Source: an uncultured Prevotella sp.
GTDB taxonomy: Bacteria; Bacteroidota; Bacteroidia; Bacteroidales; Bacteroidaceae
Length of the DNA: 64,000 nucleotides
Reading direction: 5' to 3'
Assembly (NCBI GenBank): GCA_945949515.1
Contig: CAMFEU010000003.1
Coordinates: forward strand, 2,398 to 66,397
Part shown: positions 1-64,000 of the stretch, piece by piece
How the letters are laid out: every line of letters begins with the position of its first letter
How positions within the stretch are numbered: position 1 is the first letter of the stretch
The notes under the pieces: model-generated
Told to the model about the DNA's origin: nothing
What the model saw: the letters and a program-made list of their open reading frames with translations, nothing else
The model's database searches: none
Position numbers and translations under genes: made by a program

Positions 1-22
1 CAAAAAGTGCAGATTGCCTTCG

Positions 23-64
23 TTGCTGTATAAAACACTCAAATTGCTGTATAAAACACTCAAA
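23..64. repeat. perfect 21-bp tandem direct repeat (ttgctgtataaaacactcaaa x2)
   Basis: read directly: 23-43 and 44-64 are identical. Confidence 0.9.
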
Positions 65-235
65 AATAAAATTTCTTTAAGAAAATGGGCCAATGCAGAG
101 ATTTTTTTGTACCTTTACACGCAAACAGGTTTTTAATTGATTTTGCAGCGTTTGGGGCGTGTGCCCTGCTCCTCACTGATGGGCTTGTGGCATGTGCGTC
201 TGCTCTTCAAAAGATAAAAAGCGTGCGTTGCATAC

Positions 236-312
236 ACAAAGAGGAACAAAGAAACAAAGAGGAACCAAAGGAACAAAGAAAGAACCAAAGAAAACAGAGG
301 AAAAAGACTTAA
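236..312 (+). repeat. purine-rich low-complexity tract with loose 8-9 nt periodicity (GAACAAAG-like units)
   Basis: acaaagaggaacaaagaaacaaagaggaaccaaaggaacaaagaaagaaccaaag...; it gives K/E/Q-rich pseudo-ORFs on the + strand. Confidence 0.6.
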
Positions 313-494
313 AGTAGAATGAAAACTATCATCCTGATGCGCCACATGAGTGGCGTCATTTTGAACTAACTACACTGAATTTTACAACAGACACCTGTGG
401 TGGGTTTTATCATCAGAGACACGTGAAAAACCCCACAAAAGACCATTTAGGGATATAACACTGAAGAATTGAGGAAAACCAAAAAAGGAAATAT

Positions 495-1853
495 ATGATT
501 AAATCAACTGCATTTGTAATTATCATTGACCTGATACTGGTGAACATACTGTGCGGTGTGTTCCAGCGGATAGGATGGCACGATGGTTCTGACACCATGT
601 GGTATCTGGTCAATGTTTTATATATTGTCACTGTATCTACGTTCAGACCCTTTGCACAAGACAAGTTTGTGCGAGTAGATCAGATATTTGGGCGCATACT
701 GAAATCGGGAACGATGTACTTCTTCCTGCTCGCAATATTCTTGTTGGTAGATAGCAATGCAGCTCCCCGTCCAGGAAGGTTCATATCATCATTCTGCTTC
801 AGTATAGTGGTGATGTTCTACGGCCGATATACGGCAAGAGAACTGCTGAGACATCTGCGATCGAGAGGAAAGAACACCATGCGCGTGGTGTTTGTGGGTG
901 CCGGACACAACCTGGCATATCTCTATCAGGTGATGATGAGCGAACTGAGCACTGGCTACCGTGTACTGGGATATTTTGAAGACAAAGACTCCAAACATCT
1001 GCCTGACACCATTACACGACTGGGCACAGTGAGCGACGTGGCAGCATGGCTGGAGAAGAACCCTGTAGATCAGGTTTACTGCAACCTGCCATCGAGCCGT
1101 TCCCATGAGATAGTGCAGACCATCAACTACTGCGAAAGTCACCTTATAAGATTCTTCTCAGTGCCCAATGTGCGCAACTATGTGCACAGACAGATGGTGG
1201 TAAGGATGATGGCCGACATGCCTGTGCTGACTATCCGACAGGAGCCGCTGAGCACGATGGGCAACAAATTTCTGAAACGCACCTTCGACATTCTGTTCAG
1301 TGCCTTGTTCCTCGTTACATGCTTTTGGTGGATATATATCATCGTGGCCATCATCACCAAGATAACGATGCCAGGGCCCGTATTCTTCAAACAAAAGAGA
1401 AACGGACTGCTGGGTGAGGAGTTCTACTGCCTGAAGTTCCGTTCAATGAAGGTAAACGCAGATGCCGACAAACTGCAAGCCACAAAGGATGACCCAAGAA
1501 AAACCAAGTGGGGCAACATTATGAGGAAAACAAACATTGACGAACTGCCACAGTTTATCAACGTGCTGATGGGCTCGATGTCGGTGGTGGGTCCAAGACC
1601 TCACATGGTGAAACACACAGAGGAATATTCGGCACTGATAGACAAGTACATGGTGCGCCACTGGGTGAAGCCTGGTATCACAGGCTGGGCACAAGTGCAA
1701 GGCGCAAGAGGAGAGACAAAAGAGCTGTGGCAAATGGAAGACCGCATTAAAAAGGATATATGGTATATAGAAAACTGGACCATGTGGTTGGATTTCCGAA
1801 TCATATATCTTACGGTGAGGAACATCTTCCTTGGCGACAAGCAAGCCTATTGA
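495..1853 (+). CDS. undecaprenyl-phosphate sugar-1-phosphate transferase (WbaP/WcaJ-type initiating glycosyltransferase)
   Basis: ATG at 495. N-terminal TM segments. C-terminal bacterial sugar-transferase motifs PGPVFFKQKRNG..FYCLKFRSM and DELPQFINVLMGSMSVVGPRPH. Confidence 0.9.
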   Translation: MIKSTAFVIIIDLILVNILCGVFQRIGWHDGSDTMWYLVNVLYIVTVSTFRPFAQDKFVRVDQIFGRILKSGTMYFFLLAIFLLVDSNAAPRPGRFISSFCFSIVVMFYGRYTARELLRHLRSRGKNTMRVVFVGAGHNLAYLYQVMMSELSTGYRVLGYFEDKDSKHLPDTITRLGTVSDVAAWLEKNPVDQVYCNLPSSRSHEIVQTINYCESHLIRFFSVPNVRNYVHRQMVVRMMADMPVLTIRQEPLSTMGNKFLKRTFDILFSALFLVTCFWWIYIIVAIITKITMPGPVFFKQKRNGLLGEEFYCLKFRSMKVNADADKLQATKDDPRKTKWGNIMRKTNIDELPQFINVLMGSMSVVGPRPHMVKHTEEYSALIDKYMVRHWVKPGITGWAQVQGARGETKELWQMEDRIKKDIWYIENWTMWLDFRIIYLTVRNIFLGDKQAY

Positions 1854-1890
1854 GCACCGCCTACCCGCCATAGGCTTGAAGCATCAAAAA

Positions 1891-1940
1891 AAAGGAAGTT
1901 ATGAAGAGAGGGAAAGCCTCATCATCATAACTTCCTTTTT
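1891..1940. terminator. bidirectional hairpin terminator between convergent genes
   Basis: aaaggaagttatga / tcataacttccttt 14-bp stem, with an A-run upstream and a T-run downstream. Confidence 0.7.
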
Positions 1941-1964
1941 CAATGCTTTGCTTCTGCCTATGGC

Positions 1965-3395
1965 TTACTCATGGGTATAGAGGTTCCAGCCCAGATAGTT
2001 CTCCAAGGCGTCGCGCACCACATCCACCACATCGGTACGTACCAATGCCACATGATGCTCAAAGGCATTGCGACAGATGTACTTGAGCAGTTGCTGCAGA
2101 TTGTTCACCTTGGTCACAGCGATACATCCATCCATTCCATACGGATCGCTGGTAATCTCTCCCTTGCCAAGGTATGCCTTGATGATGCCCTTTGGATCGT
2201 CGGTAGAGATGCGGAAGAAGGTGAACGGACCCTCAGACACCTTGGCATACACCGCTCCAAAGGTGCGCACCTTGCCCAGTGTTCTTCCCAACACGCCCAA
2301 GGGACCTAACTTCAAATCTTCGTTGCCCACAAAGCCACGGGCAAAGTTGCCACAGTGGGTGCACACACACTTGTTGCGGTCTTGCGCAAAGTTGTTGTTC
2401 CAGTCTGCCAAGGCTGCTGGCTGCTGGGTGGCCAATGTCAGGGCATACATAGAGATGGCTCCTGCCAGGTCGGTCTCGCAGGCTGCGGGGATAAGCTTGT
2501 CTGAAAGCATCGACATGGTGACACAGGCGGCACAGCCATAGTTTTGTTCCAGGCTGTCCCAACACTGAATAGCCACGGCATCCACCTGCTCTGCCTCCAT
2601 CCAGTTTTCTACTGCCACGCCAAATTTGGCTTGCACACGCAGTTTGTCTTGATAGTTTTCAGGCACTTTGGCGTATGCTGGTATTGTTTCCAGTTTTTTC
2701 AAGAACTTGGGGTCGTCATCGGCTATACGCTCTGCATTGTAGAGTATCTCTGACAAATCTACCGGCACCACAGTGATGCCCGCACGCTGCAATATCTTCT
2801 CACTGGCTCTACAGGTATTGAAGCCAAGCGGACGTGTACCTATCTGCCCCAAACGACAGTGACGCAAACCGTTTACCACACGGCACACAGCAGCAAACTT
2901 CACAATATCGGCCTTTACCAGCGGGTCGTATATATCATAGGTGTGATAGGTGGTGTCAGAGAAGGGAATGCCATACTGATAGAGGTTGTTGCAAACTGAA
3001 ATCTTTCCGCAGAAGGCATCACGACGCTGATCCAGATCTACCTTGTCGTTATAGTCATCGTAGGCCTGCACCAATACTGGCACATTGAGGTTTGCCTCGC
3101 TGATGGCGTTGATGATGCCTATCTCATAACCAAAATTGGGCAGGCACACGATGATACCATCAATGCGCTCACGATTCTCTTTGAACTGTGCAGCCACCTT
3201 CAGTCCGTCTTCACGGGTTTCAATGGATGAGCTGCCGGTCACGGTGGCATCTTCGGGCAGTATTACATACTCGTAGCCACACTCGTCCATAATGCGCAGT
3301 ATCTCCTTTCTCACATCTTTTGCCAATGCCGAGTTGAAGTAGGCACGGGTTCCGATGATGATGCCGAAACACTGTTTTTTAGTTACTTTGTTCAT
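1965..3395 (-). CDS. L-fucose/L-arabinose isomerase family protein (short, 476 aa)
   Basis: uninterrupted 476-aa ORF, last gene of the transketolase/kinase operon. Family assignment is from overall resemblance to FucI-like isomerases and has not been verified by search. Confidence 0.6.
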   Translation of the reverse strand: MNKVTKKQCFGIIIGTRAYFNSALAKDVRKEILRIMDECGYEYVILPEDATVTGSSSIETREDGLKVAAQFKENRERIDGIIVCLPNFGYEIGIINAISEANLNVPVLVQAYDDYNDKVDLDQRRDAFCGKISVCNNLYQYGIPFSDTTYHTYDIYDPLVKADIVKFAAVCRVVNGLRHCRLGQIGTRPLGFNTCRASEKILQRAGITVVPVDLSEILYNAERIADDDPKFLKKLETIPAYAKVPENYQDKLRVQAKFGVAVENWMEAEQVDAVAIQCWDSLEQNYGCAACVTMSMLSDKLIPAACETDLAGAISMYALTLATQQPAALADWNNNFAQDRNKCVCTHCGNFARGFVGNEDLKLGPLGVLGRTLGKVRTFGAVYAKVSEGPFTFFRISTDDPKGIIKAYLGKGEITSDPYGMDGCIAVTKVNNLQQLLKYICRNAFEHHVALVRTDVVDVVRDALENYLGWNLYTHE

Positions 3396-3420
3396 TTTGT
3401 TTTAGGTTTTAAGTTTTTAT

Positions 3421-4920
3421 TTAGGCTTGTTGGTTTGTCATTTGTATCACCCCGTTCACGGCACGATGCCATCCTGCCACCATCTGTGCCACCTGTTCAC
3501 GGGGCATGGCACTGTGAAACGCCTGGCGCGACTTGCGATGCTGTGCCACCTCGCTGAAAGAAGCATACACCCCACGTGCCAGCACATTCATCACAACGGC
3601 ACCAAGGGCACTTGCCTCCTCCACATCAGAGCAGTTTACCGATACGCCAAGCATGTCTGACTGCATCTGCATCAGTGTTTGGTTCTTGGTAGGACCGCCA
3701 TCGACACGCAGCTCTTTCAGAGACACTCCTGCCCTCTCTGTCATGGCTGTCACCAGGTCGTTTACCTGATAACATATACTCTCCAGAGCGGCACGCAGCA
3801 CATGGGCACGTGTGGTGGAAAGGCTCATGCCCACCAAGGCGGCACGTGCTTCCGTATTCCACCAAGGAGCTCCCAATCCGGCAAAGGCAGGCACAAGATA
3901 CACGCCTCCCGTATCGGTCACACGCAGTGCCTCTTGCTCCACTTCTGCCGGCGAGCCAATCAGCTGCAGTTGGTCGGCCATCCACTTCAGGGTGGCTCCC
4001 GTGCAGTGGATATTGCCCTCAAAACCGTAGTAGGTATGCCCCTTGGCAGCAAACGCCACCGAGGTGACCAACCCCTCTGGAGCCTTACAGAAGTTCTCAC
4101 CGACATTCACCATCACGCTCGATCCCGTGCCGTAGGTAGCCTTGCCATAGCCCTCGGCAAAGCACATCTGCCCTGCCAATGCACCATGACTGTCGCCCAG
4201 CACACCCGCTATCTTGATGGGTTGCGGCAACACGCCTTCCACTGTTGTTTCACCAAAAGAGGCATCGCAGGGCAGCACTTGAGGCATCATGCTGGCGGGA
4301 ATATCAAAGAGTTTCAGCAATTCCTCATCCCATTGCAGCGTACGGATATTGAGCAGCAGGGTTCTGCTGGCATTGGTCACATCAGTCAGGTGGTGCTTGC
4401 CACCTGTGAGTTTCCACACCAGCCAACTGTCGATAGTGCCCATGAGCAGATTACCTGCATCGGCTTCACTGCTTGCACCTTCCACATGGTGGAGCAGCCA
4501 ATGCACACCACTGGCAGAGAAATAGGGGTCTATCAGCAGTCCGCTTCTCTCTTGCACCATCTCTTGCCATCCCTCGGCCTTGAGTTGGTTGCAGTATGCA
4601 GCCCCTCTCAGGCATTGCCACACCACAGCATGAGCAATGGGTTTGCCTGTGTGGCGGTTCCACACCACCACCGTTTCTCTTTGATTGGTGATGGCCATGG
4701 AGTACTCATATTTGTCTGCGGGTTCATCGGCCAGCAGTTCTCTGACGCCCTCCACCACATTATTATATATCTCCTCGGCATCGTGTTCCACCCACCCGGG
4801 TTGGGGATAATACTGCTGGTGAGCCTTGTTCACACGTTTCAGCATCCGCAACTGCTCGTCAAAGAGCATCACCTTGGTACCACTGGTACTCTGGTCGATA
4901 GCTATAATCCTGTGTTCCAT
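3421..4920 (-). CDS. FGGY-family carbohydrate kinase (glycerol-kinase-like)
   Basis: motifs IIAIDQSTSGTK, GWVEHDAEEI, NQRETVVVWN, DGGPTKN. ATG at 4920 preferred; a GTG at 4929 would overlap the upstream stop. Confidence 0.85.
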   Translation of the reverse strand: MEHRIIAIDQSTSGTKVMLFDEQLRMLKRVNKAHQQYYPQPGWVEHDAEEIYNNVVEGVRELLADEPADKYEYSMAITNQRETVVVWNRHTGKPIAHAVVWQCLRGAAYCNQLKAEGWQEMVQERSGLLIDPYFSASGVHWLLHHVEGASSEADAGNLLMGTIDSWLVWKLTGGKHHLTDVTNASRTLLLNIRTLQWDEELLKLFDIPASMMPQVLPCDASFGETTVEGVLPQPIKIAGVLGDSHGALAGQMCFAEGYGKATYGTGSSVMVNVGENFCKAPEGLVTSVAFAAKGHTYYGFEGNIHCTGATLKWMADQLQLIGSPAEVEQEALRVTDTGGVYLVPAFAGLGAPWWNTEARAALVGMSLSTTRAHVLRAALESICYQVNDLVTAMTERAGVSLKELRVDGGPTKNQTLMQMQSDMLGVSVNCSDVEEASALGAVVMNVLARGVYASFSEVAQHRKSRQAFHSAMPREQVAQMVAGWHRAVNGVIQMTNQQA

Positions 4921-4925
4921 ACCCG

Positions 4926-5852
4926 TCACTTGTTGAGAAAATCAAGAGCAGACTTCACTATGCCCTCTGCATCCATGCCGTAATGATGGAAAATCTCCTT
5001 GTTGGTGCCGTGCACCGCATTTTCGTCAGGAATACCTATGATGCGTACAGGCACAGGATGTTCTGACAACAGCTCGCACACCATGGCACCCAAACCGCCA
5101 CATCTGCTGTGCTCTTCCACGGTGATGATGCGCCCTGTCTCGGCAGCAGCCTTCAGCACGGCTTCTTCATCGCACGGCTTAATCCAACTCATGTCGAGCA
5201 CGCGTGCCGAAATGCCCTGTGCAGCCAACTGCCTACCAGCCTGCAAGCAGTGCCACACTGTTTCGCCAGCGCCTATGATGGTAAGGTCGGTGCCCTGCAA
5301 CAGCATGTTTGCCTTGCCTATCTCAAAGGTAAAGTCATCGTTCTCATACACATCGGGCACTGCGGCTCTGCCCACTCTTACATACACAGGATGGGGATAA
5401 TCCACCAGAAAGCGCACCAGTTTTTCCGTGCTTCTGCCATCGGGAGGCAGACAGATATTCATACCAGGGAAACAGCGCAGGGCAGCCATATCGTGCAAAC
5501 TGTGATGGGTGGCTCCCAAAGCACCGTATGCCACGCCACCGCTCACGCCCAGAATCTTCACGGGGTTCTCGCTATATGCCACATCCACCTTTACCTGTTC
5601 CAAACTGCGGGCCACATAGAAGCACGCCGGACCACAGACAAAAGTCTTCATTCCAGAGTGGGCCAGACCAGCAGCAATACCCACTGCATTCTGTTCGGCA
5701 ATGCCACATTCCACAAACTGTTTTGGCAATTCCTTGGCAAAGTCGCTAAGGGTCACCGAGCCACGTGCATCGGTGGTTACTGCCACTATCTGTTTATCTG
5801 TTTTTGCCAAGGCCAGCAGGGTCTCGGTAAAACTCTTTCTGCATGCTTTCAT
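4926..5852 (-). CDS. transketolase, C-terminal (pyrimidine-binding) subunit
   Basis: ECGIAEQNAVGIAAGLA motif and about 310 aa size. ATG at 5852, 5 nt after the stop of the N-terminal subunit. Confidence 0.9.
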   Translation of the reverse strand: MKACRKSFTETLLALAKTDKQIVAVTTDARGSVTLSDFAKELPKQFVECGIAEQNAVGIAAGLAHSGMKTFVCGPACFYVARSLEQVKVDVAYSENPVKILGVSGGVAYGALGATHHSLHDMAALRCFPGMNICLPPDGRSTEKLVRFLVDYPHPVYVRVGRAAVPDVYENDDFTFEIGKANMLLQGTDLTIIGAGETVWHCLQAGRQLAAQGISARVLDMSWIKPCDEEAVLKAAAETGRIITVEEHSRCGGLGAMVCELLSEHPVPVRIIGIPDENAVHGTNKEIFHHYGMDAEGIVKSALDFLNK

Positions 5853-5857
5853 GATTG

Positions 5858-6703
5858 TCAATGGTTGTTGGTTTGTTGTTCCAGATGTGCTATTCTCTCG
5901 CTAATCTCGGCAATGGCCTGCTGGTATTGCTCTTCGTTGGGCATACCATGATGCCACGATGCCACATTCTCCATGTAGCTCACGCCCTTACCCTTGGTGG
6001 TGTTGCTAATCAGCAGATGGGGCTTGCCGTTCTGATAGTCTATGCTGTCAAAGGTTTCCACGATGCTCTGCATCTCATCTCCGTTCATCTCTTTCACATC
6101 CCAGCCAAAGGCGGTCCAGCGCTGGCGTATGTCCTCTATGGCCATCACATCCTCTGTGTTGCCGCTTATCTGAAGATGGTTGCGGTCGATCACGGCAACG
6201 AGATTGTCCAAATGATAATGCCCTCCTGCCATGGCTGCCTCGTAGATGGAGCCTTCGCCTTGTTCGCCATCGCCCATCATCACATAGGTGTGCCACAACT
6301 CGCCTTTCATCCTGGCGGCAATAGCCATACCCACACCTATGCTCAAGCCATGACCCAAAGCACCAGAGTTGACCTCAATGCCATTGACTTCGATAGTGGG
6401 ATGACCACTGAGCACACTGCCATACTGTCCCAAGGTATTGAGCAGGGCAGCATCAATAAATCCACATTGTTCCAACACAGTGTAGAGGGCTTCTACACAA
6501 TGACCTTTGCTCAGTATAAAACGGTCGCGGGAGGCATCCTTCACCTTCTCGGGACTCACATTCATCACTCTGTTGTATAGGGCTGTCATCACATTGAGGC
6601 ACGACAAGTCGCCACCTATATGACCGGCGCCGCCATGATAGACTACTTCAACAAGGCGCCTACGATTTCTCTCTGCTGTCAACTGCAGTGCACATGTATC
6701 CAT
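5858..6703 (-). CDS. transketolase, N-terminal (TPP-binding) subunit
   Basis: GHIGGDLS and GDGEQGEGSIYEA thiamine-diphosphate motifs, 281 aa. Confidence 0.9.
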   Translation of the reverse strand: MDTCALQLTAERNRRRLVEVVYHGGAGHIGGDLSCLNVMTALYNRVMNVSPEKVKDASRDRFILSKGHCVEALYTVLEQCGFIDAALLNTLGQYGSVLSGHPTIEVNGIEVNSGALGHGLSIGVGMAIAARMKGELWHTYVMMGDGEQGEGSIYEAAMAGGHYHLDNLVAVIDRNHLQISGNTEDVMAIEDIRQRWTAFGWDVKEMNGDEMQSIVETFDSIDYQNGKPHLLISNTTKGKGVSYMENVASWHHGMPNEEQYQQAIAEISERIAHLEQQTNNH

Positions 6704-6737
6704 TGTACGTTTTAGGTTTTATTGATTAGTTTGATTG

Positions 6738-6745
6738 CAAATATA
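6738..6745 (-). promoter_or_regulatory. Bacteroidota -7 promoter box (TAtaTTTG) for the transketolase operon
   Basis: reverse complement of caaatata, about 35 nt upstream of the ATG at 6703. Confidence 0.55.
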
Positions 6746-6897
6746 CAATTTCTTTTTCTGAATAGGGGTAGAATTCCTTTTTTTTCAAATAATTACACCA
6801 TATTTGAGGCCATATTTGAGAGCTGTGTCCACCAAAGATAGGCTGCACTCGGCAAAAACATTTCAAACAAGTTTGATGTTTTTACGCTCATTTGCAC

Positions 6898-6905
6898 TAT
6901 CTTTG
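6898..6905 (+). promoter_or_regulatory. -7 promoter box TAtcTTTG
   Basis: 33 nt upstream of the ATG at 6938. Confidence 0.55.
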
Positions 6906-6937
6906 CACTGAGGAATGAACAAAGAATAGAAAAAAAC

Positions 6938-7888
6938 ATGAGAAACAGAATATGTGAACTCTTTGGCATTGAGAAGCCAATTATACAGGGAGGCATGGTA
7001 TGGTGCAGTGGCTGGCGCTTGGCTGCCGCAGTGAGCAACGCAGGTGGATTGGGACTGCTGGGTGCAGGCTCCATGCACCCAGAAACACTGATAGAACACA
7101 TCAGAAAGATGAAGGCTGCCACCACAAAGCCATGGGGCATCAACGTACCACTGATGTACCCTGAGATAGACCGTCTGGTGCAGATTATCATTGATGAAGG
7201 AGTGAAGATTGTATTCACTTCGGCTGGCAGTCCCAAGAAATACACTGCCCAGTTCCATGCGGCTGGCATCAAGGTGGCACACGTGGTGTCGAGCAGCAAG
7301 TTTGCCCGCAAGTGCGAAGATGCTGGAGTGGATGCCATCGTGGCAGAAGGTTTTGAAGCCGGAGGGCACAACGGACGAGAGGAGACCACTACCCTGACAC
7401 TGATTCCACAGGTGCGCCAAGCCACCTCGCTGCCACTGATTGCCGCAGGAGGTATTGCCAGCGGACGTGCCATCCTTGCCACACAAGTGCTGGGTGCAGA
7501 GGGCGTTCAGATAGGTACCCTGTTTGCACTCACCGAGGAAAGTTCTGCATCGCAAGCCTTCAAGGAGCGCTGCACTGCGCTGGAAGAGGGCGACACAATG
7601 CTTTGCTTGAAGAAGATTGCACCGTCGAGACTGATTAAAAACGCACTTTATCAAGATATTGCAGCGGCTGAAGCACGTGGTGCCGAAGCTGAAGAGCTGC
7701 GCAGTATCTTGGGTAAGGCATCCACCAAACGAGGCATCTTTGAGGGAGATGTGGAGCGTGGAGAACTGGAAATAGGACAGATTGCCTCTGCCATCAAGCA
7801 GATACTTCCTGTAAAGGATGTGATGGAGCAACTGTGGAAAGAATACAAAGAAGGAATAGACGGATTGATTTCTGTCAGTGCAGAATAA
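6938..7888 (+). CDS. fabK: enoyl-ACP reductase II / nitronate monooxygenase family flavoprotein
   Basis: PIIQGGMVW, GGLGLLGAG, AEGFEAGGHNG motifs, 316 aa. Confidence 0.75.
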   Translation: MRNRICELFGIEKPIIQGGMVWCSGWRLAAAVSNAGGLGLLGAGSMHPETLIEHIRKMKAATTKPWGINVPLMYPEIDRLVQIIIDEGVKIVFTSAGSPKKYTAQFHAAGIKVAHVVSSSKFARKCEDAGVDAIVAEGFEAGGHNGREETTTLTLIPQVRQATSLPLIAAGGIASGRAILATQVLGAEGVQIGTLFALTEESSASQAFKERCTALEEGDTMLCLKKIAPSRLIKNALYQDIAAAEARGAEAEELRSILGKASTKRGIFEGDVERGELEIGQIASAIKQILPVKDVMEQLWKEYKEGIDGLISVSAE

Positions 7889-8900
7889 AGAAGATCAGTT
7901 CTTGCATCAAGTCATCGGAAGAGGTAGATGGATTGTCAAGTCCCTTTGACTTGGCATCTATCTCCCTGATTTTTGAAATGATCTGCATCACCTTCACACC
8001 CTTATACTTTTCCATGCCAACAAGATAGTCGCGGACACTCCAGGCATTGCGCATACCCAACCACTGCGCCAAGGCTTCTGGATTGGTTCGCTGCGGACAG
8101 TAGTAGGCTATCATCAACGTCTGGAAATAATTGAAAAGCATGGGAATGAGCGAATAGGCACTGCCCGCCTTGGGATTATTGGCAAAGTACTTGATTATCA
8201 GATTGGCTTTGTGCACATTGCGGTTTACCAGTGCATCGCGCAACTCAAAGGCATTGAAATCCTTGCTCACACCTATCTGCTGCTCCACCACCTGGGGGGT
8301 GATGCGCTTGTTGTCTGCGGGCAGTCCGATGAGCAGCTTGTCGAGTTCTGCTGTCAGTCTGTTCAAGTCTGCCCCCACTGCATCTGCTATCATCTGCTGC
8401 GACTTATTGTCGATAGACGCCCCTTTCTGTTGCAGATATTTCTCGATGAAAGGCAGCAGGTCTCTCTCACGCAACTTTTTGCTTTCAAAAAGCACGCCCA
8501 CCTTTTCTATCACTCCCGTGATTCTCTTTCTGTGGTCAATCACCCCGTTCTTATGGCACAGCACAAGAATGGTGGAGGGCTGGGGATTTTTCAGATACTG
8601 CTCCAGGGCATCCATATTGCGGATATTCTGCGCCTCCTTTACGATGACCACCTGATGTTCTGCCATCATGGGATAGCGCCTTGCCATATCTGCCACAGCG
8701 GCAGCCGTTACGTCAGAACCAAAGAGAATGGTTTGGTTGAAATCACGCTCCTCGGGGGCAAGCACATGCTCGGCAATATAATCGCTTATCTTGTCAATAT
8801 AATATGCCTCTTCGCCCATCAGGTAGTAAATGGGAGCATATTTCTTCTCTTTCAAGGCCTTCATCACCGCCTCAAAGGTTTGCTGTTTCGCTTCTGCCAT
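7875..8900 (-). CDS. holA: DNA polymerase III subunit delta
   Basis: 341 aa with an N-terminus typical of HolA (YAPIYYLMGEEAYYID) and length/architecture typical of delta subunits. Confidence 0.8.
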   Translation of the reverse strand: MAEAKQQTFEAVMKALKEKKYAPIYYLMGEEAYYIDKISDYIAEHVLAPEERDFNQTILFGSDVTAAAVADMARRYPMMAEHQVVIVKEAQNIRNMDALEQYLKNPQPSTILVLCHKNGVIDHRKRITGVIEKVGVLFESKKLRERDLLPFIEKYLQQKGASIDNKSQQMIADAVGADLNRLTAELDKLLIGLPADNKRITPQVVEQQIGVSKDFNAFELRDALVNRNVHKANLIIKYFANNPKAGSAYSLIPMLFNYFQTLMIAYYCPQRTNPEALAQWLGMRNAWSVRDYLVGMEKYKGVKVMQIISKIREIDAKSKGLDNPSTSSDDLMQELIFFILH

Positions 8901-8989
8901 TATTTGTCATTGTTTGATTTTGACCACACAAAATTGCATCTTTTTTTCGATATCTCCAAACATTTGTATGAGGTATGCCGCTTTTTTCG

Positions 8990-8997
8990 TACTTTTG
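8990..8997 (+). promoter_or_regulatory. -7 promoter box TActTTTG
   Basis: 16 nt upstream of the ATG at 9013; supports the shorter start. Confidence 0.5.
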
Positions 8998-9012
8998 CAC
9001 CGTTACGTACTT

Positions 9013-9474
9013 ATGCAACCGCTCACACTTCCACCCTTTGACGCAAGGCTCAAGCAACAGCAGGGCAAGACAATGATTCTTGACATGCTGCGCCGCAAAT
9101 ACGTGGCACTCACTCCTGAAGAGTGGGTGCGCCAGCATTTTGTGCACTATCTTATGGAGCATCTGGGCTATCCGCAGTCATTACTGGCAAACGAGGTGGA
9201 ACTGCGCATCGGCGAAAAGAAGTTGCGATGCGACACCATCCTGTACAGCCGTTCTCTCAAGCCGCTTGCCATCATAGAATACAAGGCTCCCCATATTGCC
9301 CTACAACAAAAGGTGTTGCAACAGATTGCCGCCTACAATATTCTGCTGCATGTGGATTATCTGATGATAAGCAATGGAGTGCAGCACTACTGCTGCCAGA
9401 TGGATTACGAGCATCGCACCTACCGCTTTTTAGACAGCATCCCCCCCTATGCCCAAATGTTCCAAGACAGTTGA
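9013..9474 (+). CDS. type I restriction enzyme HsdR N-terminal-domain-like protein (stand-alone, about 153 aa)
   Basis: resembles the small HSDR_N-type nuclease-fold proteins (EEWVRQHFVHYL, RCDTILY...IIEYKAP). The ORF-track start at 8830 runs through the holA promoter region and was trimmed to the ATG at 9013. Confidence 0.6.
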   Translation: MQPLTLPPFDARLKQQQGKTMILDMLRRKYVALTPEEWVRQHFVHYLMEHLGYPQSLLANEVELRIGEKKLRCDTILYSRSLKPLAIIEYKAPHIALQQKVLQQIAAYNILLHVDYLMISNGVQHYCCQMDYEHRTYRFLDSIPPYAQMFQDS

Positions 9475-9486
9475 TGACCCGCAAGG

Positions 9487-11526
9487 TCAAAACCGCCACT
9501 CTCCCTGTATCTCCACATCTGCCTTGTTGGAGCCGTTGATGGTCTGCAATCCCGACCCAATCTCATTACGGTCGGTATAGTGGGTTACACCCACCTTGAC
9601 ATGGCAACGCAGTGCAGCAAGCACGTTCACACTGCCCACGGCCGCCAAGCGCCATCCTCTGCCATACACATTGAGTGACGAAAAGGAATGGTGCAGATTC
9701 TTCTCATACACATAGATGCGGGCATCGTAGCCACTCACGTCAAACAGGGTGGCACCAACATACACACCGCACCTGTTCCAGTGCTTTGCCACACTCTGCG
9801 ACAGGCACCACCCCCTATCGCCCTCTACGTTATTTATATAGGTAGCAGCTGCACGTGTGGTGTGTGTCCACTGCGCTGTGGTGGTATAGGCAGATGACAG
9901 CTGCAAGCGGTGCAACCACAGATTGTCTAACCTGCTATGGGTGTTATTGTCTTTTTGTGTCAGTTTGATGCGATAGCGTGCCGTTGCCTTCCACTGTTCG
10001 GTGGAATACTCCACCCCCGTCATCTGCTCCAAACTGTGCGAGGGAAAGCTGACGAGATATTTCGGTTGGGAAGAATACGCATAATCCACATACGAAGAGA
10101 ACATCCAGCCCGCCCACGGCAGATATCCCGTTATGCCGAAATAAATGCCATGCTCGTTTTGCGTTTTGCTGGCATTGCCAAAGCCATGCCCATGCAGAGT
10201 GTTATATCGGGGAGCATAATAGCGGTGAATCAGCACCATATCGGGCATATTGCCTGGGGTAAAGCCCAACGAATGTACGGCGGCTATTCCACCCTCTTTA
10301 TTTACTGCCACCTCGCCTCTCAGGGAGATGAGATGGTGAAAATAGGTGTAGTGCAGTGAGGTGTTGACAAACTCATTGCCCATGGGATAATGCCTGCGGT
10401 ATGCCTGTGAAATATTGGGCTGCAGAGGACGGTTGAGCCATGTGTATAGCGAGGTGAGCCCCATGCTGAATCCTCCTTTCCGGTAGGTCACATCAGCCCC
10501 AAAAGAAGTACTGCGGCTATTTCCCTTCTTGTTCATCTCCGAGATGGTGCGATGATAGCCCGAGGAGAGGATGGTGGCAATGCTTCCATTCTTGTTCAAG
10601 GTGGCATCAATGGGTCTGTACGACCACCACCCACTCACCTCCCAATGCGGCGACAAAGTCACCGTAGAGGCTATTCCCTGGAAATAGTCGGCCTCTGAGC
10701 GTGACGTGTATGCCCTGACACCTGTGGCGATGCGCCCCATGGAGGTGAGGGCCACAGTCTTGCCCATGGAATACGAGGTACCCGTCACCAAGCCCATGCC
10801 AAAGGTGGCACGGTAGCGCCCCACCACCAGGCTTTTGATGCGCCATAAATTTGTCAGCTGCAAATAGGCTGAATAGTAGTCATAACCCTGAGAGTTGCCC
10901 GCCTGGAAGAAAGGTTCGCCGGCATCCTGCGATGCCATCACTCCCGCCCTGACGTGCGCCCCACTACCGAACTCGTACTTCAACCAATGCTTCAGCGGAT
11001 AGCCAAGATAATCACTCCTGTCGCCCTTGCGCTCGTACAAAGGCACCTGCGCATAGGCGGTTATCTTGTGATGGCCATATTTCAGCATTTCACGCCAAGA
11101 GGGAACAGACGTCTTTTCGTGCGATCGTATCACCACCAACGATCCCAGCAGTTTTCTTCGATAATAGTCTAACGAAAAGATGGAGGCCAACTCTCCCACA
11201 CTGGCAAACTCACCGTACTTCTCTCTGTGGGCTATAATCTGCTCTATCTGCTTGGAGGAGAGAAAGGATATTTGCTCCAGCTGTTCCCGTGTGGCAGCGT
11301 TGAGGTCTAACGGATGCTCCGCCAGATAGCACAGATCTTCGTACAGCTGTTCTTTGTCTATGCTTTCCTCATCCTCCATCGCCACCAGTTCCTCAAAATA
11401 CGGTTCCCATGAGGCTTCCTGCTGGGCAAAAGAAAAAAGTGGGAACAGAAGAAGCACTCCTATTCCCACCCATTTATTGAAACAATTATTCTTCCTCGTC
11501 TTTGGTTGTCTTTTTGCTGATGGCAC
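9487..11526 (-). CDS. helix-hairpin-helix domain protein fused to a predicted outer-membrane beta-barrel
   Basis: signal-like N-terminus (VGIGVLLLFPLFSFAQQ). ComEA-type HhH segment LDLNAATREQLEQISFLSSKQIEQIIAHREKYGEFASVGEL. About 540 aa of alternating beta-rich sequence ending in ...GEWRF (terminal aromatic). GTG start overlapping the upstream gene. Confidence 0.7.
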   Translation of the reverse strand: MPSAKRQPKTRKNNCFNKWVGIGVLLLFPLFSFAQQEASWEPYFEELVAMEDEESIDKEQLYEDLCYLAEHPLDLNAATREQLEQISFLSSKQIEQIIAHREKYGEFASVGELASIFSLDYYRRKLLGSLVVIRSHEKTSVPSWREMLKYGHHKITAYAQVPLYERKGDRSDYLGYPLKHWLKYEFGSGAHVRAGVMASQDAGEPFFQAGNSQGYDYYSAYLQLTNLWRIKSLVVGRYRATFGMGLVTGTSYSMGKTVALTSMGRIATGVRAYTSRSEADYFQGIASTVTLSPHWEVSGWWSYRPIDATLNKNGSIATILSSGYHRTISEMNKKGNSRSTSFGADVTYRKGGFSMGLTSLYTWLNRPLQPNISQAYRRHYPMGNEFVNTSLHYTYFHHLISLRGEVAVNKEGGIAAVHSLGFTPGNMPDMVLIHRYYAPRYNTLHGHGFGNASKTQNEHGIYFGITGYLPWAGWMFSSYVDYAYSSQPKYLVSFPSHSLEQMTGVEYSTEQWKATARYRIKLTQKDNNTHSRLDNLWLHRLQLSSAYTTTAQWTHTTRAAATYINNVEGDRGWCLSQSVAKHWNRCGVYVGATLFDVSGYDARIYVYEKNLHHSFSSLNVYGRGWRLAAVGSVNVLAALRCHVKVGVTHYTDRNEIGSGLQTINGSNKADVEIQGEWRF

Positions 11527-12319
11527 GCTTGCGTACAGTCTTTTTCTTTTCTTCCACTACCACCTCTTGCTTCACTCCTGCAAGTTCTGGATCAATCAAT
11601 ATTCTGCCACAGTACTCGCACACAATAATCTTCTTGTGTATTTTTACATCCAACTGGCGCTGGGGTGGTATCTTGTTGAAGCATCCGCCACAGGCATCAC
11701 GCTGCACATATACAATACCCAGTCCGTTGCGTGCATTTTTGCGTATGCGCTTGAACGAAAGGAGCAAACGGGGTTCTATCTTCTGTTCCAGGTCTTTCAC
11801 CTTCATGCGCAGTTTCTCTTCCTCGGCACGTGTCTCTTCCATGATCTCGTCGAGTTCTCCCTTCTTCACCTCCAAGTCGCTCTTGCGGTCTTCCAGATTT
11901 TGCTTGCTCTCTTCGAGTTCCTGAGTTTTCTCTGCTATGCGCACATTGGCTTCCTTGATTTTCTTGGTGCACAGTTCTATCTCCAAAGTCTGATACTCTA
12001 TTTCCTTGCTCAGGGTATCGTACTCGCGGTTGTTTTTCACATCGTTGAGTTGAGACTTATAGCGTGCCACGCTCATCTGTGCCTCTTCAATCTCGGCCTT
12101 TTTCTGACCCACAGCCTTCTGAAATTCTTCAATCTCATTGGTTATTTTCTCGATACGTGTGGCCAGACCTGCTATCTCATCTTCCAAGTCTTGCACCTCC
12201 AAAGGCAGTTCACCGCGAAGGGCACGCTTCTCATCTATACCCGAGAGGGCTGTCTGCATCTGATAAAGGGTTTTCAGTTTCTCTTCCACTGACAAGTCGA
12301 TAATCTCTTTCTTAGCCAT
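11486..12319 (-). CDS. coiled-coil zinc-ribbon protein (DUF164/COG1579 family)
   Basis: long E/K-rich coiled coil followed by CGGC...CEYC zinc ribbon; sits directly after nif3, which is the usual arrangement. Confidence 0.8.
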   Translation of the reverse strand: MAKKEIIDLSVEEKLKTLYQMQTALSGIDEKRALRGELPLEVQDLEDEIAGLATRIEKITNEIEEFQKAVGQKKAEIEEAQMSVARYKSQLNDVKNNREYDTLSKEIEYQTLEIELCTKKIKEANVRIAEKTQELEESKQNLEDRKSDLEVKKGELDEIMEETRAEEEKLRMKVKDLEQKIEPRLLLSFKRIRKNARNGLGIVYVQRDACGGCFNKIPPQRQLDVKIHKKIIVCEYCGRILIDPELAGVKQEVVVEEKKKTVRKRAISKKTTKDEEE

Positions 12320-12320
12320 G

Positions 12321-13106
12321 TTATTTGTAAATTATTGGATTAACATTTGATTTTGAGAGATAGACAGGCACCTCTGGGCACTGTCTGTTCAATATCTCAC
12401 GGAATATTTCTGCCGTATATTGTTCACTCTGATAGTGCCCAATGACGCATATCTGCACCTGCTGTTCGTGCCCTGCATATACATGGTAGTGCATCTCGCC
12501 GGTGATAAAGGCATCGGCTCCTGCAGCAATAGCCTGCTCTAACAGGAAATCGCCGGCACCACCACACAGGGCCACACGCTGGATGGGGCGTTTCAGCAAC
12601 TCATTGCACTGTGCACACTCCACGGCAAAGATGCGTTTCACATGTGCTATAAAGGCTTCGGCATCCATAGGCTGGGGCAACAAGCCCGTCACGCCGCTAC
12701 CGCCCTGCACATTGCCCACCTGCTTGCAGGCAAACAGTTGCACTTGTTGCAGTCCTATCTTTTCTGCTATCTTGCAGTTCACCCCACCCCACGCATTGTC
12801 CATATTGGTGTGCATGGAAATAATGGCAATGCCATGGCTGATGGCTTTCATCACGGCACGCTCCACATCACTACTGCCACTGATGCGCTTCAGTCCGCGA
12901 AACAGCAACGGGTGGTGCGACACTATCAGATTGCACTGCCTATCTACAGCCTCGGTCACTACGGCCTCGGTCACGTCAAGACACAATAAAGCCCCTGATA
13001 CTTCCGCTTCTGTCAGTCCTATCTGCAGGCCGGCATTGTCCCAGTCTTCCTGCAGAGGCAGAGGCGCAAATTGTTCAAGGGCACTAAGCACTTCTTTTAC
13101 TTTCAC
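12321..13106 (-). CDS. Nif3-like dinuclear metal centre protein (GTP cyclohydrolase 1 type 2 homologue)
   Basis: DWDNAGLQIG, SHHPLLF, GHYQSE motifs, 261 aa. Confidence 0.9.
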   Translation of the reverse strand: MKVKEVLSALEQFAPLPLQEDWDNAGLQIGLTEAEVSGALLCLDVTEAVVTEAVDRQCNLIVSHHPLLFRGLKRISGSSDVERAVMKAISHGIAIISMHTNMDNAWGGVNCKIAEKIGLQQVQLFACKQVGNVQGGSGVTGLLPQPMDAEAFIAHVKRIFAVECAQCNELLKRPIQRVALCGGAGDFLLEQAIAAGADAFITGEMHYHVYAGHEQQVQICVIGHYQSEQYTAEIFREILNRQCPEVPVYLSKSNVNPIIYK

Positions 13107-13131
13107 GCTATACGTTTCATATAATGTGGTG

Positions 13132-13139
13132 CAAAGGTA
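13132..13139 (-). promoter_or_regulatory. -7 promoter box TAccTTTG for the nif3 operon
   Basis: reverse complement of caaaggta, 26 nt upstream of the ATG at 13106. Confidence 0.55.
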
Positions 13140-13207
13140 ATCATTTTTGCTTAGACTGCCATATTTTTTGGCTATTTTATGATTTGATGTGCTTTACAGT
13201 TCCTGTA

Positions 13208-14308
13208 TCAAGGCTTTTTAGGTATGAAGTTGTCCATCACCTTATCTACCTCTTCCAGCATCTTCTTGCCACGCAGGTCGCGCTTCACGATGGTGCCATC
13301 AGGTGCAAAAAGGATGATCTGCGGTATGCCATTCACGCCATACAGTTTGGTGGCGGTTTCATTGCTGTCTATCAGTTGCTGCCACAATATTCCTTCTTTC
13401 TCCTTGGCAGGCTTCAGGTTCTCTAACTTGTCCCACACAAACACGCCCAGAATGGTCAGTCCTTTGTCGTGGTACTTGCGGTACAGCTGCAACAGATTAG
13501 GAATCTCTCTGCGGCACGGACCGCACCAGCTTGCCCACATATCCACGAGCACATAGTTTCCCTTGCCCACAAACTGACTTAACTTCAAAGCATTGCCCTG
13601 CTCGTCGCTGCCCTCGAAATCCACAAATTTGGAACCTTCGGCAGTACGTCCTTTGGCATCCAACATGGTGACAAACTCCTTGATGGGCACCATATTCTTG
13701 ATATTGGGTCCCATGATGGCTATCACTTCCTGTATTTCCTGCGGATTGCTACTTTCCAACAGCTCACCCGCCATCAGCGCATAGGCGCCAACGGCATCGT
13801 TGGTGTGCTTGTTGTACAGTTGGCGTGTTTTCTTCATCAACTGGGCATAGGCAACCTCACGCTGTTCAGGAGTCATACTTCTCATCTCCTTTCTCAACGA
13901 GTTCGTCTCTTTTTCATAGTCCTGTATCTCCTGATTCAGCGGTGAGCCCTTAGCCACTCCCATTTCCCTTGAACTCAACGAGAGTGTCAGCTCACAGTTT
14001 TCTGCCACAACACATCCTCTGTATCCTATTGTGTTTGTACGGATGTCCACCACGTAGAATTTGTCAATGCCACCTTCGTGTACAAAGGTCACCTTGCTGT
14101 CCTTCACCAATGCACTGTCCAGCACTGCCTGTGTTCCCACATCTTTCAGATACATGTACTCCCCGTCACACCCTCCGTCAAGCAAGGTCACATGCAAGGT
14201 CATCTTCTTGTCGTTGTTCGCTTGACCGCTCTTTGCCGCAAACTTTGCCACGGCGATGCCTGCCACAAGGATGGCAAAGGCAAAAATCACAGATCTTCTT
14301 ATCTTCAT
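13208..14308 (-). CDS. TlpA-family thiol:disulfide oxidoreductase (thioredoxin fold) with signal peptide
   Basis: WASWCGPCRREIP active site. Start trimmed to the ATG at 14308 (MKIRRSVIFAFAILVAG). Confidence 0.85.
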   Translation of the reverse strand: MKIRRSVIFAFAILVAGIAVAKFAAKSGQANNDKKMTLHVTLLDGGCDGEYMYLKDVGTQAVLDSALVKDSKVTFVHEGGIDKFYVVDIRTNTIGYRGCVVAENCELTLSLSSREMGVAKGSPLNQEIQDYEKETNSLRKEMRSMTPEQREVAYAQLMKKTRQLYNKHTNDAVGAYALMAGELLESSNPQEIQEVIAIMGPNIKNMVPIKEFVTMLDAKGRTAEGSKFVDFEGSDEQGNALKLSQFVGKGNYVLVDMWASWCGPCRREIPNLLQLYRKYHDKGLTILGVFVWDKLENLKPAKEKEGILWQQLIDSNETATKLYGVNGIPQIILFAPDGTIVKRDLRGKKMLEEVDKVMDNFIPKKP

Positions 14309-14536
14309 TGTTACATTTTTTTGAGAGACTGTTGCAAGCCTCTCGTGACACATTTATAACGTATAACTGCCAAAGTTTCGCATCGCTCTGTAAGCATCGT
14401 TCACCTGCAAAATGAGGCAATTATCTGCCACAAAAATAGAAATAAAAAACGAAATGAGCAACAAAAACGCACATATACCACACTTGTGGTAGTAAATATG
14501 CCCTATTTGTGTGATTGTGCAACGCTGGAAAAACCG

Positions 14537-14544
14537 TAACTTTG
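14537..14544 (+). promoter_or_regulatory. -7 promoter box TAacTTTG
   Basis: 67 nt upstream of the metY ATG. Confidence 0.5.
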
Positions 14545-14610
14545 CACCAAGAAAACTAAATGACAGAAAAAGGAATACAATAATCATAAACTAAAGAAAG
14601 GAATAAAACT

Positions 14611-15894
14611 ATGAGCAACAAGAAACTTCATTTTGAGACTTTACAACTTCATGTAGGTCAAGAGCAGGCAGACCCCGCTACCGACAGTCGTGCAGTGCCT
14701 ATCTATCAAACTACCTCTTACGTGTTTAGGAACGCACAGCACGCTGCTGACCGTTTCGCACTTCGCGATGCAGGTAACATCTACGGACGCCTCACCAACT
14801 CTACCCAAGGCGTATTGGAAGAGCGAGTAGCTGCCCTGGAAGGTGGTGTGGCAGGTTTGGCTGTGGCCTCTGGAGCAGCGGCCATCACCTATGCACTGCA
14901 GAACGTGGCCCGCAATGGCGACCATATCGTGGCAGCCGACAACCTATACGGTGGCACCTACAACCTGTTGGAGCACACCCTGAGCACTCAAGGCGTGGAG
15001 ACAACTATTGTAGATCCTTCTGATTTTGACGCCGTGGATGCAGCATTCCGTCCCAACACCAAGGCTATTATCATTGAGACTTTCGGCAATCCCAATGCCA
15101 GTGTCACCGACATTGACCGCATTTCAGAGATTGCACACAAGCACAACACCATCGTGATAGTGGATAACACCTTCGGAACCCCCTATCTGATTCGCCCCAT
15201 TGAGCACGGTGCCGACGTGGTGGTTCACTCTGCCACCAAGTTCATTGGCGGTCATGGTTCTTCTCTCGGTGGCATTATCGTGGATGCAGGTAAGTTTGAC
15301 TATAAGGCAAATGCCGACAAATATCCCTCACTGGCCAAGCCCGACCCCAGTTATCATGGTGCTGTCTTTGCCGATGTAGCTGGTCCGGCTGCCTTTGTTA
15401 CCCGCATACGTGCCGTCATTCTGCGCGACACAGGTGCTGCCATCAGTCCCTTCAACGCATGGATACTGCTCCAAGGACTGGAAACGCTGAGCCTGCGTGT
15501 GGAACGCCATGCCTATAACACGGAAAAGGTGGTACAATTCCTTGCCAACCATCCCAAAGTGGCAAAAGTGAACCATCCCTCACTGCCCTCGCACCCCGAC
15601 CACGAACTCTACACCAAGCTATTCCCCAACGGTGGAGGCAGCATCTTTACCTTCGAGGTGAAAGGTGGCGAGAAAGAGGCTTGGCAGTTCATCGACAAAC
15701 TGCAGATTTTCTCACTCCTTGCCAATGTGGCTGATGTGAAGAGTTTGGTTATACACCCTGCCACCACCACTCACTCACAGATGACTCCCCAAGAATTGGA
15801 AGAGCAGCACATCTACCCCTCAACTATCAGACTGAGCATCGGTACAGAACATATTGACGACATTATTGACGACATCAACCAAGCATTAGCATGA
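14611..15894 (+). CDS. metY: O-acetylhomoserine aminocarboxypropyltransferase (sulfhydrylase), PLP-dependent
   Basis: FETLQLHVGQ, SATKFIGGHG (PLP lysine), 427 aa. Confidence 0.9.
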   Translation: MSNKKLHFETLQLHVGQEQADPATDSRAVPIYQTTSYVFRNAQHAADRFALRDAGNIYGRLTNSTQGVLEERVAALEGGVAGLAVASGAAAITYALQNVARNGDHIVAADNLYGGTYNLLEHTLSTQGVETTIVDPSDFDAVDAAFRPNTKAIIIETFGNPNASVTDIDRISEIAHKHNTIVIVDNTFGTPYLIRPIEHGADVVVHSATKFIGGHGSSLGGIIVDAGKFDYKANADKYPSLAKPDPSYHGAVFADVAGPAAFVTRIRAVILRDTGAAISPFNAWILLQGLETLSLRVERHAYNTEKVVQFLANHPKVAKVNHPSLPSHPDHELYTKLFPNGGGSIFTFEVKGGEKEAWQFIDKLQIFSLLANVADVKSLVIHPATTTHSQMTPQELEEQHIYPSTIRLSIGTEHIDDIIDDINQALA

Positions 15895-16832
15895 TAGCAA
15901 CAAAACTTACAGAACTGATAGGCAATACTCCACTGCTTAAACTGGAAAAGTTTGCCGAGGCTAACCAACTTAGTGCCAACCTGATAGCCAAAGTAGAGTT
16001 TTTCAACCCCGGAGGCAGCGTAAAAGACCGCATCGCCCTTGCCATGATAGAGGATGCTGAAGAGCGCGGACTGCTGAAACCCGGTGCCACCATCATAGAG
16101 CCCACCAGCGGCAACACTGGCGTAGGACTGGCTTTGGTATCTGCCGTAAAGGGCTACAAATTGGTGCTCACCATGCCCGAAACGATGAGTGTGGAACGCC
16201 GTAATCTGGTCAAGGCCTATGGAGCTACCGTGAAACTAACCCCGGGTGCAGAAGGAATGACAGGAGCCATCAAGGCTGCCAAAGCCCTGCGCGATGCCAC
16301 CCCTGGTGCCGTGATTCTGCAACAGTTTGAGAACGCTTCCAATCCCCGCAAACACTACGACACCACAGGTAAAGAGATATTGGCTCAGACAGAAGGAAAT
16401 ATCGACATCTTTGTGGCTGGAGTAGGTACAGGAGGCACCATCTCTGGTGTGGCAAAACGCCTGAAAGAAGCGAAGCCCGATGTAAAGGTTGTGGCTGTAG
16501 AGCCCTCTTCCTCTCCCGTGCTGAGTGGCGGAAAACCCGGTCCTCACAAGATACAGGGCATCGGTGCAGGCTTTGTGCCCAAGACCTTCGACGCCTCTCT
16601 CATCGACGAGATACTACCCGTAGATAATGACGATGCCATCCGCACGGGTCGTATCATTGCACAGCAAGAAGGCTTGTTGGTGGGTATCTCATCTGGTGCA
16701 GTCCTCTATGCTGCCACACAGATTGCCAAGCGCCCTGAGAATACGGGAAAGAACATTGTGGTGCTGCTACCCGATACGGGCGAGCGCTATCTCTCCACCG
16801 TGCTCTACGCATTCGAGGAATATCCGCTGTAA
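15891..16832 (+). CDS. cysK: cysteine synthase A (O-acetylserine sulfhydrylase)
   Basis: LIGNTPLL, PTSGNTGVGLA, GVGTGGTISG; ATGA overlap with metY. Confidence 0.92.
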   Translation: MIATKLTELIGNTPLLKLEKFAEANQLSANLIAKVEFFNPGGSVKDRIALAMIEDAEERGLLKPGATIIEPTSGNTGVGLALVSAVKGYKLVLTMPETMSVERRNLVKAYGATVKLTPGAEGMTGAIKAAKALRDATPGAVILQQFENASNPRKHYDTTGKEILAQTEGNIDIFVAGVGTGGTISGVAKRLKEAKPDVKVVAVEPSSSPVLSGGKPGPHKIQGIGAGFVPKTFDASLIDEILPVDNDDAIRTGRIIAQQEGLLVGISSGAVLYAATQIAKRPENTGKNIVVLLPDTGERYLSTVLYAFEEYPL

Positions 16833-16859
16833 TATACAACCGAGCATTTTTCACGTCAC

Positions 16860-16907
16860 ACAACGAGGAATAACACTGAAAGGTAGTTTTCCTCGTTGTT
16901 TTTTTTA
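16860..16907 (+). terminator. Rho-independent terminator after cysK
   Basis: acaacgaggaa / ttcctcgttgt 11-bp stem followed by T8. Confidence 0.85.
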
Positions 16908-17075
16908 GGTACCGTTATTTGCGACTTCAAGTCAGTATTCATTTGAAGAAAACAGCGTAAAGCAAAAGCCGTGTCTTTGAAAAACCGTGGTCATCCGCGC
17001 CTAAAAGTTCTCTTCCACATGAGCCTTTTCATAGAATTGTAACATCCCTGTTGCGCCATTTTAAAGAATAATACT

Positions 17076-17083
17076 TACTTTTG
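17076..17083 (+). promoter_or_regulatory. -7 promoter box TActTTTG
   Basis: 20 nt upstream of the ATG at 17103. Confidence 0.5.
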
Positions 17084-17102
17084 CCACATCAAACGAAATG
17101 TA

Positions 17103-17801
17103 ATGGATATGACAAACAGGGATTACCGAATACTGGTGGTGGATGACGAACAAGACCTCTGCGAGATACTGAAGTTCAACTTAGAGACTGAGGGCTATCA
17201 GGTGGACACGGCCTATTCTGCCGAAGAAGCTCTGACCATGGACCTCACCTCCTATCATCTGCTGCTTCTGGATGTGATGATGGGCGAGATGTCGGGTTTT
17301 GCACTGGCAAGAAAACTACAAGGCAACGCTGCCACCGCCTCCCTGCCCATCATCTTCCTCACCGCACGCGACACAGAGAACGATATGGTGACAGGATTCA
17401 ATCTCGGTGCAGACGATTATATCTCAAAGCCGTTCTCTATCCGTGAGGTATTGGTAAGGGTGCGCGCCGTGCTCAGGCGCACTGGCAATGCCAACGCAGA
17501 GGATGCAGAAAGCACATTGCAATACCAAGGACTGCAACTCAATCTGAGCAACAAAACCGTAACGGTGAATGGCGAAGTGGTGCCCTTTACAAAAACGGAG
17601 TTTGAACTGCTGCACACCTTACTGGAAGAGAAGGGACGAGTGTTCTCACGGCAGGAACTCATCAACAAAGTGTGGCCCAGCGACGTACTGGTGCTTGACC
17701 GTACCGTAGATGTCAACATCACACGATTGAGAAAAAAAATTGGACCCTTCTCCAAATGTATCGTCACCCGCTTGGGCTTTGGCTATCTGTTTGAAGTGTA
17801 A
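17103..17801 (+). CDS. OmpR-family response regulator (REC + winged helix)
   Basis: ILVVDDEQD, LLLDVMM phospho-acceptor region, C-terminal winged helix ...TRLGFGYLF. Confidence 0.92.
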   Translation: MDMTNRDYRILVVDDEQDLCEILKFNLETEGYQVDTAYSAEEALTMDLTSYHLLLLDVMMGEMSGFALARKLQGNAATASLPIIFLTARDTENDMVTGFNLGADDYISKPFSIREVLVRVRAVLRRTGNANAEDAESTLQYQGLQLNLSNKTVTVNGEVVPFTKTEFELLHTLLEEKGRVFSRQELINKVWPSDVLVLDRTVDVNITRLRKKIGPFSKCIVTRLGFGYLFEV

Positions 17802-17804
17802 CAG

Positions 17805-19349
17805 ATGCAGCACACACAGCCCAAAAAGTCTATCGTGCCAACCAACCTTATTTCCCAACACCTCCTTGCCTCTATGAGTAACTCATCCTCCATACAGCCT
17901 CAGCCGTCAGAACACAATAACGGCGGTTCATCGATAGGCAAGCGCCTATATTGGAGCGTGCTTTCGCTGTTTATCCTTTTTGCCGTGTTTTTCATTGTGT
18001 TTCAGCAGGCACGAGAAAAGGAATACAAGCAAGAGATCATCGACACCCAATTGCAGAGTTTCAACCAGGCACTGCACAACGAACTGCAACACGAGGGCAC
18101 CGTGAATGTGGGCACACTGCACGAAACCGCTTTTGAGACTTTTGTCAACAAACACCGCCCCCCATACTGTCGTGTCACCATCATCACCTTTGACGGAAAG
18201 GTGATCTATGACAATGAGCGCAAAGACTATACCAACATTGTGAACCACAGCAACCGCAAGGAGATAGCCGAGGCAAGACAACGAGGACATGGCACCGATA
18301 TCAGTAGAAGTAGCAGCACACTGAGGGGCTCCTTTTTCTACTCTGCCACCGCCTTCCCGCAAGAGGGCTACATCATACGCAGTGCCCTGCCCTACAACGA
18401 GAGTTTGGCAAAAAGTCTGCAAGCCGACCAGCACTTCATTTGGATTACACTGCTTGCCATTGCACTGCTTAGCATGGTGCTCTACCGCTTCACCCACCCT
18501 CTAAGCAAGAACATCTCGGCACTGAGAACCTTTGCCCGCAGAGCTGATGCCAACGAAAATCTGGAACCAGAAGAACTGGCAGCCTTTACCAACGATGAAC
18601 TGGGAGAGATTTCGGAACACATCATCAAACTGTACATGCAGTTGAGACATACCAAGGAGGAGCAAAACCGTCTGAAACGAGAACTGACACAAAACATTGC
18701 TCACGAACTGAAAACACCTGTGGCAGGCATACGGGGCTACTTGGAAACCATACTCACCCACCCCAACATTACCGATGCCATGCGACAGCAGTTCCTGGAG
18801 CGCAGTTATGCACAATCGCAAAGACTGAGCAGTCTGCTTGCCGACATCTCCACACTGAACCGCATGGACGATGCTCCAGAGATGCTGCCCTTTGAAGATG
18901 TGGATCTCAGTGCAATGGTGAAGCAGATTGCCACAGAAACTGCACTACAGTTTGAAAGTCATGGCATGACACTTGTGAACTTGCTGCCTGAGAATATCCA
19001 TCTCAAAGGCAACCCCTCCATGCTATACAGCATTTTCCGAAACCTCACCGACAATGCCTTGGCATACGCTGGCGATGGCACCACAGTGACCCTGTCTATG
19101 GAGCACCGCAACAGCAAGATGCACTTTACCTTCAGCGACAACGGTGTGGGCATCCCCACAGAGCACCAGAAGCGCATCTTTGAACGTTTCTACCGTGTGG
19201 ATAAAGGCAGAAGCAGAAAGATGGGAGGCACGGGTTTGGGACTTGCCATTGTGAAGAATGCCGTGCTACTCCACGGTGGAAGTATCAGCGTGCACAACAA
19301 CAGCAACGGCGGAGCCTGCTTCGATTTTTCACTACAAGCAGGAGTTTGA
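17805..19349 (+). CDS. sensor histidine kinase (cognate to the preceding regulator)
   Basis: two TM segments, H-box IAHELKTPVAGI, G-box GTGLGLAIVKN. Confidence 0.9.
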   Translation: MQHTQPKKSIVPTNLISQHLLASMSNSSSIQPQPSEHNNGGSSIGKRLYWSVLSLFILFAVFFIVFQQAREKEYKQEIIDTQLQSFNQALHNELQHEGTVNVGTLHETAFETFVNKHRPPYCRVTIITFDGKVIYDNERKDYTNIVNHSNRKEIAEARQRGHGTDISRSSSTLRGSFFYSATAFPQEGYIIRSALPYNESLAKSLQADQHFIWITLLAIALLSMVLYRFTHPLSKNISALRTFARRADANENLEPEELAAFTNDELGEISEHIIKLYMQLRHTKEEQNRLKRELTQNIAHELKTPVAGIRGYLETILTHPNITDAMRQQFLERSYAQSQRLSSLLADISTLNRMDDAPEMLPFEDVDLSAMVKQIATETALQFESHGMTLVNLLPENIHLKGNPSMLYSIFRNLTDNALAYAGDGTTVTLSMEHRNSKMHFTFSDNGVGIPTEHQKRIFERFYRVDKGRSRKMGGTGLGLAIVKNAVLLHGGSISVHNNSNGGACFDFSLQAGV

Positions 19350-19479
19350 GGGGATAGAACAGCACATCAAATAAGCCATCAAATATTCCCATGCACCGTC
19401 TTTTTACTTATTTTTTGCCTATCCTGCTATAAAACAGCACAAAAAACGCCTAATAATTGCTGCTTTCCAACTTTTTATT

Positions 19480-19487
19480 TAACTTTG
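19480..19487 (+). promoter_or_regulatory. -7 promoter box TAacTTTG
   Basis: 28 nt upstream of the ATG at 19515. Confidence 0.5.
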
Positions 19488-19514
19488 TGCACACCTAAAA
19501 CATTCTGAAACACA

Positions 19515-22334
19515 ATGCACAAAGATGCCTCCCCATACCGACTGCTGAGATTGGTGACATTTGTACTTCTTGCTTTGTTGCCTTTCCACGCAGAGACAAA
19601 CGCACGCAACTATACGGAAGAACATCCCCTACGCTATGTAGATAGTTGGGACTTGTGGCCCTTTTCCTATCTTGACGATAATGGCAACCCCACGGGCTTC
19701 AACATTGACCTTATCAAGGCTCTAATGCAACGGCTGGACATCCCCTATGAGATTCAGCTAAAACACTCTTCCAATGCTTATGAAGATCTGCAGAAAGGCG
19801 AGTCTGACTTGATTATGGGTATGCACGCACCCTTCCATGATACCTATGGAAAATATGGTCACAACGTTGTTGTGCTGTTCACCCACAGCATTGTTTCTTC
19901 CAAAAGAAACCCCACAAAGATAAGCAAATTCAGCGAACTGAACAGTGCATCCATCATGGTGCACGAGAACTCCTTCTCGCACCACATGATGCAAGACTCT
20001 GGCATTGCCCATAGGGTAACTCCCTACGATGATATGAAGGAGGCGGTGCTGATGGTCAACTCCAACGACACTATGCAGGTGCTGTGGAACACCATGTCGC
20101 TGAAGTGGCTGGTAAACAACTACAAGCTCGAAGATGTGGTCATCACCCCTGTGGCAATGCCCCACGGAGAATACCGCTTCATGTCAAACGACTCGTTGCT
20201 TTTGGCACGACTCGACAGCGCATACACTGAGATGGTAATCAACGAGGAGATACAGCCATTGCGCAACAAGTGGTTCTATCCCGAATATAGAGACACGGGC
20301 ATCCCCTCCTATGTATGGACCATCCTTTGGGTTATCGTGATAGTGATTGCCATCACCTTGGTGACCAGCGTGATGTACCGGCGCAAGGAGAAGCAGGTGA
20401 CCCATGCACTGAACAACCAGAACAGACAACTGCAACTGTACCTAAACTCTGGCAAGGTGGAACTATGGACCTACGAAGTGGCTACCAGGAAAATACAACG
20501 CATCACCACCAGTGAGAATAGCCATACCAACAGCGTATTTGGACTGCCCGTGAACTTCACATTGGAAGACTTCAACCGCATTACTTCCGCCATCAACAGC
20601 ATCAAGCAGGGTGACAGAAAAAACGCAAGTTTAGTGGTTAAAGGATATACTGACAAGCAAAACACCAATCTGCACTACTACAACCTAAGCCTATCGGTGC
20701 TGCAACAAACGCAGGGAGTGCCCTCGCTGATACTTGGCACACAGGTGGATGTGACCAAGCAATACCTCCTTGAACAAGCCAACAAGGAGCGCCTGCTGCA
20801 ATACTACACGCTGTTTGACTCTGCCATGATGGATATGGCATACTTGGACAAAGACGGATATCTTGTGAACCTGAACGACCAAGCATGCAAAACGCTGGGC
20901 ATCAAAGACAAATCGGGACTGAAGAAGGCTCGCCTACATGTCAGTGGAATCATACCGCTACAGGGCATCACGCCCAATAGTAAAGAGATTCAGTGGACCT
21001 CATCGTTCAACAATCTGGATGAGGAGCGTGGCAACGGTAAAGTTAAGTTCATAGGACGTAGCGGAACACTCTACTACGAGTCTATCTCACTGCCTATCTT
21101 GGACAAGGATGGTAATCTGGATTGCACCTACATCGTGGGGCGCGACATCACCAGTCTGGTAGAGAATATTCACGAAGAGCAAGAACGTTCAAGACACATC
21201 CACGAAGCCACCCGACGCATCCAAAACTACATCGACAACATCAACTATGTGCTGGAGGAGAGTGATATCAACATTGCCAACTACTATCTCGACTCCAAGA
21301 ACCTGAAGATAACGCGCAACCTGCACATGCCCAAACTGATACTTCCGCAGTTGAAGTGTCTCAGAATGACAGACATGAAAGACTGGCGCAGGCTTATCAA
21401 CGCCTTTGAACGCATGGACCGCCAGCAGGCGGGCAGTATAAGTCTGCTACTGAAAACCATCTTCGACGACGAGGAAGGACGCCCCCTGCACATGAGTTTC
21501 GATGCGGTGCCCGTATATAGCGAGAAAGGAAAGATAGACCACTACTTTGGTCTGTGCCGCAACGTGAGCGAACTGGTGGAAACGGAGCGACTGTTAGAGA
21601 TTGAAACAAAAAAGGCACAGGAGGCAGAAACGCTGAAGAACGCCTTCCTGCGCAACATGAGCCACGAGATACGCACCCCACTCAATGCCGTCATTGGTTT
21701 TGCAGAACTCTTCGACACCGACCACGACCCTGAAGATGAAGCCATCTTTGTGGAGGAAATCAAGAAGAATACCGATATCCTGCTGAAACTGGTCAACGAT
21801 ATTTTGCTGCTCTCACGCCTGGATGCCAACATGATTGAGTTCAAGAACCAGCCCACCGACATGATCAATACCATCGAGGCTCATTGTAACATAGGCTGGA
21901 GCAAGTACCTGAACAACGACACCCAAGTGCAGTTTGACCACACCTACGATAAACTGGTGGTGAATACCGACCGCGAGAATCTGGCACGCATCATAGAGCA
22001 TATTGCCGGCAACGCAGCCCACTACACCAAGCGAGGCTACATCCGTGTGAAATACAGTTACCACGGCGGCAACCTGATTGTCTCTATCGAAGACACAGGA
22101 GTAGGTATGAGCAAAGAGCAACTGAAGCACTTGTTCGACCGCTTCTCTGATGCAAATGCAGAAAACAGGCAGAGCACCGGACTGGGTATGCACATCTGCA
22201 AGGAAATGATTACCCAAATGGGAGGTACCATTGATGTAGATTCTGAACCAGGCAGAGGCACCACAGTGTGGATTAACCTGCCTTGCGAACTGATTGAACT
22301 GAAAAAGAGTAACATAAGCAACAGCGAAGTATGA
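19515..22334 (+). CDS. sensor histidine kinase with periplasmic family-3 solute-binding-like domain, PAS-like repeats, HisKA and HATPase (no receiver)
   Basis: signal/TM, then WDLWPFSYLDDNGNPTGFNIDLIKAL (SBP_bac_3-like), TM at about aa 265-290, H-box MSHEIRTPLNAVIGF, G-box STGLGMHICKE. Confidence 0.85.
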   Translation: MHKDASPYRLLRLVTFVLLALLPFHAETNARNYTEEHPLRYVDSWDLWPFSYLDDNGNPTGFNIDLIKALMQRLDIPYEIQLKHSSNAYEDLQKGESDLIMGMHAPFHDTYGKYGHNVVVLFTHSIVSSKRNPTKISKFSELNSASIMVHENSFSHHMMQDSGIAHRVTPYDDMKEAVLMVNSNDTMQVLWNTMSLKWLVNNYKLEDVVITPVAMPHGEYRFMSNDSLLLARLDSAYTEMVINEEIQPLRNKWFYPEYRDTGIPSYVWTILWVIVIVIAITLVTSVMYRRKEKQVTHALNNQNRQLQLYLNSGKVELWTYEVATRKIQRITTSENSHTNSVFGLPVNFTLEDFNRITSAINSIKQGDRKNASLVVKGYTDKQNTNLHYYNLSLSVLQQTQGVPSLILGTQVDVTKQYLLEQANKERLLQYYTLFDSAMMDMAYLDKDGYLVNLNDQACKTLGIKDKSGLKKARLHVSGIIPLQGITPNSKEIQWTSSFNNLDEERGNGKVKFIGRSGTLYYESISLPILDKDGNLDCTYIVGRDITSLVENIHEEQERSRHIHEATRRIQNYIDNINYVLEESDINIANYYLDSKNLKITRNLHMPKLILPQLKCLRMTDMKDWRRLINAFERMDRQQAGSISLLLKTIFDDEEGRPLHMSFDAVPVYSEKGKIDHYFGLCRNVSELVETERLLEIETKKAQEAETLKNAFLRNMSHEIRTPLNAVIGFAELFDTDHDPEDEAIFVEEIKKNTDILLKLVNDILLLSRLDANMIEFKNQPTDMINTIEAHCNIGWSKYLNNDTQVQFDHTYDKLVVNTDRENLARIIEHIAGNAAHYTKRGYIRVKYSYHGGNLIVSIEDTGVGMSKEQLKHLFDRFSDANAENRQSTGLGMHICKEMITQMGGTIDVDSEPGRGTTVWINLPCELIELKKSNISNSEV

Positions 22335-25117
22335 AAATCCATTCCACATATTCCCCAAAAAACTTCACTCACATGCTGCTCCTTGCATGTATCTTCTTTT
22401 GGTGCATCCCTACATGCAGCAGGGCAGCCATCCGCGCACAGCAGATGGACAAATACACATCTGCCAACCCTCTCGTGGTGGTGATGGACTGGGAATGTCG
22501 CCCCTATGAATACCGTGACGATGATGGAAATCCCAGCGGATATGATGTGGATGTGGTGACCGAAGTGCTTGACAATCTGGACATCCCCTTCATCATAGTG
22601 ATGAAAGACTGGCAGAGTGCTCTGAAGATGTTTGGACAGAAAAAGGCAGATGTAATCATCTCGAAGAACAAGCTACCCTTCAACGATGTCTATTACGGAC
22701 AAACCATCCTTGCCAACTATCAAGAGGGAGTGGTGTATCGTGCAGACGAAGAGGTGCCCTTTGACTATGTGATGATGGGCAAAAACCACAAGGTGGGTTT
22801 CAAGAATGCAGACTATGTGAAAAACATGGAGGAATATCTGGACGCACATTTTAAGCATCCAGTGATTACCTCACCACAACATGGACTGTACCTGCTCAAA
22901 AACGGCGAGATAGATTACTATATCTGCGGTGCCAATACGATGAAATGGATCATCAGTGAACTGAAGATGACCAACGTGGAGATAAGCACCACAGGCATGC
23001 CTTCAAAACCACTCAAATTCACCACCCACAGCAAGGAACTATGCGACCTGCTTGACGACCAATATGCACGTCTGGATCAGGCTGGCAAGATCAAAAAGAT
23101 TTCCAACAAATGGTTCCATCCCGAAATCTATGAGCGCGACGCATCGCCCGTAGTTATCTATTTAGTGGCAGGTGCATTGGTGATATTACTCATTCACCTG
23201 GTGCTCAACCGACTGATAGGTCTGCGCATCAAAAAGCGTACAGAGACTATCAGAGACCAGAACAAACTGCTGGCAAAAGCCTTGGAACTTTCTAACAACT
23301 ATGTGGTGAGGCACAACTTTGCCACACACACCATACATAACATCTATGGCAACCTGATGCCCCCAGAAGGCATGAGGCACGATGAATATCTGAGCAAGGT
23401 TCATCCCGATGACCGAGGTTCCATGCTGCAATACTCCGCAGACATGAAAAGCGGAAAGATAGACAACAAGGAAAACTACTACAGGTATAACATGGGCACA
23501 CCAGAAGAGCCTGAATGGCACTCCCTGAAGGTGCAAAGTATCTGCGAGACAAACGCACACGGTCAGCTCACCGCCAGCATCTCTACCATCATAGACATCA
23601 CAGAAGAGCAGCAGGTAATAGAAGAGAACAAGATACTCACAGACAAATATGTGAACATCTTTGAACAGTCTATCGTGGGCCTCGCACTCTATGACAATAC
23701 AGGAAAACTGATATCGGTGAACGCTACCATGCGACGCATCTTCCATTTTGAGAACGATGAAGACCAGTTCTACTTCGACATCAACCTGTACGACCTGCAC
23801 TTCCTCAAGAACGATGTGAAGCGCGACGAACCTGTCAACATGCACTTCTGCACCCAGATACACATCCCCGAACGCAAGATGTTTGACTATCTGGAAATCA
23901 AGATGCGACCCATCAAAGACGAGACAGGACAACTGAAGTTTGTGATGCTTACCGCACGAAACATCACCGAAGACTACAAACTGTACAAAGAGAGTAAGGT
24001 AAACGAGAGACGACTGGCTTCTGTAAACAAGAAGGTGAAGCAGTATGAGGCAAACATGCGCTACCTGATGGAGGTGAACAACATGAGGGTGTGGCGCTCG
24101 TCACTATTAACCAAAGAGGTGGCTTACTTCAAGGACCTTTATCACTACGAATACAAGTTTACCTTTGAGGAGTTTATGAACAAACTGGTGGATGAGGTAA
24201 GTGGTGAAAAACTGCAGGAAATGATGAACCCGACCAATGAGACTAAGGCGCTGTATAAGTCGCTCATCTCTGCCAAAAATCTTTTTGTAAACGACAACAA
24301 AGTGCATTGGTACAATGTGAACAGCATTCCAGAATACGATGCCGAAGGCACTGTGATAGGCTTCTTTGGACTGATTCGTGATGTGACCACACTGATGGAG
24401 AAACAAACGGAACTGCGCAATGAGACCTATAGGGCGAACGAATCGGGCAAACAGAAGAGTGCCTTCCTCGCCAACATGACCCACGAGATACGCACTCCAC
24501 TCAATGCCATCGTGGGCTTCTGCGACTTGCTGCAAGCCATTGATGCTCCCGAAGAACGCAAGGAGTTTACGCGCATCATACGCAATAACTGCGACATGCT
24601 GCTGCAACTCATCAACGACATTCTCGACATCTCTACCATGGACAGCAACAATCAGGTGCTGCAACCTCACGACGTAGATTTCTCCATCGCCTTTAATGAT
24701 ATATGCACCACTCTTGCCACCCGCGTGGTTACCCCCGGAGTGCAATACGTGTGCGACAACCCTTATCCCACCTACCCCACTGTGATGGACAGCGGACGCA
24801 TACAGCAGGTTATCACCAACTTTGTGACCAATGCCGTGAAATACACCCAGCAGGGGCATATCAAGGTGGGCTATCGCGAAGAGGGCAACGGACTGTACAT
24901 CTACTGCGAAGACACAGGTACAGGTATTCCCAAAGACAAGTGCGAGAAGGTGTTTGACCGCTTTGTAAAGCTTAACGACTTTGTTCAGGGCACGGGCCTG
25001 GGTCTGAGCATCTGCAAAGCCATCATAGACCAGTGTCATGGAAAAATCGGAGTAAACTCTGAAGAGGGCAAGGGCTCTACTTTCTGGATTTGGATACCCT
25101 GCCCCAGAAAAGAATAA
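22331..25117 (+). CDS. paralogous sensor histidine kinase with periplasmic solute-binding-like domain (no receiver)
   Basis: same architecture as the preceding gene: CRPYEYRDDDGNPSGYDVDVV, H-box MTHEIRTPLNAIVGF, GTGLGLSICKA; ATGA overlap with the preceding gene. Confidence 0.85.
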   Translation: MKIHSTYSPKNFTHMLLLACIFFWCIPTCSRAAIRAQQMDKYTSANPLVVVMDWECRPYEYRDDDGNPSGYDVDVVTEVLDNLDIPFIIVMKDWQSALKMFGQKKADVIISKNKLPFNDVYYGQTILANYQEGVVYRADEEVPFDYVMMGKNHKVGFKNADYVKNMEEYLDAHFKHPVITSPQHGLYLLKNGEIDYYICGANTMKWIISELKMTNVEISTTGMPSKPLKFTTHSKELCDLLDDQYARLDQAGKIKKISNKWFHPEIYERDASPVVIYLVAGALVILLIHLVLNRLIGLRIKKRTETIRDQNKLLAKALELSNNYVVRHNFATHTIHNIYGNLMPPEGMRHDEYLSKVHPDDRGSMLQYSADMKSGKIDNKENYYRYNMGTPEEPEWHSLKVQSICETNAHGQLTASISTIIDITEEQQVIEENKILTDKYVNIFEQSIVGLALYDNTGKLISVNATMRRIFHFENDEDQFYFDINLYDLHFLKNDVKRDEPVNMHFCTQIHIPERKMFDYLEIKMRPIKDETGQLKFVMLTARNITEDYKLYKESKVNERRLASVNKKVKQYEANMRYLMEVNNMRVWRSSLLTKEVAYFKDLYHYEYKFTFEEFMNKLVDEVSGEKLQEMMNPTNETKALYKSLISAKNLFVNDNKVHWYNVNSIPEYDAEGTVIGFFGLIRDVTTLMEKQTELRNETYRANESGKQKSAFLANMTHEIRTPLNAIVGFCDLLQAIDAPEERKEFTRIIRNNCDMLLQLINDILDISTMDSNNQVLQPHDVDFSIAFNDICTTLATRVVTPGVQYVCDNPYPTYPTVMDSGRIQQVITNFVTNAVKYTQQGHIKVGYREEGNGLYIYCEDTGTGIPKDKCEKVFDRFVKLNDFVQGTGLGLSICKAIIDQCHGKIGVNSEEGKGSTFWIWIPCPRKE

Positions 25118-25134
25118 AAATTCATCTAACTAAC

Positions 25135-26004
25135 ATGCAGAAAAGCCAATACCTCGTAGCAAACGAACATGACCTGAAGTGGGGACTTACCATCAGTACC
25201 GTGGGTTACGAAGAAATAGCCCCAGGCGACCCCTATCCCACACACGGACACGCAGATGGTTACTACTTCAATGTAGAGACTGGACGCGAACTGAACGAAT
25301 ATCAACTATTGTATATTGTGGAGGGCGAGGGAGTGTTTCAGAGTGAGCACTACCATGAGACAAAGGTTCGTGAGGGCGACATGTTTCTGCTCTTTCCGAA
25401 AGAGCGGCATAGTTATCACCCCCTTTCTTCCTGCGGATGGAAGAAACACTGGATAGGCTTTAAGGGCAGGAATATCGATGACCGTGTGGCAGCTGGATTC
25501 CTGAGTATCAACAAGCCCATCTACCACATCGGCTATTCTGCAGAGATGGTACATCTGTACAAAACAGCCTATGAAACAGCCCTTCAAGAAGCAGCCTACG
25601 TGCAACAGATGCTGGCAGGCATCGTGAACCACATGCTGGGCATCATGTATGCCATGGAACGTAATCTGCAACTCAACAAGAAGTACTCGCACATGGATAT
25701 GATTAACCGTGCCCGTCTGCGCATCAGAGAGGCGGTGGAGAGCAACCTCACCATCCAGCAGATAGCCGAAGAGTCGGGCATGAGCTATTCCAACTTCCGC
25801 AAGCTATTCAAGGTATATACGGGAATGTCGCCTGCGTTGTACCAGCAAGATCTGAAACTGCAACGTGCCAAGGAACTGCTCACAGCAACAGATATGAGCA
25901 TCAAGGAGATAGCCTACCGACTTAACTTTGACTCGCCCGACTACTTCTCTGCCAAGTTCAAGATAAAGACGGGCAGAAAGCCCAGCGAGATGCGACAACA
26001 ATGA
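25135..26004 (+). CDS. AraC-family transcriptional regulator (cupin-like N-domain + HTH), possible rhamnose regulator
   Basis: C-terminal HTH IQQIAEESGMSYSNFRKLFKVYTGMSP...IKEIAYRLNFDSPDYFSAKFK. ATG at 25135 preferred over the TTG at 25090. The RhaR idea rests only on proximity to rhaBAT. Confidence 0.85.
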   Translation: MQKSQYLVANEHDLKWGLTISTVGYEEIAPGDPYPTHGHADGYYFNVETGRELNEYQLLYIVEGEGVFQSEHYHETKVREGDMFLLFPKERHSYHPLSSCGWKKHWIGFKGRNIDDRVAAGFLSINKPIYHIGYSAEMVHLYKTAYETALQEAAYVQQMLAGIVNHMLGIMYAMERNLQLNKKYSHMDMINRARLRIREAVESNLTIQQIAEESGMSYSNFRKLFKVYTGMSPALYQQDLKLQRAKELLTATDMSIKEIAYRLNFDSPDYFSAKFKIKTGRKPSEMRQQ

Positions 26005-26025
26005 GAAACGCAACACCAAGAAACG

Positions 26026-26071
26026 CATAAAGAAACAGCGCCCACCCAATGGTCGGCGCAGTTTCTTTATG
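26026..26071. terminator. bidirectional hairpin between AraC and nhaD
   Basis: cataaagaaacagcgcc / ggcgcagtttctttatg, 17-bp stem with one mismatch. Confidence 0.7.
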
Positions 26072-26092
26072 TATAGAATGTTCTCCTTTGTA

Positions 26093-27436
26093 TCAGAAGA
26101 GGAAAGCTTTCTCTAACCAATACACGGCAATACCCGCCAGATAGCCCACCAGCACAATCCATGAGATGCGGCGCAGATACCAGCCAAAGGTAATCTTCTC
26201 CAGACCCATCACCACCACTCCGGCAGCAGAACCGATGATAAGCATCGAACCACCCACACCGGCACAGTAGGCAAGGAGCTGCCAGAAGACGCCATCCACA
26301 GCCATATCGCCAGCGGGAGTGACAGGGTACATACCCATGCAACCAGCCACCAAAGGCACATTGTCCACAATGCTCGACAGGATACCGATGATGCCCGTCA
26401 CCAAATAGTGGTTGCCATTGAAAGCCACGTTCAAGCCTTCGCCCAGCATTTCCAGCACGCCAATGGTTTCCAAACAAGCCACAGCCATCAAAATGCCAAG
26501 GAAGAACAGGATGGTGCCCATGTCTATGCGCGACAACATATTGGTGACACGCTTCTGCATACCGCCCTTGTCGCCAACACGGTGCAGATTGCGATAGAAT
26601 ACCTCTGTCACTGTCCAAAGCACACCCAGCACCAAAAGGATGCCTACAAACGGAGGCAGATGAGTGATGCTCTTGAAGATAGGCACAAAGATGAGACCAC
26701 CCACGCCCAACAGGAACACCACTTTACGCTGTGTGTCGGTAAAGTCACTGCCACTAAGTTGCACAGCACTCTTGTCGGCACCCTGCATCTCGCCCTTGAG
26801 TTGCAGCGACAAAAGCCAGGCAGGTATCACCATCGACACCACCGAGGGGACAATTATTTCTGTAATCACACCAATGGCAGTAATCACACCCTTGTTCCAC
26901 AGCATGATGGTGGTTACATCGCCAATGGGCGAGAAGGCACCACCGCTGTTGGCAGCAATCACCACCAACGAGGCATAGATAAGACGGTCTTTCTTGTCTT
27001 GCACCAGTTTGCGCAATATCATCACCATCACGATACTGGTGGTCAGGTTGTCGAGGATGGCGGAAAGGACAAATGTCATCCACGCTATCTTCCACAGCAG
27101 CGACCTTTTCTTTGTGGTTTGCAGCATGTCGCGCACAAAGTTGAAACCGCCATTTTGATCCACCACCTCCACGATGGTCATTGCACCCATCAGGAAGAAC
27201 AGGGTGGTTGAGGTGCTACCCAAATGCTTTTCCATCACCTCGCTCACCGCCTGTGCCACTTTGTCGGGCATCACTCCAGCAATATAACTGCCGGGGTCGA
27301 GCATAAAGAGGGTCCAGCACCCTACAAACATCAGCAAAGCCACTGCCGCTTTGTTCACTTTGGTGAGGCTTTCGATGGCAATAAAGAAATAGCCAAGCAC
27401 GAAAACCGTCACAATCCAAATTGTCAATGTTGTCAT
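26093..27436 (-). CDS. nhaD: NhaD/ArsB-superfamily Na+/H+ antiporter-like membrane transporter
   Basis: 447 aa, 11-13 predicted TM segments, resembles NhaD-type antiporters. Confidence 0.7.
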   Translation of the reverse strand: MTTLTIWIVTVFVLGYFFIAIESLTKVNKAAVALLMFVGCWTLFMLDPGSYIAGVMPDKVAQAVSEVMEKHLGSTSTTLFFLMGAMTIVEVVDQNGGFNFVRDMLQTTKKRSLLWKIAWMTFVLSAILDNLTTSIVMVMILRKLVQDKKDRLIYASLVVIAANSGGAFSPIGDVTTIMLWNKGVITAIGVITEIIVPSVVSMVIPAWLLSLQLKGEMQGADKSAVQLSGSDFTDTQRKVVFLLGVGGLIFVPIFKSITHLPPFVGILLVLGVLWTVTEVFYRNLHRVGDKGGMQKRVTNMLSRIDMGTILFFLGILMAVACLETIGVLEMLGEGLNVAFNGNHYLVTGIIGILSSIVDNVPLVAGCMGMYPVTPAGDMAVDGVFWQLLAYCAGVGGSMLIIGSAAGVVVMGLEKITFGWYLRRISWIVLVGYLAGIAVYWLEKAFLF

Positions 27437-27784
27437 TTGATTATGTTTTAATTATTTAGTTGTTGTTTGATTTGTTCTGCGTCAACAAGGGTTTTTCTTC
27501 TTTATCAGGGACTTGCTTTCCATCAAGCTGTCACTTACATTCATCTGATTTAAGTAGTTAACAGGTGTGTCGGAGCCTCCACATGGGAAGCATCGGTGCA
27601 AATGTAATAATATTCTTGCAAACCCGACAAAATTATCGGACAATAAAAGTGAATTATCACGTAATCGTTTACCCATGTCCCCTTATAAACAGGGCTACAA
27701 TCGGCGATTTGAGAGCCCTGCCCCACCTCACAAATCTTTTAGAAAAAAATCAAATAATTATGGCACGTTTTTCACGAAAAAGCC

Positions 27785-27792
27785 TATCTTTG
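27785..27792 (+). promoter_or_regulatory. -7 promoter box TAtcTTTG for the rha operon
   Basis: 74 nt upstream of the rhaB ATG. Confidence 0.5.
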
Positions 27793-27865
27793 CACATACA
27801 TATATAATAAACCAACCGAATGTCTCAAGAAACATTCGCAACAGTACTGCTAACAAATCGAAACC

Positions 27866-29341
27866 ATGGAAGACAAAAAGCATTTTTTTGCCGTTGATTT
27901 GGGTGCCACCAGCGGACGCACCATTATCGGCACACTGGTCAACAACCGTATCGAATTGGAAGAGTTGACTCGTTTTGACAACAACCTGATAGAAACGGGC
28001 GGACACTTCTATTGGGACATCTATGCCCTTTATTTTGAAGTAATCAAAGGCCTAAAACTCGTGGCACAGCGCAACATCGCCATCACCTCTATCGGTATTG
28101 ACACTTGGGGTGTGGACTTTGTATGCGTGGGCAAAGACGGGGCACTGCTGCGCAACCCACTGGCATACCGCGACCCGCACACCTTTGGCATGATGGAAGA
28201 CTATTTTGAGAAGGCTGTGGACAAGAAGACGGTGTATGACATCACCGGTATTCAGTTTATGAACTTCAACTCACTGTTCCAGTTGTATGCCATGCGCAAG
28301 AACAACGATACAGCACTGGAGCACGCTGAAAAGATACTCTTTGTGCCCGATGCGTTGAGCTATATGCTTACGGGCAAGATGGTATGCGAGTACACCATCG
28401 CCTCCACCAGCCAGATACTGGACCCCAAAACCAAACAACTTGATACCAAACTGTTACAGAGTGTAGGTCTCTCTGCTGGCAACTTTGGCCCCATGGTAAA
28501 CCCTGCCACAGAGATAGGCACCATCACCGAGGAGGTGCAACGCATGACAGGATTGGGAGCTGTGCCCGTGATTGCCGTGGCTGGTCACGACACGGGTAGT
28601 GCAGTGGCTGCTGTGCCTGCCAAGAACGAGAAATTTGCTTATCTGAGCAGCGGCACATGGAGCTTGATGGGTATAGAAACATGCGACGCCATCATCAACG
28701 AGGTGAGCTACGACCGCAACTTTACCAACGAAGGAGGTATAGAGGGAACCACCCGCTTCCTAAAGAATATCTGTGGCATGTGGCTCTACGAGCGCTGCAG
28801 AAAAGAATGGACCGATGCCCCCAAGTCTCATGCCGAACTGCAGGCAGAGGCTATGAAGCAACCTGCCTTCCAAAGCATCATCAACCCTGATGATGCCATG
28901 TTTGCCAATCCTTCGTCTATGGTAGAAGCCATTCAGACCTACTGCCGCAACACCAACCAGCACGTGCCCGAGGGCTATGCCGAAATATGCCGTTGCATCT
29001 TTGACTCTCTGGCACTGCGCTATCGTCAGGTGTTTGGCTATCTGAAAGAGATGGCTTCCTTCCCCATTGAGGTGCTCCACATCATCGGTGGCGGCAGTTT
29101 GAACAACTATCTCAACCAGTTTACCGCCAACAGCTTGGGCGTAGAGGTACTGGCTGGTCCGCAAGAGGGAACAGCATTAGGCAACATCATGCTGCAGGCT
29201 AAGGCAAGCGGACAAGTGAAAGACATTTGGGACATGCGCCGCATCATTGCCAACAGTCTTGAACTGAAGCACTTTGCCCCACAAGACAAGGAGGTATGGG
29301 ATGCTGCCTACGAGAAGTTCGTTGCCATCTGCGGCGAATAA
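27866..29341 (+). CDS. rhaB: rhamnulokinase (FGGY family)
   Basis: FFAVDLGATSGR, 491 aa, immediately upstream of the rhamnose isomerase. Confidence 0.85.
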   Translation: MEDKKHFFAVDLGATSGRTIIGTLVNNRIELEELTRFDNNLIETGGHFYWDIYALYFEVIKGLKLVAQRNIAITSIGIDTWGVDFVCVGKDGALLRNPLAYRDPHTFGMMEDYFEKAVDKKTVYDITGIQFMNFNSLFQLYAMRKNNDTALEHAEKILFVPDALSYMLTGKMVCEYTIASTSQILDPKTKQLDTKLLQSVGLSAGNFGPMVNPATEIGTITEEVQRMTGLGAVPVIAVAGHDTGSAVAAVPAKNEKFAYLSSGTWSLMGIETCDAIINEVSYDRNFTNEGGIEGTTRFLKNICGMWLYERCRKEWTDAPKSHAELQAEAMKQPAFQSIINPDDAMFANPSSMVEAIQTYCRNTNQHVPEGYAEICRCIFDSLALRYRQVFGYLKEMASFPIEVLHIIGGGSLNNYLNQFTANSLGVEVLAGPQEGTALGNIMLQAKASGQVKDIWDMRRIIANSLELKHFAPQDKEVWDAAYEKFVAICGE

Positions 29342-29414
29342 GAGCAAGACAACAACTATCAAGACAAAGAAAATACATCAAATATTCACTAACTAAAAAA
29401 CTAACTGAAACATC

Positions 29415-30671
29415 ATGAAAGAAGAACTTGTAAAAAAAGCCTATGAAGTGGCAAAAGAGCGTTACGCTGAAATTGGAGTAGATACCGAAGCTGTGCTGAA
29501 ACAACTGCAAGACTTCCACCTGTCTATGCACTGCTGGCAGGCCGACGACGTAAAGGGATTTGAAGTACAGGCAGGAGCCATGTCAGGAGGTATTCAATCT
29601 ACTGGCGACTTCCCTGGTGCTGCTCGCAATATCGATGAACTGCGCCAAGACATTCTGAAGGCAAAGAGCCTGATTCCTGGCAACCATCGTCTGAACCTGC
29701 ACGAGATTTACGGTGACTTCAAAGGTAAGGTGGTTGACCGCGACGAGGTGACCGTGGAATACTTCCAGTCATGGATAGACTGGGCTAAGGAGAACGACAC
29801 CAAACTCGACTTCAACTCTTCCAGCTTCTCTCACCCAAAATCGGGCAGCCTCAGTCTTGCCAATCCCGATGAGAGCATCCGCAAGTTCTGGGTAGAGCAC
29901 ACCAAGCGTTGCCGCGACATTGCCAATGCCATGGGTGAAGCACAGAACGATCCCTGTATTATGAACCTCTGGGTACACGACGGATGCAAAGACGTGTCTG
30001 TGAACCATGCTTTGTATCGCAACACACTGAAGAAATCTCTTGATGAGATTTTTGAGAAGAACCAGCCCATGATGAAAGACTGTATCGAGGGTAAGGTGTT
30101 CGGTATCGGTCTGGAGTCATTTACCGTTGGTTCACACGATTTCTACACCGCCTATGCAGCACAGAACAACAAGATACTGACCATCGACACCGGTCACTAT
30201 CACCCCACAGAGTCGCCTGCCGACAAAGTGTCTGCCGTGCTGCCCTTCATCAAGGAACTGATGCTGCACGTGTCTCGCCCCGTGCGTTGGGACTCTGACC
30301 ACGTGACCATCATGGACGACCCCACACAGGAACTGTTCTTCGAGATTGTACGTGCCAATGCTTTGGACCGTGTGCACTATGGTTTGGACTTCTTCGACGG
30401 TTCTATCAACCGCATCGGTGCCTATGTCATTGGTTCACGCTCTGCCCAGAAGTGCATGCTTCGTGCGCTGCTTGAACCCAAAGAAACAATCTCTAAACTG
30501 GAACTTGCCGGCGAAGGCTACAAGGTACTCGCCATTGTGGAAGAACAGAAGGCAATGCCTTGGCAGGCTGTCTATGACGAGTTCTGCGTGCGCAACAACG
30601 TGCCCGTAGGTCAGGAGTTCATTGCTGACATCGACAAGTACGTTGCTGATGTTGTTTCCAAGAGAGCATAA
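29415..30671 (+). CDS. rhaA: L-rhamnose isomerase
   Basis: 418 aa, HLSMHCWQADDV.GFE N-terminal signature of RhaA. Confidence 0.9.
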   Translation: MKEELVKKAYEVAKERYAEIGVDTEAVLKQLQDFHLSMHCWQADDVKGFEVQAGAMSGGIQSTGDFPGAARNIDELRQDILKAKSLIPGNHRLNLHEIYGDFKGKVVDRDEVTVEYFQSWIDWAKENDTKLDFNSSSFSHPKSGSLSLANPDESIRKFWVEHTKRCRDIANAMGEAQNDPCIMNLWVHDGCKDVSVNHALYRNTLKKSLDEIFEKNQPMMKDCIEGKVFGIGLESFTVGSHDFYTAYAAQNNKILTIDTGHYHPTESPADKVSAVLPFIKELMLHVSRPVRWDSDHVTIMDDPTQELFFEIVRANALDRVHYGLDFFDGSINRIGAYVIGSRSAQKCMLRALLEPKETISKLELAGEGYKVLAIVEEQKAMPWQAVYDEFCVRNNVPVGQEFIADIDKYVADVVSKRA

Positions 30672-30686
30672 GACTGCTGACACACA

Positions 30687-31724
30687 ATGGAAATCATTAT
30701 AGGACTTCTCATTATCGCCGTCGGCGCATTCTGCCAGTCAAGTTGCTACGTACCCATCAATAAAATCAAAGATTGGTCGTGGGAGAGTTACTGGTTGGTA
30801 CAGGGTGTGTTTGCATGGCTGCTGTTTCCTCTGCTGGGTGCCCTTCTTGCGGTGCCCGCAGCAGGGGGCTCTCTCTGCACGCTCTTTGCCACTGCCGATA
30901 GCTTTAGCCTGTGGATGACGGTGCTCTTCGGAGTGCTGTGGGGCGTAGGAGGACTTACCTTTGGACTGTCTATGCGCTATCTTGGCGTGGCATTAGGACA
31001 GAGCATTGCACTGGGCACCTGTGCCGGACTGGGCACCATCATGGGTCCTGTGCTGCTCTCTATTTTCTTCCCCGAACAGGATGCACTTTCAGCACTCACC
31101 TTTGCCGTGATTATCGGTGTGGTAGTCACCCTGCTGGGTATTGCCATCATTGGTGTGGCTGGCTCTATGAAGTCTGCATCACTCTCTGAAGAGGAGAAAA
31201 AGGCAGCTGTCAAGGATTTTAACTTCCCCAAGGGATTGTCTATCGCCCTGCTTGCCGGCTTTATGAGCGGATGCTTCAACGTGGGTTTGGAGTTTGGCAA
31301 GGACATCAACTTCGGTGAACTCACCGACCCGATGTATCGCACACTGCCTGCCACCCTGCTTGTGACCATCGGAGGCTTTGTAACCAACGCCATCTACTGC
31401 CTGACACAGAATGCCAAGAACGGCACCTTTGGCGACTATAAGAAGGGCTCTGTATGGGTAAACAACCTCATCTTCTGCGCCATTGCCGGCGGTTTGTGGT
31501 ACAGCCAGTTCTTCGGATTGTCATTAGGCAAGGGTTTTTTGGTATCCTCTCCAGTGCTCACCACGCTGGCTTTCTGCATCTTGATGGCTCTCAACGTGGT
31601 TTTCTCCAATGTATGGGGCATCATCCTCAAGGAGTGGAAAGGCTGTTCCAATGCAACTATCGGCGTACTGTTGCTTGGCATCATAGTGCTCGTTATCTCT
31701 TGCTTCCTGCCACAATTGATTTGA
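30687..31724 (+). CDS. rhaT: L-rhamnose/H+ symporter
   Basis: 345 aa, 10 TM segments, RhaT-like; operon context. Confidence 0.85.
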   Translation: MEIIIGLLIIAVGAFCQSSCYVPINKIKDWSWESYWLVQGVFAWLLFPLLGALLAVPAAGGSLCTLFATADSFSLWMTVLFGVLWGVGGLTFGLSMRYLGVALGQSIALGTCAGLGTIMGPVLLSIFFPEQDALSALTFAVIIGVVVTLLGIAIIGVAGSMKSASLSEEEKKAAVKDFNFPKGLSIALLAGFMSGCFNVGLEFGKDINFGELTDPMYRTLPATLLVTIGGFVTNAIYCLTQNAKNGTFGDYKKGSVWVNNLIFCAIAGGLWYSQFFGLSLGKGFLVSSPVLTTLAFCILMALNVVFSNVWGIILKEWKGCSNATIGVLLLGIIVLVISCFLPQLI

Positions 31725-31766
31725 GAATGAAGAGCGAAGAATAAAGAGTGAAGAATCAGCATAAAG

Positions 31767-31812
31767 AGTTGCGGATGCTTGAATCACAAGGTTCAAAATC
31801 CGCAACTTTTTT
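31767..31812 (+). terminator. Rho-independent terminator after rhaT
   Basis: agttgcggat / atccgcaact stem followed by T6. Confidence 0.8.
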
Positions 31813-31930
31813 GTGCTTTGGCCTGCGGGGAGCCCTTACCCATTGCGCATATCTGACAAGGAGGAGAACCTCAACAGAATAACACGCCGGCTTGGCACGG
31901 CAGATCAAAGGGCTTAAACACACGATAGTT

Positions 31931-32022
31931 TTAACCCAAATCGGCCATTACCTTTATGATGATAACTGCTTATATTTTTGAACAGATGTCTTTACGTTTT
32001 GAGGGCGCAATGGGGTTCCCCA
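31931..32022 (+). mobile_element. truncated copy (left half) of MITE-like repeat family A
   Basis: about 90 nt nearly identical to 43309-43400 (ttaacccaaatcgg.cattag/cc..ttatgatgataactgcttatatttttgaacagatgtctttacgttttgagggcgcaatggggttcc); the right arm and right TIR are missing. Confidence 0.75.
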
Positions 32023-32031
32023 TTAACACAT

Positions 32032-32067
32032 CATGCGAGAGATGCTTGTTTGAACATCCCTCGCATG
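32032..32067. terminator. hairpin between convergent rhaT and porin genes
   Basis: catgcgagagatg / catccctcgcatg, 13-bp stem with one mismatch. Confidence 0.5.
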
Positions 32068-32135
32068 ACTTACTGAGTTAAATTACGCCTTTGTCCAACT
32101 AACTTTAGTTATGATTGGCTCTCAGGCATTTGCAT

Positions 32136-32810
32136 TTAGAGCGCAAACTTATAGCCCACAGTGACTTGGATAACACTGTTTTTAGCAGCTTTGTCCTCAT
32201 CTCCCGAACAAACCTTGGTAAGACCCAAGTTATAGCGGGCATCGATAACCACATTATTGAATTCATAGGAAGCACCGAGAGGAATAGAGAGGTCAAATTT
32301 CTTGATGCCCTCAATATCACCAGAGGCCTCCACCTCACGATTCTGAATATTATCGAAATATGTTTCCTTTCCCTTATTGTCCAACAAGAAACCAGGCTGC
32401 ACACCTGCCTTCAAGGCAAAGCCCTTGGCCACATAGAAATTGGCTACGATGGGAATGTTCAGATAACTGAGGTCAACCATTCGGTCCTTACTCATCAAAC
32501 GATAGTTTGTGCCTATTGTCTCAAGGTCTTCCCACCTGGTTCCCTGTATAGAATAGAGCAAGCCTGCAGCCACACTAATCACCGGCGTAATCTGGTATTC
32601 AGCCTCCACACCAGCCACAAAGCCAGCCTTTACATCACGATTTCCTGTCATAGGCCCACCAGGAACATCTAATACCGTCTTCCCCGCATTTGTAAGGAAA
32701 GAAACATTGAAACCAATCTTCGGTTGCAGAGAGAAAGTACCTACCTCACTCTGTGCAGATGCCCCTACCGTGGCAACACAAAGAGCCACCAACGCAAACA
32801 ATTTTTTCAT
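32136..32810 (-). CDS. small outer-membrane beta-barrel (porin-family/OmpW-like) protein
   Basis: signal peptide MKKLFALVALCVATVGASAQ, alternating beta pattern, C-terminal ...VGYKFAL. An ATG at 32816 is an alternative start. Confidence 0.75.
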   Translation of the reverse strand: MKKLFALVALCVATVGASAQSEVGTFSLQPKIGFNVSFLTNAGKTVLDVPGGPMTGNRDVKAGFVAGVEAEYQITPVISVAAGLLYSIQGTRWEDLETIGTNYRLMSKDRMVDLSYLNIPIVANFYVAKGFALKAGVQPGFLLDNKGKETYFDNIQNREVEASGDIEGIKKFDLSIPLGASYEFNNVVIDARYNLGLTKVCSGDEDKAAKNSVIQVTVGYKFAL

Positions 32811-33002
32811 AAACATGTTTTTAAAGTGATTAAAGTGATTAAAATGAGTGATGGGAAGGAGCAACAGAAGAACTTATCCACAAGCCCATCCCACAGCGCA
32901 AAGGTAGCAAGTTTTTTGGGATTACCACCCCTTTTTGTGAAAATAATTATGACAGATCCATAAAATAAGGTGGGGAATGAACCACTATTGCAGAAATTAA
33001 AG

Positions 33003-33010
33003 TACCTTTG
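33003..33010 (+). promoter_or_regulatory. -7 promoter box TAccTTTG
   Basis: 35 nt upstream of the ATG at 33045. Confidence 0.55.
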
Positions 33011-33044
33011 CACCTGCTTCACATTGTAAAAGAGAGAAAAGAGC

Positions 33045-35138
33045 ATGGAACTTACCAACGAAGAAAAGAAAACCGTGAGGGTAAACCCTTTCATGGTGCC
33101 ATATAACACACCACACGATACAGCTCCCTTTGACCGTATCACACTGGCTGACTATGAAGAGGCCTTTATGGAAGGTATCAGAAGAGACAACGAACTGATA
33201 GAGAAAACCATCAACAGTACAGAGAAACCCACCTTCGACAACACCATACTCAATAAGGATGAAGACAGCGATGGCTATTACGACCTGCTGTCAAGGGTAT
33301 CTGCCGTGTTCTTCAACCTGCTCAGTGCAGAGACCAACGACGAGATGGATGCCCTGGCACAAAAGCTACAGCCCATACTTACCAAACATGCCAACGACGT
33401 GCGCCTGAACAAGAAACTCTTTGAGCGCATCAAGGCCGTGCATCTGCACCACAGAAGACTTACTCCTGAGGAGCAACGACTGCTCGATGATACATACGAG
33501 GGATTGGTAAGAGGAGGTGCTCTGCTGAGCGATGACGACAAGGAGCACTTGCGAGCACTGACAGAAGAGGCAAGTATGCTAACCCTGCAGTTCTCACAAA
33601 ACCTGCTGAAAGAAAACAAGGCATTCACTCTACATATCACCGACGAGGCACAACTTGACGGACTACCCGACACTCAGCGCGAGGCGGCTGCACAAACGGC
33701 CAGGGAGCAAGGCAAAGAAGGATGGGTATTCACCCTTGACCAGCCCAGTTACAGTCCGTTTATGACCTACTCCACACAGCGCCATCTGCGCCAGCAGATG
33801 TACATGGCAAAGAACACCGTGTGCACCCATGACAACAGCGAAAACAACATGGAGATATGCAAGCGCTTGGTGAATCTAAGGCGCGAGATAGCTGCCCTGC
33901 TGGGCTATAAATGCTATGCAGACTACGTGCTGAAACACCGCATGGCAGGCAAGGTGCGCAATGTGTATCAGTTGCTAGACAACCTGCTGGAGGCCTACAA
34001 ACCCACTGCCATCAAAGAGGTGGAAGAGATTGAGCAGATGGCACGCAAGATGGAGGGTAAGGGCTTTGAGATGCAGCCCTGGGACTTTGGCTACTATTCT
34101 CACAAGCTGCAACTGAAGAAATACAACATCGACGCAGAGATGCTGCGCCCCTACTTTCAGTTGGACAAGGTAATCGACGGTGTGTTTGGACTGGCAAACC
34201 GGCTCTATGGCATCACCTTCAAGGAAAACAAGGACATTCCTGTGTATCATCCCGATGTGAAAGCCTACGAAGTGTTTGACGAAGACGGCTCCTACCTTGC
34301 CGTGTTCTATGCCGACTTTCATCCCCGTCAGGGCAAGCAGGGAGGCGCATGGATGACCGAATATCAAGGACAGTGGATAGATCGTAAAGGCGAGAATGTG
34401 CGCCCCCATGTGAGCGTAGTGATGAACCTGTCAAAGCCCACTGCAGAGAAACCTGCTCTGCTCACTCTGGGCGAGGTGGAAACCTTTCTGCACGAGTTTG
34501 GACACGCCTTGCACGGCATGTTTGCCAACACCCGCTTTGAGAGCCTCAGCGGTACCAATGTGTGGTGGGACTTTGTGGAACTGCCCTCGCAGTTTATGGA
34601 AAACTACTCCGTGGAGAAGGATTTTCTGAATCAGTTTGCCTTCCACTACAAAACGGGCGAACCTCTGCCCGAATCACTGCTCAAACGCATCGTAAAGAGC
34701 CGCAACTTCATGGTGGCATACGGATGCCTGCGCCAAGTAAGCTTCGGACTTCTTGACATGGCATACTACACCAAGCGCACCACCTTTGATGAAGATATCC
34801 CCTCCTTTGAAAAAAAGGCATGGAGCAAGGCAATGGTGACACCCCAGCTGCCCGACACCTGCATGACCGTACAGTTCAGTCACATCATGGCAGGAGGCTA
34901 TGCCGCAGGCTACTACAGCTACAAGTGGGCAGAGGTGCTGGAGGCCGATGCCTTCGGCGTGTTCAGGAAGCATGGTATCTTCGACCGCTCCACGGCAAGG
35001 AGTTTTAGGGAGAACATTCTTTCGAAGGGTGGCACCGAGCATCCCATGACCCTCTATAAGCGCTTCCGAGGAGGCGAACCCACCATAGACGCACTGCTAA
35101 AGAGAAACGGAATCAAGAGAGTGAAGAGTGAAAAGTGA
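33045..35138 (+). CDS. dcp: M3-family peptidyl-dipeptidase
   Basis: HEFGHALHG zinc motif, 697 aa. Confidence 0.9.
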   Translation: MELTNEEKKTVRVNPFMVPYNTPHDTAPFDRITLADYEEAFMEGIRRDNELIEKTINSTEKPTFDNTILNKDEDSDGYYDLLSRVSAVFFNLLSAETNDEMDALAQKLQPILTKHANDVRLNKKLFERIKAVHLHHRRLTPEEQRLLDDTYEGLVRGGALLSDDDKEHLRALTEEASMLTLQFSQNLLKENKAFTLHITDEAQLDGLPDTQREAAAQTAREQGKEGWVFTLDQPSYSPFMTYSTQRHLRQQMYMAKNTVCTHDNSENNMEICKRLVNLRREIAALLGYKCYADYVLKHRMAGKVRNVYQLLDNLLEAYKPTAIKEVEEIEQMARKMEGKGFEMQPWDFGYYSHKLQLKKYNIDAEMLRPYFQLDKVIDGVFGLANRLYGITFKENKDIPVYHPDVKAYEVFDEDGSYLAVFYADFHPRQGKQGGAWMTEYQGQWIDRKGENVRPHVSVVMNLSKPTAEKPALLTLGEVETFLHEFGHALHGMFANTRFESLSGTNVWWDFVELPSQFMENYSVEKDFLNQFAFHYKTGEPLPESLLKRIVKSRNFMVAYGCLRQVSFGLLDMAYYTKRTTFDEDIPSFEKKAWSKAMVTPQLPDTCMTVQFSHIMAGGYAAGYYSYKWAEVLEADAFGVFRKHGIFDRSTARSFRENILSKGGTEHPMTLYKRFRGGEPTIDALLKRNGIKRVKSEK

Positions 35139-35168
35139 GGCCATCCTTACCAAAAGAACAGAAAAAAT

Positions 35169-35594
35169 ATGGACGAAAAACAACATAAGCTTGACCTGCG
35201 CTATCTGAGAATGGCGCAGATATGGGCAGAAAACAGCTACTGCAAGCGCCGACAAGTGGGAGCCATTGTGGTGAAAGACAACATGATCATCAGCGATGGC
35301 TACAACGGTACACCCAGCGGATTTGAAAACTGCTGCGAGGACGAAAACAACGTGACCATGCCCTATGTGCTACATGCAGAAGCTAACGCCATCACCAAAC
35401 TGGCACGCAGTTCCAATAACAGCGAGGGAGCCACCCTGTATGTCACCGCATCGCCCTGCATTGAATGTGCCAAACTCATCATTCAGGCTGGCATCAAGCG
35501 GGTGGTGTATGGAGAACTCTATCGCCTGGAAGACGGTATCAACCTGCTGAAGAAGGCGGGCATAGAGGTGGAATATCTGAATATTGACGAGTAA
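35169..35594 (+). CDS. deoxycytidylate (dCMP) deaminase
   Basis: HAEANAI and PCIECAKLI zinc-binding motifs. Confidence 0.9.
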   Translation: MDEKQHKLDLRYLRMAQIWAENSYCKRRQVGAIVVKDNMIISDGYNGTPSGFENCCEDENNVTMPYVLHAEANAITKLARSSNNSEGATLYVTASPCIECAKLIIQAGIKRVVYGELYRLEDGINLLKKAGIEVEYLNIDE

Positions 35595-35605
35595 CACTGA
35601 CATCC

Positions 35606-37261
35606 ATGAGGCATTACAACACCAAACACTTCACCCCCCTACTGATGGCTATCTCTGCCGTGGTGGGCATCTTTGTGGGCGCCTTCATATCAGGGCACTA
35701 TTCGGGCAACCGACTGAGTATCATCAACTCTAACAGCAACAAGCTAAACAACCTGCTGAGAATAGTGGACGACCAGTATGTGGACACGGTGGACATCAAT
35801 AATATCGTGGAGAAAGCCATGCCCAAACTACTGGCAGAACTGGACCCCCACTCTGCCTATATACCCGCTGCTGACGTACAGGAAGAGAATGATCGCCTGA
35901 AAGGTTCTTTCTCGGGCATCGGCGTGGAATTTGTCATCAACAACGACACACTGAGGGTGCAGAACGTGATAGGAAACGGACCCGCCGAGCGCGCTGGTGT
36001 GATTGCTGGCGACAAGATTATCAGCGTGGACGACACCTCGTTTGTAGGCAAACAGTTGACCAACGAGATGGCAATGAAAAAACTGAAGGGTCCGAAGGAT
36101 ACCAAAGTAAAACTGGGCATCAAGAGATTTGGAGAAAAAAAGCCACTGAGCATCACAGTGACCCGAGGCGACATACCCCAGAAAAGCATCAATGCCACTT
36201 ATATGCTGGATGAGAAGACAGGGTATATCCGCATCAAGAATTTTGGTGAGACAACCTATCCCGAACTGCTCATCGCCCTTGCCAGTTTGTCGCAAGAGGG
36301 TTTCAGCAATCTGGTCATCGACCTGCGTGGCAATGGTGGTGGCTACCTTACCTCCGCTGTACAGATAGCCAATGAGTTCCTGCCGAAAAACAGGCTGATA
36401 GTATATACCCAAGGCAGGAAATCACCCCGACAAGAATACAAGAGCGATGGAAGAGGCAGTTACCAGCAAATCCCATTAGTGGTGCTTATCGATGAGATTT
36501 CCGCCTCTGCCACAGAAATTCTGGCTGGTGCCATCCAAGACAACGACAGAGGAACAGTGATAGGCAGGCGCTCGTTTGGCAAGGGACTGGTACAACAGCC
36601 CATCGCCTTTAACGACGGGTCGATGATACGCCTCACCATCGCACGCTACTACAGTCCCTCGGGCAGGTGCATCCAGCGTCCCTACACTTCGGGTGAAGAC
36701 AAGGAATATGAGGAAGATCTCATCAATAGGTATCAGCACGGAGAGCTTTTCTCGCAAGACAGCATCAAGCACCAAGGCCCTGCCTACCACACTGCACTGG
36801 GCAGAACGGTGTATGGTGGCGGAGGCATCACCCCCGACATCTTCATCCCCGAAGACACCCTGGGCTACACCTCTTATTATAAGGAAGCGAGCATGACAGG
36901 ACTGATCATGCAGTTTGCCTACGAATACACCGACACTCATCGCGAGCAACTGAAACAATACACCGAGATGCGCCCCCTAAGCAAGTTCCTGGAGAAGCAG
37001 AATCTGGTGAATGTCTTTGCACAGTATGCCGAAAAGAACGGACTAAAACGGCGCAACCTGATGATCAAGAAGTCGTATCAGCTGCTGCAACTCACTATCT
37101 GCAGTCGCATCATCTACAACATCCTTGACGATAACGCCTTTATGGAGTACATTAACCAAGAAGACAACTGCATCAAAGAAGCCATCAAGGTGTTCAAGGA
37201 AGGACGTGCCTTCCCGCAGAAAGAAGAGGCAACAACCACCACAAGTAAAAAGAAGAAATGA
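35606..37261 (+). CDS. ctp: S41-family carboxy-terminal processing peptidase
   Basis: PDZ-like segment (GPAERAGVIAGDKIISVD), LRGNGGGY, IDEISASATEI. Confidence 0.9.
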   Translation: MRHYNTKHFTPLLMAISAVVGIFVGAFISGHYSGNRLSIINSNSNKLNNLLRIVDDQYVDTVDINNIVEKAMPKLLAELDPHSAYIPAADVQEENDRLKGSFSGIGVEFVINNDTLRVQNVIGNGPAERAGVIAGDKIISVDDTSFVGKQLTNEMAMKKLKGPKDTKVKLGIKRFGEKKPLSITVTRGDIPQKSINATYMLDEKTGYIRIKNFGETTYPELLIALASLSQEGFSNLVIDLRGNGGGYLTSAVQIANEFLPKNRLIVYTQGRKSPRQEYKSDGRGSYQQIPLVVLIDEISASATEILAGAIQDNDRGTVIGRRSFGKGLVQQPIAFNDGSMIRLTIARYYSPSGRCIQRPYTSGEDKEYEEDLINRYQHGELFSQDSIKHQGPAYHTALGRTVYGGGGITPDIFIPEDTLGYTSYYKEASMTGLIMQFAYEYTDTHREQLKQYTEMRPLSKFLEKQNLVNVFAQYAEKNGLKRRNLMIKKSYQLLQLTICSRIIYNILDDNAFMEYINQEDNCIKEAIKVFKEGRAFPQKEEATTTTSKKKK

Positions 37262-37812
37262 CTCCTATCGGAATGGACAAGAAAACATGGCGAGAAGAGA
37301 TACGCCGAAGGAAAAAGACCTACAGCACCGATGAACTGAAGACTATGTCGGCAAAGATTATCGAGGCAGTGAAACAGAGCGAGCGGTGGAAAACCGCTCG
37401 CTGTGTATTGCTATACCATGCCCTGGCAGACGAAGTGGACACCCGCCAATGGATAGCCGAAGCAGCAAAGGAGAAGAAGGTTCTACTGCCCCACGTGACG
37501 GGCGAAACATCTATGGAACTATGCCTGTATGAAGGAGAGAACTCGCTGACCGTAGGGACATACGGCATCATGGAACCCCATGGTACGGCCTTTACCGCCT
37601 ATGAAGAAGTGGAACTTGCCATCGTGCCAGGCATGGCCTTCGACAGAGCCTGCCACCGACTGGGGCGTGGCAAAGGCTACTACGACCGCCTGTTGCCTCT
37701 ACTAACAGGCGCCTATCGGATGGGCATCTGCTTCCCCTTCCAACTCATCGAAGGCACACTACCTGTTACTGTCACCGACATGAAAATGAACGAGGTGATG
37801 ACAATCAAATAA
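37258..37812 (+). CDS. 5-formyltetrahydrofolate cyclo-ligase
   Basis: GRGKGYYDR motif, 184 aa; ATGA overlap with ctp. Confidence 0.85.
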   Translation: MTPIGMDKKTWREEIRRRKKTYSTDELKTMSAKIIEAVKQSERWKTARCVLLYHALADEVDTRQWIAEAAKEKKVLLPHVTGETSMELCLYEGENSLTVGTYGIMEPHGTAFTAYEEVELAIVPGMAFDRACHRLGRGKGYYDRLLPLLTGAYRMGICFPFQLIEGTLPVTVTDMKMNEVMTIK

Positions 37813-37829
37813 AAACGAAGACTTCTAAG

Positions 37830-38120
37830 CTACACGAAACGAATATCCACAATCACCTGCGCCTGCACCACAGCGTTGAGTTGCTTAACATAGGTCATTC
37901 GATTCATGGTAAGGTCGGCACGTAGTGCAGCATTGACCACAGACACATAGAGCGTTTGGTTGCGTATGACTACCTGGGTGGTATAGCGAGCCACAGCAGG
38001 TCCTGCCACCTCTGGCCAAGCAGCAATGAGCCGCCGCTGCAACAGAGGCATCTCCAGTCCCTGTGTACGCAGATTGCGCATTATCAGTTCGCTCAAAGCC
38101 TTTACATCTCTTCTGAACAT
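37830..38120 (-). CDS. DUF721-family protein
   Basis: small protein immediately downstream of recF, as is typical for DUF721; ATG at 38120. Confidence 0.65.
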   Translation of the reverse strand: MFRRDVKALSELIMRNLRTQGLEMPLLQRRLIAAWPEVAGPAVARYTTQVVIRNQTLYVSVVNAALRADLTMNRMTYVKQLNAVVQAQVIVDIRFV

Positions 38121-38160
38121 AGTGCTTTTCAAATTACATGTCGGTCCAACTCTCAGCAAA

Positions 38161-39276
38161 CTACTTCGTCTCTTGCTCGTCTTCTGTTATCACTCCTCCA
38201 CTGACGTGGAAAATCTTGTAGTCGTAGGAACATTGGCTAAGAATGCGATCCAAATGCTCCTTGTTGGTATCGGTGATAAATATCTGTCCAAAGTCTTTGC
38301 CCGACACCAGTCTCACTATCTGCTCCACCCTCTCTGCATCCAATTTGTCAAAAATATCATCGAGCAGCAGAATGGGCACACAGCGATTGCCCGTGCGGCG
38401 CAGGAAGTCGAACTGCGCCAGTTTGAGTGCAATGACAAACGATTTGTTCTGTCCCTGACTTCCTTCGCGCTTCATGGGATGCCCTGCTATAGTAAACACC
38501 AAATCATCGCGATGCACACCGTGGAGCGAATAGCCCACCGCCCTGTCTTTGAAACGGTCGCGCTGTATCACCTGTAGCAGTGGTCCACGCTGACAGTGGG
38601 ACAAATAGGATATGCCTACCTCTTCCCTGTTTGAAGAGATGGCCTCATAATAGTGCTGAAACAGCGGTATCAATTCCTCTACAAAGGCAGTGCGGCATTG
38701 GAATATGTGCTCACCAGCATCAGCCATCTGCATCTCCAGCACCCCCATCAGCTCCTCATCGGGTTCCTGTTCCTCCTTGAGCATGGCGTTTCGCTGCTGT
38801 AGCACACGGTTGTACTGGTTGAGTGCTTCAATATAGTTGCGGTCGTACTGTGCGATGACAATATCCATCAGTTTTCTGCGCTCCTCGCTACCTCCGTCGA
38901 TAAGCAGGGTGTCTGAAGGTGCAACCATCACCATGGGAATGATGCCCAGATGTTCCGACAGCCTTCGATACTCCTTCTTGTCTTTTTTAAAGTGTTTCTT
39001 GCTCCCTTTTTTCAGTCCTGCATACACATTGAGAGGTTCCTCCTGGTCAGTGAGATAATTGCCATCAAGCATAAAGAAGTCGGCATCATGCTTGACAAGC
39101 TGCGAATCTATGGGATTGAACGAACTGCGGCAGAACGACAGGTAATAAACGGCATCGAGCACATTGGTCTTTCCCGCCCCATTATGCCCTATAAAGCAGT
39201 TGAGCTTGGGTGAAAAGCGGAGCACAGCACCCGCAATATTGCGATAATTGATGATAGACAAATCGTGTAGAACCAT
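38161..39276 (-). CDS. recF: DNA replication and repair protein RecF
   Basis: Walker A GHNGAGKTN, LLLDDIFDKLD. Start trimmed to the ATG at 39276 (MVLHDLSIINYRN), which lies 48 nt downstream of a TAacTTTG box. Confidence 0.9.
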   Translation of the reverse strand: MVLHDLSIINYRNIAGAVLRFSPKLNCFIGHNGAGKTNVLDAVYYLSFCRSSFNPIDSQLVKHDADFFMLDGNYLTDQEEPLNVYAGLKKGSKKHFKKDKKEYRRLSEHLGIIPMVMVAPSDTLLIDGGSEERRKLMDIVIAQYDRNYIEALNQYNRVLQQRNAMLKEEQEPDEELMGVLEMQMADAGEHIFQCRTAFVEELIPLFQHYYEAISSNREEVGISYLSHCQRGPLLQVIQRDRFKDRAVGYSLHGVHRDDLVFTIAGHPMKREGSQGQNKSFVIALKLAQFDFLRRTGNRCVPILLLDDIFDKLDAERVEQIVRLVSGKDFGQIFITDTNKEHLDRILSQCSYDYKIFHVSGGVITEDEQETK

Positions 39277-39323
39277 TCTTGGCAGACAAATAAAAGGGAT
39301 GATGCCATTGGGCAAAACCACTG

Positions 39324-39331
39324 CAAAGTTA
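39324..39331 (-). promoter_or_regulatory. -7 promoter box TAacTTTG for recF
   Basis: reverse complement of caaagtta. Confidence 0.55.
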
Positions 39332-39395
39332 CGGGATTTATCAATGAAAGACGAAAAAAGTATGCCATAAATTTCAGTATCTCCTATATTTTCTG

Positions 39396-39403
39396 TAATT
39401 TTG
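39396..39403 (+). promoter_or_regulatory. -7 promoter box TAatTTTG for the TPR-ribH unit
   Basis: about 100 nt upstream of the ATG at 39505. Confidence 0.45.
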
Positions 39404-39504
39404 CCACGCTTTATGTGGTGTACATTCAAGTGGCTCATATTCCTACATCAGCAGCCATCGCTGGCACCACCCCTCAAACGAAAAAACAAAAACAAATAAT
39501 ACTC

Positions 39505-40185
39505 ATGGCAAACAAAAATGAAAAGGCATCTGCCGCACAGGATGCAGCAGTGCTCAACAGTTCAGAATCGTTCTTGTTGAAGAACCAGAAAGTTATCATT
39601 GCTTGCGTGATAGCCATCATCGTGATTGTAGCAGGTGTATCTCTGTACAAGACCTACTACAGCGGTCCGCGCGCAGAAAAGGCAAGCACCATATTGGCAA
39701 AGGGCCAGCAGTTGTTTATGGCAGAGCAGTATGAGAAGGCTCTGAAAGGCGACAGCACCGGATTTGCCGGTTTCCTCAGCGTAGCTGAAGAATATGGAAA
39801 CACCGATGCAGGCAATCTGGCAAAACTCTATGCCGGTCTGTGCTATGCAAAATTGGAGAAGTGGGACGAGGCTGCTACTTGGCTTGACAAATTTTCTCCC
39901 AGAGACGATCAGATGATTAGTCCTGCTGCAGAAGGTGCACTGGGCAATGTTTATGCTCACCAGAACCAACTGGACAAGGCCGTGGAGCAACTGAAGAAGG
40001 CTGCCAAGCATGCTGACAACAGCACTCTTTCGCCCCTGTTCCTGCTGCAGGCTGGCGAGATACTGGAGAGCCAAGGCAAAAAAGAGGAGGCTCTGACACT
40101 GTATCAGGAAATCAAGAGCAAGTACTTTGACTCCTATCAGGCTGGCATCATCGACAAGTACATCGAACGCGCAACAACAAAATAA
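39505..40185 (+). CDS. membrane-anchored tetratricopeptide-repeat protein
   Basis: N-terminal TM ([19 protein letters not shown]) then TPR-like helices; ATG at 39505. Confidence 0.7.
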
Positions 40186-40661
40186 TGGCAACAGCACTGC
40201 ACAACTTGTCTGACTACAACAGCAACACCGTGCCCGACGCAAGTAACATGTGTTTCGGAATCGTGGTAGCTGAATGGAATCCGGAAATAACCGGTGCACT
40301 GCTCAACGGTGCCGTATCTACATTAGAGAAACATGGCGCATTGCCCGAAAACATACACGTAAAAACAGTGCCGGGTAGTTTTGAGCTCATCTACGGTGCC
40401 CACCAGATGACACTGAAAGGCATGTACGATGCCATCATCATTCTGGGCAGTGTGATTCGCGGCGAAACACCCCACTTTGACTACATCTGCCAAGGTGTTA
40501 CCGCTGGCATTGCACGCCTCAACACCAGCAGCGAGATACCCATTATCTACGGACTGCTAACCACCGAAGACCTGCAACAGGCAAAGGACAGAAGCGGTGG
40601 AAAATTGGGCAATAAGGGAGACGAATGTGCCATTGATGCCATCAAAATGGCAAAATTCTAA
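40185..40661 (+). CDS. ribH: 6,7-dimethyl-8-ribityllumazine synthase
   Basis: VPGSFEL and GETPHFDYI motifs, 158 aa. Confidence 0.92.
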
Positions 40662-40712
40662 AAAAACAACATAAGGCATGTGGCAACACAGCACTGCTTG
40701 AAATACGGATCA

Positions 40713-40755
40713 CAGAGGTGCATCAGCAACAGATGATGCGCCTCTGTTTTCTTTT
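40713..40755 (+). terminator. Rho-independent terminator after ribH
   Basis: cagaggtgcatc / gatgcgcctctg stem followed by ttttctttt. Confidence 0.75.
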
Positions 40756-40831
40756 CCATCACCTTGGAAGCAAAACACCATCAAGGCAAAAACAGAATAA
40801 CGAAAAGTAAAAACCAACACTTATCTTTACA

Positions 40832-43246
40832 ATGAAAAAACATACACTTATCGCAGCACTTGCCATGGCAACCTCTGCCCTGGCTCAACCTCGACAGGAG
40901 GTGACACTGGAAAACAACTGGCAGTTCTCGCGCAACAACTCAGAATGGAGCAGCGTCAGTGTGCCTCACGACTGGGCCATCAGCGGACCTTTTGACAAGA
41001 AATGGGACCTGCAGGTGGTAGCAATAGAACAGAATGGCGAGAAGGAGAAGAGCGAGAAATCCGGACGTTCAGGTGCTCTGCCATGGATTGGGAAAGGCTA
41101 TTACAAGCGCACACTAAGCATCCCACAAGGCTACAAGCACGCCGAACTGGTGTTCGATGGTGCCATGAGCGAGCCCACCGTTTATATCAACGGCAAGCAG
41201 GCTGGCTACTGGGCATACGGCTACAACGCATTCCGAGTGGATGTTACGCCCTATATTCATGCCGGCGACAACCTGTTAGAGGTGCACCTGAACAATGTGG
41301 AAGAGAGCAGCCGATGGTATCCTGGCGGAGGTATCTATCGTCCTGTAAAACTGGTGCTCACTGGCGATACATACATTGAAGGATGGAGCACCTTTGCACG
41401 CACCGTAAATGCCACAAAAAAACATGCCACCATGGCAGTAAGCACCACTCTGAAAGGAAAGCCCACCAGCAGCGTGGCAGGCGTAGAGATAGCCCTGTAT
41501 GACCACCGTGGAGGTTTTGTGGCTGCCAATCGCTTCGACATCAGTGCCAACGGTAAATACGAAGCTCTATTAGATATAGAGAAGCCCAAACTGTGGTCGC
41601 CAGAATCTCCCTACCTCTACACCTTGGTGACCAGCGTTTATCAAGACAACCAATGTATTGACAGGGAGAGCACCAAGGTGGGCATACGCACCGTAAGCAT
41701 CTCTAAGGAGAAAGGCTTTCAACTCAATGGTGTGAGCAGAAAGATAAAAGGTGTGTGCCTGCACCACGATTTGGGAGCATTGGGTGCAGCGGAAAACAAG
41801 TCGGCCATCATACAGCGTATCAAGATGATGAAAGACATGGGCTGTGACGCTATTCGCTCCGCACACAACATGCCATCTACCATGATGATGGACCTGTGCG
41901 ACTCGCTGGGTATGATGGTCATGGCAGAGAGTTTTGACATGTGGATCTATCCTAAATGCAAGAATGGCTATGCCCGTTTCTTCAAGGAATGGGCTGATAA
42001 AGATATCACCAATCTGGTGCTCAATCATCGCAACCACCCATCTATCGTGATGTGGAGCATTGGCAACGAGATACCTGAACAGGGGAGTGCCAATGGGGTG
42101 AAGATTACCAAGCATCTGCAAGACCTGTGCCACCAATTGGACCCCACACGCACCGTGACCCAGGGAATGGACCGCGTGGACGCAGCCCTGAAGAGTGGAT
42201 TTGCAGCAGCCTTGGATGTGCCGGGACTAAACTACCGACTGAACAAATACGACAAGGCATACAAAACGCTGCCACAGGGTTTCCTTTTGGGCTCCGAAAC
42301 AAGTTCTACTGTGAGTAGCCGTGGCGTGTATAAATTCCCCGTGGAAGTGGGGCACAGCAAGACCTACGCCGATGGTCAGTGCAACGGCTATGACACGGAA
42401 TACTGCTCATGGAGCAATCTGCCTGATGACGACTGGAAGTGGCAGGATGACAAGGACTGGGTGATAGGTGAGTTTGTGTGGACTGGCTATGACTATCTGG
42501 GCGAGCCTACTCCCTATGATACATACTGGCCCAGCAGGTCGAGTTACTTCGGCATCTGCGATCTGGCAGGACTTCCCAAAGACCGCTACTATCTGTATCG
42601 AAGCAGATGGAACAAGCAAGCCAACACCATTCATCTGCTACCCCACTGGACCTGGCAGGGACGTGAGGGCAAGGTAACGCCCGTATATTGCTACACCAAC
42701 GGTGTAGAGGGCGAACTGTTTGTAAATGGTAAAAGTCAGGGACGTGTAAGAAAAGACCCCAGCCAGCGCTTGGACCGCTACCGCCTGAGATGGAACAACG
42801 TGGTGTATGAACCAGGAGAGCTCAAGGTGGTGGTATATGATGAACAGGGCAAGTGCATCGGAGAGCAGACTGTGCGCACAGCAGGCAAGCCAGCAGAACT
42901 ATGTATGAAGACAGAGACCGCAAATGAGGACAAAGTGCCCACACTGAAGGCAGACGGCAAAGACTTGGCATATATCACCGTGAGCGTGCTTGACAAGGAT
43001 GGCAATGAGGTGCCTACCGCCAACAACACCCTGCACTTTGAAGTGAGCGGTGCAGGTACCTTCCAAGGCGTTTGCAACGGAGATGCCACCTCGTTGGAGC
43101 CCTTCACTCAACCCGTTATGAAACTGTTCAACGGAAAACTGGTACTCATTGTGCGTGCTGGTACCGAAGCAGGCACTATCCACGTGAAGGCCATTGACAA
43201 GAAGAACAAGATGGAAAGCGAGATAGAAGTACGAGTAAGAAATTAG
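40832..43246 (+). CDS. glycoside hydrolase family 2 (beta-galactosidase-like), secreted
   Basis: signal peptide, WSIGNEIPEQG (acid/base region), GEFVWTGYDYLGEP, 804 aa. Confidence 0.88.
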   Translation: MKKHTLIAALAMATSALAQPRQEVTLENNWQFSRNNSEWSSVSVPHDWAISGPFDKKWDLQVVAIEQNGEKEKSEKSGRSGALPWIGKGYYKRTLSIPQGYKHAELVFDGAMSEPTVYINGKQAGYWAYGYNAFRVDVTPYIHAGDNLLEVHLNNVEESSRWYPGGGIYRPVKLVLTGDTYIEGWSTFARTVNATKKHATMAVSTTLKGKPTSSVAGVEIALYDHRGGFVAANRFDISANGKYEALLDIEKPKLWSPESPYLYTLVTSVYQDNQCIDRESTKVGIRTVSISKEKGFQLNGVSRKIKGVCLHHDLGALGAAENKSAIIQRIKMMKDMGCDAIRSAHNMPSTMMMDLCDSLGMMVMAESFDMWIYPKCKNGYARFFKEWADKDITNLVLNHRNHPSIVMWSIGNEIPEQGSANGVKITKHLQDLCHQLDPTRTVTQGMDRVDAALKSGFAAALDVPGLNYRLNKYDKAYKTLPQGFLLGSETSSTVSSRGVYKFPVEVGHSKTYADGQCNGYDTEYCSWSNLPDDDWKWQDDKDWVIGEFVWTGYDYLGEPTPYDTYWPSRSSYFGICDLAGLPKDRYYLYRSRWNKQANTIHLLPHWTWQGREGKVTPVYCYTNGVEGELFVNGKSQGRVRKDPSQRLDRYRLRWNNVVYEPGELKVVVYDEQGKCIGEQTVRTAGKPAELCMKTETANEDKVPTLKADGKDLAYITVSVLDKDGNEVPTANNTLHFEVSGAGTFQGVCNGDATSLEPFTQPVMKLFNGKLVLIVRAGTEAGTIHVKAIDKKNKMESEIEVRVRN

Positions 43247-43272
43247 AAGTCAGGAATAAATAAAAGAGGAAA

Positions 43273-43310
43273 GAGGGGATGCACCTGTGTGGTGCATCCC
43301 CTCTCATTTT
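43273..43310 (+). terminator. Rho-independent terminator after the GH2 gene
   Basis: gaggggatgcacc / ggtgcatcccctc 13-bp stem, 5-nt loop, then tcatttt. Confidence 0.85.
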
Positions 43311-43479
43311 AACCCAAATCGGTCATTAGCGTTATGATGATAACTGCTTATATTTTTGAACAGATGTCTTTACGTTTTGAGGGCGCAATGGGGTTCCATT
43401 GTAACCGATAAACGGAAAGACAGATGACAAAAAGAAAGCATGTTTGCGCATAACAGTCTAATGACCGATTTGGGTTTAA
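43309..43479 (+). mobile_element. full-length MITE-like element, family A (171 bp, about 21-bp terminal inverted repeats)
   Basis: TTAACCCAAATCGGTCATTAG at the left end versus the reverse complement of ctaatgaccgatttgggtttaa at the right end. The interior arms are also imperfectly complementary, so the whole element folds as a long hairpin. The left half recurs at 31931. Confidence 0.8.
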
Positions 43480-43495
43480 TTCAAAATCATCATTC

Positions 43496-44041
43496 CTACT
43501 TCACAACTTCAATAATCTTTCCTCCCTCTTCCAAGGCGGTCATGTTGAGTGGTATCAGTGCATGGTGCCTTTCAGGAAGAGTTTTGTAGAGTGCCTTTTC
43601 CACGCCCTCACTGCTGATGATGGGGCATACTCTGAGGAGTCCGCCCAAGACAATCATGTTGAATATCTTGCCGTTTTTCAGTTCAGCAGCCTTGTCCATG
43701 GCGTCAATCCGATACACGGTGATGTCTTTACGTGTGGGAGGGTTGATAATGCCATAGGAGTCGTAGATAAGTATTCCCCCTGGCTTTACCTTGGATTCAA
43801 ACTTCTCTAACGAGGGCTGATTGAGCACCACAGCCACATCATAGGTGCTCAGGATGGGCGATGAAATCTTTTCGTCGCTTACTATCACGGTCACATTGGC
43901 TGTACCACCGCGCTGTTCAGGTCCGTAGGCAGGCATCCAAGTAACCTGTTTGTTTTCCATCAATCCGGAATAAGCCAGAATCTTACCCATAGAGAGCACT
44001 CCCTGACCACCGAAACCTGATATAATTACTTCTTTTTCCAT
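43496..44041 (-). CDS. 2-oxoacid:ferredoxin oxidoreductase, gamma subunit
   Basis: ISGFGGQGVL motif; ATG at 44041. Confidence 0.88.
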   Translation of the reverse strand: MEKEVIISGFGGQGVLSMGKILAYSGLMENKQVTWMPAYGPEQRGGTANVTVIVSDEKISSPILSTYDVAVVLNQPSLEKFESKVKPGGILIYDSYGIINPPTRKDITVYRIDAMDKAAELKNGKIFNMIVLGGLLRVCPIISSEGVEKALYKTLPERHHALIPLNMTALEEGGKIIEVVK

Positions 44042-44114
44042 CTTTTCTTGTTTTTGGGTTAAAGCGTCTCCTACCGTTACAGAGATCTGAGACACTTTAT
44101 GAAGATAGGGATTC

Positions 44115-44882
44115 TTATTCGTCGAGTGTGTTTTTCAAGTCGCCCTTGGGATAGAAGGCAAACATGTGCTCTTTCATCCACTCGTTGGCCTTGATGGGCG
44201 ACAGTTTCCAACCGCTGTTGCAGGTAGATACGATCTCCACCAAACTGCTTCCCTTGCCTGCCATAGACGCCTCGAAAGCCTTACGGATGGCACGCTTGGC
44301 ATTGCGTATAGATGCCACGCTCTCCACACTCTGTCGGGTGACATAGCAAGTCCCCTCCAACTGTGCAGCCATCTCTGTAATCTTCAGTGGGTAGCCATGC
44401 AACTGGGGTTCCCTGCCATAAGGACAGGTACTTGTTTTCTGCCCAAGCAGTGTGGTAGGTGCCATCTGTCCACCCGTCATGCCATAGATGGCATTGTTGA
44501 TAAAGATAATCACAATGTTCTCTCCCCTGTTGAGTGCATGAATGGTTTCGCAGGCACCGATACAAGCCAGGTCACCATCACCCTGATAGGTAAATACCAG
44601 TCGGTCGGTCCACAGGCGCTTGATAGCAGTGGCCACAGCGGGAGCCCTGCCATGGGCTGCCTCTTGCCAGTCGATGTCCAGATAGCGATAGGCAAACACG
44701 GCACATCCCACGGGACATACGCCCACGGTTTTTTCCTCCATGCCCATCTCTTCGATGACCTCACCCACCAGTTTATGCACCACGCCATGACTGCATCCAG
44801 GACAGTAGTGCATGGGCACCTCGTTCATCAGCGAGGGTTTCTGATATACTATATTCTCTGCTGAAATGATTGATTCTTCCAT
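44115..44882 (-). CDS. 2-oxoacid:ferredoxin oxidoreductase, beta (TPP-binding) subunit
   Basis: YCPGCSHG and QGDGDL motifs; ATG at 44882. Confidence 0.9.
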   Translation of the reverse strand: MEESIISAENIVYQKPSLMNEVPMHYCPGCSHGVVHKLVGEVIEEMGMEEKTVGVCPVGCAVFAYRYLDIDWQEAAHGRAPAVATAIKRLWTDRLVFTYQGDGDLACIGACETIHALNRGENIVIIFINNAIYGMTGGQMAPTTLLGQKTSTCPYGREPQLHGYPLKITEMAAQLEGTCYVTRQSVESVASIRNAKRAIRKAFEASMAGKGSSLVEIVSTCNSGWKLSPIKANEWMKEHMFAFYPKGDLKNTLDE

Positions 44883-44931
44883 AATCACCTTGTTTTGTGG
44901 TTGTTTTTCACAGACAGATACACGCTGCACT

Positions 44932-46020
44932 TTACTGCATACGCTTCAGTGCCTCTACTATCTCATTGGGCTCAGGAACAATGCCTCCGAGACGTCCAAA
45001 ATGCTCCACAGGCACGCAGCCATTGAGTGCCAGTTTAACATCGTTCACCATCTGACCTGCATTGATTTCTGCCACCAACACACCCTTCTTTCCTTGTGCC
45101 AAAGCTGCTATCTCTTTCTCAGGGAAGGGCCAGAGGGTGATAGGACGGAAAAGTCCCACTTTGATACCCTGTTGACGAGCGATGCTGATGGCTTTTTCTG
45201 CGATACGTGCTGCACTGCCAAACGCCACGATAACATAGTCAGCGTCATCGCAGAGCAGAGTTTCATAGCGCACCTCGGTTTCTTGAATGGTGCGGTATTT
45301 CTCTTGCAGGTGCTGATTGCGCTTCTCCATCACCTCGGGTTTCAGTTCGAGCGAGGTATGAATATTGGGTTGTCTGTCTTTGGTGCGTCCTATGGTGGCC
45401 CAGGGGCACTGCTGTCTTATCTCCTCCTCTGTGCGACGAGGTTTGTAGGGCGGCAGCACCACTCTCTCCATCATCTGTCCTATCACTCCATCGCTCAGTA
45501 TCATCGCAGGATTGCGATATTTGAATGCAAGTTCAAATGCCAGATCCACAAAGTCTGCCATCTCTTGCACTGAGTTGGGAGCCAGCACAATGACATGGTA
45601 GTCGCCATTGCCACCTCCCTTGGTGGCTTGGAAATAGTCGCTTTGCGAGGGCTGTATGGTGCCCAATCCAGGACCTCCTCTCTGCACATTGACCACCACA
45701 CCAGGCAGTTCGGCACCAGCCATGTAGGAGATACCCTCCTGCATCAATGCCACACCAGGACTGGAAGAAGAGGTAAACGCCTTCTTTCCAGCGCCGGCAG
45801 CACCATACACCATATTGATGGCTGCCACCTCGCTCTCAGCCTGCAGCACCACCATGCCAGTGGTTTCCCACGGTTTGTCGAGTGCCAGAGTTTCTATAAT
45901 TTCACTTTGTGGTGTAATGGGATAGCCAAAGAATCCATCCACGCCACACCGTATGGCAGCACGGGCAATAGCCTCGTTGCCTTTCATCAGTGTCACTTCT
46001 TGTTGTTCTGCCATCTTCAT
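44932..46020 (-). CDS. 2-oxoacid:ferredoxin oxidoreductase, alpha subunit
   Basis: GNEAIARAAIRCG..FFGYPITPQSEI N-terminus, 362 aa. Confidence 0.9.
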   Translation of the reverse strand: MKMAEQQEVTLMKGNEAIARAAIRCGVDGFFGYPITPQSEIIETLALDKPWETTGMVVLQAESEVAAINMVYGAAGAGKKAFTSSSSPGVALMQEGISYMAGAELPGVVVNVQRGGPGLGTIQPSQSDYFQATKGGGNGDYHVIVLAPNSVQEMADFVDLAFELAFKYRNPAMILSDGVIGQMMERVVLPPYKPRRTEEEIRQQCPWATIGRTKDRQPNIHTSLELKPEVMEKRNQHLQEKYRTIQETEVRYETLLCDDADYVIVAFGSAARIAEKAISIARQQGIKVGLFRPITLWPFPEKEIAALAQGKKGVLVAEINAGQMVNDVKLALNGCVPVEHFGRLGGIVPEPNEIVEALKRMQ

Positions 46021-46029
46021 GCTCTCCTT

Positions 46030-46257
46030 TTAATCAAACTTTTTCTTGTAAACGGTGATGCACCCATCAGGACAAACGATGCCACAAGAGGCACATCCGA
46101 TACAGTCTTCCTGTCGAACCGCTTCTACATAAGGATAGCCGTTCACGTTTACCTTCTTTCCCACTGCAATCACATGCTTGGGACACGCCTCCACACAGAG
46201 GGCACATCCCTTGCACCTTACGGTATTGACCACAATGGCACCTTTAATTTTACTCAT
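46030..46257 (-). CDS. 4Fe-4S dicluster ferredoxin (delta subunit)
   Basis: CKGCALCVEACP and CIGCASCGIVCP. Confidence 0.92.
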   Translation of the reverse strand: MSKIKGAIVVNTVRCKGCALCVEACPKHVIAVGKKVNVNGYPYVEAVRQEDCIGCASCGIVCPDGCITVYKKKFD

Positions 46258-46272
46258 TGCCTTACAACATTT

Positions 46273-46452
46273 TCACGGATTGTACATATCCTTGTTATAA
46301 TAGCCCATGATGTCGTTGAGCATCCGTTTTGCCTCCACGGCAGGACTGTTAGGGTCAATCTCTTCAGCCATCGTGTATTGATTGATGGCGTCTGCCCATC
46401 TGCCCTGCTTACGATAGCAGTTGCCTTGCTGGTAATATTCTTCGGCAGTCAT
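46273..46452 (-). CDS. 59-aa TPR-like small protein (below the ORF-track cutoff)
   Basis: hand translation: MTAEEYYQQGNCYRKQGRWADAINQYTMAEEIDPNSPAVEAKRMLNDIMGYYNKDMYNP. It has a single TPR-like motif and fills the gap between folD and the ferredoxin gene in the same orientation. Confidence 0.55.
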   Translation of the reverse strand: MTAEEYYQQGNCYRKQGRWADAINQYTMAEEIDPNSPAVEAKRMLNDIMGYYNKDMYNP

Positions 46453-46494
46453 AAACTATTTTGGTTGTTTTCCTATTCTCTCTGCCTCGGCAGA

Positions 46495-47373
46495 TTACCG
46501 GTAATACTCTTTCTTGCCGGCTGCCAAGGTGTTCTTCATCAGCGAGCAGATGGTCATAGGACCCACTCCACCTGGCACGGGGGTTATCATACTGCAGAGG
46601 GGGGCTACCTCGTCAAACTTCACATCGCCATTCAGACGGTAGCCGCTCTTGCGGGTAGCATCGGGCACACGGGTGGTGCCTACATCTATAATCACTGCTC
46701 CAGGCTTCACCATGTCCGCCGTCACAAAGTCGGGTCTGCCTATAGCCGCAATGATGATGTCAGCCTGACGACATTCCTCCTTGAGTGTGGTGGAACGGCT
46801 GTGACACACTGTAACGGTGGCATCACCATACTGCTTTTGCATCATCAGCTGTGCCATGGGTTTGCCCACGATATTGGAGCGACCCAGAATAACACACTTC
46901 TTGCCACTGGTTTCAACGCCATAGCGCTGCAACAGTGTGATGATACCCAGCGGAGTGGCAGAAATGAAGCAGGGCAAACCTATTGCCATGCGCCCCACAT
47001 TAACGGGATGGAAGCCATCCACATCCTTGCGATAGTCAATAGCCTCTATGATTTTCTGCTCGTCAATATGCTTGGGCAGGGGCAACTGCACGATAAAGCC
47101 ATCTACATCGGCATCGTTGTTGAGTTTGTCCACACATGCCAGCAGCTCATCTTCCGACACGTTGTCTTCAAAACGTATCAAGGTAGATTTGAAGCCACAA
47201 GCCTCACATGCCAGCACCTTGTTTTTCACGTATGTTTCCGAACCACCATCATGGCCCACCAACACGGCTGCCAAGTGGGGCTGCTTGCCTCCGGCTGCCA
47301 TTATCTGCTGCACTTCTGCCGCTATCTCGGCCTTGATCTGTGCCGCTGTAGCTTTTCCGTCTATCAATTGCAT
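46495..47373 (-). CDS. folD: bifunctional methylenetetrahydrofolate dehydrogenase/methenyl-THF cyclohydrolase
   Basis: [37 protein letters not shown] at 47373; 47394 is an alternative. Confidence 0.92.
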
Positions 47374-47480
47374 GATTACTGTTTTATTGATCATTTATTT
47401 CTTACAAATCAATGGACTTATTGCCATCACATTCATGGATAACCATGTGTGTTTGTGTTGTCTCATTGATTTCTCCGCCA

Positions 47481-48821
47481 TCAGTGCTTCATCATTCTCA
47501 TGGCATTTGCCATCTGCATCATCTTGCTATTCGACATGCCTGTGACCATCTTCATCATCTTGCGCATCTGGTCGAACTGCTTGATCAGTTTGTTCACCTC
47601 TTGCAGATTGGTGCCCGAACCTTTGGCAATGCGGTTGCGACGGCTCTGGTTAAGTATTTCGGGATTGGTGCGTTCCTTGGGGGTCATGCTATTGATGATG
47701 GCCTCAATGTTCTTAAAGGCATTGTCGTCAATATCTACATCCTTGATGGCCTTGCCCACACCGGGTATCATGGCAGCCAGGTCCTTGATGTTACCCATCT
47801 TCTTGATTTGCTGTATCTGCGACATAAAGTCGTTGAAGTCAAACTGGTTCTTGCGTATTTTCTTTTCCAGTTCGCGTGCCTGCTTCTCGTCAAACTGTTC
47901 CTGAGCGCGCTCCACCAAACTCACGATGTCGCCCATACCCAGAATACGGTCGGCCATACGGTCGGGATGGAACACATCAATAGCCTCCATCTTCTCACCC
48001 GTACCCACAAACTTAATGGGCTTGGTCACCACGGTACGTATGGAGAGGGCGGCACCACCGCGGGTGTCACCATCAAGTTTGGTAAGCACCACTCCATCAA
48101 AATCCAAACGGTCGTTGAACTCTTTGGCAGTGTTCACCGCATCCTGGCCAGTCATAGAGTCAACCACGAAGAGGGTTTCATCGGGATTCACGGCATTCTT
48201 CAAGCGCTCTATCTCGTCCATCATCTCCTCATCCACAGCCAAGCGTCCTGCGGTGTCGATAATCACCACATTATAGTTCTCCTGCTTGGCCTGTTTGATG
48301 GCATTATGTGCTATAGCCACCACATCCTTGCTCTCGGGTTCGCTATACACGGGCACACCCACAGACTGTCCCACCACCTTCAGCTGTTCAATGGCAGCAG
48401 GGCGATATACGTCGCAGGCCACCAACAGGGGATTCTTGTGCTGCTTGTTTTTCAGCATATTAGCGAGCTTTCCACTGAAGGTGGTCTTACCAGAACCCTG
48501 CAAACCAGACATCAAGATGATGGCGGGGCGGTTGTCCAATTTCAATTCCACTGCCTTGCCACCCATCAGTTCTGCGAGTTCATCGTGCACCAGCTTCACC
48601 ATCAACTGTCCGGGCTTCACTGCCGTGAGCACGTTCATACCCATGGCTTTTTTCTTCACCCCATCGGTAAAGTTCTTTGCCACTTTGTAGTTCACGTCGG
48701 CATCGAGCAGTGCCCTGCGCACATCCTTCAGTGTTTCGGCCACATTGATTTCGGTGATTTTTCCTTCACCCTTCAATATTTTAAATGACCGTTCGAGTCT
48801 TTCGCTTAAATTTTCAAACAT
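47481..48821 (-). CDS. ffh: signal recognition particle protein
   Basis: GLQGSGKTTF, DTAGR, Met-rich C-terminal M-domain tail. Confidence 0.95.
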   Translation of the reverse strand: MFENLSERLERSFKILKGEGKITEINVAETLKDVRRALLDADVNYKVAKNFTDGVKKKAMGMNVLTAVKPGQLMVKLVHDELAELMGGKAVELKLDNRPAIILMSGLQGSGKTTFSGKLANMLKNKQHKNPLLVACDVYRPAAIEQLKVVGQSVGVPVYSEPESKDVVAIAHNAIKQAKQENYNVVIIDTAGRLAVDEEMMDEIERLKNAVNPDETLFVVDSMTGQDAVNTAKEFNDRLDFDGVVLTKLDGDTRGGAALSIRTVVTKPIKFVGTGEKMEAIDVFHPDRMADRILGMGDIVSLVERAQEQFDEKQARELEKKIRKNQFDFNDFMSQIQQIKKMGNIKDLAAMIPGVGKAIKDVDIDDNAFKNIEAIINSMTPKERTNPEILNQSRRNRIAKGSGTNLQEVNKLIKQFDQMRKMMKMVTGMSNSKMMQMANAMRMMKH

Positions 48822-48850
48822 TATGTGTACTTTTTTCCTTGTTCTAATTG

Positions 48851-48858
48851 CAAATTTA
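48851..48858 (-). promoter_or_regulatory. -7 promoter box TAaaTTTG for ffh
   Basis: reverse complement of caaattta, 30 nt upstream of the ATG at 48821. Confidence 0.55.
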
Positions 48859-49093
48859 CGCTAAACAATCAGAATAAGCACACAAAAGAGCAGTGTTTTA
48901 ATGTATTTTAAATGGAAAAAGGCGCAAATTGCGCACACCAATTAGGCAGTGTGCAAAAAAGATTGCACAGAGTGCCGCACTCAGATTGGCATGTTTTAAA
49001 CAACCTTGTTTAATTCGGGAATATAATACACCCCGCCCCCCATCTCTGCCCCACAAAACACTCTGCAGACAGCATGTGAAGCAAAAAGAAAAT

Positions 49094-49121
49094 AAAAAAC
49101 GCCCGGTCAAAAGACCGAGCG
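49094..49121 (-). terminator. Rho-independent terminator after the porin gene
   Basis: on the minus strand cgctcggtc / gaccgggcg stem (one G-U pair) followed by T6. Confidence 0.8.
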
Positions 49122-49150
49122 CTATACTTTGCTAATCTTAAACTTTCAAA

Positions 49151-49756
49151 TTAGAAGTTGTAGAGAATACCAAGTTCGAGGTTGGTGTTGTTGGCGTTGA
49201 TACCAAAGGCACTCTTAGCATATCCGTTAGCCTGAGCGTCCTTGTTGCCACCCTTCCATCCGAGGTAACCGAGCTTAGCAACTACGTCAACCTTCTCAGA
49301 AGCAGCGAACTTCACACCGGGACGAACACCTACACCGAACACAGTTCCTTTGTAAGTGTCATCACCACCAGTGAGGAATGAAGCGTAAACACCGCCATCC
49401 ACGAAGAAAGAAGCAGCACCAGTCTGAGCGAAAGTGTAACGAACATAAGGAGCAACGTTGAAGATGCCATAAGTCTTACCACCTTCGGGCTTGTTTCCTG
49501 CCATTTCCTCTACGCCAGATTTTGCAACAGCCTTTGCATTCTGGTCGTTAGTTGCAGAATAACCGAGCTGGATACCTACTGCCAGGTTGTCGCTCAACTT
49601 ATAACCTACCTCAGGAGCGATAGAGAAAGCCATAGAAGCTTTTGAACCATCACCTGCATTACGGCTCTCGAAACCGAGGCTACCACCAACGTAAACCTGT
49701 GCACTTGCTGCTACACTTGCTACTGCGAAAGCAGCCATCAAGATAATCTTTTTCAT
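49151..49756 (-). CDS. small outer-membrane beta-barrel (porin-family) protein
   Basis: signal peptide MKKIILMAAFAVASVAASAQ, ends ...LELGILYNF. ATG at 49756 is preceded by a TAccTTTG box at about 49800. Confidence 0.78.
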   Translation of the reverse strand: MKKIILMAAFAVASVAASAQVYVGGSLGFESRNAGDGSKASMAFSIAPEVGYKLSDNLAVGIQLGYSATNDQNAKAVAKSGVEEMAGNKPEGGKTYGIFNVAPYVRYTFAQTGAASFFVDGGVYASFLTGGDDTYKGTVFGVGVRPGVKFAASEKVDVVAKLGYLGWKGGNKDAQANGYAKSAFGINANNTNLELGILYNF

Positions 49757-50027
49757 AATCTTTTCCTTTTTAATTAATAAATAGGGTTTAAATAACGAGT
49801 GCAAAGGTAAACACTTTTTCACAAACTACAAAGAAAAACTCGAACTTTTTTTTTCAGTTTTCCTGTATATTCGTACATTTTGAACACTGAAAGAGAATAT
49901 CAGAACAGTTGCAGCCTTAAATACTTGCCTATTTTGAATATCACAGCCACATTCTTTCAAACACTATGGAAGTGAGCCACCACGCCACTGCATGTAATGA
50001 AGCCACACACATGATGAGATGCCCTTT

Positions 50028-50207
50028 AGGTAGGTTCTATCAATTAGCTTTGATGGGATTTTGTTCTATCTTCGAGCAGATCTATTTGTAAGGTCGCAGC
50101 AGCATAGCGAGCTATGGTGCAAGGACTAACGAATAAAGATACCGAAGAGAGGGCAAAAGACCCCAAAGGTAATTCAAAAAAAAGAATTGTAATTGATAGA
50201 ACCCACT
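50028..50207 (+). mobile_element. MITE-like element, family B, copy 1 (180 bp)
   Basis: about 90 percent identical to 51802-51981. Left TIR AGGTAGGTTCTAT; right TIR slightly degenerate (atagaacccac). Confidence 0.8.
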
Positions 50208-50335
50208 TTTACACATTATATAATATATTGGAAGGAACCGCCCTATATTCTTTCGCAAGGAAAGAATAGAAACAGTACAACACCGACGCAAATGAAACTT
50301 CAATCATTTCATTCGTTTATTCCAAAGATTATATG

Positions 50336-50343
50336 TAATTTTG
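50336..50343 (+). promoter_or_regulatory. -7 promoter box TAatTTTG for pepC
   Basis: 25 nt upstream of the ATG at 50368. Confidence 0.55.
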
Positions 50344-50367
50344 CGCACAACGAAAAATCACAGAAAG

Positions 50368-51774
50368 ATGAGACAAAGAATAGCACTTCTCGCCATTACA
50401 GCAACAATGGCACTCGGCGCATGGGCGCAAAACACACAGGGAGGAATCAATGCAAAGATGCTGGCAGAGATAAAGGCAGCACAGCAACTGACGCCAGCAC
50501 AGAAGGTATTGGCAAATGCTATGGCAGGCAACTCCATCGATGCACTCGCCAAGAAATACAACAACAGCGCCGCATTAGACACTCACTTCAGTATTGAAAC
50601 CGACAAGCAGTCTATCACCGACCAAAAGAGCAGCGGAAGATGCTGGATGTTCAGCGGCCTGAATGTGTTGCGTGCCGACTATGCCAAGCGCACCGACTCA
50701 TTGCGTGTGGAGCTGTCGCAGGCCTACCTGTTCTTCTGGGACCAGTTGGAGAAAGCCAACCTGTTTTTACAGGGCGCCATCAACACTGCTCACAAGCCCA
50801 TGGACGACCAGCGTGTGCAGTTCTTCTTCAAAAACCCACTCAACGATGGAGGTACCTTCTGCGGTGTGGCAGACCTGACCGACAAATACGGACTGGTGCC
50901 CAAAGAAGTGATGCCCGAAACCTATTCTACAGAAAACACTGCCAGAATGTCGCGCATACTGGATGCCAAACTGAGAGAATACGGACTGGCTCTGCGCAAG
51001 ATGGTGACAGAAGGAAAGAAGAGCAAGGCCATAGAGGCAGAAAAAACCAAGATGCTTGCCACTGTATATCGCGTACTTGCCATGACCATGGGCAATCCCC
51101 CCACGTCTTTTGAATATGCACTGAAAGACAAGAACGGAAAAGCAACCACAGAGAAAAAGACCTATACGCCACTGACCTTTGCACAAGAGGTGGTGGGCAA
51201 GCAACTCAACGGTTCGTTTATCATGGTGATGAACGACCCAAGACGCCCCTACTACAAAACCTATGAGGTAGAGTTGGATCGACACGTACAGGACGGCCAC
51301 AACTGGAAATACATCAACCTGCCCATGAACGACATCGCCGACATGGCCATCAAATCGCTCAAAGATGGCAGGAAACTCTATAGTTCTTACGACGTGGGCA
51401 AGATGCTCGACCGAACCAATGGCTACGGCGACACCGAGAACTACGACTATGGAGCACTGTTTGGCATTGACTTCAACATGAACAAGGCAGAGCGCATCAG
51501 CACCTTCGACAGCGGTTCCACACATGCCATGACCCTGTGTGCCGTGGATCTTGACAGCAACGGTCAACCCGTGAAATGGAAGGTGGAAAACAGTTGGGGT
51601 GCCAGTTGGGGACAGCAGGGCTGCATGATAATGACCCACCGCTGGGTAGAGGAATACATGTTCAGATTGGTGGTGGATAAGAAATATGTGCCCGAGAACA
51701 TACTGAAGATGAACGAGCAGGCACCTGTGATGGTGATGCCCGAAGACCCATTGTTCCAAAACGACCAGCCTTGA
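50368..51774 (+). CDS. pepC: C1-family aminopeptidase C (bleomycin hydrolase-like) with signal peptide
   Basis: QKSSGRCWMFS catalytic Cys, STHAMTL His region; ATG at 50368 preferred over the TTG at 50341. Confidence 0.9.
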   Translation: MRQRIALLAITATMALGAWAQNTQGGINAKMLAEIKAAQQLTPAQKVLANAMAGNSIDALAKKYNNSAALDTHFSIETDKQSITDQKSSGRCWMFSGLNVLRADYAKRTDSLRVELSQAYLFFWDQLEKANLFLQGAINTAHKPMDDQRVQFFFKNPLNDGGTFCGVADLTDKYGLVPKEVMPETYSTENTARMSRILDAKLREYGLALRKMVTEGKKSKAIEAEKTKMLATVYRVLAMTMGNPPTSFEYALKDKNGKATTEKKTYTPLTFAQEVVGKQLNGSFIMVMNDPRRPYYKTYEVELDRHVQDGHNWKYINLPMNDIADMAIKSLKDGRKLYSSYDVGKMLDRTNGYGDTENYDYGALFGIDFNMNKAERISTFDSGSTHAMTLCAVDLDSNGQPVKWKVENSWGASWGQQGCMIMTHRWVEEYMFRLVVDKKYVPENILKMNEQAPVMVMPEDPLFQNDQP

Positions 51775-51801
51775 GACACCAATCGCACAACTATACACTA
51801 A

Positions 51802-51981
51802 AGGTAGGTTCTATAAATTAGCTTTGATGGGATTTTGTTCTATCTTCGAGCAGATTTATTTGTAAGGTCGCAGCAGCATAGCGAGCTATGGTGCAAGGAC
51901 TTACAAATAAAGATACCGAAGAGAGGGCAAAAGACCGCAAAGGTAATTCAAAAAAAGAATTGTAATTAATAGAACCTACCT
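51802..51981 (+). mobile_element. MITE-like element, family B, copy 2 (180 bp, intact TIRs)
   Basis: AGGTAGGTTCTATAAATTA ... TAATTAATAGAACCTACCT; same orientation as copy 1. Confidence 0.85.
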
Positions 51982-52049
51982 AAACAAGCAAAAACCAATG
52001 GGCACTGGCAAGAGGTGCGCCCATACATCATAAATACATCATACCGACT

Positions 52050-52928
52050 ATGGGATTCCTGAAATTTTTTTTCACCGGCAAGGTGGAAAGCGCCGAAGAA
52101 CAGGCACAGAAAGAGGAGGCAAAACGCTTTGACAAACTGAAATACGATGGTGTGCGTGCCACACGCAGCGGGCAACCCGATATCGCCATCCACTGCTTTG
52201 AAGAAGCACTGAAGATACACGAAGACATGGAGATTCGCGACTATCTGGCACGTACCCTGATAAGTGTAGATGCCCTGCCACAAGCCACAGAGCAACTGCA
52301 ACTGCTGGCACAAGCAGCCCCTGACAACACGGAGATACTGAAGCAATGGGCACGCGTGGCATATATGCAGGAAGAATACGCCATGATGGAAGAGGTATGC
52401 ACCAAGGCACTCTCCATTGATGACAAAGATGCCACCACCCTGTATCTGAAAGCACAGGCCGTGGCAGGTCAAGGCAACACCATCCCCGCTATCGCCCTGC
52501 TCACACAAGCCATCACCACCGACAACACCCTGGCATCGGCATACCTGATGAGGGCACGACTGCTACTGAGCATGGGCGACATACAAGGAGCTGCCGAAGA
52601 TGCCAACCACCTGACAGCCAACTATGGCGAGAGCGAAGAAACGCTGATGCTTCAGGCACAGGTGGCACACGCACAGGGAGATACCGCCAAGGCACTGCAA
52701 CAGTATGACAAGGTGATAGAACTGAATCCCTTCTCTGCAGAAGCCTACAAGGAAAGAGGACAGGTGAAATATGAGCAAGGCAATACCCAAGGCGCACAGG
52801 AAGACATGCAGAAGGTGCTGGAACTGAATCCCAACGCACTTGCCAATGTCAACGGTGAATACTCTGCCGAAGGTGTGGAGCACAAGGTGAAACAGGCATA
52901 CAGTTTTATGAATCCCCTGGGATTATAA
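52050..52928 (+). CDS. tetratricopeptide-repeat protein
   Basis: repeated A..Y...G....A TPR-like helices across 292 aa. Confidence 0.75.
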   Translation: MGFLKFFFTGKVESAEEQAQKEEAKRFDKLKYDGVRATRSGQPDIAIHCFEEALKIHEDMEIRDYLARTLISVDALPQATEQLQLLAQAAPDNTEILKQWARVAYMQEEYAMMEEVCTKALSIDDKDATTLYLKAQAVAGQGNTIPAIALLTQAITTDNTLASAYLMRARLLLSMGDIQGAAEDANHLTANYGESEETLMLQAQVAHAQGDTAKALQQYDKVIELNPFSAEAYKERGQVKYEQGNTQGAQEDMQKVLELNPNALANVNGEYSAEGVEHKVKQAYSFMNPLGL

Positions 52929-53015
52929 GCAAGGAAAAAGGCTCCATTGCTACTTTTCTGACTAAGAAAGAGCCAAAAAACTTTCATTTTTTTTGCTCGT
53001 TTGGCAGAAAAGTTA

Positions 53016-53023
53016 TACTTTTG
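53016..53023 (+). promoter_or_regulatory. -7 promoter box TActTTTG for the pheA leader transcript
   Basis: 52 nt upstream of the leader ATG at 53075. Confidence 0.55.
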
Positions 53024-53074
53024 CAAACATAACAGACAAAAACAAGACGAAATACAAAAAAAGGAGAAGTAATC

Positions 53075-53152
53075 ATGCAGAAGTTGACCGCGTACTTTTT
53101 TAGCTATTATTTTTACTTTGCAGGGCACTGTGAAGCGGGAAGTTGCGTGTAA
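53075..53152 (+). CDS. 25-codon Phe/Tyr-rich leader peptide MQKLTAYFFSYYFYFAGHCEAGSCV
   Basis: hand translation. 4 Phe and 4 Tyr fall within 9 consecutive codons (codons 7-15). AAGGAG lies 8 nt upstream of the ATG. The ORF sits between the promoter box and a terminator upstream of pheA. Confidence 0.75.
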   Translation: MQKLTAYFFSYYFYFAGHCEAGSCV

Positions 53153-53232
53153 ATTTCAACTTATGGTTTGATGAACATCTGAACAGAATAGTTTACAACA
53201 AATCCCGCTTCACCCACTGAGGCGGGATTTTT
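53130..53232 (+). promoter_or_regulatory. transcription attenuator: antiterminator/terminator alternative pairing
   Basis: GTGAAGCGGGA (53130-53140, inside the end of the leader ORF) is an exact complement of TCCCGCTTCAC (53203-53213). That second segment is also the 5' arm of an 11-bp terminator stem (53202-53212 with 53218-53228), which is followed by T5. Confidence 0.75.
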
Positions 53233-53281
53233 GATAAGAAAAAGGAAACAGAGACAACAAGCAAAAGAGAACAGAGACAAT

Positions 53282-54112
53282 ATGAAGAGAATAGCCATAC
53301 AGGGCGTACCCGGTTCATTTCACGACATAGCCTCACACCACTACTTTGAGGGCGAGCAAGTGCAACTTATCTGTTGCGCCACCTTTGAAAGCGTGTTCGA
53401 GAACATCAAGCGCGACCCCACAGTGATTGGCATGGTGGCAATAGAAAACACCATCGCTGGAAGCCTGTTGCACAACTATGAACTGCTGCGCGACTCTGAC
53501 ACCGCCGTGGTGGGCGAGCACAAACTACACATCTCCCACTGCATCTGCTGCCTGCCCGAAGACAACTGGGACACCGTGCAAGAGGTGCACTCACACCCCG
53601 TGGCACTGATGCAATGCCGCAACTTTCTGGCAAACCACCCCACCCTCAAGGCGGTGGAAAGCGAAGACACCGCAGGCTCTGCAGAATACATCGCCCGGCA
53701 CCAATGCAGGGGATGGTGCGCCATCTGCAGCGCAGAAGCAGCCGAGATGTACGGACTGAAGATACTGGAGAATCACATAGAAGACAACAAGCACAACTTT
53801 ACCCGCTTCCTTGTGGTGTGCAATCCCAAGAAAGCCGACTTTCTGAGACCGTTGGAAAAGACCAACAAGTCGAGCCTGGTGTTTGCACTTCCTCACGAAG
53901 AGGGTTCACTGTCGCAGGTGCTGAGCATCCTGTCGTTCTATAAAATCAACCTCACCAAGATACAGTCGCTCCCCATCATCGGACACGAATGGGAATACCT
54001 GTTCTACGTGGATGTGACCTATGATAGTCTGACACGATACCGCCAAAGCATTGATGCCATAGGTCCGCTGACCAGAGAGCTGAAGATTTTGGGAGAATAC
54101 ATACAGAAATAA
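53282..54112 (+). CDS. pheA: prephenate dehydratase (PDT + ACT domains)
   Basis: IAIQGVPGSFH, TRFLVV, ACT segment EGSLSQVLSILS; ATG at 53282. Confidence 0.9.
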   Translation: MKRIAIQGVPGSFHDIASHHYFEGEQVQLICCATFESVFENIKRDPTVIGMVAIENTIAGSLLHNYELLRDSDTAVVGEHKLHISHCICCLPEDNWDTVQEVHSHPVALMQCRNFLANHPTLKAVESEDTAGSAEYIARHQCRGWCAICSAEAAEMYGLKILENHIEDNKHNFTRFLVVCNPKKADFLRPLEKTNKSSLVFALPHEEGSLSQVLSILSFYKINLTKIQSLPIIGHEWEYLFYVDVTYDSLTRYRQSIDAIGPLTRELKILGEYIQK

Positions 54113-54127
54113 AAAACGCGCACAAAA

Positions 54128-55321
54128 ATGAACAAGATAGACGAAGTACAAAGCCATGCCATCAAGCCCGCAGACCGACTGGGGCTGGTGAGCGAATACT
54201 ACTTCAGCCGAAAACTGAAAGAGGTGGCACAGATGAATGCTGAAGGCAAAGACATCATCAGTTTGGCAATAGGCAGCCCCGACATGCCGCCCTCTAAACA
54301 AACCATCGACACCCTGTGCCAAGTGGCACAACAGCCCGAGGCTCACGGATACCAGCCCACCATGGGTATAGCCGAACTGCGACAGGCAATGGCACAGTTT
54401 TACAAAAAATGGTATGGGGTGGAAATAGATGCCCAAAGCGAAGTACAGCCCCTGATAGGTTCCAAGGAAGGCATACTGCACGTAACACTCGCCTTTGTCA
54501 ATCCAGGCGAAGAGGTGCTGGTGCCCAACCCCGGTTATCCCACCTACACCTCGCTCAGCAAGATACTGGGTGCCAAGGTGGTGAACTACAACCTGAAAGC
54601 CGAGAACGGGTGGCAACCCGACTTTGAAGAACTGGAACAGATGGACCTGAGCAGGGTGAAGCTGATGTGGACCAACTATCCCAACATGCCCACTGGAGGC
54701 AATGCCCAGCAAAATACCTACGAGCAACTGGTGGCATTTGCCAAAAAACACCATATCGTGGTGGTAAACGACAATCCCTACTCGTTTATCCTGAACGAGA
54801 AACCAATGTCACTGTTGCAGGTAGAGGGTGCCAAAGACTGTTGCATAGAGTTTAACTCCATGTCGAAAAGTCACAACATGCCCGGCTGGCGTGTGGGTAT
54901 GTGCATCTCCAATTCCACCTTCATCAGCTGGATACTGAAAATAAAGAGCAACATCGACAGCGGCACCTTCAGAGGCATACAAATGGCAGCGGCACAGGCA
55001 CTGCACAATGAAGAAGAGTGGCACAGACACGCCAACATAGAGACCTATGCTGCCCGCAGAAAATATGCCGAACAGATTATGGACGTGATGCAATGCCAGT
55101 ATGACAAGCAGCAGGTGGGCATGTTCCTATGGGGCAAGATACCCGACACCTATTCTCACTGTGAAGAGCTGACGGAGAAAGTGCTGCATCAGGCACGCGT
55201 GTTCATCACTCCCGGCTTCATCTTCGGCAGCAACGGCGAGCGCTACGTGCGCATATCGCTCTGCGCCAAGGAAGAACAACTGAAAAAGGCATTGGAAAGA
55301 ATCAAAGAAGTGTTTGGATGA
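54128..55321 (+). CDS. class I/II PLP-dependent aminotransferase
   Basis: NPGYPTY, NSMSKSHNMPGWRVG (PLP lysine). Confidence 0.88.
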   Translation: MNKIDEVQSHAIKPADRLGLVSEYYFSRKLKEVAQMNAEGKDIISLAIGSPDMPPSKQTIDTLCQVAQQPEAHGYQPTMGIAELRQAMAQFYKKWYGVEIDAQSEVQPLIGSKEGILHVTLAFVNPGEEVLVPNPGYPTYTSLSKILGAKVVNYNLKAENGWQPDFEELEQMDLSRVKLMWTNYPNMPTGGNAQQNTYEQLVAFAKKHHIVVVNDNPYSFILNEKPMSLLQVEGAKDCCIEFNSMSKSHNMPGWRVGMCISNSTFISWILKIKSNIDSGTFRGIQMAAAQALHNEEEWHRHANIETYAARRKYAEQIMDVMQCQYDKQQVGMFLWGKIPDTYSHCEELTEKVLHQARVFITPGFIFGSNGERYVRISLCAKEEQLKKALERIKEVFG

Positions 55322-55441
55322 ACAAATCTCAAAAGCCATTTAACGGAGCGTAAAGAGATATGTCCTTCACTTCCTTAACCTCCAAAAACAGGGACCTGCG
55401 AACTAAAATACCCAAGAACAAACAAAAAAAATAAAATAATT

Positions 55442-56506
55442 ATGGAACTGGAATTAAAACCACTGAACTTACTGAAAGATGAAGAACGCCCACTGCTCAT
55501 CGCCGGACCATGCTCGGCAGAGACAGAGGAGCAAGTGATTTGTACCGCTAAAGACCTGGCAGCACGGGGATGCAAGATATTCCGTGCCGGCGTGTGGAAG
55601 CCACGCACCAAACCAGGAGGCTTTGAGGGCAACGGCGAAAAAGCCCTGCCATGGATGCAGGAGGTGAAAAAGGAAACGGGGATGCAGGTGGCCATCGAGG
55701 TGGCAACACCCGAACACGTGGAACTGGCTCTGAAATACGGCGTAGATATACTGTGGGTAGGAGCCCGCACCACCGCCAACCCCTTTGCCATGCAGGCTCT
55801 TGCCGACTCTCTGCAGGGAGTGGATGTACCCGTGCTGGTGAAGAACCCCGTGAACCCCGATCTGGAGTTGTGGATAGGAGCCATGGAGCGCATCAATCAG
55901 GCAGGCATCAAGCGCCTGGGAGCCATACACCGCGGATTCTCAAGCTATGACAAGAAAATCTATCGCAACCTGCCCATGTGGCAGATACCCATTGAACTGC
56001 ATCGCAGAATACCCGAACTGCCCATCTTCTGCGACCCCAGTCATATCGGTGGCCGCCGCGAACTGATAGCCCCACTGTGCCAGCAGGCAATGGATCTGGG
56101 CTTCGACGGACTGATAGTAGAAAGTCACTGCGACCCCGACAAGGCATGGAGCGATGCCAAGCAGCAAGTAACTCCAGATGTGCTGGAGTATATCCTTTCA
56201 CTGTTGGTGGTGCGCAGCGAAACCTGCACCACCGAGGGCATCACCACCCTGCGCAAGCAGATAGACGAACTGGACAACCAGCTGATGGAACTGATGGCAA
56301 AGCGCATGCGTGTGTGCCGCGAGATAGGACAGTACAAGAAAGAACACAATATGACCGTGTTGCAAACCGCACGCTACAGCGAGATACTGGAGAAGCGCGG
56401 TGCACAGGGCGCACTGTGTGGCATGGATTCACAGTTTGTAACCAAGGTGTTTGAGCAGATACACGAAGAGTCTGTAAGACAACAAATAGAGATTATCAAC
56501 AAATGA
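55442..56506 (+). CDS. bifunctional 3-deoxy-7-phosphoheptulonate synthase / chorismate mutase
   Basis: N-terminal KDO8P-synthase-like DAHPS domain (LIAGPCSAE, CDPSH). C-terminal AroQ-type CM domain (LRKQIDELDNQLMELMAKRMRV). Confidence 0.88.
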   Translation: MELELKPLNLLKDEERPLLIAGPCSAETEEQVICTAKDLAARGCKIFRAGVWKPRTKPGGFEGNGEKALPWMQEVKKETGMQVAIEVATPEHVELALKYGVDILWVGARTTANPFAMQALADSLQGVDVPVLVKNPVNPDLELWIGAMERINQAGIKRLGAIHRGFSSYDKKIYRNLPMWQIPIELHRRIPELPIFCDPSHIGGRRELIAPLCQQAMDLGFDGLIVESHCDPDKAWSDAKQQVTPDVLEYILSLLVVRSETCTTEGITTLRKQIDELDNQLMELMAKRMRVCREIGQYKKEHNMTVLQTARYSEILEKRGAQGALCGMDSQFVTKVFEQIHEESVRQQIEIINK

Positions 56507-56524
56507 CGCACAGCGTCATTTGTT

Positions 56525-56642
56525 GAAATTAAAAAATTAAAGAATTAAAAAATTAAATTACAAGAAAACCAAACTTCGAAAGGGACTTTCGAAGAATTAA
56601 AGAATTAAAGAATTAAAGAATTAAAGGATTAAATAATTAAAG
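56525..56642 (+). repeat. left array of AATTAAAG octamers (reverse complement of the right array) with an embedded perfect hairpin
   Basis: aattaaag x4 plus variants at 56595-56642. cttcgaaag-gga-ctttcgaag hairpin at 56574-56594. 56528-56548 is the exact reverse complement of 57312-57332. Confidence 0.85.
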
Positions 56643-56653
56643 TGAGCTGTGAT

Positions 56654-57052
56654 ATGGGTAAGGACAATTTAGTGTCAAATCTGAGTTTGGATTTTGCAGT
56701 ACGCATTGTAAATCTTTACAAATTCCTATGCACACAAAAAAAGGAGCACGTATTGTCAAATCAGGTATTGCGCAGTGGTACCAGTATTGGAGCTAATCTG
56801 TCTGAAAGCGAGATGTGCCAGAGTACCGCCGACTTTATCGCCAAACTACATATCTCCCTAAAAGAGGCCAATGAAACTAAATACTGGCTTACCTTACTAC
56901 AAAAAACCAACTATATCACAAAAGACCAATTCGACTCCATAAATCACGACCTCAGATTGATAATCGGGCTGCTGGTGAATGGATTGAAAAAGATAAAGGA
57001 AAAGGAAAAGCAAAAGGAAAAGCAAAGAACAGCAGAGAACCAAGCACCTTAA
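56654..57052 (+). CDS. four-helix-bundle protein (23S rRNA intervening-sequence protein / Avd-like family)
   Basis: about 130 aa. FAVRIVNLYKFL..., VLSNQVLRSGTSIGANLSES, FIAKLHISLKEANETKYWLTLL are characteristic of this family. K/E-rich tail. ATG at 56654. Confidence 0.85.
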   Translation: MGKDNLVSNLSLDFAVRIVNLYKFLCTQKKEHVLSNQVLRSGTSIGANLSESEMCQSTADFIAKLHISLKEANETKYWLTLLQKTNYITKDQFDSINHDLRLIIGLLVNGLKKIKEKEKQKEKQRTAENQAP

Positions 57053-57384
57053 TCCTCTATTCCTTTAATCCTTTAATCCTTTAATTTTTTAATTTTTTGT
57101 CCTTTAACCCTTTAATTCTTTAATCCTTTAACCCTTTAATCCCTTAATCCTTTAACCCTTTAATCCCTTAATCCTTTAACCCTTTAATCCTTTAGCCCTT
57201 TAACCCTTTAATTCTTTAATCCTTTAATTATTTACTCCTTTAACCCTTTAATTCTTTAATCCTTTAATGTTTTAATCCTTTAATTATTTACTCCTTTAGC
57301 CCTTTAATCCTTTAATTCTTTAATTTTTTAATCCTTTCTTTACCCCTTTAATTCTTTAATTATTTAATTATTTAATTTTAAAAT
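57047..57384 (+). repeat. tandem array of about 42 imperfect 8-bp units (consensus CCTTTAAT; variants TCTTTAAT, CCTTTAAC, CCCTTAAT, TATTTACT)
   Basis: read directly. The period is 8, so a TAA appears in every frame on both strands. The array starts at the stop codon of the four-helix-bundle gene and ends 9 nt before the tyrA ATG. Confidence 0.95.
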
Positions 57385-57393
57385 TTGAATGCA

Positions 57394-58188
57394 ATGAAAA
57401 TTTTGATAATGGGTGCAGGAAAGATGGGCAGTTTTTTCTTAGACCTGCTCAGTTTTGACCACGAGACGGCAGTGTATGAAAAAGACCCGAAGCGCATGCG
57501 CTTCACATACAACTGCCAGCGACTGACAACGCTGGAAGAGATCAAGAAATTCCAGCCAGAACTGGTGATCAATGCCGTGACGGTGAAATACACCATCCCT
57601 GCCTTCAAGGAGGTGATGCCCTATATACCCGACGATTGCATCATCAGCGACATCTCGTCGGTCAAAACACATCTCAAGGAGTTTTACGAAGAGAGCGGGC
57701 ATCCGTATGTGAGCACTCACCCCATGTTCGGCCCCACCTTTGCCAACTTGCAGCAACTCTCGGAAGAGAATGCCATCATCATCAGCGAGGGCGATTACAT
57801 GGGGCGCATCTTCTTCAAAGACCTGTATCATCGACTGGGACTGAACATCTACGAATACACCTTTGAAGAGCACGACCGCACCGTGGCATACTCTTTGAGC
57901 ATTCCCTTTGTATCCACATTTGTGTTTGCTGCAGTGATGAAGCATCAAGATGCCCCGGGAACCACCTTCAAGCGTCATCTGCGCATCGCCAAAGGCGTGC
58001 TCAATGAAGACGACTTCCTGTTGCAAGAAATACTGTTCAATCCCTATACGAGCAGTCAGGTGGATCAGATACGTAATGAACTGAGCGAACTGCTGGACAT
58101 CATCGACCGGAAAGACGGCAAGGCGATGAAACACTACCTCACCAAAATACGTAACAATGTGCGCCAAGACATTGAACAACTCAAGTAA
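57394..58188 (+). CDS. tyrA: prephenate dehydrogenase
   Basis: Rossmann ILIMGAGKMG, SVKTH..., HPMFGP; ATG at 57394. Confidence 0.88.
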   Translation: MKILIMGAGKMGSFFLDLLSFDHETAVYEKDPKRMRFTYNCQRLTTLEEIKKFQPELVINAVTVKYTIPAFKEVMPYIPDDCIISDISSVKTHLKEFYEESGHPYVSTHPMFGPTFANLQQLSEENAIIISEGDYMGRIFFKDLYHRLGLNIYEYTFEEHDRTVAYSLSIPFVSTFVFAAVMKHQDAPGTTFKRHLRIAKGVLNEDDFLLQEILFNPYTSSQVDQIRNELSELLDIIDRKDGKAMKHYLTKIRNNVRQDIEQLK

Positions 58189-59065
58189 CATCACCGCCCA
58201 TATCGTGGCTTTTCTCACGATAGCCGTGTGGGGCACTACCTTTGTGTGGACGAAACTTCTGCTGATGCAGGGGCTTTCGCCCGCACATATTTTTACACTG
58301 CGCTTTCTCATCGCCTACCTGCTCTTGCTGGGATATACGCTGGTGGGCAAGCCACAAAAGATGCCCTTCCGTTGGCGTGATGAACTGACAATGGCGGGTT
58401 TGGGACTGACGGGAGGCTCACTCTACTTCCTTACAGAAAATGCCTCTATGCTTTTCACTACAGCCACCAACACCTCGCTCATTGTGTGTGCCTGTCCGCT
58501 GTTTGCCATGCTGCTCATCGCTCTCTGTTATCCCAAAACAGAGCGGTTGAACCGCCACGGCGTAACGGGTTCGCTCCTCGCCCTGATAGGCATGGCTATT
58601 GTGGTGCTCAACGGGCATTTCGTGCTCCATCTCTCCCCTCTGGGCGACCTGCTTGCCTTTGCTGCCTGCATGAGTTGGGCTGTATATTCGCTGCTGATGA
58701 AGCGTGTGAGCGGAAAATTTTCCACACTCTACATCACACGCAAGATGTTTTTCTACGGACTGCTCAGCATTCTCCCCTACTATCTCTTTGTGCCTGAACT
58801 GCCACCCATGTCATTGCTGCTACGCCCATCGGTGTGGGTCAACCTGCTGTTTCTGGGGTGTGTGGCGTCCATGGTGTGCTATCTCACATGGAACTGGTGC
58901 ATGATGAAACTGGGAGCCGTAACAGCCACCAACTGGGTTTACTTCAATCCCATCACCACCATCTTCTTTGCCTGGCTGATATTGGACGAGCATATCACCC
59001 CCTATTTCCTCATCGGCACAGCATGTATTCTCTGTGGCATCTACCTCTGCTCAGCAAAGAGATAG
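58157..59065 (+). CDS. DMT-superfamily (EamA-like) transporter
   Basis: 10 TM segments, two EamA-like halves; 32-nt overlap with the tyrA end. Confidence 0.8.
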   Translation: MCAKTLNNSSNITAHIVAFLTIAVWGTTFVWTKLLLMQGLSPAHIFTLRFLIAYLLLLGYTLVGKPQKMPFRWRDELTMAGLGLTGGSLYFLTENASMLFTTATNTSLIVCACPLFAMLLIALCYPKTERLNRHGVTGSLLALIGMAIVVLNGHFVLHLSPLGDLLAFAACMSWAVYSLLMKRVSGKFSTLYITRKMFFYGLLSILPYYLFVPELPPMSLLLRPSVWVNLLFLGCVASMVCYLTWNWCMMKLGAVTATNWVYFNPITTIFFAWLILDEHITPYFLIGTACILCGIYLCSAKR

Positions 59066-59124
59066 TCACCTCCTTGCTTCTTAAAAAACAGGTATGCCAA
59101 GCACCATTATTCAAAATAAATGCG

Positions 59125-59132
59125 TAACTTTG
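59125..59132 (+). promoter_or_regulatory. -7 promoter box TAacTTTG for dnaX
   Basis: 98 nt upstream of the ATG at 59230. Confidence 0.45.
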
Positions 59133-59229
59133 TAGCCACACCTCCCCCTGTTTCACAAACGGAAAGGGAGGCAATAAGCTACAAGCACATCCCAACAAGT
59201 TACAAATCATCAACGAAACAATTCCAAGC

Positions 59230-61008
59230 ATGGGAGAATATATTGTATCGGCACGCAAATACCGTCCGCACTCTTTCGACACCGTGGTGGGACAGGCTGC
59301 ACTCACCGCCACCCTGCGCAATGCAGTGAAGAGCGGAAAGCTGGCACATGCCTATCTGTTTTGCGGACCGAGAGGCGTGGGAAAAACCACCTGTGCCCGT
59401 ATCTTTGCCAAAGCCATCAACTGCGAGCATCCCACCCAAGAGGGAGAAGCATGCGGAGAGTGCGAAAGCTGCAAGGCTTTTGCAGAGCAACGCTCGTACA
59501 ACATCTTTGAACTCGACGCAGCCAGCAACAACTCGGTGGAGCACATCAAGACACTGATGGAGCAGACACGCGTTCCGCCACAGGTGGGCAAATACAAGGT
59601 GTTTATCATCGACGAGGTACACATGCTTTCAACGGCTGCCTTCAACGCTTTTCTGAAGACATTGGAAGAGCCACCCTCGCACGTTATCTTTATCCTTGCC
59701 ACCACCGAGAAACACAAGATACTGCCCACCATCCTCTCACGCTGCCAGATATACGACTTTGAGAGAATGACTGTGGGAAACATCATCGACCATCTGAAGA
59801 AAGTGGCAGCACAAGAGGGAATAGCCTACGAAGAGGAAGCACTGGCCGTGATTGCCGAAAAAGCCGACGGCGGAATGAGAGACGCCCTGTCGGTGTTCGA
59901 CCAGGCCAACAGCTTCTGCCAAGGCAATATCACCTATCAGAAAGTGATAGAAGACCTGAACGTGCTGGATGCCGACAACTACTTCAAACTGATTGACCTG
60001 AGCTACACCAACAAGGTGAGCGATATCATGGTGCTGTTAAACACACTGATAAACAAAGGATTTGACGGCGGACTGCTGGTAAACGGACTGGCAAAGCACG
60101 TGCGCAACGTGCTGATGGCAAAAGACGAAAGCACGCTGCCACTGCTGGAAGCAAGCGAAGGTATGCGCCAACGCTACAAGGAGCAGGCAGCCAAATGCAG
60201 CACCTCTTTTCTCTATCAGGCACTGAGAATAATGAACCAGTGTGACATCAACTACCGACAGAGCAGCAACAAACGGCTGTTAGTAGAGCTGACACTGATA
60301 GAGGTGGCACAGATAACACAAGCCGACGACAGCACCGTCGCGGGGCGCCGCCCCAAGAGATTGAAAAGCCTGTTCAAGAAATCCATGTCCCAGCCTCAGC
60401 AAGCAAGGCGAGTTCCGCAGGTAACTCCAGCCGAGGCAGGACATGAAGCCCCTGCTACCGTTTCGGCACGCAGCATACTCAACGAAGACACCACCGCCAA
60501 CAAGCCCAAACCCCTGAGCATCAAAATGGGTGCACTGTCTAACTCATGGCAAAACATCAGGATTGCCTCTACACAGAAAAAGAGCATACTGACTCCCGGT
60601 ACGCTGGACAAGGACAACCCTGATGCCAAGATAACAAACGAGCATCAGACTTTCACTCAGGAAGAACTGGAACTACAATGGATGTCAATGTGCAACAGGA
60701 TGCCCGAACGCCTGAGCGGTACTGCCACCCGTATGAAAAACATCATTCCGCAGATTGTTTCCTTTCCCCATCTGAGAATTATGGTGGAAAATCAGATTAT
60801 GATGGAACAGCTGCAAGCCATCCAAGGAAGCATTGTGAACACCCTGCGCCTGCATCTGCACAATGTGGATATCACCATGGAGATGCAATTAGTGGCACAC
60901 GAAGGGCCCATCAAGATACTTTCGCGCCGCGAACAGTTTGAAGAGATGGCGAAAGAAAACCCCGCCGTAGGCAAACTCAAACAACTGTTTGACTTGGAAC
61001 TGGCCTGA
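59230..61008 (+). CDS. dnaX: DNA polymerase III subunit gamma/tau
   Basis: GPRGVGKTT, CGECESCKAF zinc module, FIIDEVHMLS, SRCQ sensor. Confidence 0.95.
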   Translation: MGEYIVSARKYRPHSFDTVVGQAALTATLRNAVKSGKLAHAYLFCGPRGVGKTTCARIFAKAINCEHPTQEGEACGECESCKAFAEQRSYNIFELDAASNNSVEHIKTLMEQTRVPPQVGKYKVFIIDEVHMLSTAAFNAFLKTLEEPPSHVIFILATTEKHKILPTILSRCQIYDFERMTVGNIIDHLKKVAAQEGIAYEEEALAVIAEKADGGMRDALSVFDQANSFCQGNITYQKVIEDLNVLDADNYFKLIDLSYTNKVSDIMVLLNTLINKGFDGGLLVNGLAKHVRNVLMAKDESTLPLLEASEGMRQRYKEQAAKCSTSFLYQALRIMNQCDINYRQSSNKRLLVELTLIEVAQITQADDSTVAGRRPKRLKSLFKKSMSQPQQARRVPQVTPAEAGHEAPATVSARSILNEDTTANKPKPLSIKMGALSNSWQNIRIASTQKKSILTPGTLDKDNPDAKITNEHQTFTQEELELQWMSMCNRMPERLSGTATRMKNIIPQIVSFPHLRIMVENQIMMEQLQAIQGSIVNTLRLHLHNVDITMEMQLVAHEGPIKILSRREQFEEMAKENPAVGKLKQLFDLELA

Positions 61009-61115
61009 GAGAAGAATAAAATTCTTTAATCCTTTAATTTTTTAATTCTTCTCTCCTTTAATCCTTTAATTCTTTAATCCTTTAATATTTTAATTCTTTA
61101 ATCCTTTAATTCTTC
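61009..61115 (+). repeat. short CCTTTAAT-type octamer array without cargo gene
   Basis: gagaagaataaaattctttaatcctttaattttttaattcttctctcctttaatcctttaattctttaatcctttaatattttaattctttaatcctttaattc. It fills the whole dnaX-asnA convergent spacer. gagaagaat (61009-61017) is complementary to attcttctc (61045-61053). Confidence 0.9.
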
Positions 61116-62153
61116 TTATATCAACGGCATTCCCAATTCTCTGCACTGGTTACGCATCTCCTCGGGCCAAATGCTTGCCTGAATTTCTCCGATATGCGCT
61201 TTGTGCAGCAGCACCATACACAGACGGCTCTGCCCTATGCCTCCACCGATACTCAGCGGCAATTCATCTGCCATCAACTTCTTATGGAAATAGAGTTGCA
61301 AGCGTTCTTCCTTACCCTCTATCTGAAGCTGGCGCACCAAGGCATCCTTATCCACACGAATACCCATGGAAGAGAGTTCAAACGACCTTCCCAGCACAGG
61401 ATACCATATCAGTATATCGCCATTCAAGCCGATAGAACCATCCTCAGCCACTGTGGACCAGTCGTCGTAATCGGGAGCTCTTCCATCGTGCTTTTTCCCA
61501 TCACTCAGTTTGCCTCCAATACCAATCACAAACACAGCTCCACGCTCCTTGCATATTGCATCCTCACGTTCCTTGGCACTCATGCCTGGATACATCTTCA
61601 GCAGTTCCTCGCTGTGTACGAAAGAAATTTTCTCGGGCAAGAATGGCTTTATCTGTGAATAGGTCTCGCATGTAAGATACTCCGTGCGGCGGATAGCAGC
61701 ATAGATGCGTTGCACCGTGTCTTTAAGATATGCCAGTGTGCGCTGTTCTTTGGTGATGACTGCCTCCCAGTCCCACTGATCTACATAGAGCGAGTGCAGA
61801 TTGTCCAACTCCTCGTCTGCTCTGATAGCATTCATATCCGTATAGATGCCATAACCTGGCTCTATGCCATATTCTCCCAAAGTGAGCCTCTTCCATTTGG
61901 CGAGCGAGTGAACCACCTCTGCCTTTGCATCCTGCAAGTCTTTCACAGGAAAGGTAACGGCACGCTCCACTCCGTTCAAGTCGTCGTTGATACCCAAGCC
62001 TTTGAGCACAAAGAGCGGAGCAGTGACACGTCTCAACCGCAGCTCTGTGGAGAGATTCTGCTGAAAAAACTCCTTTATCAATTTGATTCCCTGCTCTGTT
62101 TGCTTCACATCAAGCAGCGCTTTGTAGTCAATAGGTTTGATTAAATTGCTCAT
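61116..62153 (-). CDS. asnA: aspartate--ammonia ligase
   Basis: 345 aa with an AsnA-like class II synthetase-fold core (QSRLCM, GGGIGQSR). Confidence 0.9.
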   Translation of the reverse strand: MSNLIKPIDYKALLDVKQTEQGIKLIKEFFQQNLSTELRLRRVTAPLFVLKGLGINDDLNGVERAVTFPVKDLQDAKAEVVHSLAKWKRLTLGEYGIEPGYGIYTDMNAIRADEELDNLHSLYVDQWDWEAVITKEQRTLAYLKDTVQRIYAAIRRTEYLTCETYSQIKPFLPEKISFVHSEELLKMYPGMSAKEREDAICKERGAVFVIGIGGKLSDGKKHDGRAPDYDDWSTVAEDGSIGLNGDILIWYPVLGRSFELSSMGIRVDKDALVRQLQIEGKEERLQLYFHKKLMADELPLSIGGGIGQSRLCMVLLHKAHIGEIQASIWPEEMRNQCRELGMPLI

Positions 62154-62196
62154 TATCTTCTTTCTTTTTTGACTTCATACTTTACAAAAACGAATG

Positions 62197-62204
62197 CAAA
62201 GGTA
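62197..62204 (-). promoter_or_regulatory. -7 promoter box TAccTTTG for asnA
   Basis: reverse complement of caaaggta, 44 nt upstream of the ATG at 62153. Confidence 0.55.
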
Positions 62205-62344
62205 CACATTTTAAAGTAATCTGCAAGTATTTTTCAAAAATATTCATCAAAATGATAACAAATAATCCAATTTCCTTACAATAAAGGAATCATCTCAGAG
62301 GATAATTATCCATTGTTTTCTTGCTCCTTTCAAACATTTTTTAT

Positions 62345-62352
62345 TACCTTTG
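62345..62352 (+). promoter_or_regulatory. -7 promoter box TAccTTTG for the tRNA gene
   Basis: 44 nt upstream of the tRNA 5' end. Confidence 0.5.
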
Positions 62353-62395
62353 CAGTTGATATAACCGCTCCCTTGAGTTCGTGAATATATGTAAA

Positions 62396-62472
62396 GGTCT
62401 CGTAGCTTAGCTGAATAGAGCGTCAGATTCCGGTTCTGAAGGTCGTGGGTTTGAATCCCACCGAGATCACCA
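62396..62472 (+). tRNA. tRNA-Arg (anticodon CCG), CCA encoded
   Basis: hand-folded cloverleaf. Acceptor GGTCTCG/CGAGATC, D stem GCTT/GAGC, anticodon stem TCAGA/TCTGA with loop TTCCGGT, T stem GTGGG/CCCAC, discriminator A, CCA. Confidence 0.85.
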
Positions 62473-62513
62473 AGTGCAAACTACTGATTTTTGAAATATT
62501 TACGAAGGTTATA

Positions 62514-62562
62514 TTTAAGGCAGGTTCTATCATTACAATTCTTTTTTTGAACCTACCTTAAA
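62514..62562 (-). repeat. 49-bp internally deleted derivative of MITE family B (both termini only)
   Basis: tttaaggcaggttctatcattacaattctttttttga matches the reverse complement of the right end of copy 2 and is joined directly to acctaccttaaa. Confidence 0.7.
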
Positions 62563-63228
62563 AAAATCACTTGCTTCATTTTGTTATTTCAATGAGTCCA
62601 TAAAAGGACATGCCTTAGATTTCTTCCGTCCTGAGAGGGGAGCTGATAGGGCGTGAAATGCTTCTTTTTAAAATGTGTATAGATGTTAAATACAGAGGAA
62701 AAATGGGCTGAAATGTTAAACTGCATATTTATGCAATTTCGTTCTGAGCCACTTTTTTCTCGCTGTGGACTATAATGAAGCCCAGAGGGAGATCGTGCGT
62801 TAGAACGAAAATTCTAAAATAGAAACTGATTATCAAGTAGTTACAAACCTAAAAATAGCGAATTATGGACCAGTGTAGTATCAAAATGACATGAAAACTG
62901 TTCACTTTTTCGCTTTTTATCCTCACAATCTGCCTAAAATTACCGATTTTTCTCCATGAAGTTCTATGAACCACAAAAATACAAAATCTTTACATTTTGG
63001 CGGAGATGGAAGGAGGTGCTCTGCCCCACTTTCAGTTTTCAGGTAGCCAATCAGTCTTCTTCAGATACGCAATCAGTCTTTCTCAAATTTCCACTTCCGC
63101 ATCTTTGAGTTTTTACTACTGCTTTTATGATGATTTACTCCTATTTTTATAATGAGGTGGTTAAATATAGACTAAATCCCCATGGATATTGCTTTGAATT
63201 TGTTTCTGACGTTGATTGCAATGCTTTC

Positions 63229-63413
63229 CTGCCGAGAATACAAAATTTTCAAGCCAGGAAAATAATTGTTTTCGGCCGAGAGAATTTTATGCTCGATATG
63301 AGAATCAACTACATTCCTTACGAGAATGAAGTGTATTCTGGTAAAGAATGAAGTGTATTCTCGTAAGGAATGTAGTTGATTTTCGTAAGGAATGTAAAAT
63401 TCTCGGCGGCAGA
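63229..63413. repeat. nested imperfect palindrome with perfect 25-bp inverted core arms
   Basis: 63303-63327 aatcaactacattccttacgagaat is the reverse complement of 63357-63381. Outer arms are gccgagagaatttta / taaaattctcggc and ctgccgagaat / attctcggcggcag. The 17-nt direct repeat agaatgaagtgtattct occurs at 63323 and 63345. Confidence 0.85.
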
Positions 63414-63656
63414 ATGTAACTCATTCAATATGAGGAAGAAAAATGTTGAAGATTTGGCTTCCAAACAGATCATTGGAGGAAGCCATGCAAAAAAGCAACC
63501 ATTGGGATGCAAAGTTGCATCTTTTGGAGTGCAAAGTAACACCCATCAAGATGCAAAGTAACAATTATCAGAATGCGATTCCATTTTTTTTCGATTTCAA
63601 CTTAGCATATCTTCCAACCACTAACGCCCCACTCCCCATCAAAAATCAGCCCTCTC

Positions 63657-63701
63657 AAAACTGCATAATTATACAGATTGAGTGTATATTTATGCAGTTT
63701 T
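63657..63701. terminator. hairpin aaaactgcataa / ttatgcagtttt with flanking A and T runs
   Basis: 12-bp stem with a nested tataca/tgtata stem. A related motif, aaactgcatatttatgca, occurs at 62714. Confidence 0.4.
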
Positions 63702-63769
63702 GGACTATTCTTTCACTCTTAATTGTTAAAATGAAGCGCGCCTTTTAAACATTTTTTATGCATTTCGAG

Positions 63770-63820
63770 AATCCCCATGCAGGCATTGCAGTGCATCGCT
63801 GCATCACCTGCATGGGGATT
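63770..63820. terminator. 14-bp-stem hairpin downstream of the partial minus-strand gene
   Basis: aatccccatgcagg / cctgcatggggatt with a 23-nt loop; no clear U-tract on the minus strand. Confidence 0.35.
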
Positions 63821-63863
63821 ATTTATGAGATTACAGAAAATGACAATCTGATTCTCCCGTTCT

Positions 63864-64000
63864 TTACTTCATTATCTTCCTTGTTGTGCCGTCGCTCATG
63901 CGGAGGATGTTCATGCCACTCTTTATGCCGCCATTTCTCTTTCCCTCAAGGTTATAGATGGCATCCACTGTGGCTGATGTGCCAACGGTATTGGTCTCAA
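63864..64000 (-). CDS. 3' end of a gene running off the window (C-terminus ...VDAIYNLEGKRNGGIKSGMNILRMSDGTTRKIMK)
   Basis: open frame to the window edge. The tail resembles Bacteroidota secreted-protein C-terminal (T9SS-type) sorting domains, but only 45 aa are visible. Confidence 0.4.
   Translation of the reverse strand, partial: ETNTVGTSATVDAIYNLEGKRNGGIKSGMNILRMSDGTTRKIMK

Follow-up and report, generated by a model that had tools for sequence, protein, structure and literature searches.

A putative Phe/Tyr leader-peptide attenuator upstream of pheA in Prevotella and other Bacteroidales

Introduction

Does the pheA gene of Prevotella lie behind a leader peptide whose translation could decide whether RNA polymerase enters the operon? 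The question is raised by a window of 64,000 nt (by which we mean the whole stretch of DNA that was analysed) from an uncultured Prevotella sp. (assembly GCA_945949515.1, contig CAMFEU010000003.1), in which a short open reading frame (ORF) crowded with Phe and Tyr codons, and then a hairpin followed by a T-run, precede pheA. In Escherichia coli pheA, with its leader pheL, and in the trp, his, thr, leu and ilv leaders of Proteobacteria, the leader contains codons for the end product and its transcript has the alternative pairings 1:2, 2:3 and 3:4, with the thr and ilv leaders being precedents for sensing more than one amino acid. Gene regulation in Bacteroidota, dominant gut genera included, is far less understood than in Proteobacteria or Firmicutes. 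The phylum is largely without Shine-Dalgarno (SD) initiation, and we know of no demonstration of transcription-translation coupling in it.

An earlier note on this DNA described ribosome-mediated attenuation as uncommon among described Bacteroidota, which has to be qualified, as leaders of trp genes have been predicted in Bacteroidetes. This precedent, the Bacteroid-trp motif (RF01692), is a predicted peptide-leader attenuator found upstream of trpB and trpE, which its authors call a loosely conserved hairpin and present without a consensus diagram (Weinberg et al., 2010; PMC2864571).

We hypothesise that the element upstream of pheA is a classical ribosome-mediated transcription attenuator of the pheA-aminotransferase-DAHP synthase/chorismate mutase(-tyrA) operon. 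This theory is based on analysis of the sequence and its relatives, and we consider it likely, with a probability of roughly 0.85.

The aromatic amino-acid operon

The first structural gene is pheA (53282-54112; all features given here are on the forward strand), which encodes a prephenate dehydratase (PF00800, E 2.4e-55) whose nearest relatives are Prevotella prephenate dehydratases. It is followed by genes for a class I/II aminotransferase (54128-55321; PF00155, E 8.8e-63), a DAHP synthase fused to chorismate mutase (55442-56506; PF00793 and PF01817) and a tyrA-like prephenate dehydrogenase (57394-58188; PF02153), an order that is also found in other families. The gene order, both here and in those families, agrees with the earlier suggestion that the mixed codon run of the leader suits an operon for the synthesis of Phe as well as Tyr. 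The related claim that pheA and tyrA share this operon holds for the enzymes encoded downstream, but in the window about 0.9 kb of inserted DNA, a gene with repeat arrays that occurs sporadically, splits tyrA off from the upstream operon genes. In most Prevotellaceae loci the tyrA-homologous DNA begins about 0.9 kb nearer to pheA, and in other families the prephenate dehydrogenase gene comes directly after that of the DAHP synthase/chorismate mutase. The gene upstream of the leader-pheA unit varies between families, and because this neighbour differs, the leader is seen to travel with pheA.

Promoter and leader ORF

Read from the sequence, a Bacteroidota-type promoter precedes the leader, with a -7 box TACTTTTG at 53016-53023 (consensus TAnnTTTG) and, 20 nt 5' of it, a TTTG at 52992-52995, which we take to be a -33-like element going by the consensus and spacing of Bacteroides promoters. 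The -7 box had been pointed out before; of 78 related loci, 74 keep its consensus within 110 nt 5' of the ATG of the leader ORF, as against 4% of random 110-nt windows. A consensus promoter scan of the window, which was not designed for promoters of this type, missed it.

The leader ORF (53075-53152) runs from an ATG at 53075 through 25 codons to a TAA at 53150-53152 and would encode MQKLTAYFFSYYFYFAGHCEAGSCV* (asterisk, stop). Codons 7-15 (53093-53119) constitute the putative regulatory run and, as previously counted, hold 4 Tyr and 4 Phe in nine codons. The sequence AAGGAG at 53061-53066 had been taken for a strong SD-like element. It is indeed present, 8 nt before the ATG, but is not conserved, as an SD-like core (GGAG, AGGA or GAGG, between -20 and -4) occurs in 5 of 79 leaders and AAGGAG itself is peculiar to the window genome and its closest relative. 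We have therefore rejected it as a conserved functional SD sequence; the feature that is conserved around the leader ATG in the 79 leaders is an A-rich tract.

Pairing segments of the leader transcript

The transcript contains four segments able to pair in alternative ways. Segment 1 (CUUUGCAG, 53116-53123) shares nucleotides with the final Tyr and Phe codons of the run and forms the 5' arm of a 1:2 hairpin. Segment 2 (CUGUGAAGCGGGA, 53128-53140), which ends 10 nt before the leader stop codon, may pair either with segment 1, through 53128-53135, or with segment 3, through 53130-53140. Segment 3 (53200-53213) serves twice, with 53200-53212 as the terminator 5' arm and 53203-53213 as the partner of segment 2, and the last stretch (53218-53232) comprises segment 4, the terminator 3' arm (53218-53230), and a U-run (53228-53232). 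The complementarity reported earlier was confirmed, GTGAAGCGGGA at 53130-53140 being the exact reverse complement of 53203-53213 over 11 bp. The arrangement is more than chance, since the 64 kb hold no exact match to this 11-mer besides these two sites and all 78 related species genomes show the arrangement too.

The terminator was previously placed at 53202-53232 with an 11-bp stem. The hairpin, the T-run and the distance of 50 nt to the pheA ATG (53282) all stand, but the stem is longer, with 53200-53212 pairing with 53218-53230 in 13 bp, including one G-U, around a CCCAC loop, followed by U5. That pairing scheme left out the 1:2 hairpin formed by 53116-53123 and 53128-53135, a conserved helix that covaries better than any other in the element. 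The folding energies are -8.7 kcal/mol for 1:2, -17.1 kcal/mol for 2:3 and -19.5 kcal/mol for the 3:4 terminator. A simple terminator scan of the window missed the 53200-53230 hairpin, probably since three of the five T's are taken up when the stem is extended to its full length, and a whole-window scan for further 5'-UTR terminators gave nothing else resembling a leader-peptide attenuator.

Conservation and covariation in Prevotellaceae

Conservation was assessed in 78 Prevotellaceae species genomes with enough upstream sequence, while covariation and codon counts were made on 79 sequences. The leader ORF, the F/Y run and the complementary segments on which the earlier reading was built all recur. 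An equivalent leader ORF with start and stop codons is present at every one of the 78 loci, with the general form M..A[SY]F[YF].[FY]YFYFA..CEAGSCV, and nearly all loci have a terminator together with a segment 2 of 9-12 nt complementary to its 5' arm. In these relatives segment 2 either starts 15-23 nt before the stop codon (about 20) or contains it.

The helices covary. The 1:2 helix is 99.8% paired in the 79 sequences, its closing pair being AU in 44, GC in 28, UA in 3, CG in 1 and UG in 1, and so represented by all four Watson-Crick types. The terminator is 90% paired, with double changes at 10 of its 13 pairs, and RNAalifold independently predicted both it and the 1:2 hairpin. The 2:3 helix is 92% paired and shows some compensatory changes, among them three-way compensations involving segments 2, 3 and 4 in five loci (L015, L019, L029, L035 and L040). 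Its covariation is weaker than that of 1:2 or the terminator, the near-invariance of segment 2 in Prevotellaceae leaving few compensatory changes.

The two parts of the ORF differ in what is kept. At the nine positions of the run, 613 of the 711 codons in 79 leaders specify Phe or Tyr, with synonymous variation between TTT and TTC and between TAT and TAC (codon 6, for example, is TAT in 39 and TAC in 38). Synonymous changes are found at F/Y codons 2-7 of the run, and variation of this kind indicates that selection acts on the encoded amino acid. The final TAC TTT, which coincides with segment 1, is invariant (79/79). Further along, the nucleotides of GUGAAGNNGGA are kept even though they are read as C-E-A-G, V-K-A-G or N-V-K-Q, or hold the stop codon, and the four-fold-degenerate codons GCG and GGA change almost only alongside compensation in segment 3. 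These patterns point to two kinds of selection within one ORF, on amino acids in the F/Y run and on nucleotides in the pairing segments.

Proposed mechanism and ribosome-masked folding

RNA polymerase would start at the Bacteroidota-type promoter, whose -7 box lies at 53016, and go on into the 25-codon leader ORF. With Phe-tRNA and Tyr-tRNA plentiful, the ribosome would pass the F/Y codons, reach the stop codon at 53150 and cover segment 2 (53128-53140). Segment 3 would then be left to pair with segment 4, and the 13-bp terminator with its U-run would halt RNA polymerase before pheA. If charged Phe- or Tyr-tRNA were scarce, the ribosome would stall within codons 7-15 and mask segment 1 (53116-53123), so that segment 2 could pair with segment 3 once the latter emerges. 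The resulting 2:3 antiterminator would leave the terminator without its 5' arm, letting RNA polymerase proceed into pheA. In the case of no translation, the 1:2 hairpin is proposed to sequester segment 2 and cause termination by default. Under this model the leader ORF is predicted to be translated, a premature 3' end should form at the leader terminator, and read-through into pheA should respond to Phe and Tyr supply.

We folded the transcript as it is exposed before segment 4 exists, moving the ribosome A-site codon by codon. The probability of the 2:3 helix was at least 0.94 with the A-site at codons 1-16 and 0 with the A-site at codons 17-26, stop included. This agrees with the geometry first proposed, in which a ribosome at the stop codon covers segment 2 and one stalled at the F/Y codons leaves it free. 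Taken with conservation and covariation, it also supports the opposition of a 2:3 antiterminator to a 3:4 terminator. When the full leader was folded at equilibrium, the terminator was favoured at every ribosome position but one, that with codon 12 in the A-site. Because of this the model depends on kinetic, co-transcriptional ordering. Before segment 4 exists, moreover, even a ribosome-free transcript thermodynamically favours 2:3 over 1:2, and default termination without translation therefore stays a proposal.

Leaders in other lineages

A metagenomic set of 80 diverse pheA loci (L087-L166) was also examined, about 72 of which had at least 400 nt of upstream sequence. A leader with at least seven aromatic codons in nine was found in 59 of these approximately 72 loci, and a terminator in 60 of 65 leader-bearing loci. 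The leader of Dysgonomonadaceae reads MNNSIFAYSFGFYFYFSR*, with some variants including a Trp codon, and that of Tannerellaceae MNRFSFTYFFYYFYFSRVKAGICM*. An orthologous leader is also present in Parabacteroides (locus L084), the genus of the cultivable P. distasonis. A third further lineage, with a different gene order, also has an F/Y leader and a terminator. In these three lineages segments 3 and 4 differ in sequence and each is accompanied by a matching segment 2. Outside Prevotellaceae the F/Y run is all that is shared. It seems probable, though with distinctly less assurance than for the attenuator itself, that the element stands for a family, so far uncatalogued, of leader-peptide attenuators with mixed Phe/Tyr(/Trp) codons, which would control the aromatic operon throughout Bacteroidales and perhaps in Bacteroidota at large.

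Alternative explanations

One could suppose that the leader is translated but acts mainly through Rho-dependent polarity or mRNA stability and not through an intrinsic terminator, and the literature describes Rho termination that depends on uORFs as common in other bacteria. However, a strong, covarying hairpin with a U-run is conserved in nearly all lineages, and the specific complementarity between its 5' arm and a leader segment would be needless if Rho alone were at work, making this explanation very unlikely. Slightly less credible again is the idea that the ORF is incidental and the leader RNA is controlled by a protein or ligand, in the manner of TRAP, a T-box or a riboswitch. Alternative terminator and antiterminator structures are typical of such systems too, but this idea sits poorly with an intact ORF, with start and stop, at 78 of 78 loci, with synonymous variation that puts amino-acid identity under selection, and with an F/Y-rich ORF that is kept in lineages of very different RNA sequence; nor did any Rfam 15 family score above threshold.

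The remaining possibility, to which we give least credence, is that the small ORF encodes a functional micro-protein, hydrophobic or aromatic, with the hairpin as its terminator, pheA being expressed by read-through or from a promoter of its own. The ORF does have its own promoter and terminator, and its C-terminal CEAGSCV is highly conserved as a peptide within Prevotellaceae. Yet in several lineages the nucleotides of this tail are conserved in other frames or hold the stop codon, and we rejected CEAGSCV as a functional peptide since the frame shifts with the nucleotides retained. Against a micro-protein, too, are the near-invariance of the four-fold-degenerate GCG and GGA unless segment 3 compensates, the sharing of the F/Y run alone outside Prevotellaceae, and the position of the element, which is always directly 5' of pheA whatever stands further upstream.

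Implications

The putative ribosome-mediated attenuator is well conserved but mechanistically ordinary, and adds nothing new to the attenuation paradigm. For annotation, being easily recognised, it gives a concrete rule for finding a cis-regulatory RNA and a leader peptide gene that annotations miss. For physiology, it offers a testable prediction on the sensing of Phe and Tyr supply in Prevotella, Parabacteroides and relatives. If the element operates as predicted, ribosomes of an SD-poor phylum must load the nascent leader fast enough to stay coupled to RNA polymerase, which would make the leader a natural reporter of transcription-translation coupling and of SD-independent initiation in Bacteroidota. 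Engineering of gut Bacteroidota could also make use of it as an amino-acid-responsive part.

Relation to known attenuators

Full-text literature searches found no pheA leader described in Bacteroidota and turned up no transcript 3'-end, Ribo-seq or physiological data on this element; outside their coverage was the 2004 work of Vitreschak and colleagues, in which attenuators are said to occur "in some cases" in Bacteroidetes/Chlorobi. B. thetaiotaomicron transcriptome paper supplements mention neither prephenate nor pheA nor attenuators. In an Rfam scan of the whole window at gathering thresholds there was no leader family, the only match being a tRNA. A permissive Rfam 15 cmscan of 52000-54000 returned only Trp_leader (RF00513), which scored 19.1 bits where its gathering score is 41 and aligned over the terminator only.

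Bacteroid-trp resembles the pheA element in its occurrence in Bacteroidetes, its downstream amino-acid biosynthesis genes and its conserved regulatory codons with a hairpin. It differs in having Trp (UGG) codons before trp genes, and the pheA element was unmatched by it even in the permissive search. Candidate F/Y uORFs upstream of shikimate-pathway genes, found from five genomes (alpha proteobacterium HIMB5 and four more), are likewise short, Phe/Tyr-rich, associated with aromatic-pathway genes and proposed to be regulatory, although in the parts of that paper covered here the text gives no indication of Bacteroidota origin or homology (Stav et al., 2019; PMC6429828, Fig. 6b).

With the attenuators of E. 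coli pheA and other Proteobacteria the element shares a short ORF of end-product codons, four segments and a terminator just 5' of the first gene, a stop codon placed so that a terminating ribosome would mask segment 2, and the dependence on kinetic co-transcriptional ordering. In contrast to them, it has no similarity in sequence or to their Rfam models beyond a generic terminator, its codon run mixes Phe and Tyr (with Trp in some families), its operon also includes DAHP synthase/chorismate mutase and prephenate dehydrogenase, its promoter is of the Bacteroidota type, and its initiation region is A-rich and SD-less. A further difference is an extra small hairpin, AAGUUG/CAACUU (53140-53162), which lies inside the antiterminator loop and has the leader stop codon (53150-53152) in its own loop. 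It is 84% paired in the 79 sequences, with double changes at 4 of its 6 pairs, and may have a role in the attenuator; its folding energy is -2.7 kcal/mol, and it shifts the 2:3 state from -17.1 to -19.1 kcal/mol.

Structure of the pheA leader region

Direct reading of positions 52700-53500, together with a script check, located every element that an earlier note had described. A -7 promoter box, TACTTTTG (53016-53023, + strand), has TTTG (52992-52995, +) 20 nt upstream of it, a spacing that we take to fit the -33/-7 layout of Bacteroides promoters, and is followed by AAGGAG (53061-53066, +) and, 8 nt later, by the ATG of a leader ORF (53075-53152, +) whose product, MQKLTAYFFSYYFYFAGHCEAGSCV, holds four Tyr and four Phe in codons 7-15. 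Within the ORF, GTGAAGCGGGA (53130-53140, +; part of segment 2) is the exact reverse complement of 53203-53213, in the 5' arm of a 13-bp terminator hairpin (53200-53212/53218-53230, +; loop CCCAC) that runs into TTTTT (53228-53232). The next gene is pheA (ATG at 53282, +), encoding prephenate dehydratase (PF00800, E 2e-55), with domain matches downstream to an aminotransferase, a DAHP synthase/chorismate mutase fusion and a prephenate dehydrogenase. The exact 11-mer and its complement do not occur again within the 64 kb. Three one-mismatch copies of GTGAAGCGGGA lie elsewhere in the window, at 13278-13288 (-), 18483-18493 (-) and 23816-23826 (+), giving five matches in all versus 0.84 expected from shuffles. 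A consensus promoter/terminator scan of the window did not list the pheA-leader terminator, probably because the maximal stem takes up three of the five T's. Between the upstream TPR-protein gene, which ends at 52928, and the leader promoter, inspection by eye shows a GGCTC...GAGCC inverted repeat with flanking A-runs (52938-52985); on the minus strand it would read as a hairpin leading into T's.

Folding energetics and ribosome position

Folding of the window's leader gave -8.7 kcal/mol for the hairpin of segments 1 and 2 (1:2; 53116-53123/53128-53135), -19.5 kcal/mol for the terminator (3:4) and -17.1 kcal/mol for the antiterminator (2:3; 53130-53140/53203-53213), or -19.1 kcal/mol with the stop-codon hairpin that it encloses; the full terminated state (1:2, the small hairpin and 3:4) reached -30.9 kcal/mol. 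At equilibrium the complete leader adopts the terminator nearly regardless of ribosome position, so the choice between the two outcomes has to be a kinetic one, as it is for the enterobacterial attenuators. The earlier note had suggested comparing the alternative structures by folding, and in our model formation of the 2:3 helix depends on ribosome position before segment 4 emerges. With the RNA folded up to 53216, just before that point, and 28 nt around the A-site blocked, the 2:3 probability was at least 0.94 for an A-site at codons 1-16 and 0 at codons 17-26, stop included, so a ribosome held within the Phe/Tyr (F/Y) run would permit the antiterminator and one at the end of the ORF would forbid it. 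In the same setup 2:3 also beat 1:2 without any ribosome; default termination without translation would need 1:2 to form first.

Conservation and covariation in Prevotellaceae

Prevotella proteins share 82-100% identity with the window's prephenate dehydratase, and searching one genome for each species yielded 80 Prevotellaceae loci (79-98% identity), 78 of them with enough upstream DNA for a leader to be judged. All 78 carry a short ORF with at least six, usually eight, Phe/Tyr per nine-residue window (consensus M..A[SY]F[YF].[FY]YFYFA..CEAGSCV), which is the conservation upstream of pheA orthologues that the earlier note had put forward as a check. Phe or Tyr accounts for 613 of 711 codons at the nine positions preceding a conserved GCA (79 leaders). 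Positions 2-7 of the run show synonymous variation (codon 6, for instance, splits into 39 TAT and 38 TAC), whereas the last TAC TTT is invariant in 79/79 sequences; because of this difference, selection is judged to act on amino acids in the earlier part of the run and on nucleotides from the last Tyr-Phe on. Selection at the amino-acid level is the requirement for a tRNA-sensing codon run. We rejected the alternative that the conserved tail acts as a peptide, as its nucleotides are kept across differing frames: GUGAAGCGGGA is read as Cys-Glu-Ala-Gly in most Prevotellaceae, as Val-Lys-Ala-Gly in Tannerellaceae and as Asn-Val-Lys-Gln in one related locus (L015), and it includes the leader's TGA stop in L012, L035 and L040. 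The four-fold-degenerate GCG and GGA codons of the tail show almost no variation, and together these patterns argue for an RNA signal.

In nearly every Prevotellaceae locus there is a terminator, TCCCGCUUCA..loop..GGCGGGA with a U-run (-15 to -29 kcal/mol), and, some 20 nt ahead of the leader stop, a 9-12 nt complement to its 5' arm. Tallying pairs in both alternative states over 79 aligned leaders (alignment A2) showed that the complementary segments are conserved in relatives, as the attenuator of the earlier note would have it: 99.8% of cells are paired in 1:2 (closing pair AU 44, GC 28, UA 3, CG 1, UG 1), 90% in 3:4, with both sides changed in 10 of 13 pairs, and 92% in 2:3, where double changes are few because segment 2 is nearly invariant in this family. 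Shifting the 3' partners by 1-3 columns lowered the roughly 90% to 35-51% in both tests. For the 2:3 helix the informative cases in the alignment are the three-way compensations: segments 2, 3 and 4 become GUGAAGUGG, CCCCACUUCAC and GUGAGUGGGG in L035 and L040, GUGAAGCAGG is paired with CCUGCUUCAC in L015, and GAGCGGGA with UCCCGCUC in L019 and L029. RNAalifold, with no structure supplied, recovered the 1:2 hairpin and the terminator.

The stop-codon hairpin (AAGUUG/CAACUU; 53140-53145/53157-53162), which has the leader stop in its loop, lies within the antiterminator loop and contributes about 2 kcal/mol to the 2:3 state. It is paired in 84% of cells, with both sides changed in four of six pairs, and is kept in most Prevotellaceae and missing in frame-shifted variants; it may serve in loop closure, pausing or ribosome release.

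Promoter and translation start

In 74/78 loci the 110 nt preceding the leader ATG contain a TAnnTTTG box, versus 4% of random windows. The distance from box to ATG is usually 20-39 nt among relatives and 51 nt in the window, where the extra stretch (53024-53074) holds the non-conserved AAGGAG. The earlier note had regarded this motif as a strong Shine-Dalgarno (SD) element, a reading that we rejected: any GGAG, AGGA or GAGG at -20 to -4 is found in only 5/79 leaders and the region is plainly A-rich, the usual initiation context in Bacteroidota, so AAGGAG is an accident of the window genome and its closest relative.

Distribution beyond Prevotellaceae

Remote prephenate dehydratases were used as seeds and the named relatives of each were inspected. 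Dysgonomonadaceae (Fermentimonas, Proteiniphilum, Petrimonas; 54% identity) have the same operon as the window and leaders MNNSIFAYSFGFYFYFSR, MIGSVFAFGFWFYFYFSR and MIHTNFAYSFWFYFYFSR, with the stop within or adjoining GGUGAAGGCAGGAUUUUAU, 13 nt of which, read from the sequence, pair with the 5' side (AUAAAGUCCUGUC) of a differing terminator. Dysgonomonadaceae leaders with a Trp codon within the F/Y run are seen in L082 (2336-2392, FGFWFYFYF) and L083 (2326-2382, SFWFYFYF), so one leader may sense all three aromatic amino acids in lineages whose operon includes DAHP synthase. Tannerellaceae (Parabacteroides, Tannerella) have leaders MNRFSFTYFFYYFYFSRVKAGICM and MNQSFFTYFYFYFYFSKVKAGICM and also a terminator. 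In another locus, L086, the gene order is dehydratase, dehydrogenase, DAHP synthase/chorismate mutase; it has a longer F/Y leader, MQTNSFYYALSFYGFYQYFTDNAPVSLCR, with two terminator-like hairpins in succession between that leader and pheA (152-350).

Ten distant seeds, searched against metagenomes, gave 80 loci on taxonomically unassigned contigs, with dehydratases sharing 41-70% identity with that of the window. Of the roughly 72 loci for which 400 nt or more of upstream DNA was available, 59 have a leader with at least seven aromatic residues per nine, versus two loci in a reverse-complement control at the same threshold. Between leader and pheA, 60 of 65 leader-bearing loci have a terminator at least as stable as -10 kcal/mol, and in 34 of these 60 the complement to its 5' arm exceeds in length those obtained in 95% of shuffles. 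Trp codons occur in some of the leaders, as makes sense for an operon with DAHP synthase.

Comparison with known systems

The attenuators of E. coli pheA, trp, his, thr and ilv work by a ribosome-mediated leader-peptide mechanism, and that predicted here would be the same. At the level of sequence, the predicted pheA element has all the structural features of this class. Candidate attenuators were reportedly seen "in some cases" in Bacteroidetes/Chlorobi by Vitreschak et al. in 2004, a study outside the scope of our full-text literature search, which returned no description of a Bacteroidota pheA leader. The Bacteroid-trp leader (RF01692) has been described as a presumed Trp peptide leader by authors who noted that none had earlier been reported in Bacteroidetes (Weinberg et al., 2010; PMC2864571). 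This presumed leader is a precedent within the phylum for ribosome-mediated attenuation, which the earlier note had called uncommon among what is described for Bacteroidota. F/Y-rich uORFs near shikimate genes of other genomes are shown by Stav et al. (2019; PMC6429828), and a B. thetaiotaomicron transcriptome paper reports leader-peptide-like sORFs in some long 5' UTRs, with no mention of the pheA leader locus in its supplements. The leader belongs to no family in Rfam 15, its best permissive match being Trp_leader (19 bits versus a gathering score of 41, terminator only); the sole match of the window above gathering threshold is a tRNA gene (62396-62469).

Conservation, covariation and masked folding support the reading of 2:3 versus 3:4 as a predicted attenuator, one that is clean, widely conserved, absent from Rfam and ordinary in mechanism. 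Its chief value is annotation; it is also a means of studying transcription-translation coupling and initiation without an SD in Bacteroidota.

An insertion upstream of tyrA

Between the DAHP synthase/chorismate mutase gene and tyrA lies an insertion (56526-57390) whose gene (56642-57052) encodes a 23S rRNA intervening-sequence protein (PF05635). The gene is flanked on the left by short arrays of an 8-nt unit (AAATTAAA, AAGAATTA; 56526-56557 and 56592-56642) and on the right by a 41.6-copy array of TTAATCCT (57049-57376), by eye approximately the reverse complement of the left-side units. Among 86 related loci a homologue is present only in L071, in a different place, and partially in L001; the insertion is therefore sporadic and possibly mobile, and may uncouple tyrA from the attenuator in the window genome.

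Follow-up and report, generated by a model that had tools for sequence, protein, structure and literature searches.

Inverted arrays of short tandem repeats typically flank genes of the PF05635 four-helix-bundle family, which lie co-directionally between the cistrons of unrelated operons or within rRNA helices. Such arrays are the usual boundaries of these genes, including those carried in intervening sequences (IVSs) of 23S rRNA. The case presented here comes from a window of 64,000 nt, the whole stretch of DNA analysed, on contig CAMFEU010000003.1 (GCA_945949515.1) of an uncultured Prevotella sp., in which the spacer between the DAHP synthase/chorismate mutase gene (aroF/CM) and tyrA (56507-57393) holds a family member. 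We consider it probable, if by no great measure, that this is an IVS-type cassette in an operon spacer, promoterless, with arms that pair in the read-through RNA and with processing by RNase III inferred. The locus comprises the following features:

52992-53023, + strand: Bacteroidetes-type promoter-like site (TTTG, 20-nt spacer, TACTTTTG) 5' of the prephenate dehydratase gene
55442-56506, + strand: bifunctional DAHP synthase/chorismate mutase, cistron 5' of the spacer (PF00793, E = 2e-41; PF01817, E = 4e-25)
56496-56526, + strand: perfect 14-bp hairpin across the DAHPS/CM stop codon, TCAACAAATGACGC-ACA-GCGTCATTTGTTGA
56526-56557, + strand: left arm, outer block of four AATTAAAR octamers (TRF, 4.0 copies)
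56558-56594, + strand: module nested in the left arm, with a perfect 9-bp hairpin CTTCGAAAG-GGA-CTTTCGAAG at 56574-56594
56592-56642, + strand: left arm, inner block of 6.4 AAGAATTA/AATTAAAG octamers (TRF)
56654-57052, + strand: four-helix-bundle protein gene (PF05635, TIGR02436), 132 aa, pI 9.2
56986-57026, + strand: GAAAAG hexamer repeat encoding a K/E-rich C-terminal tail (TRF)
57049-57384, + strand: right arm of about 42 CCTTTAAT/CTTTAAYY octamers, period 8 (TRF, 41.6 copies at 57049-57376)
57380-57393, + strand: conserved AAAATTTGAATGCA motif directly ahead of the tyrA ATG
57394-58188, + strand: tyrA, prephenate dehydrogenase, cistron 3' of the spacer (PF02153)
61020-61114, + strand: solo array of 12 CTTTAATY octamers between a convergent dnaX-like gene (stop at 61008) and the ORF 61116-62153 (-)

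The host operon has the gene order pheA, aminotransferase, aroF/CM and tyrA, and the cassette lies between the last two on the same strand. Each flanking gene searched against Pfam proved to be an aromatic amino-acid gene (PDT, aminotransferase, DAHPS/CM, TyrA); genes farther downstream were named by eye or from orthologue context (EamA, dnaX-like, asnA-like). The start codon of tyrA at 57394 is backed by 80 orthologues. Since the sigma-70 model is uninformative for Bacteroidetes, it was replaced by a scan for TTTG/TAnnTTTG. The site ahead of the operon is the sole perfect TAnnTTTG box with a canonically spaced -33 TTTG on the + strand between 53000 and 59300, and the same scan found no Bacteroidetes-type box in the spacer, in line with the claim of the first-pass annotation that tyrA has no recognisable promoter box of its own. 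At the gathering threshold Rfam gave no match in the spacer, and no rRNA was found in the window.

The spacer had been described in that annotation as three parts, namely left octamers with a 9-bp hairpin, a 132-codon ORF and about 42 right octamers, with two mutually reverse-complementary arrays that carry stops in every frame. TRF and the sequence agree with this division, and recomputation and a codon scan returned the same complementarity and the same stops. Between the left and right arrays, the longest pairing spans 109 nt, with 73% complementarity, and the best of the shorter pairings covers 47 nt at 91%, a value also reached by inverted matches of the left inner block to the right array; the segment 56528-56548 is exactly complementary to 57312-57332. 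Each array carries stop codons in every reading frame of either strand. The right array is C-rich and G-poor, with a GC skew of -0.59 to -0.75. The arrays are not due to chance, since the two-unit pattern CTTTAATYCTTTAAT, with one mismatch allowed, has 37 matches in the window versus 0 in 100 shuffles. With tandem, non-coding and dispersed units of 7-8 nt, the three arrays of the window are STRR-like. A CRISPR identity was rejected on anatomy: the 8-nt units follow each other head to tail without spacers, versus repeats of about 23-47 nt with unique spacers between them in CRISPR arrays. The solo array at 61020-61114 has neither a four-helix-bundle gene nearby nor an inverted partner; the ORF 61116-62153 (-) beside it is taken, by eye, as a putative asnA.

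The 14-bp hairpin is an inverted copy of the 3' end of the DAHPS/CM gene. It is kept in the related loci L001 and L020 and shows a compensatory change in L027. As it is limited to the window clade (window, L001, L020 and L027) and L132 among 64 scanned cassettes, a stop-codon-spanning hairpin was rejected as a general insertion footprint. The AAAATTTGAATGCA motif ahead of tyrA also closes the inserts of L001, L020, L027, L075, L089 and L094, though their repeat units differ.

The proposed affiliation of the ORF with the four-helix-bundle/IVS family is borne out by HMM searches, which scored above the curated cut-offs of both PF05635 (E = 7e-26, 91 bits, cut-off 33.8) and TIGR02436 (E = 9.5e-28, 96.6 bits, cut-off 24). 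The family motif GxxRxxxSxxxNxxE (Zhang & Ye 2014) is present as R-SGT-S-IGA-N-LS-E and invariant in the homologue alignment, with its first G replaced by Q in the window clade. The K/E-rich tail is lineage-specific and is missing or different in homologues. The AlphaFold2 model consists of four helices (pLDDT 91) and matches 2RLD, 2GSC and Avd (4DWL) with target-normalised Foldseek TM-scores of 0.98, 0.86 and 0.86, respectively; the nearest matches outside the PF05635 family are Avd and the DGR ribonucleoprotein. The fold shared with Avd, which the annotation had mentioned, is seen in the model (TM-score 0.84-0.86 to the structures 4DWL and 8UBE, rmsd ~2 A), although sequence identity is just 11-13%. 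A DGR identity of the locus itself was rejected on anatomy, since the Pfam-scanned neighbours are all aromatic genes, with no RT or template/variable repeat beside them.

Comparison with L001 and L020 gave a dN/dS of 0.03-0.04, and by this measure the protein is under strong purifying selection. In the protein tree, copies from the aromatic operon of Prevotellaceae group together as a single clade. Strong constraint and monophyly within the operon fit a useful resident better than a parasite. Of the alternatives "selfish or regulatory" offered for the element, the first is accordingly doubtful, all the more as no recent transposition was seen.

Short-repeat arms are a property of the family at large. 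Among 62 diverse PF05635 genes from metagenomes, 38 are flanked by inverted tandem 7-8-mer arrays, versus 2 of 110 neighbouring genes that served as controls, and the arm duplex has z <= -3 in 44 of the 62. The repeat unit varies by lineage and the architecture is retained. Two genuine 23S rRNA IVSs (L201 and L163) bear the same tandem-heptamer arms. The two family members with crystal structures, 2RLD and 2GSC, are structural-genomics entries. The former, BT_0352, is 62% identical to the window protein and lies in the order araD|BT_0352|araA between arms of (AATTGAC)x4.6 and (ATTGTCA)x4.4; the latter, XCC0516, adjoins bccP, and a GGGAATC x4 array overlaps its start. Both differ from the window cassette in operon, repeat unit and the shortness of the arms. 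The gene with mirrored arrays was also found on isolate replicons of Nostoc and Euhalothece, and copies in Treponema and Monoglobus have related, less regular repeats.

The settings of the cassettes follow a common pattern. Of 55 upstream neighbours 53 are co-oriented with the cassette, as are 44 of 54 downstream neighbours, with median gaps of 38 and 54 nt, and the operons split in this way are diverse (among them araD|araA, hsdS|hsdR, pntA|pntB and kinase|regulator). The 5' arm is more purine-rich than the 3' arm in 59 of 66 cassettes (p = 2e-11), a polarity that points to constraint acting on the sense strand. The literature search found no published link between the PF05635 family and heptamer or octamer arrays and no paper commenting on the flanks of BT_0352 or XCC0516; this agrees with the earlier view of the arrays as an undescribed cassette boundary, with subscription journals thinly covered and a prior description possible.

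The junction itself is polymorphic. Among 78 related Prevotella species, counted apart from the window species, the L001-L010 species and L128, which are all gene-bearing, the aroF/CM-tyrA junction is tight and empty in 55; an insert without the gene occupies it in 21, and 2 carry the gene there. The empty sites establish the presence/absence polymorphism that the first-pass annotation had asked of this junction, and the sporadic presence corresponds to that of 23S IVSs. Inserts of the same design at this junction use at least six different units. L001-L010 and L020 have the same gene with 4-unit arms; L128 has a 62%-identical copy with about 6 and 4 GATTGAAA-type units, and L027 a 66%-identical copy flanked by repeated AAGGTCTTCGACCTT hairpin modules, without octamer arms.

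Arrays without a gene are common. In 586 kb of sequence from loci of 80 related species there are 197 arrays, about one per 3 kb, and they occupy nearly every junction of L001; of 22 adjacent inverted array pairs only 3 enclose a gene. The expectation that arrays co-occur with four-helix-bundle genes therefore stands when viewed from the genes (38 of 62 versus 2 of 110) and fails when viewed from the arrays, as gene-less arrays and pairs outnumber gene-bearing ones; the arms could thus belong to the host, with the gene as no more than an occupant. Gene-less and gene-bearing elements of one genome have a common unit and subterminal sequence, AATTAAAG and TTCGTTTGCG in L001, while AATTGAAG is common to both kinds in L047, L097 and L105. 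The gene-less copies match the gene-bearing copy at both ends. In L047 one array lies in frame within an EamA gene.

In the predicted RNA fold the ORF is placed in the loop of the long-range array stem, in the MFE as well as the centroid structure (z = -8.6), as had been proposed for a long AU-rich stem in a read-through transcript; complementary borders that form a stable stem-loop are likewise a mark of IVSs. Of the 338 nt of the right array, pairing with the left arm is possible for the distal ~110 nt only, and CTTTAATC, the prevailing unit of the right arm, forms A.C mismatches when set against AATTAAAG. Across the WC-registered arms of 64 cassettes, mismatches show no significant bias of G.U over A.C (49 vs 63), beside 119 transversions. 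Complementarity may thus be kept at the DNA level rather than selected in RNA, and no claim of RNA-specific selection on the stem is made.

IVSs with an S23p ORF are described from the 23S rRNA of Leptospira, Coxiella and Brucella (Ralph & McClelland 1993; Warrier et al. 2016, PMC4990558), and RNase III excision of such stem-bounded sequences is established for Coxiella, Salmonella and Leptospira (PMC4990558). Like these, the window cassette consists of a PF05635 ORF bounded by complementary arms that would form an extended stem-loop and is sporadic among relatives. Unlike these, which replace the loop of helix 9, 25 or 45 in the rRNA gene and are cut out by RNase III with no re-ligation, it lies between protein-coding genes, its arms are long and hypervariable, and its excision by RNase III is proposed by analogy; its ORF is strongly constrained, whereas the Coxiella IVS ORF is reported as decaying. 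The idea of an IVS-like cassette inside an mRNA is in this way supported in part, by the family match, the empty sites and the arms shared with 23S IVSs.

As an IVS-type cassette, the element would consist of a PF05635 gene between a purine-rich forward array and a downstream reverse-complement array. As it is promoterless itself, transcription from the operon promoter near 53016 would run through it and on into tyrA, which would be expressed from this transcript. Pairing of the arms in the transcript would yield a long AU-rich stem whose loop contains the ORF, a geometry like that cleaved by RNase III in 23S rRNA IVSs, so that the same processing may be expected here. Cleavage would separate the aroF/CM message from the tyrA message, and the 14-bp hairpin over the aroF/CM stop would protect the upstream 3' end. 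L001 and L020, whose arms have about 4 units each, presumably reflect the compact ancestral form, and replication slippage in the window lineage may have extended the arms to 10 and ~42 units. The role of the protein and the route by which cassettes come to new sites are points that we infer.

A different function would follow if the arrays were binding sites, in RNA or single-stranded DNA, of the four-helix-bundle protein, which would autoregulate or package its own transcript and act in trans on the many orphan arrays of that unit found elsewhere in the genome. This proposal, which is compatible with an IVS-type cassette, models the basic and probably pentameric protein on Avd holding the RNA that flanks the DGR template; Avd, likewise basic, functions in a complex with RNA that borders the region of its own gene (PMC10053308). 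The Avd fold and nearest structural neighbours, the pI of 9.2 and the strong purifying selection on the protein are consistent with binding, as are the unit and subterminal sequence shared by gene-bearing and gene-less elements of one genome and the unit that changes by lineage within a constant architecture. Also in its favour, selection for a simple RNA stem is insufficient to explain complementarity that lacks a wobble signature. However, unit and protein would co-vary just as much if they were simply inherited together, and orphan arrays occupy junctions of species whose sampled loci are without the gene. We regard binding by analogy with Avd as an unlikely main explanation.

Alternatively, the cassette may be a foldback or MITE-like element acting at the DNA level, with the arms as terminal inverted repeats, RNA pairing incidental, the gene-bearing form "autonomous" and the gene-less hairpins of 85-290 bp its deletion derivatives. 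Eukaryotic Foldback elements have terminal inverted repeats made of short tandem repeats and an optional coding loop. Presence and absence at one junction with at least six units in inserts of one design would be expected of such elements, and so would ends common to gene-less and gene-bearing copies, symmetric mismatches (G.T 49, A.C 63, transversions 119) and the in-frame array inside the EamA gene of L047. Moreover, the protein tree intermixes copies from 23S rRNA with copies from mRNAs. Against this, no target-site duplication could be defined for the cassette, and no near-identical cassettes were seen in different contexts. Three identical copies on plasmids of Nostoc flagelliforme were rejected as a sign of mobility, as they are parts of larger segmental duplications in which the neighbours recur as well; the contig L104, where another gene precedes the same protein, was set aside because it is a 2-kb k-mer assembly that is possibly chimeric via a 32-nt array. 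A helical bundle of 115 aa carries no known catalytic motif, and neither the strong sense-strand polarity of the arms nor the near-obligate co-orientation of cassettes and host genes is expected of a purely DNA-level element. On balance such a DNA-level element seems improbable to us.

The length of the arms varies strongly in the window lineage. Usual arms have 4-5 units, and the longest otherwise found reach 11 copies among the metagenomic genes and 13 on a replicon of an isolate. Among contigs that encode the identical 132-aa protein, L011, taken as the same species, has the hairpin module 56558-56594 duplicated; L013 has 14.4 units in the left inner block versus 6.4 in the window; and L012 has 13.8 units in the right array versus 41.6, a short array that could be an assembly collapse. 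Judged from these contigs, the ~42 units of the right arm reflect an expansion specific to lineage and strain. The arms break short-read assemblies, as is seen from contigs of the window species that stop inside arrays. The polymorphism may alter expression of the downstream gene. It is conceivable that the expanded right array is a length-variable Rho-loading or polarity element that would tune tyrA against aroF/CM between strains as a contingency locus: an untranslated, promoterless array of 338 nt in which every frame is stopped and the GC skew falls as low as -0.75 would suit this, as would 13.8 versus 41.6 units beside an identical protein. With arms of comparable length in no other family member and the L012 value open to collapse, such a role appears quite improbable.

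Very unlikely is the reading of the arrays as ordinary STRR-like repeats of the Prevotella lineage that flank a conserved operon gene in inverted order by accident, which would agree with their ubiquity (about one per 3 kb and nearly every junction of L001), the solo array, the monophyletic and vertically stable gene in the aromatic operon and the partnerless intergenic heptamer arrays of Xanthomonas, Nostoc and Beggiatoaceae, but is already disfavoured by the excess of inverted arrays around family members over neighbouring genes, by the same design in several phyla and inside 23S rRNA, and by the consistent polarity of the arms.

Intergenic heptamer repeats have been described as cyanobacterial STRR, as GGGAATC in Xanthomonas (70 convergent inverted pairs) and as TAACTGA in Beggiatoaceae (PMC4692102, PMC4679880). 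Like the arrays of the window they are tandem, non-coding units of 7-8 nt, often right after a stop or before a start codon, sometimes in inverted pairs and variable in copy number. The published repeats name no protein partner or cargo gene, whereas the arrays found here systematically bracket PF05635 genes. REP/BIME, Correia elements, pneumococcal BOX and eukaryotic Foldback are similarly dispersed, stem-forming and placed between cistrons. Correia elements are RNase III substrates. The sequences and mobilising proteins of these four groups are unrelated to those described here, and the window cassette comes with no transposase or RAYT-type gene.

On a more speculative note, PF05635 proteins and intergenic heptamer or octamer repeats (STRR, GGGAATC, TAACTGA, AATTGAC and AATTAAAG) might be the two halves of one system, in which the protein binds, processes or propagates the repeats, the gene-bearing cassette is the complete element and orphan arrays are non-autonomous sites; we put this forward tentatively and hold it to be doubtful. 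If true, a complete element could live in any long-lived transcript, operon spacer or 23S rRNA helix alike, and the orphan arrays and gene-less hairpins, in their thousands, would serve as non-autonomous sites of the system. The comparative data tie together three observations that had stayed separate for decades: the ORF-bearing 23S IVSs of 1993, the S23p family and the heptamer tandem repeats, which are abundant in the genomes of Cyanobacteria, Xanthomonas, Beggiatoa and Bacteroidetes. To our knowledge, the sole known role among four-helix-bundle/S23p proteins is that of the distant relative Avd, in spite of two crystal structures. The family now gains a concrete candidate substrate in its own repeat arms, and the question is testable in model organisms, with BT_0352 of B. 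thetaiotaomicron and XCC0516 beside accB in X. campestris. A phage collection gave only two weak matches.

The spacer between aroF/CM (end at 56506) and tyrA (start at 57394) contains every element described in the first-pass annotation, to which a hairpin across the aroF/CM stop codon was added:

56496-56526: 14-bp hairpin across the aroF/CM stop codon
56526-56557 and 56592-56642: left octamer arrays (TRF)
56574-56594: perfect 9-bp hairpin
56654-57052: four-helix-bundle ORF, 132 codons (PF05635, TIGR02436)
57049-57376: right octamer array, 41.6 copies (TRF)

Comparison of the left and right arrays confirmed their mutual reverse complementarity; the 21-mer pair quoted for them is exactly complementary, and stop codons occur in every frame of the arrays on either strand. 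The two-unit octamer pattern matched 37 times in the window versus 0 times in 100 shuffles. The K/E-rich protein tail stems from a lineage-specific GAAAAG hexamer repeat (56986-57026), which has partial complementarity (AAAGG/CCTTT) to the right array and is paired with it in the MFE fold.

The ORF matches the family to which it had been assigned (PF05635, E = 7e-26; TIGR02436, E = 9.5e-28). Its AlphaFold2 model (pLDDT 91) superimposes on BT_0352 of B. thetaiotaomicron (PDB: 2RLD) and XCC0516 of Xanthomonas campestris (PDB: 2GSC) with target-normalised TM-scores of 0.98 and 0.86, and the fold is indeed common to Avd, the accessory protein of diversity-generating retroelements (DGR) (PDB: 4DWL, 0.86). 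Since the aromatic-operon copies form a single clade in the protein tree and dN/dS is 0.03-0.08 (dS ~1.4 between the window and L001, a contig of a pig-gut relative), the gene appears to be a long-resident, functional protein gene and not a decaying passenger.

Among 80 Prevotella-type species retrieved via TyrA, 78 had both flanking genes. The empty sites anticipated for an insertion were found in 55 of these, with a tight junction of −4 to 69 nt; a gene-less insert of 85-290 nt was present in 21 and a four-helix-bundle gene in 2. The pig-gut relative (L001-L010) and a further locus (L020) have an orthologue of the gene (89-91% identity) at this junction, with arms of only about four octamers per side. 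Contigs encoding an identical 132-aa protein, taken as the window species, carry left arms of 4-14 units and right arms of 13.8 or 41.6 units; with such differing counts, the long arms would represent a recent, variable expansion, although arrays may have collapsed during short-read assembly. Roughly half of the inserts without a gene consist of tandem 7-9-mers, a loop and the reverse-complement array, with a unit that varies by lineage (AATTTTGA, AATTGAAG, GAAATGAA, AGTTGACA, GTTTACG and others). Some of the remaining inserts are GC-rich palindromes, and because one such element (...CTCCCCTCCCTGCGGGGGAGGGGTCGGGGGTAGGGC..., ~3245-3500) lies in this junction in other species (L017, L034, L058 and L061), hairpin inserts of several kinds seem able to occupy the spacer.

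The closest homologues (60-67% identity; X. ruminicola and others) reside in the same operon at the preceding junction, where the aminotransferase gene is followed by aroF/CM, and are flanked by (AATTGAAG)4-5 and (CTTCAATT)3-4. The same species carry a gene-less hairpin with identical arms at the aroF/CM-tyrA junction. Their unit is one base apart from that of the window, with a compensating change in the opposite arm. In three loci of this group (L097 2463-2498, L105 2456-2489, L047 1892-1925) the forward array begins within the last aminotransferase codons (...RRIEELKN* or similar), so that the repeat provides the C-terminus and the stop codon.

A metagenome scan with the family alignment, skewed toward relatives of the Prevotella query, yielded 80 diverse loci (46-66% identity), 62 of them with sufficiently long flanks. 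Upstream/downstream duplex energy lay 3 sd or more below that of dinucleotide shuffles in 44 of the 62, and TRF arrays with reverse-complement units stood on both sides of 38 of the 62 genes; of 110 genes adjoining them in these loci, only 2 had such arrays. Family genes thus appear, as a rule, to be enclosed by inverted tandem-repeat arrays. In the 38 loci the period is mostly 7; units across the family include AATTGAC, AATTAAC, AGTTAGA, AATGCAA, AAGTGAA, AATTCGG and the GC-rich GGAATGC, and the median stem is 32 nt. The arrays occupy the gaps to the neighbouring genes (median 38 nt upstream, 54 nt downstream), which mostly share the strand of the gene (upstream 53/55, downstream 44/54). Unrelated operons are split by cassettes (araD/araA, hsdS/hsdR, pntA/pntB, mevalonate pathway, rml-type, kinase/regulator); the family also occurs between cmr3 and cmr2 (Zhang & Ye). 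The protein encoded by the metagenome locus L130 (1940-2430) matches the 2RLD chain at 100% identity; this places BT_0352, crystallised as an 'S23 family' protein, between araD and araA with arms of (AATTGAC)x4.6 upstream and (ATTGTCA)x4.4 downstream. In a published repeat table, the interval from bccP to XCC0516 contains GGGAATC x4, an array that overlaps the start of XCC0516. Finished isolate replicons gave mixed support: the mirrored-array design is present in Nostoc flagelliforme, Nostoc TCL26-01 and Euhalothece, the inverted repeat of the Monoglobus copy is tandem only in part, and the Treponema array arrangement is more complex. Two metagenome loci are genuine 23S rRNA genes (RF02541) whose intervening sequence (IVS) stems likewise consist of such heptamer arrays, and their proteins interleave with mRNA-borne copies in the protein tree; the same cassette thus appears to reside in both mRNA operons and rRNA. 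The order hsdS, four-helix-bundle gene, hsdR recurs in L138, L184 and L206 (metagenome contigs and Monoglobus pectinilyticus, Bacillota); type I restriction-modification operons may carry the cassette along.

The proposal of an IVS-like cassette within an mRNA stood in part. In both the MFE and the centroid fold, the left arm is paired with the distal part of the right arm (z = −8.6), leaving the ORF in the loop as suggested; the cassette is oriented as its host operon, likewise across the family; and a plus-strand scan of the spacer gave no canonical Bacteroidetes promoter for tyrA, the sole one on the cassette strand lying upstream of the operon (52992/53016). On the other side, arm mismatches showed no wobble bias (49 G.U vs 63 A.C), and the predicted fold leaves the greater part of the expanded right arm without a pairing partner. 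Weighing these, we lean toward an IVS-type cassette that would be co-transcribed with its host operon and probably processed by RNase III, which cuts stem-bounded IVSs (PMC4990558). Two alternatives remain, both compatible with it. The arms may be binding sites of the four-helix-bundle protein, or the cassette may be a DNA-level foldback-like element. Of 66 cassettes, 59 have a 5' arm with a higher purine content than the 3' arm (p = 2e-11), a consistent polarity that is unexpected of a purely DNA-level symmetric element and favours the RNA-level reading.

The protein family, rRNA IVSs, Avd and intergenic heptamer arrays were already known separately. A literature search, with subscription journals mostly outside it, found no account of inverted tandem-repeat arrays enclosing PF05635 genes, of one cassette type in both mRNA operons and rRNA, or of gene-less arrays sharing the cassette ends, which those described here appear to do. 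As the window cassette lies outside the rRNA location that defines a 23S IVS, and DGR components are absent from it, we file it as a PF05635 member putatively working like an IVS.

The expected association of arrays with family genes held around the genes themselves, but arrays greatly outnumber genes: 197 arrays were counted in 586 kb of related loci, and of the 22 adjacent inverted pairs there, just 3 contain the four-helix-bundle gene. In L001 a module of (AATTAAAG)4 and TTCGTTTGCG occupies nearly all junctions. At 385-511 of this contig, the prephenate dehydratase stop codon lies inside a hairpin (CCAAATAGCTGC-AA-GCAGCTATTTGG) that derives from the 3' end of this same gene, and a forward octamer array comes next; the combination of stop-spanning hairpin and array thus recurs in this genome. 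In the window, 12 CTTTAATY octamers form a solitary array (61020-61114), with neither inverted partner nor four-helix-bundle gene, which separates a dnaX-like stop (61008) from the stop of a convergent minus-strand ORF (61116), taken by eye as asnA-like. In L047 (4939-4984), a CTTCAATT x5.8 array is translated in frame within an EamA-family ORF (...IFQFFNPSILQSFNSSI...), resembling the in-frame palindromic-element insertions of Rickettsia. Further repeats in the window comprise several separate 22-nt tandem duplications (63038-63576; 2-3.3 copies each), unrelated in sequence to the octamers, in AT-rich non-coding DNA downstream of a tRNA gene (62396-62469), and a purine-rich AACAAAGA / 18-19-nt tandem repeat at the left edge (236-302).
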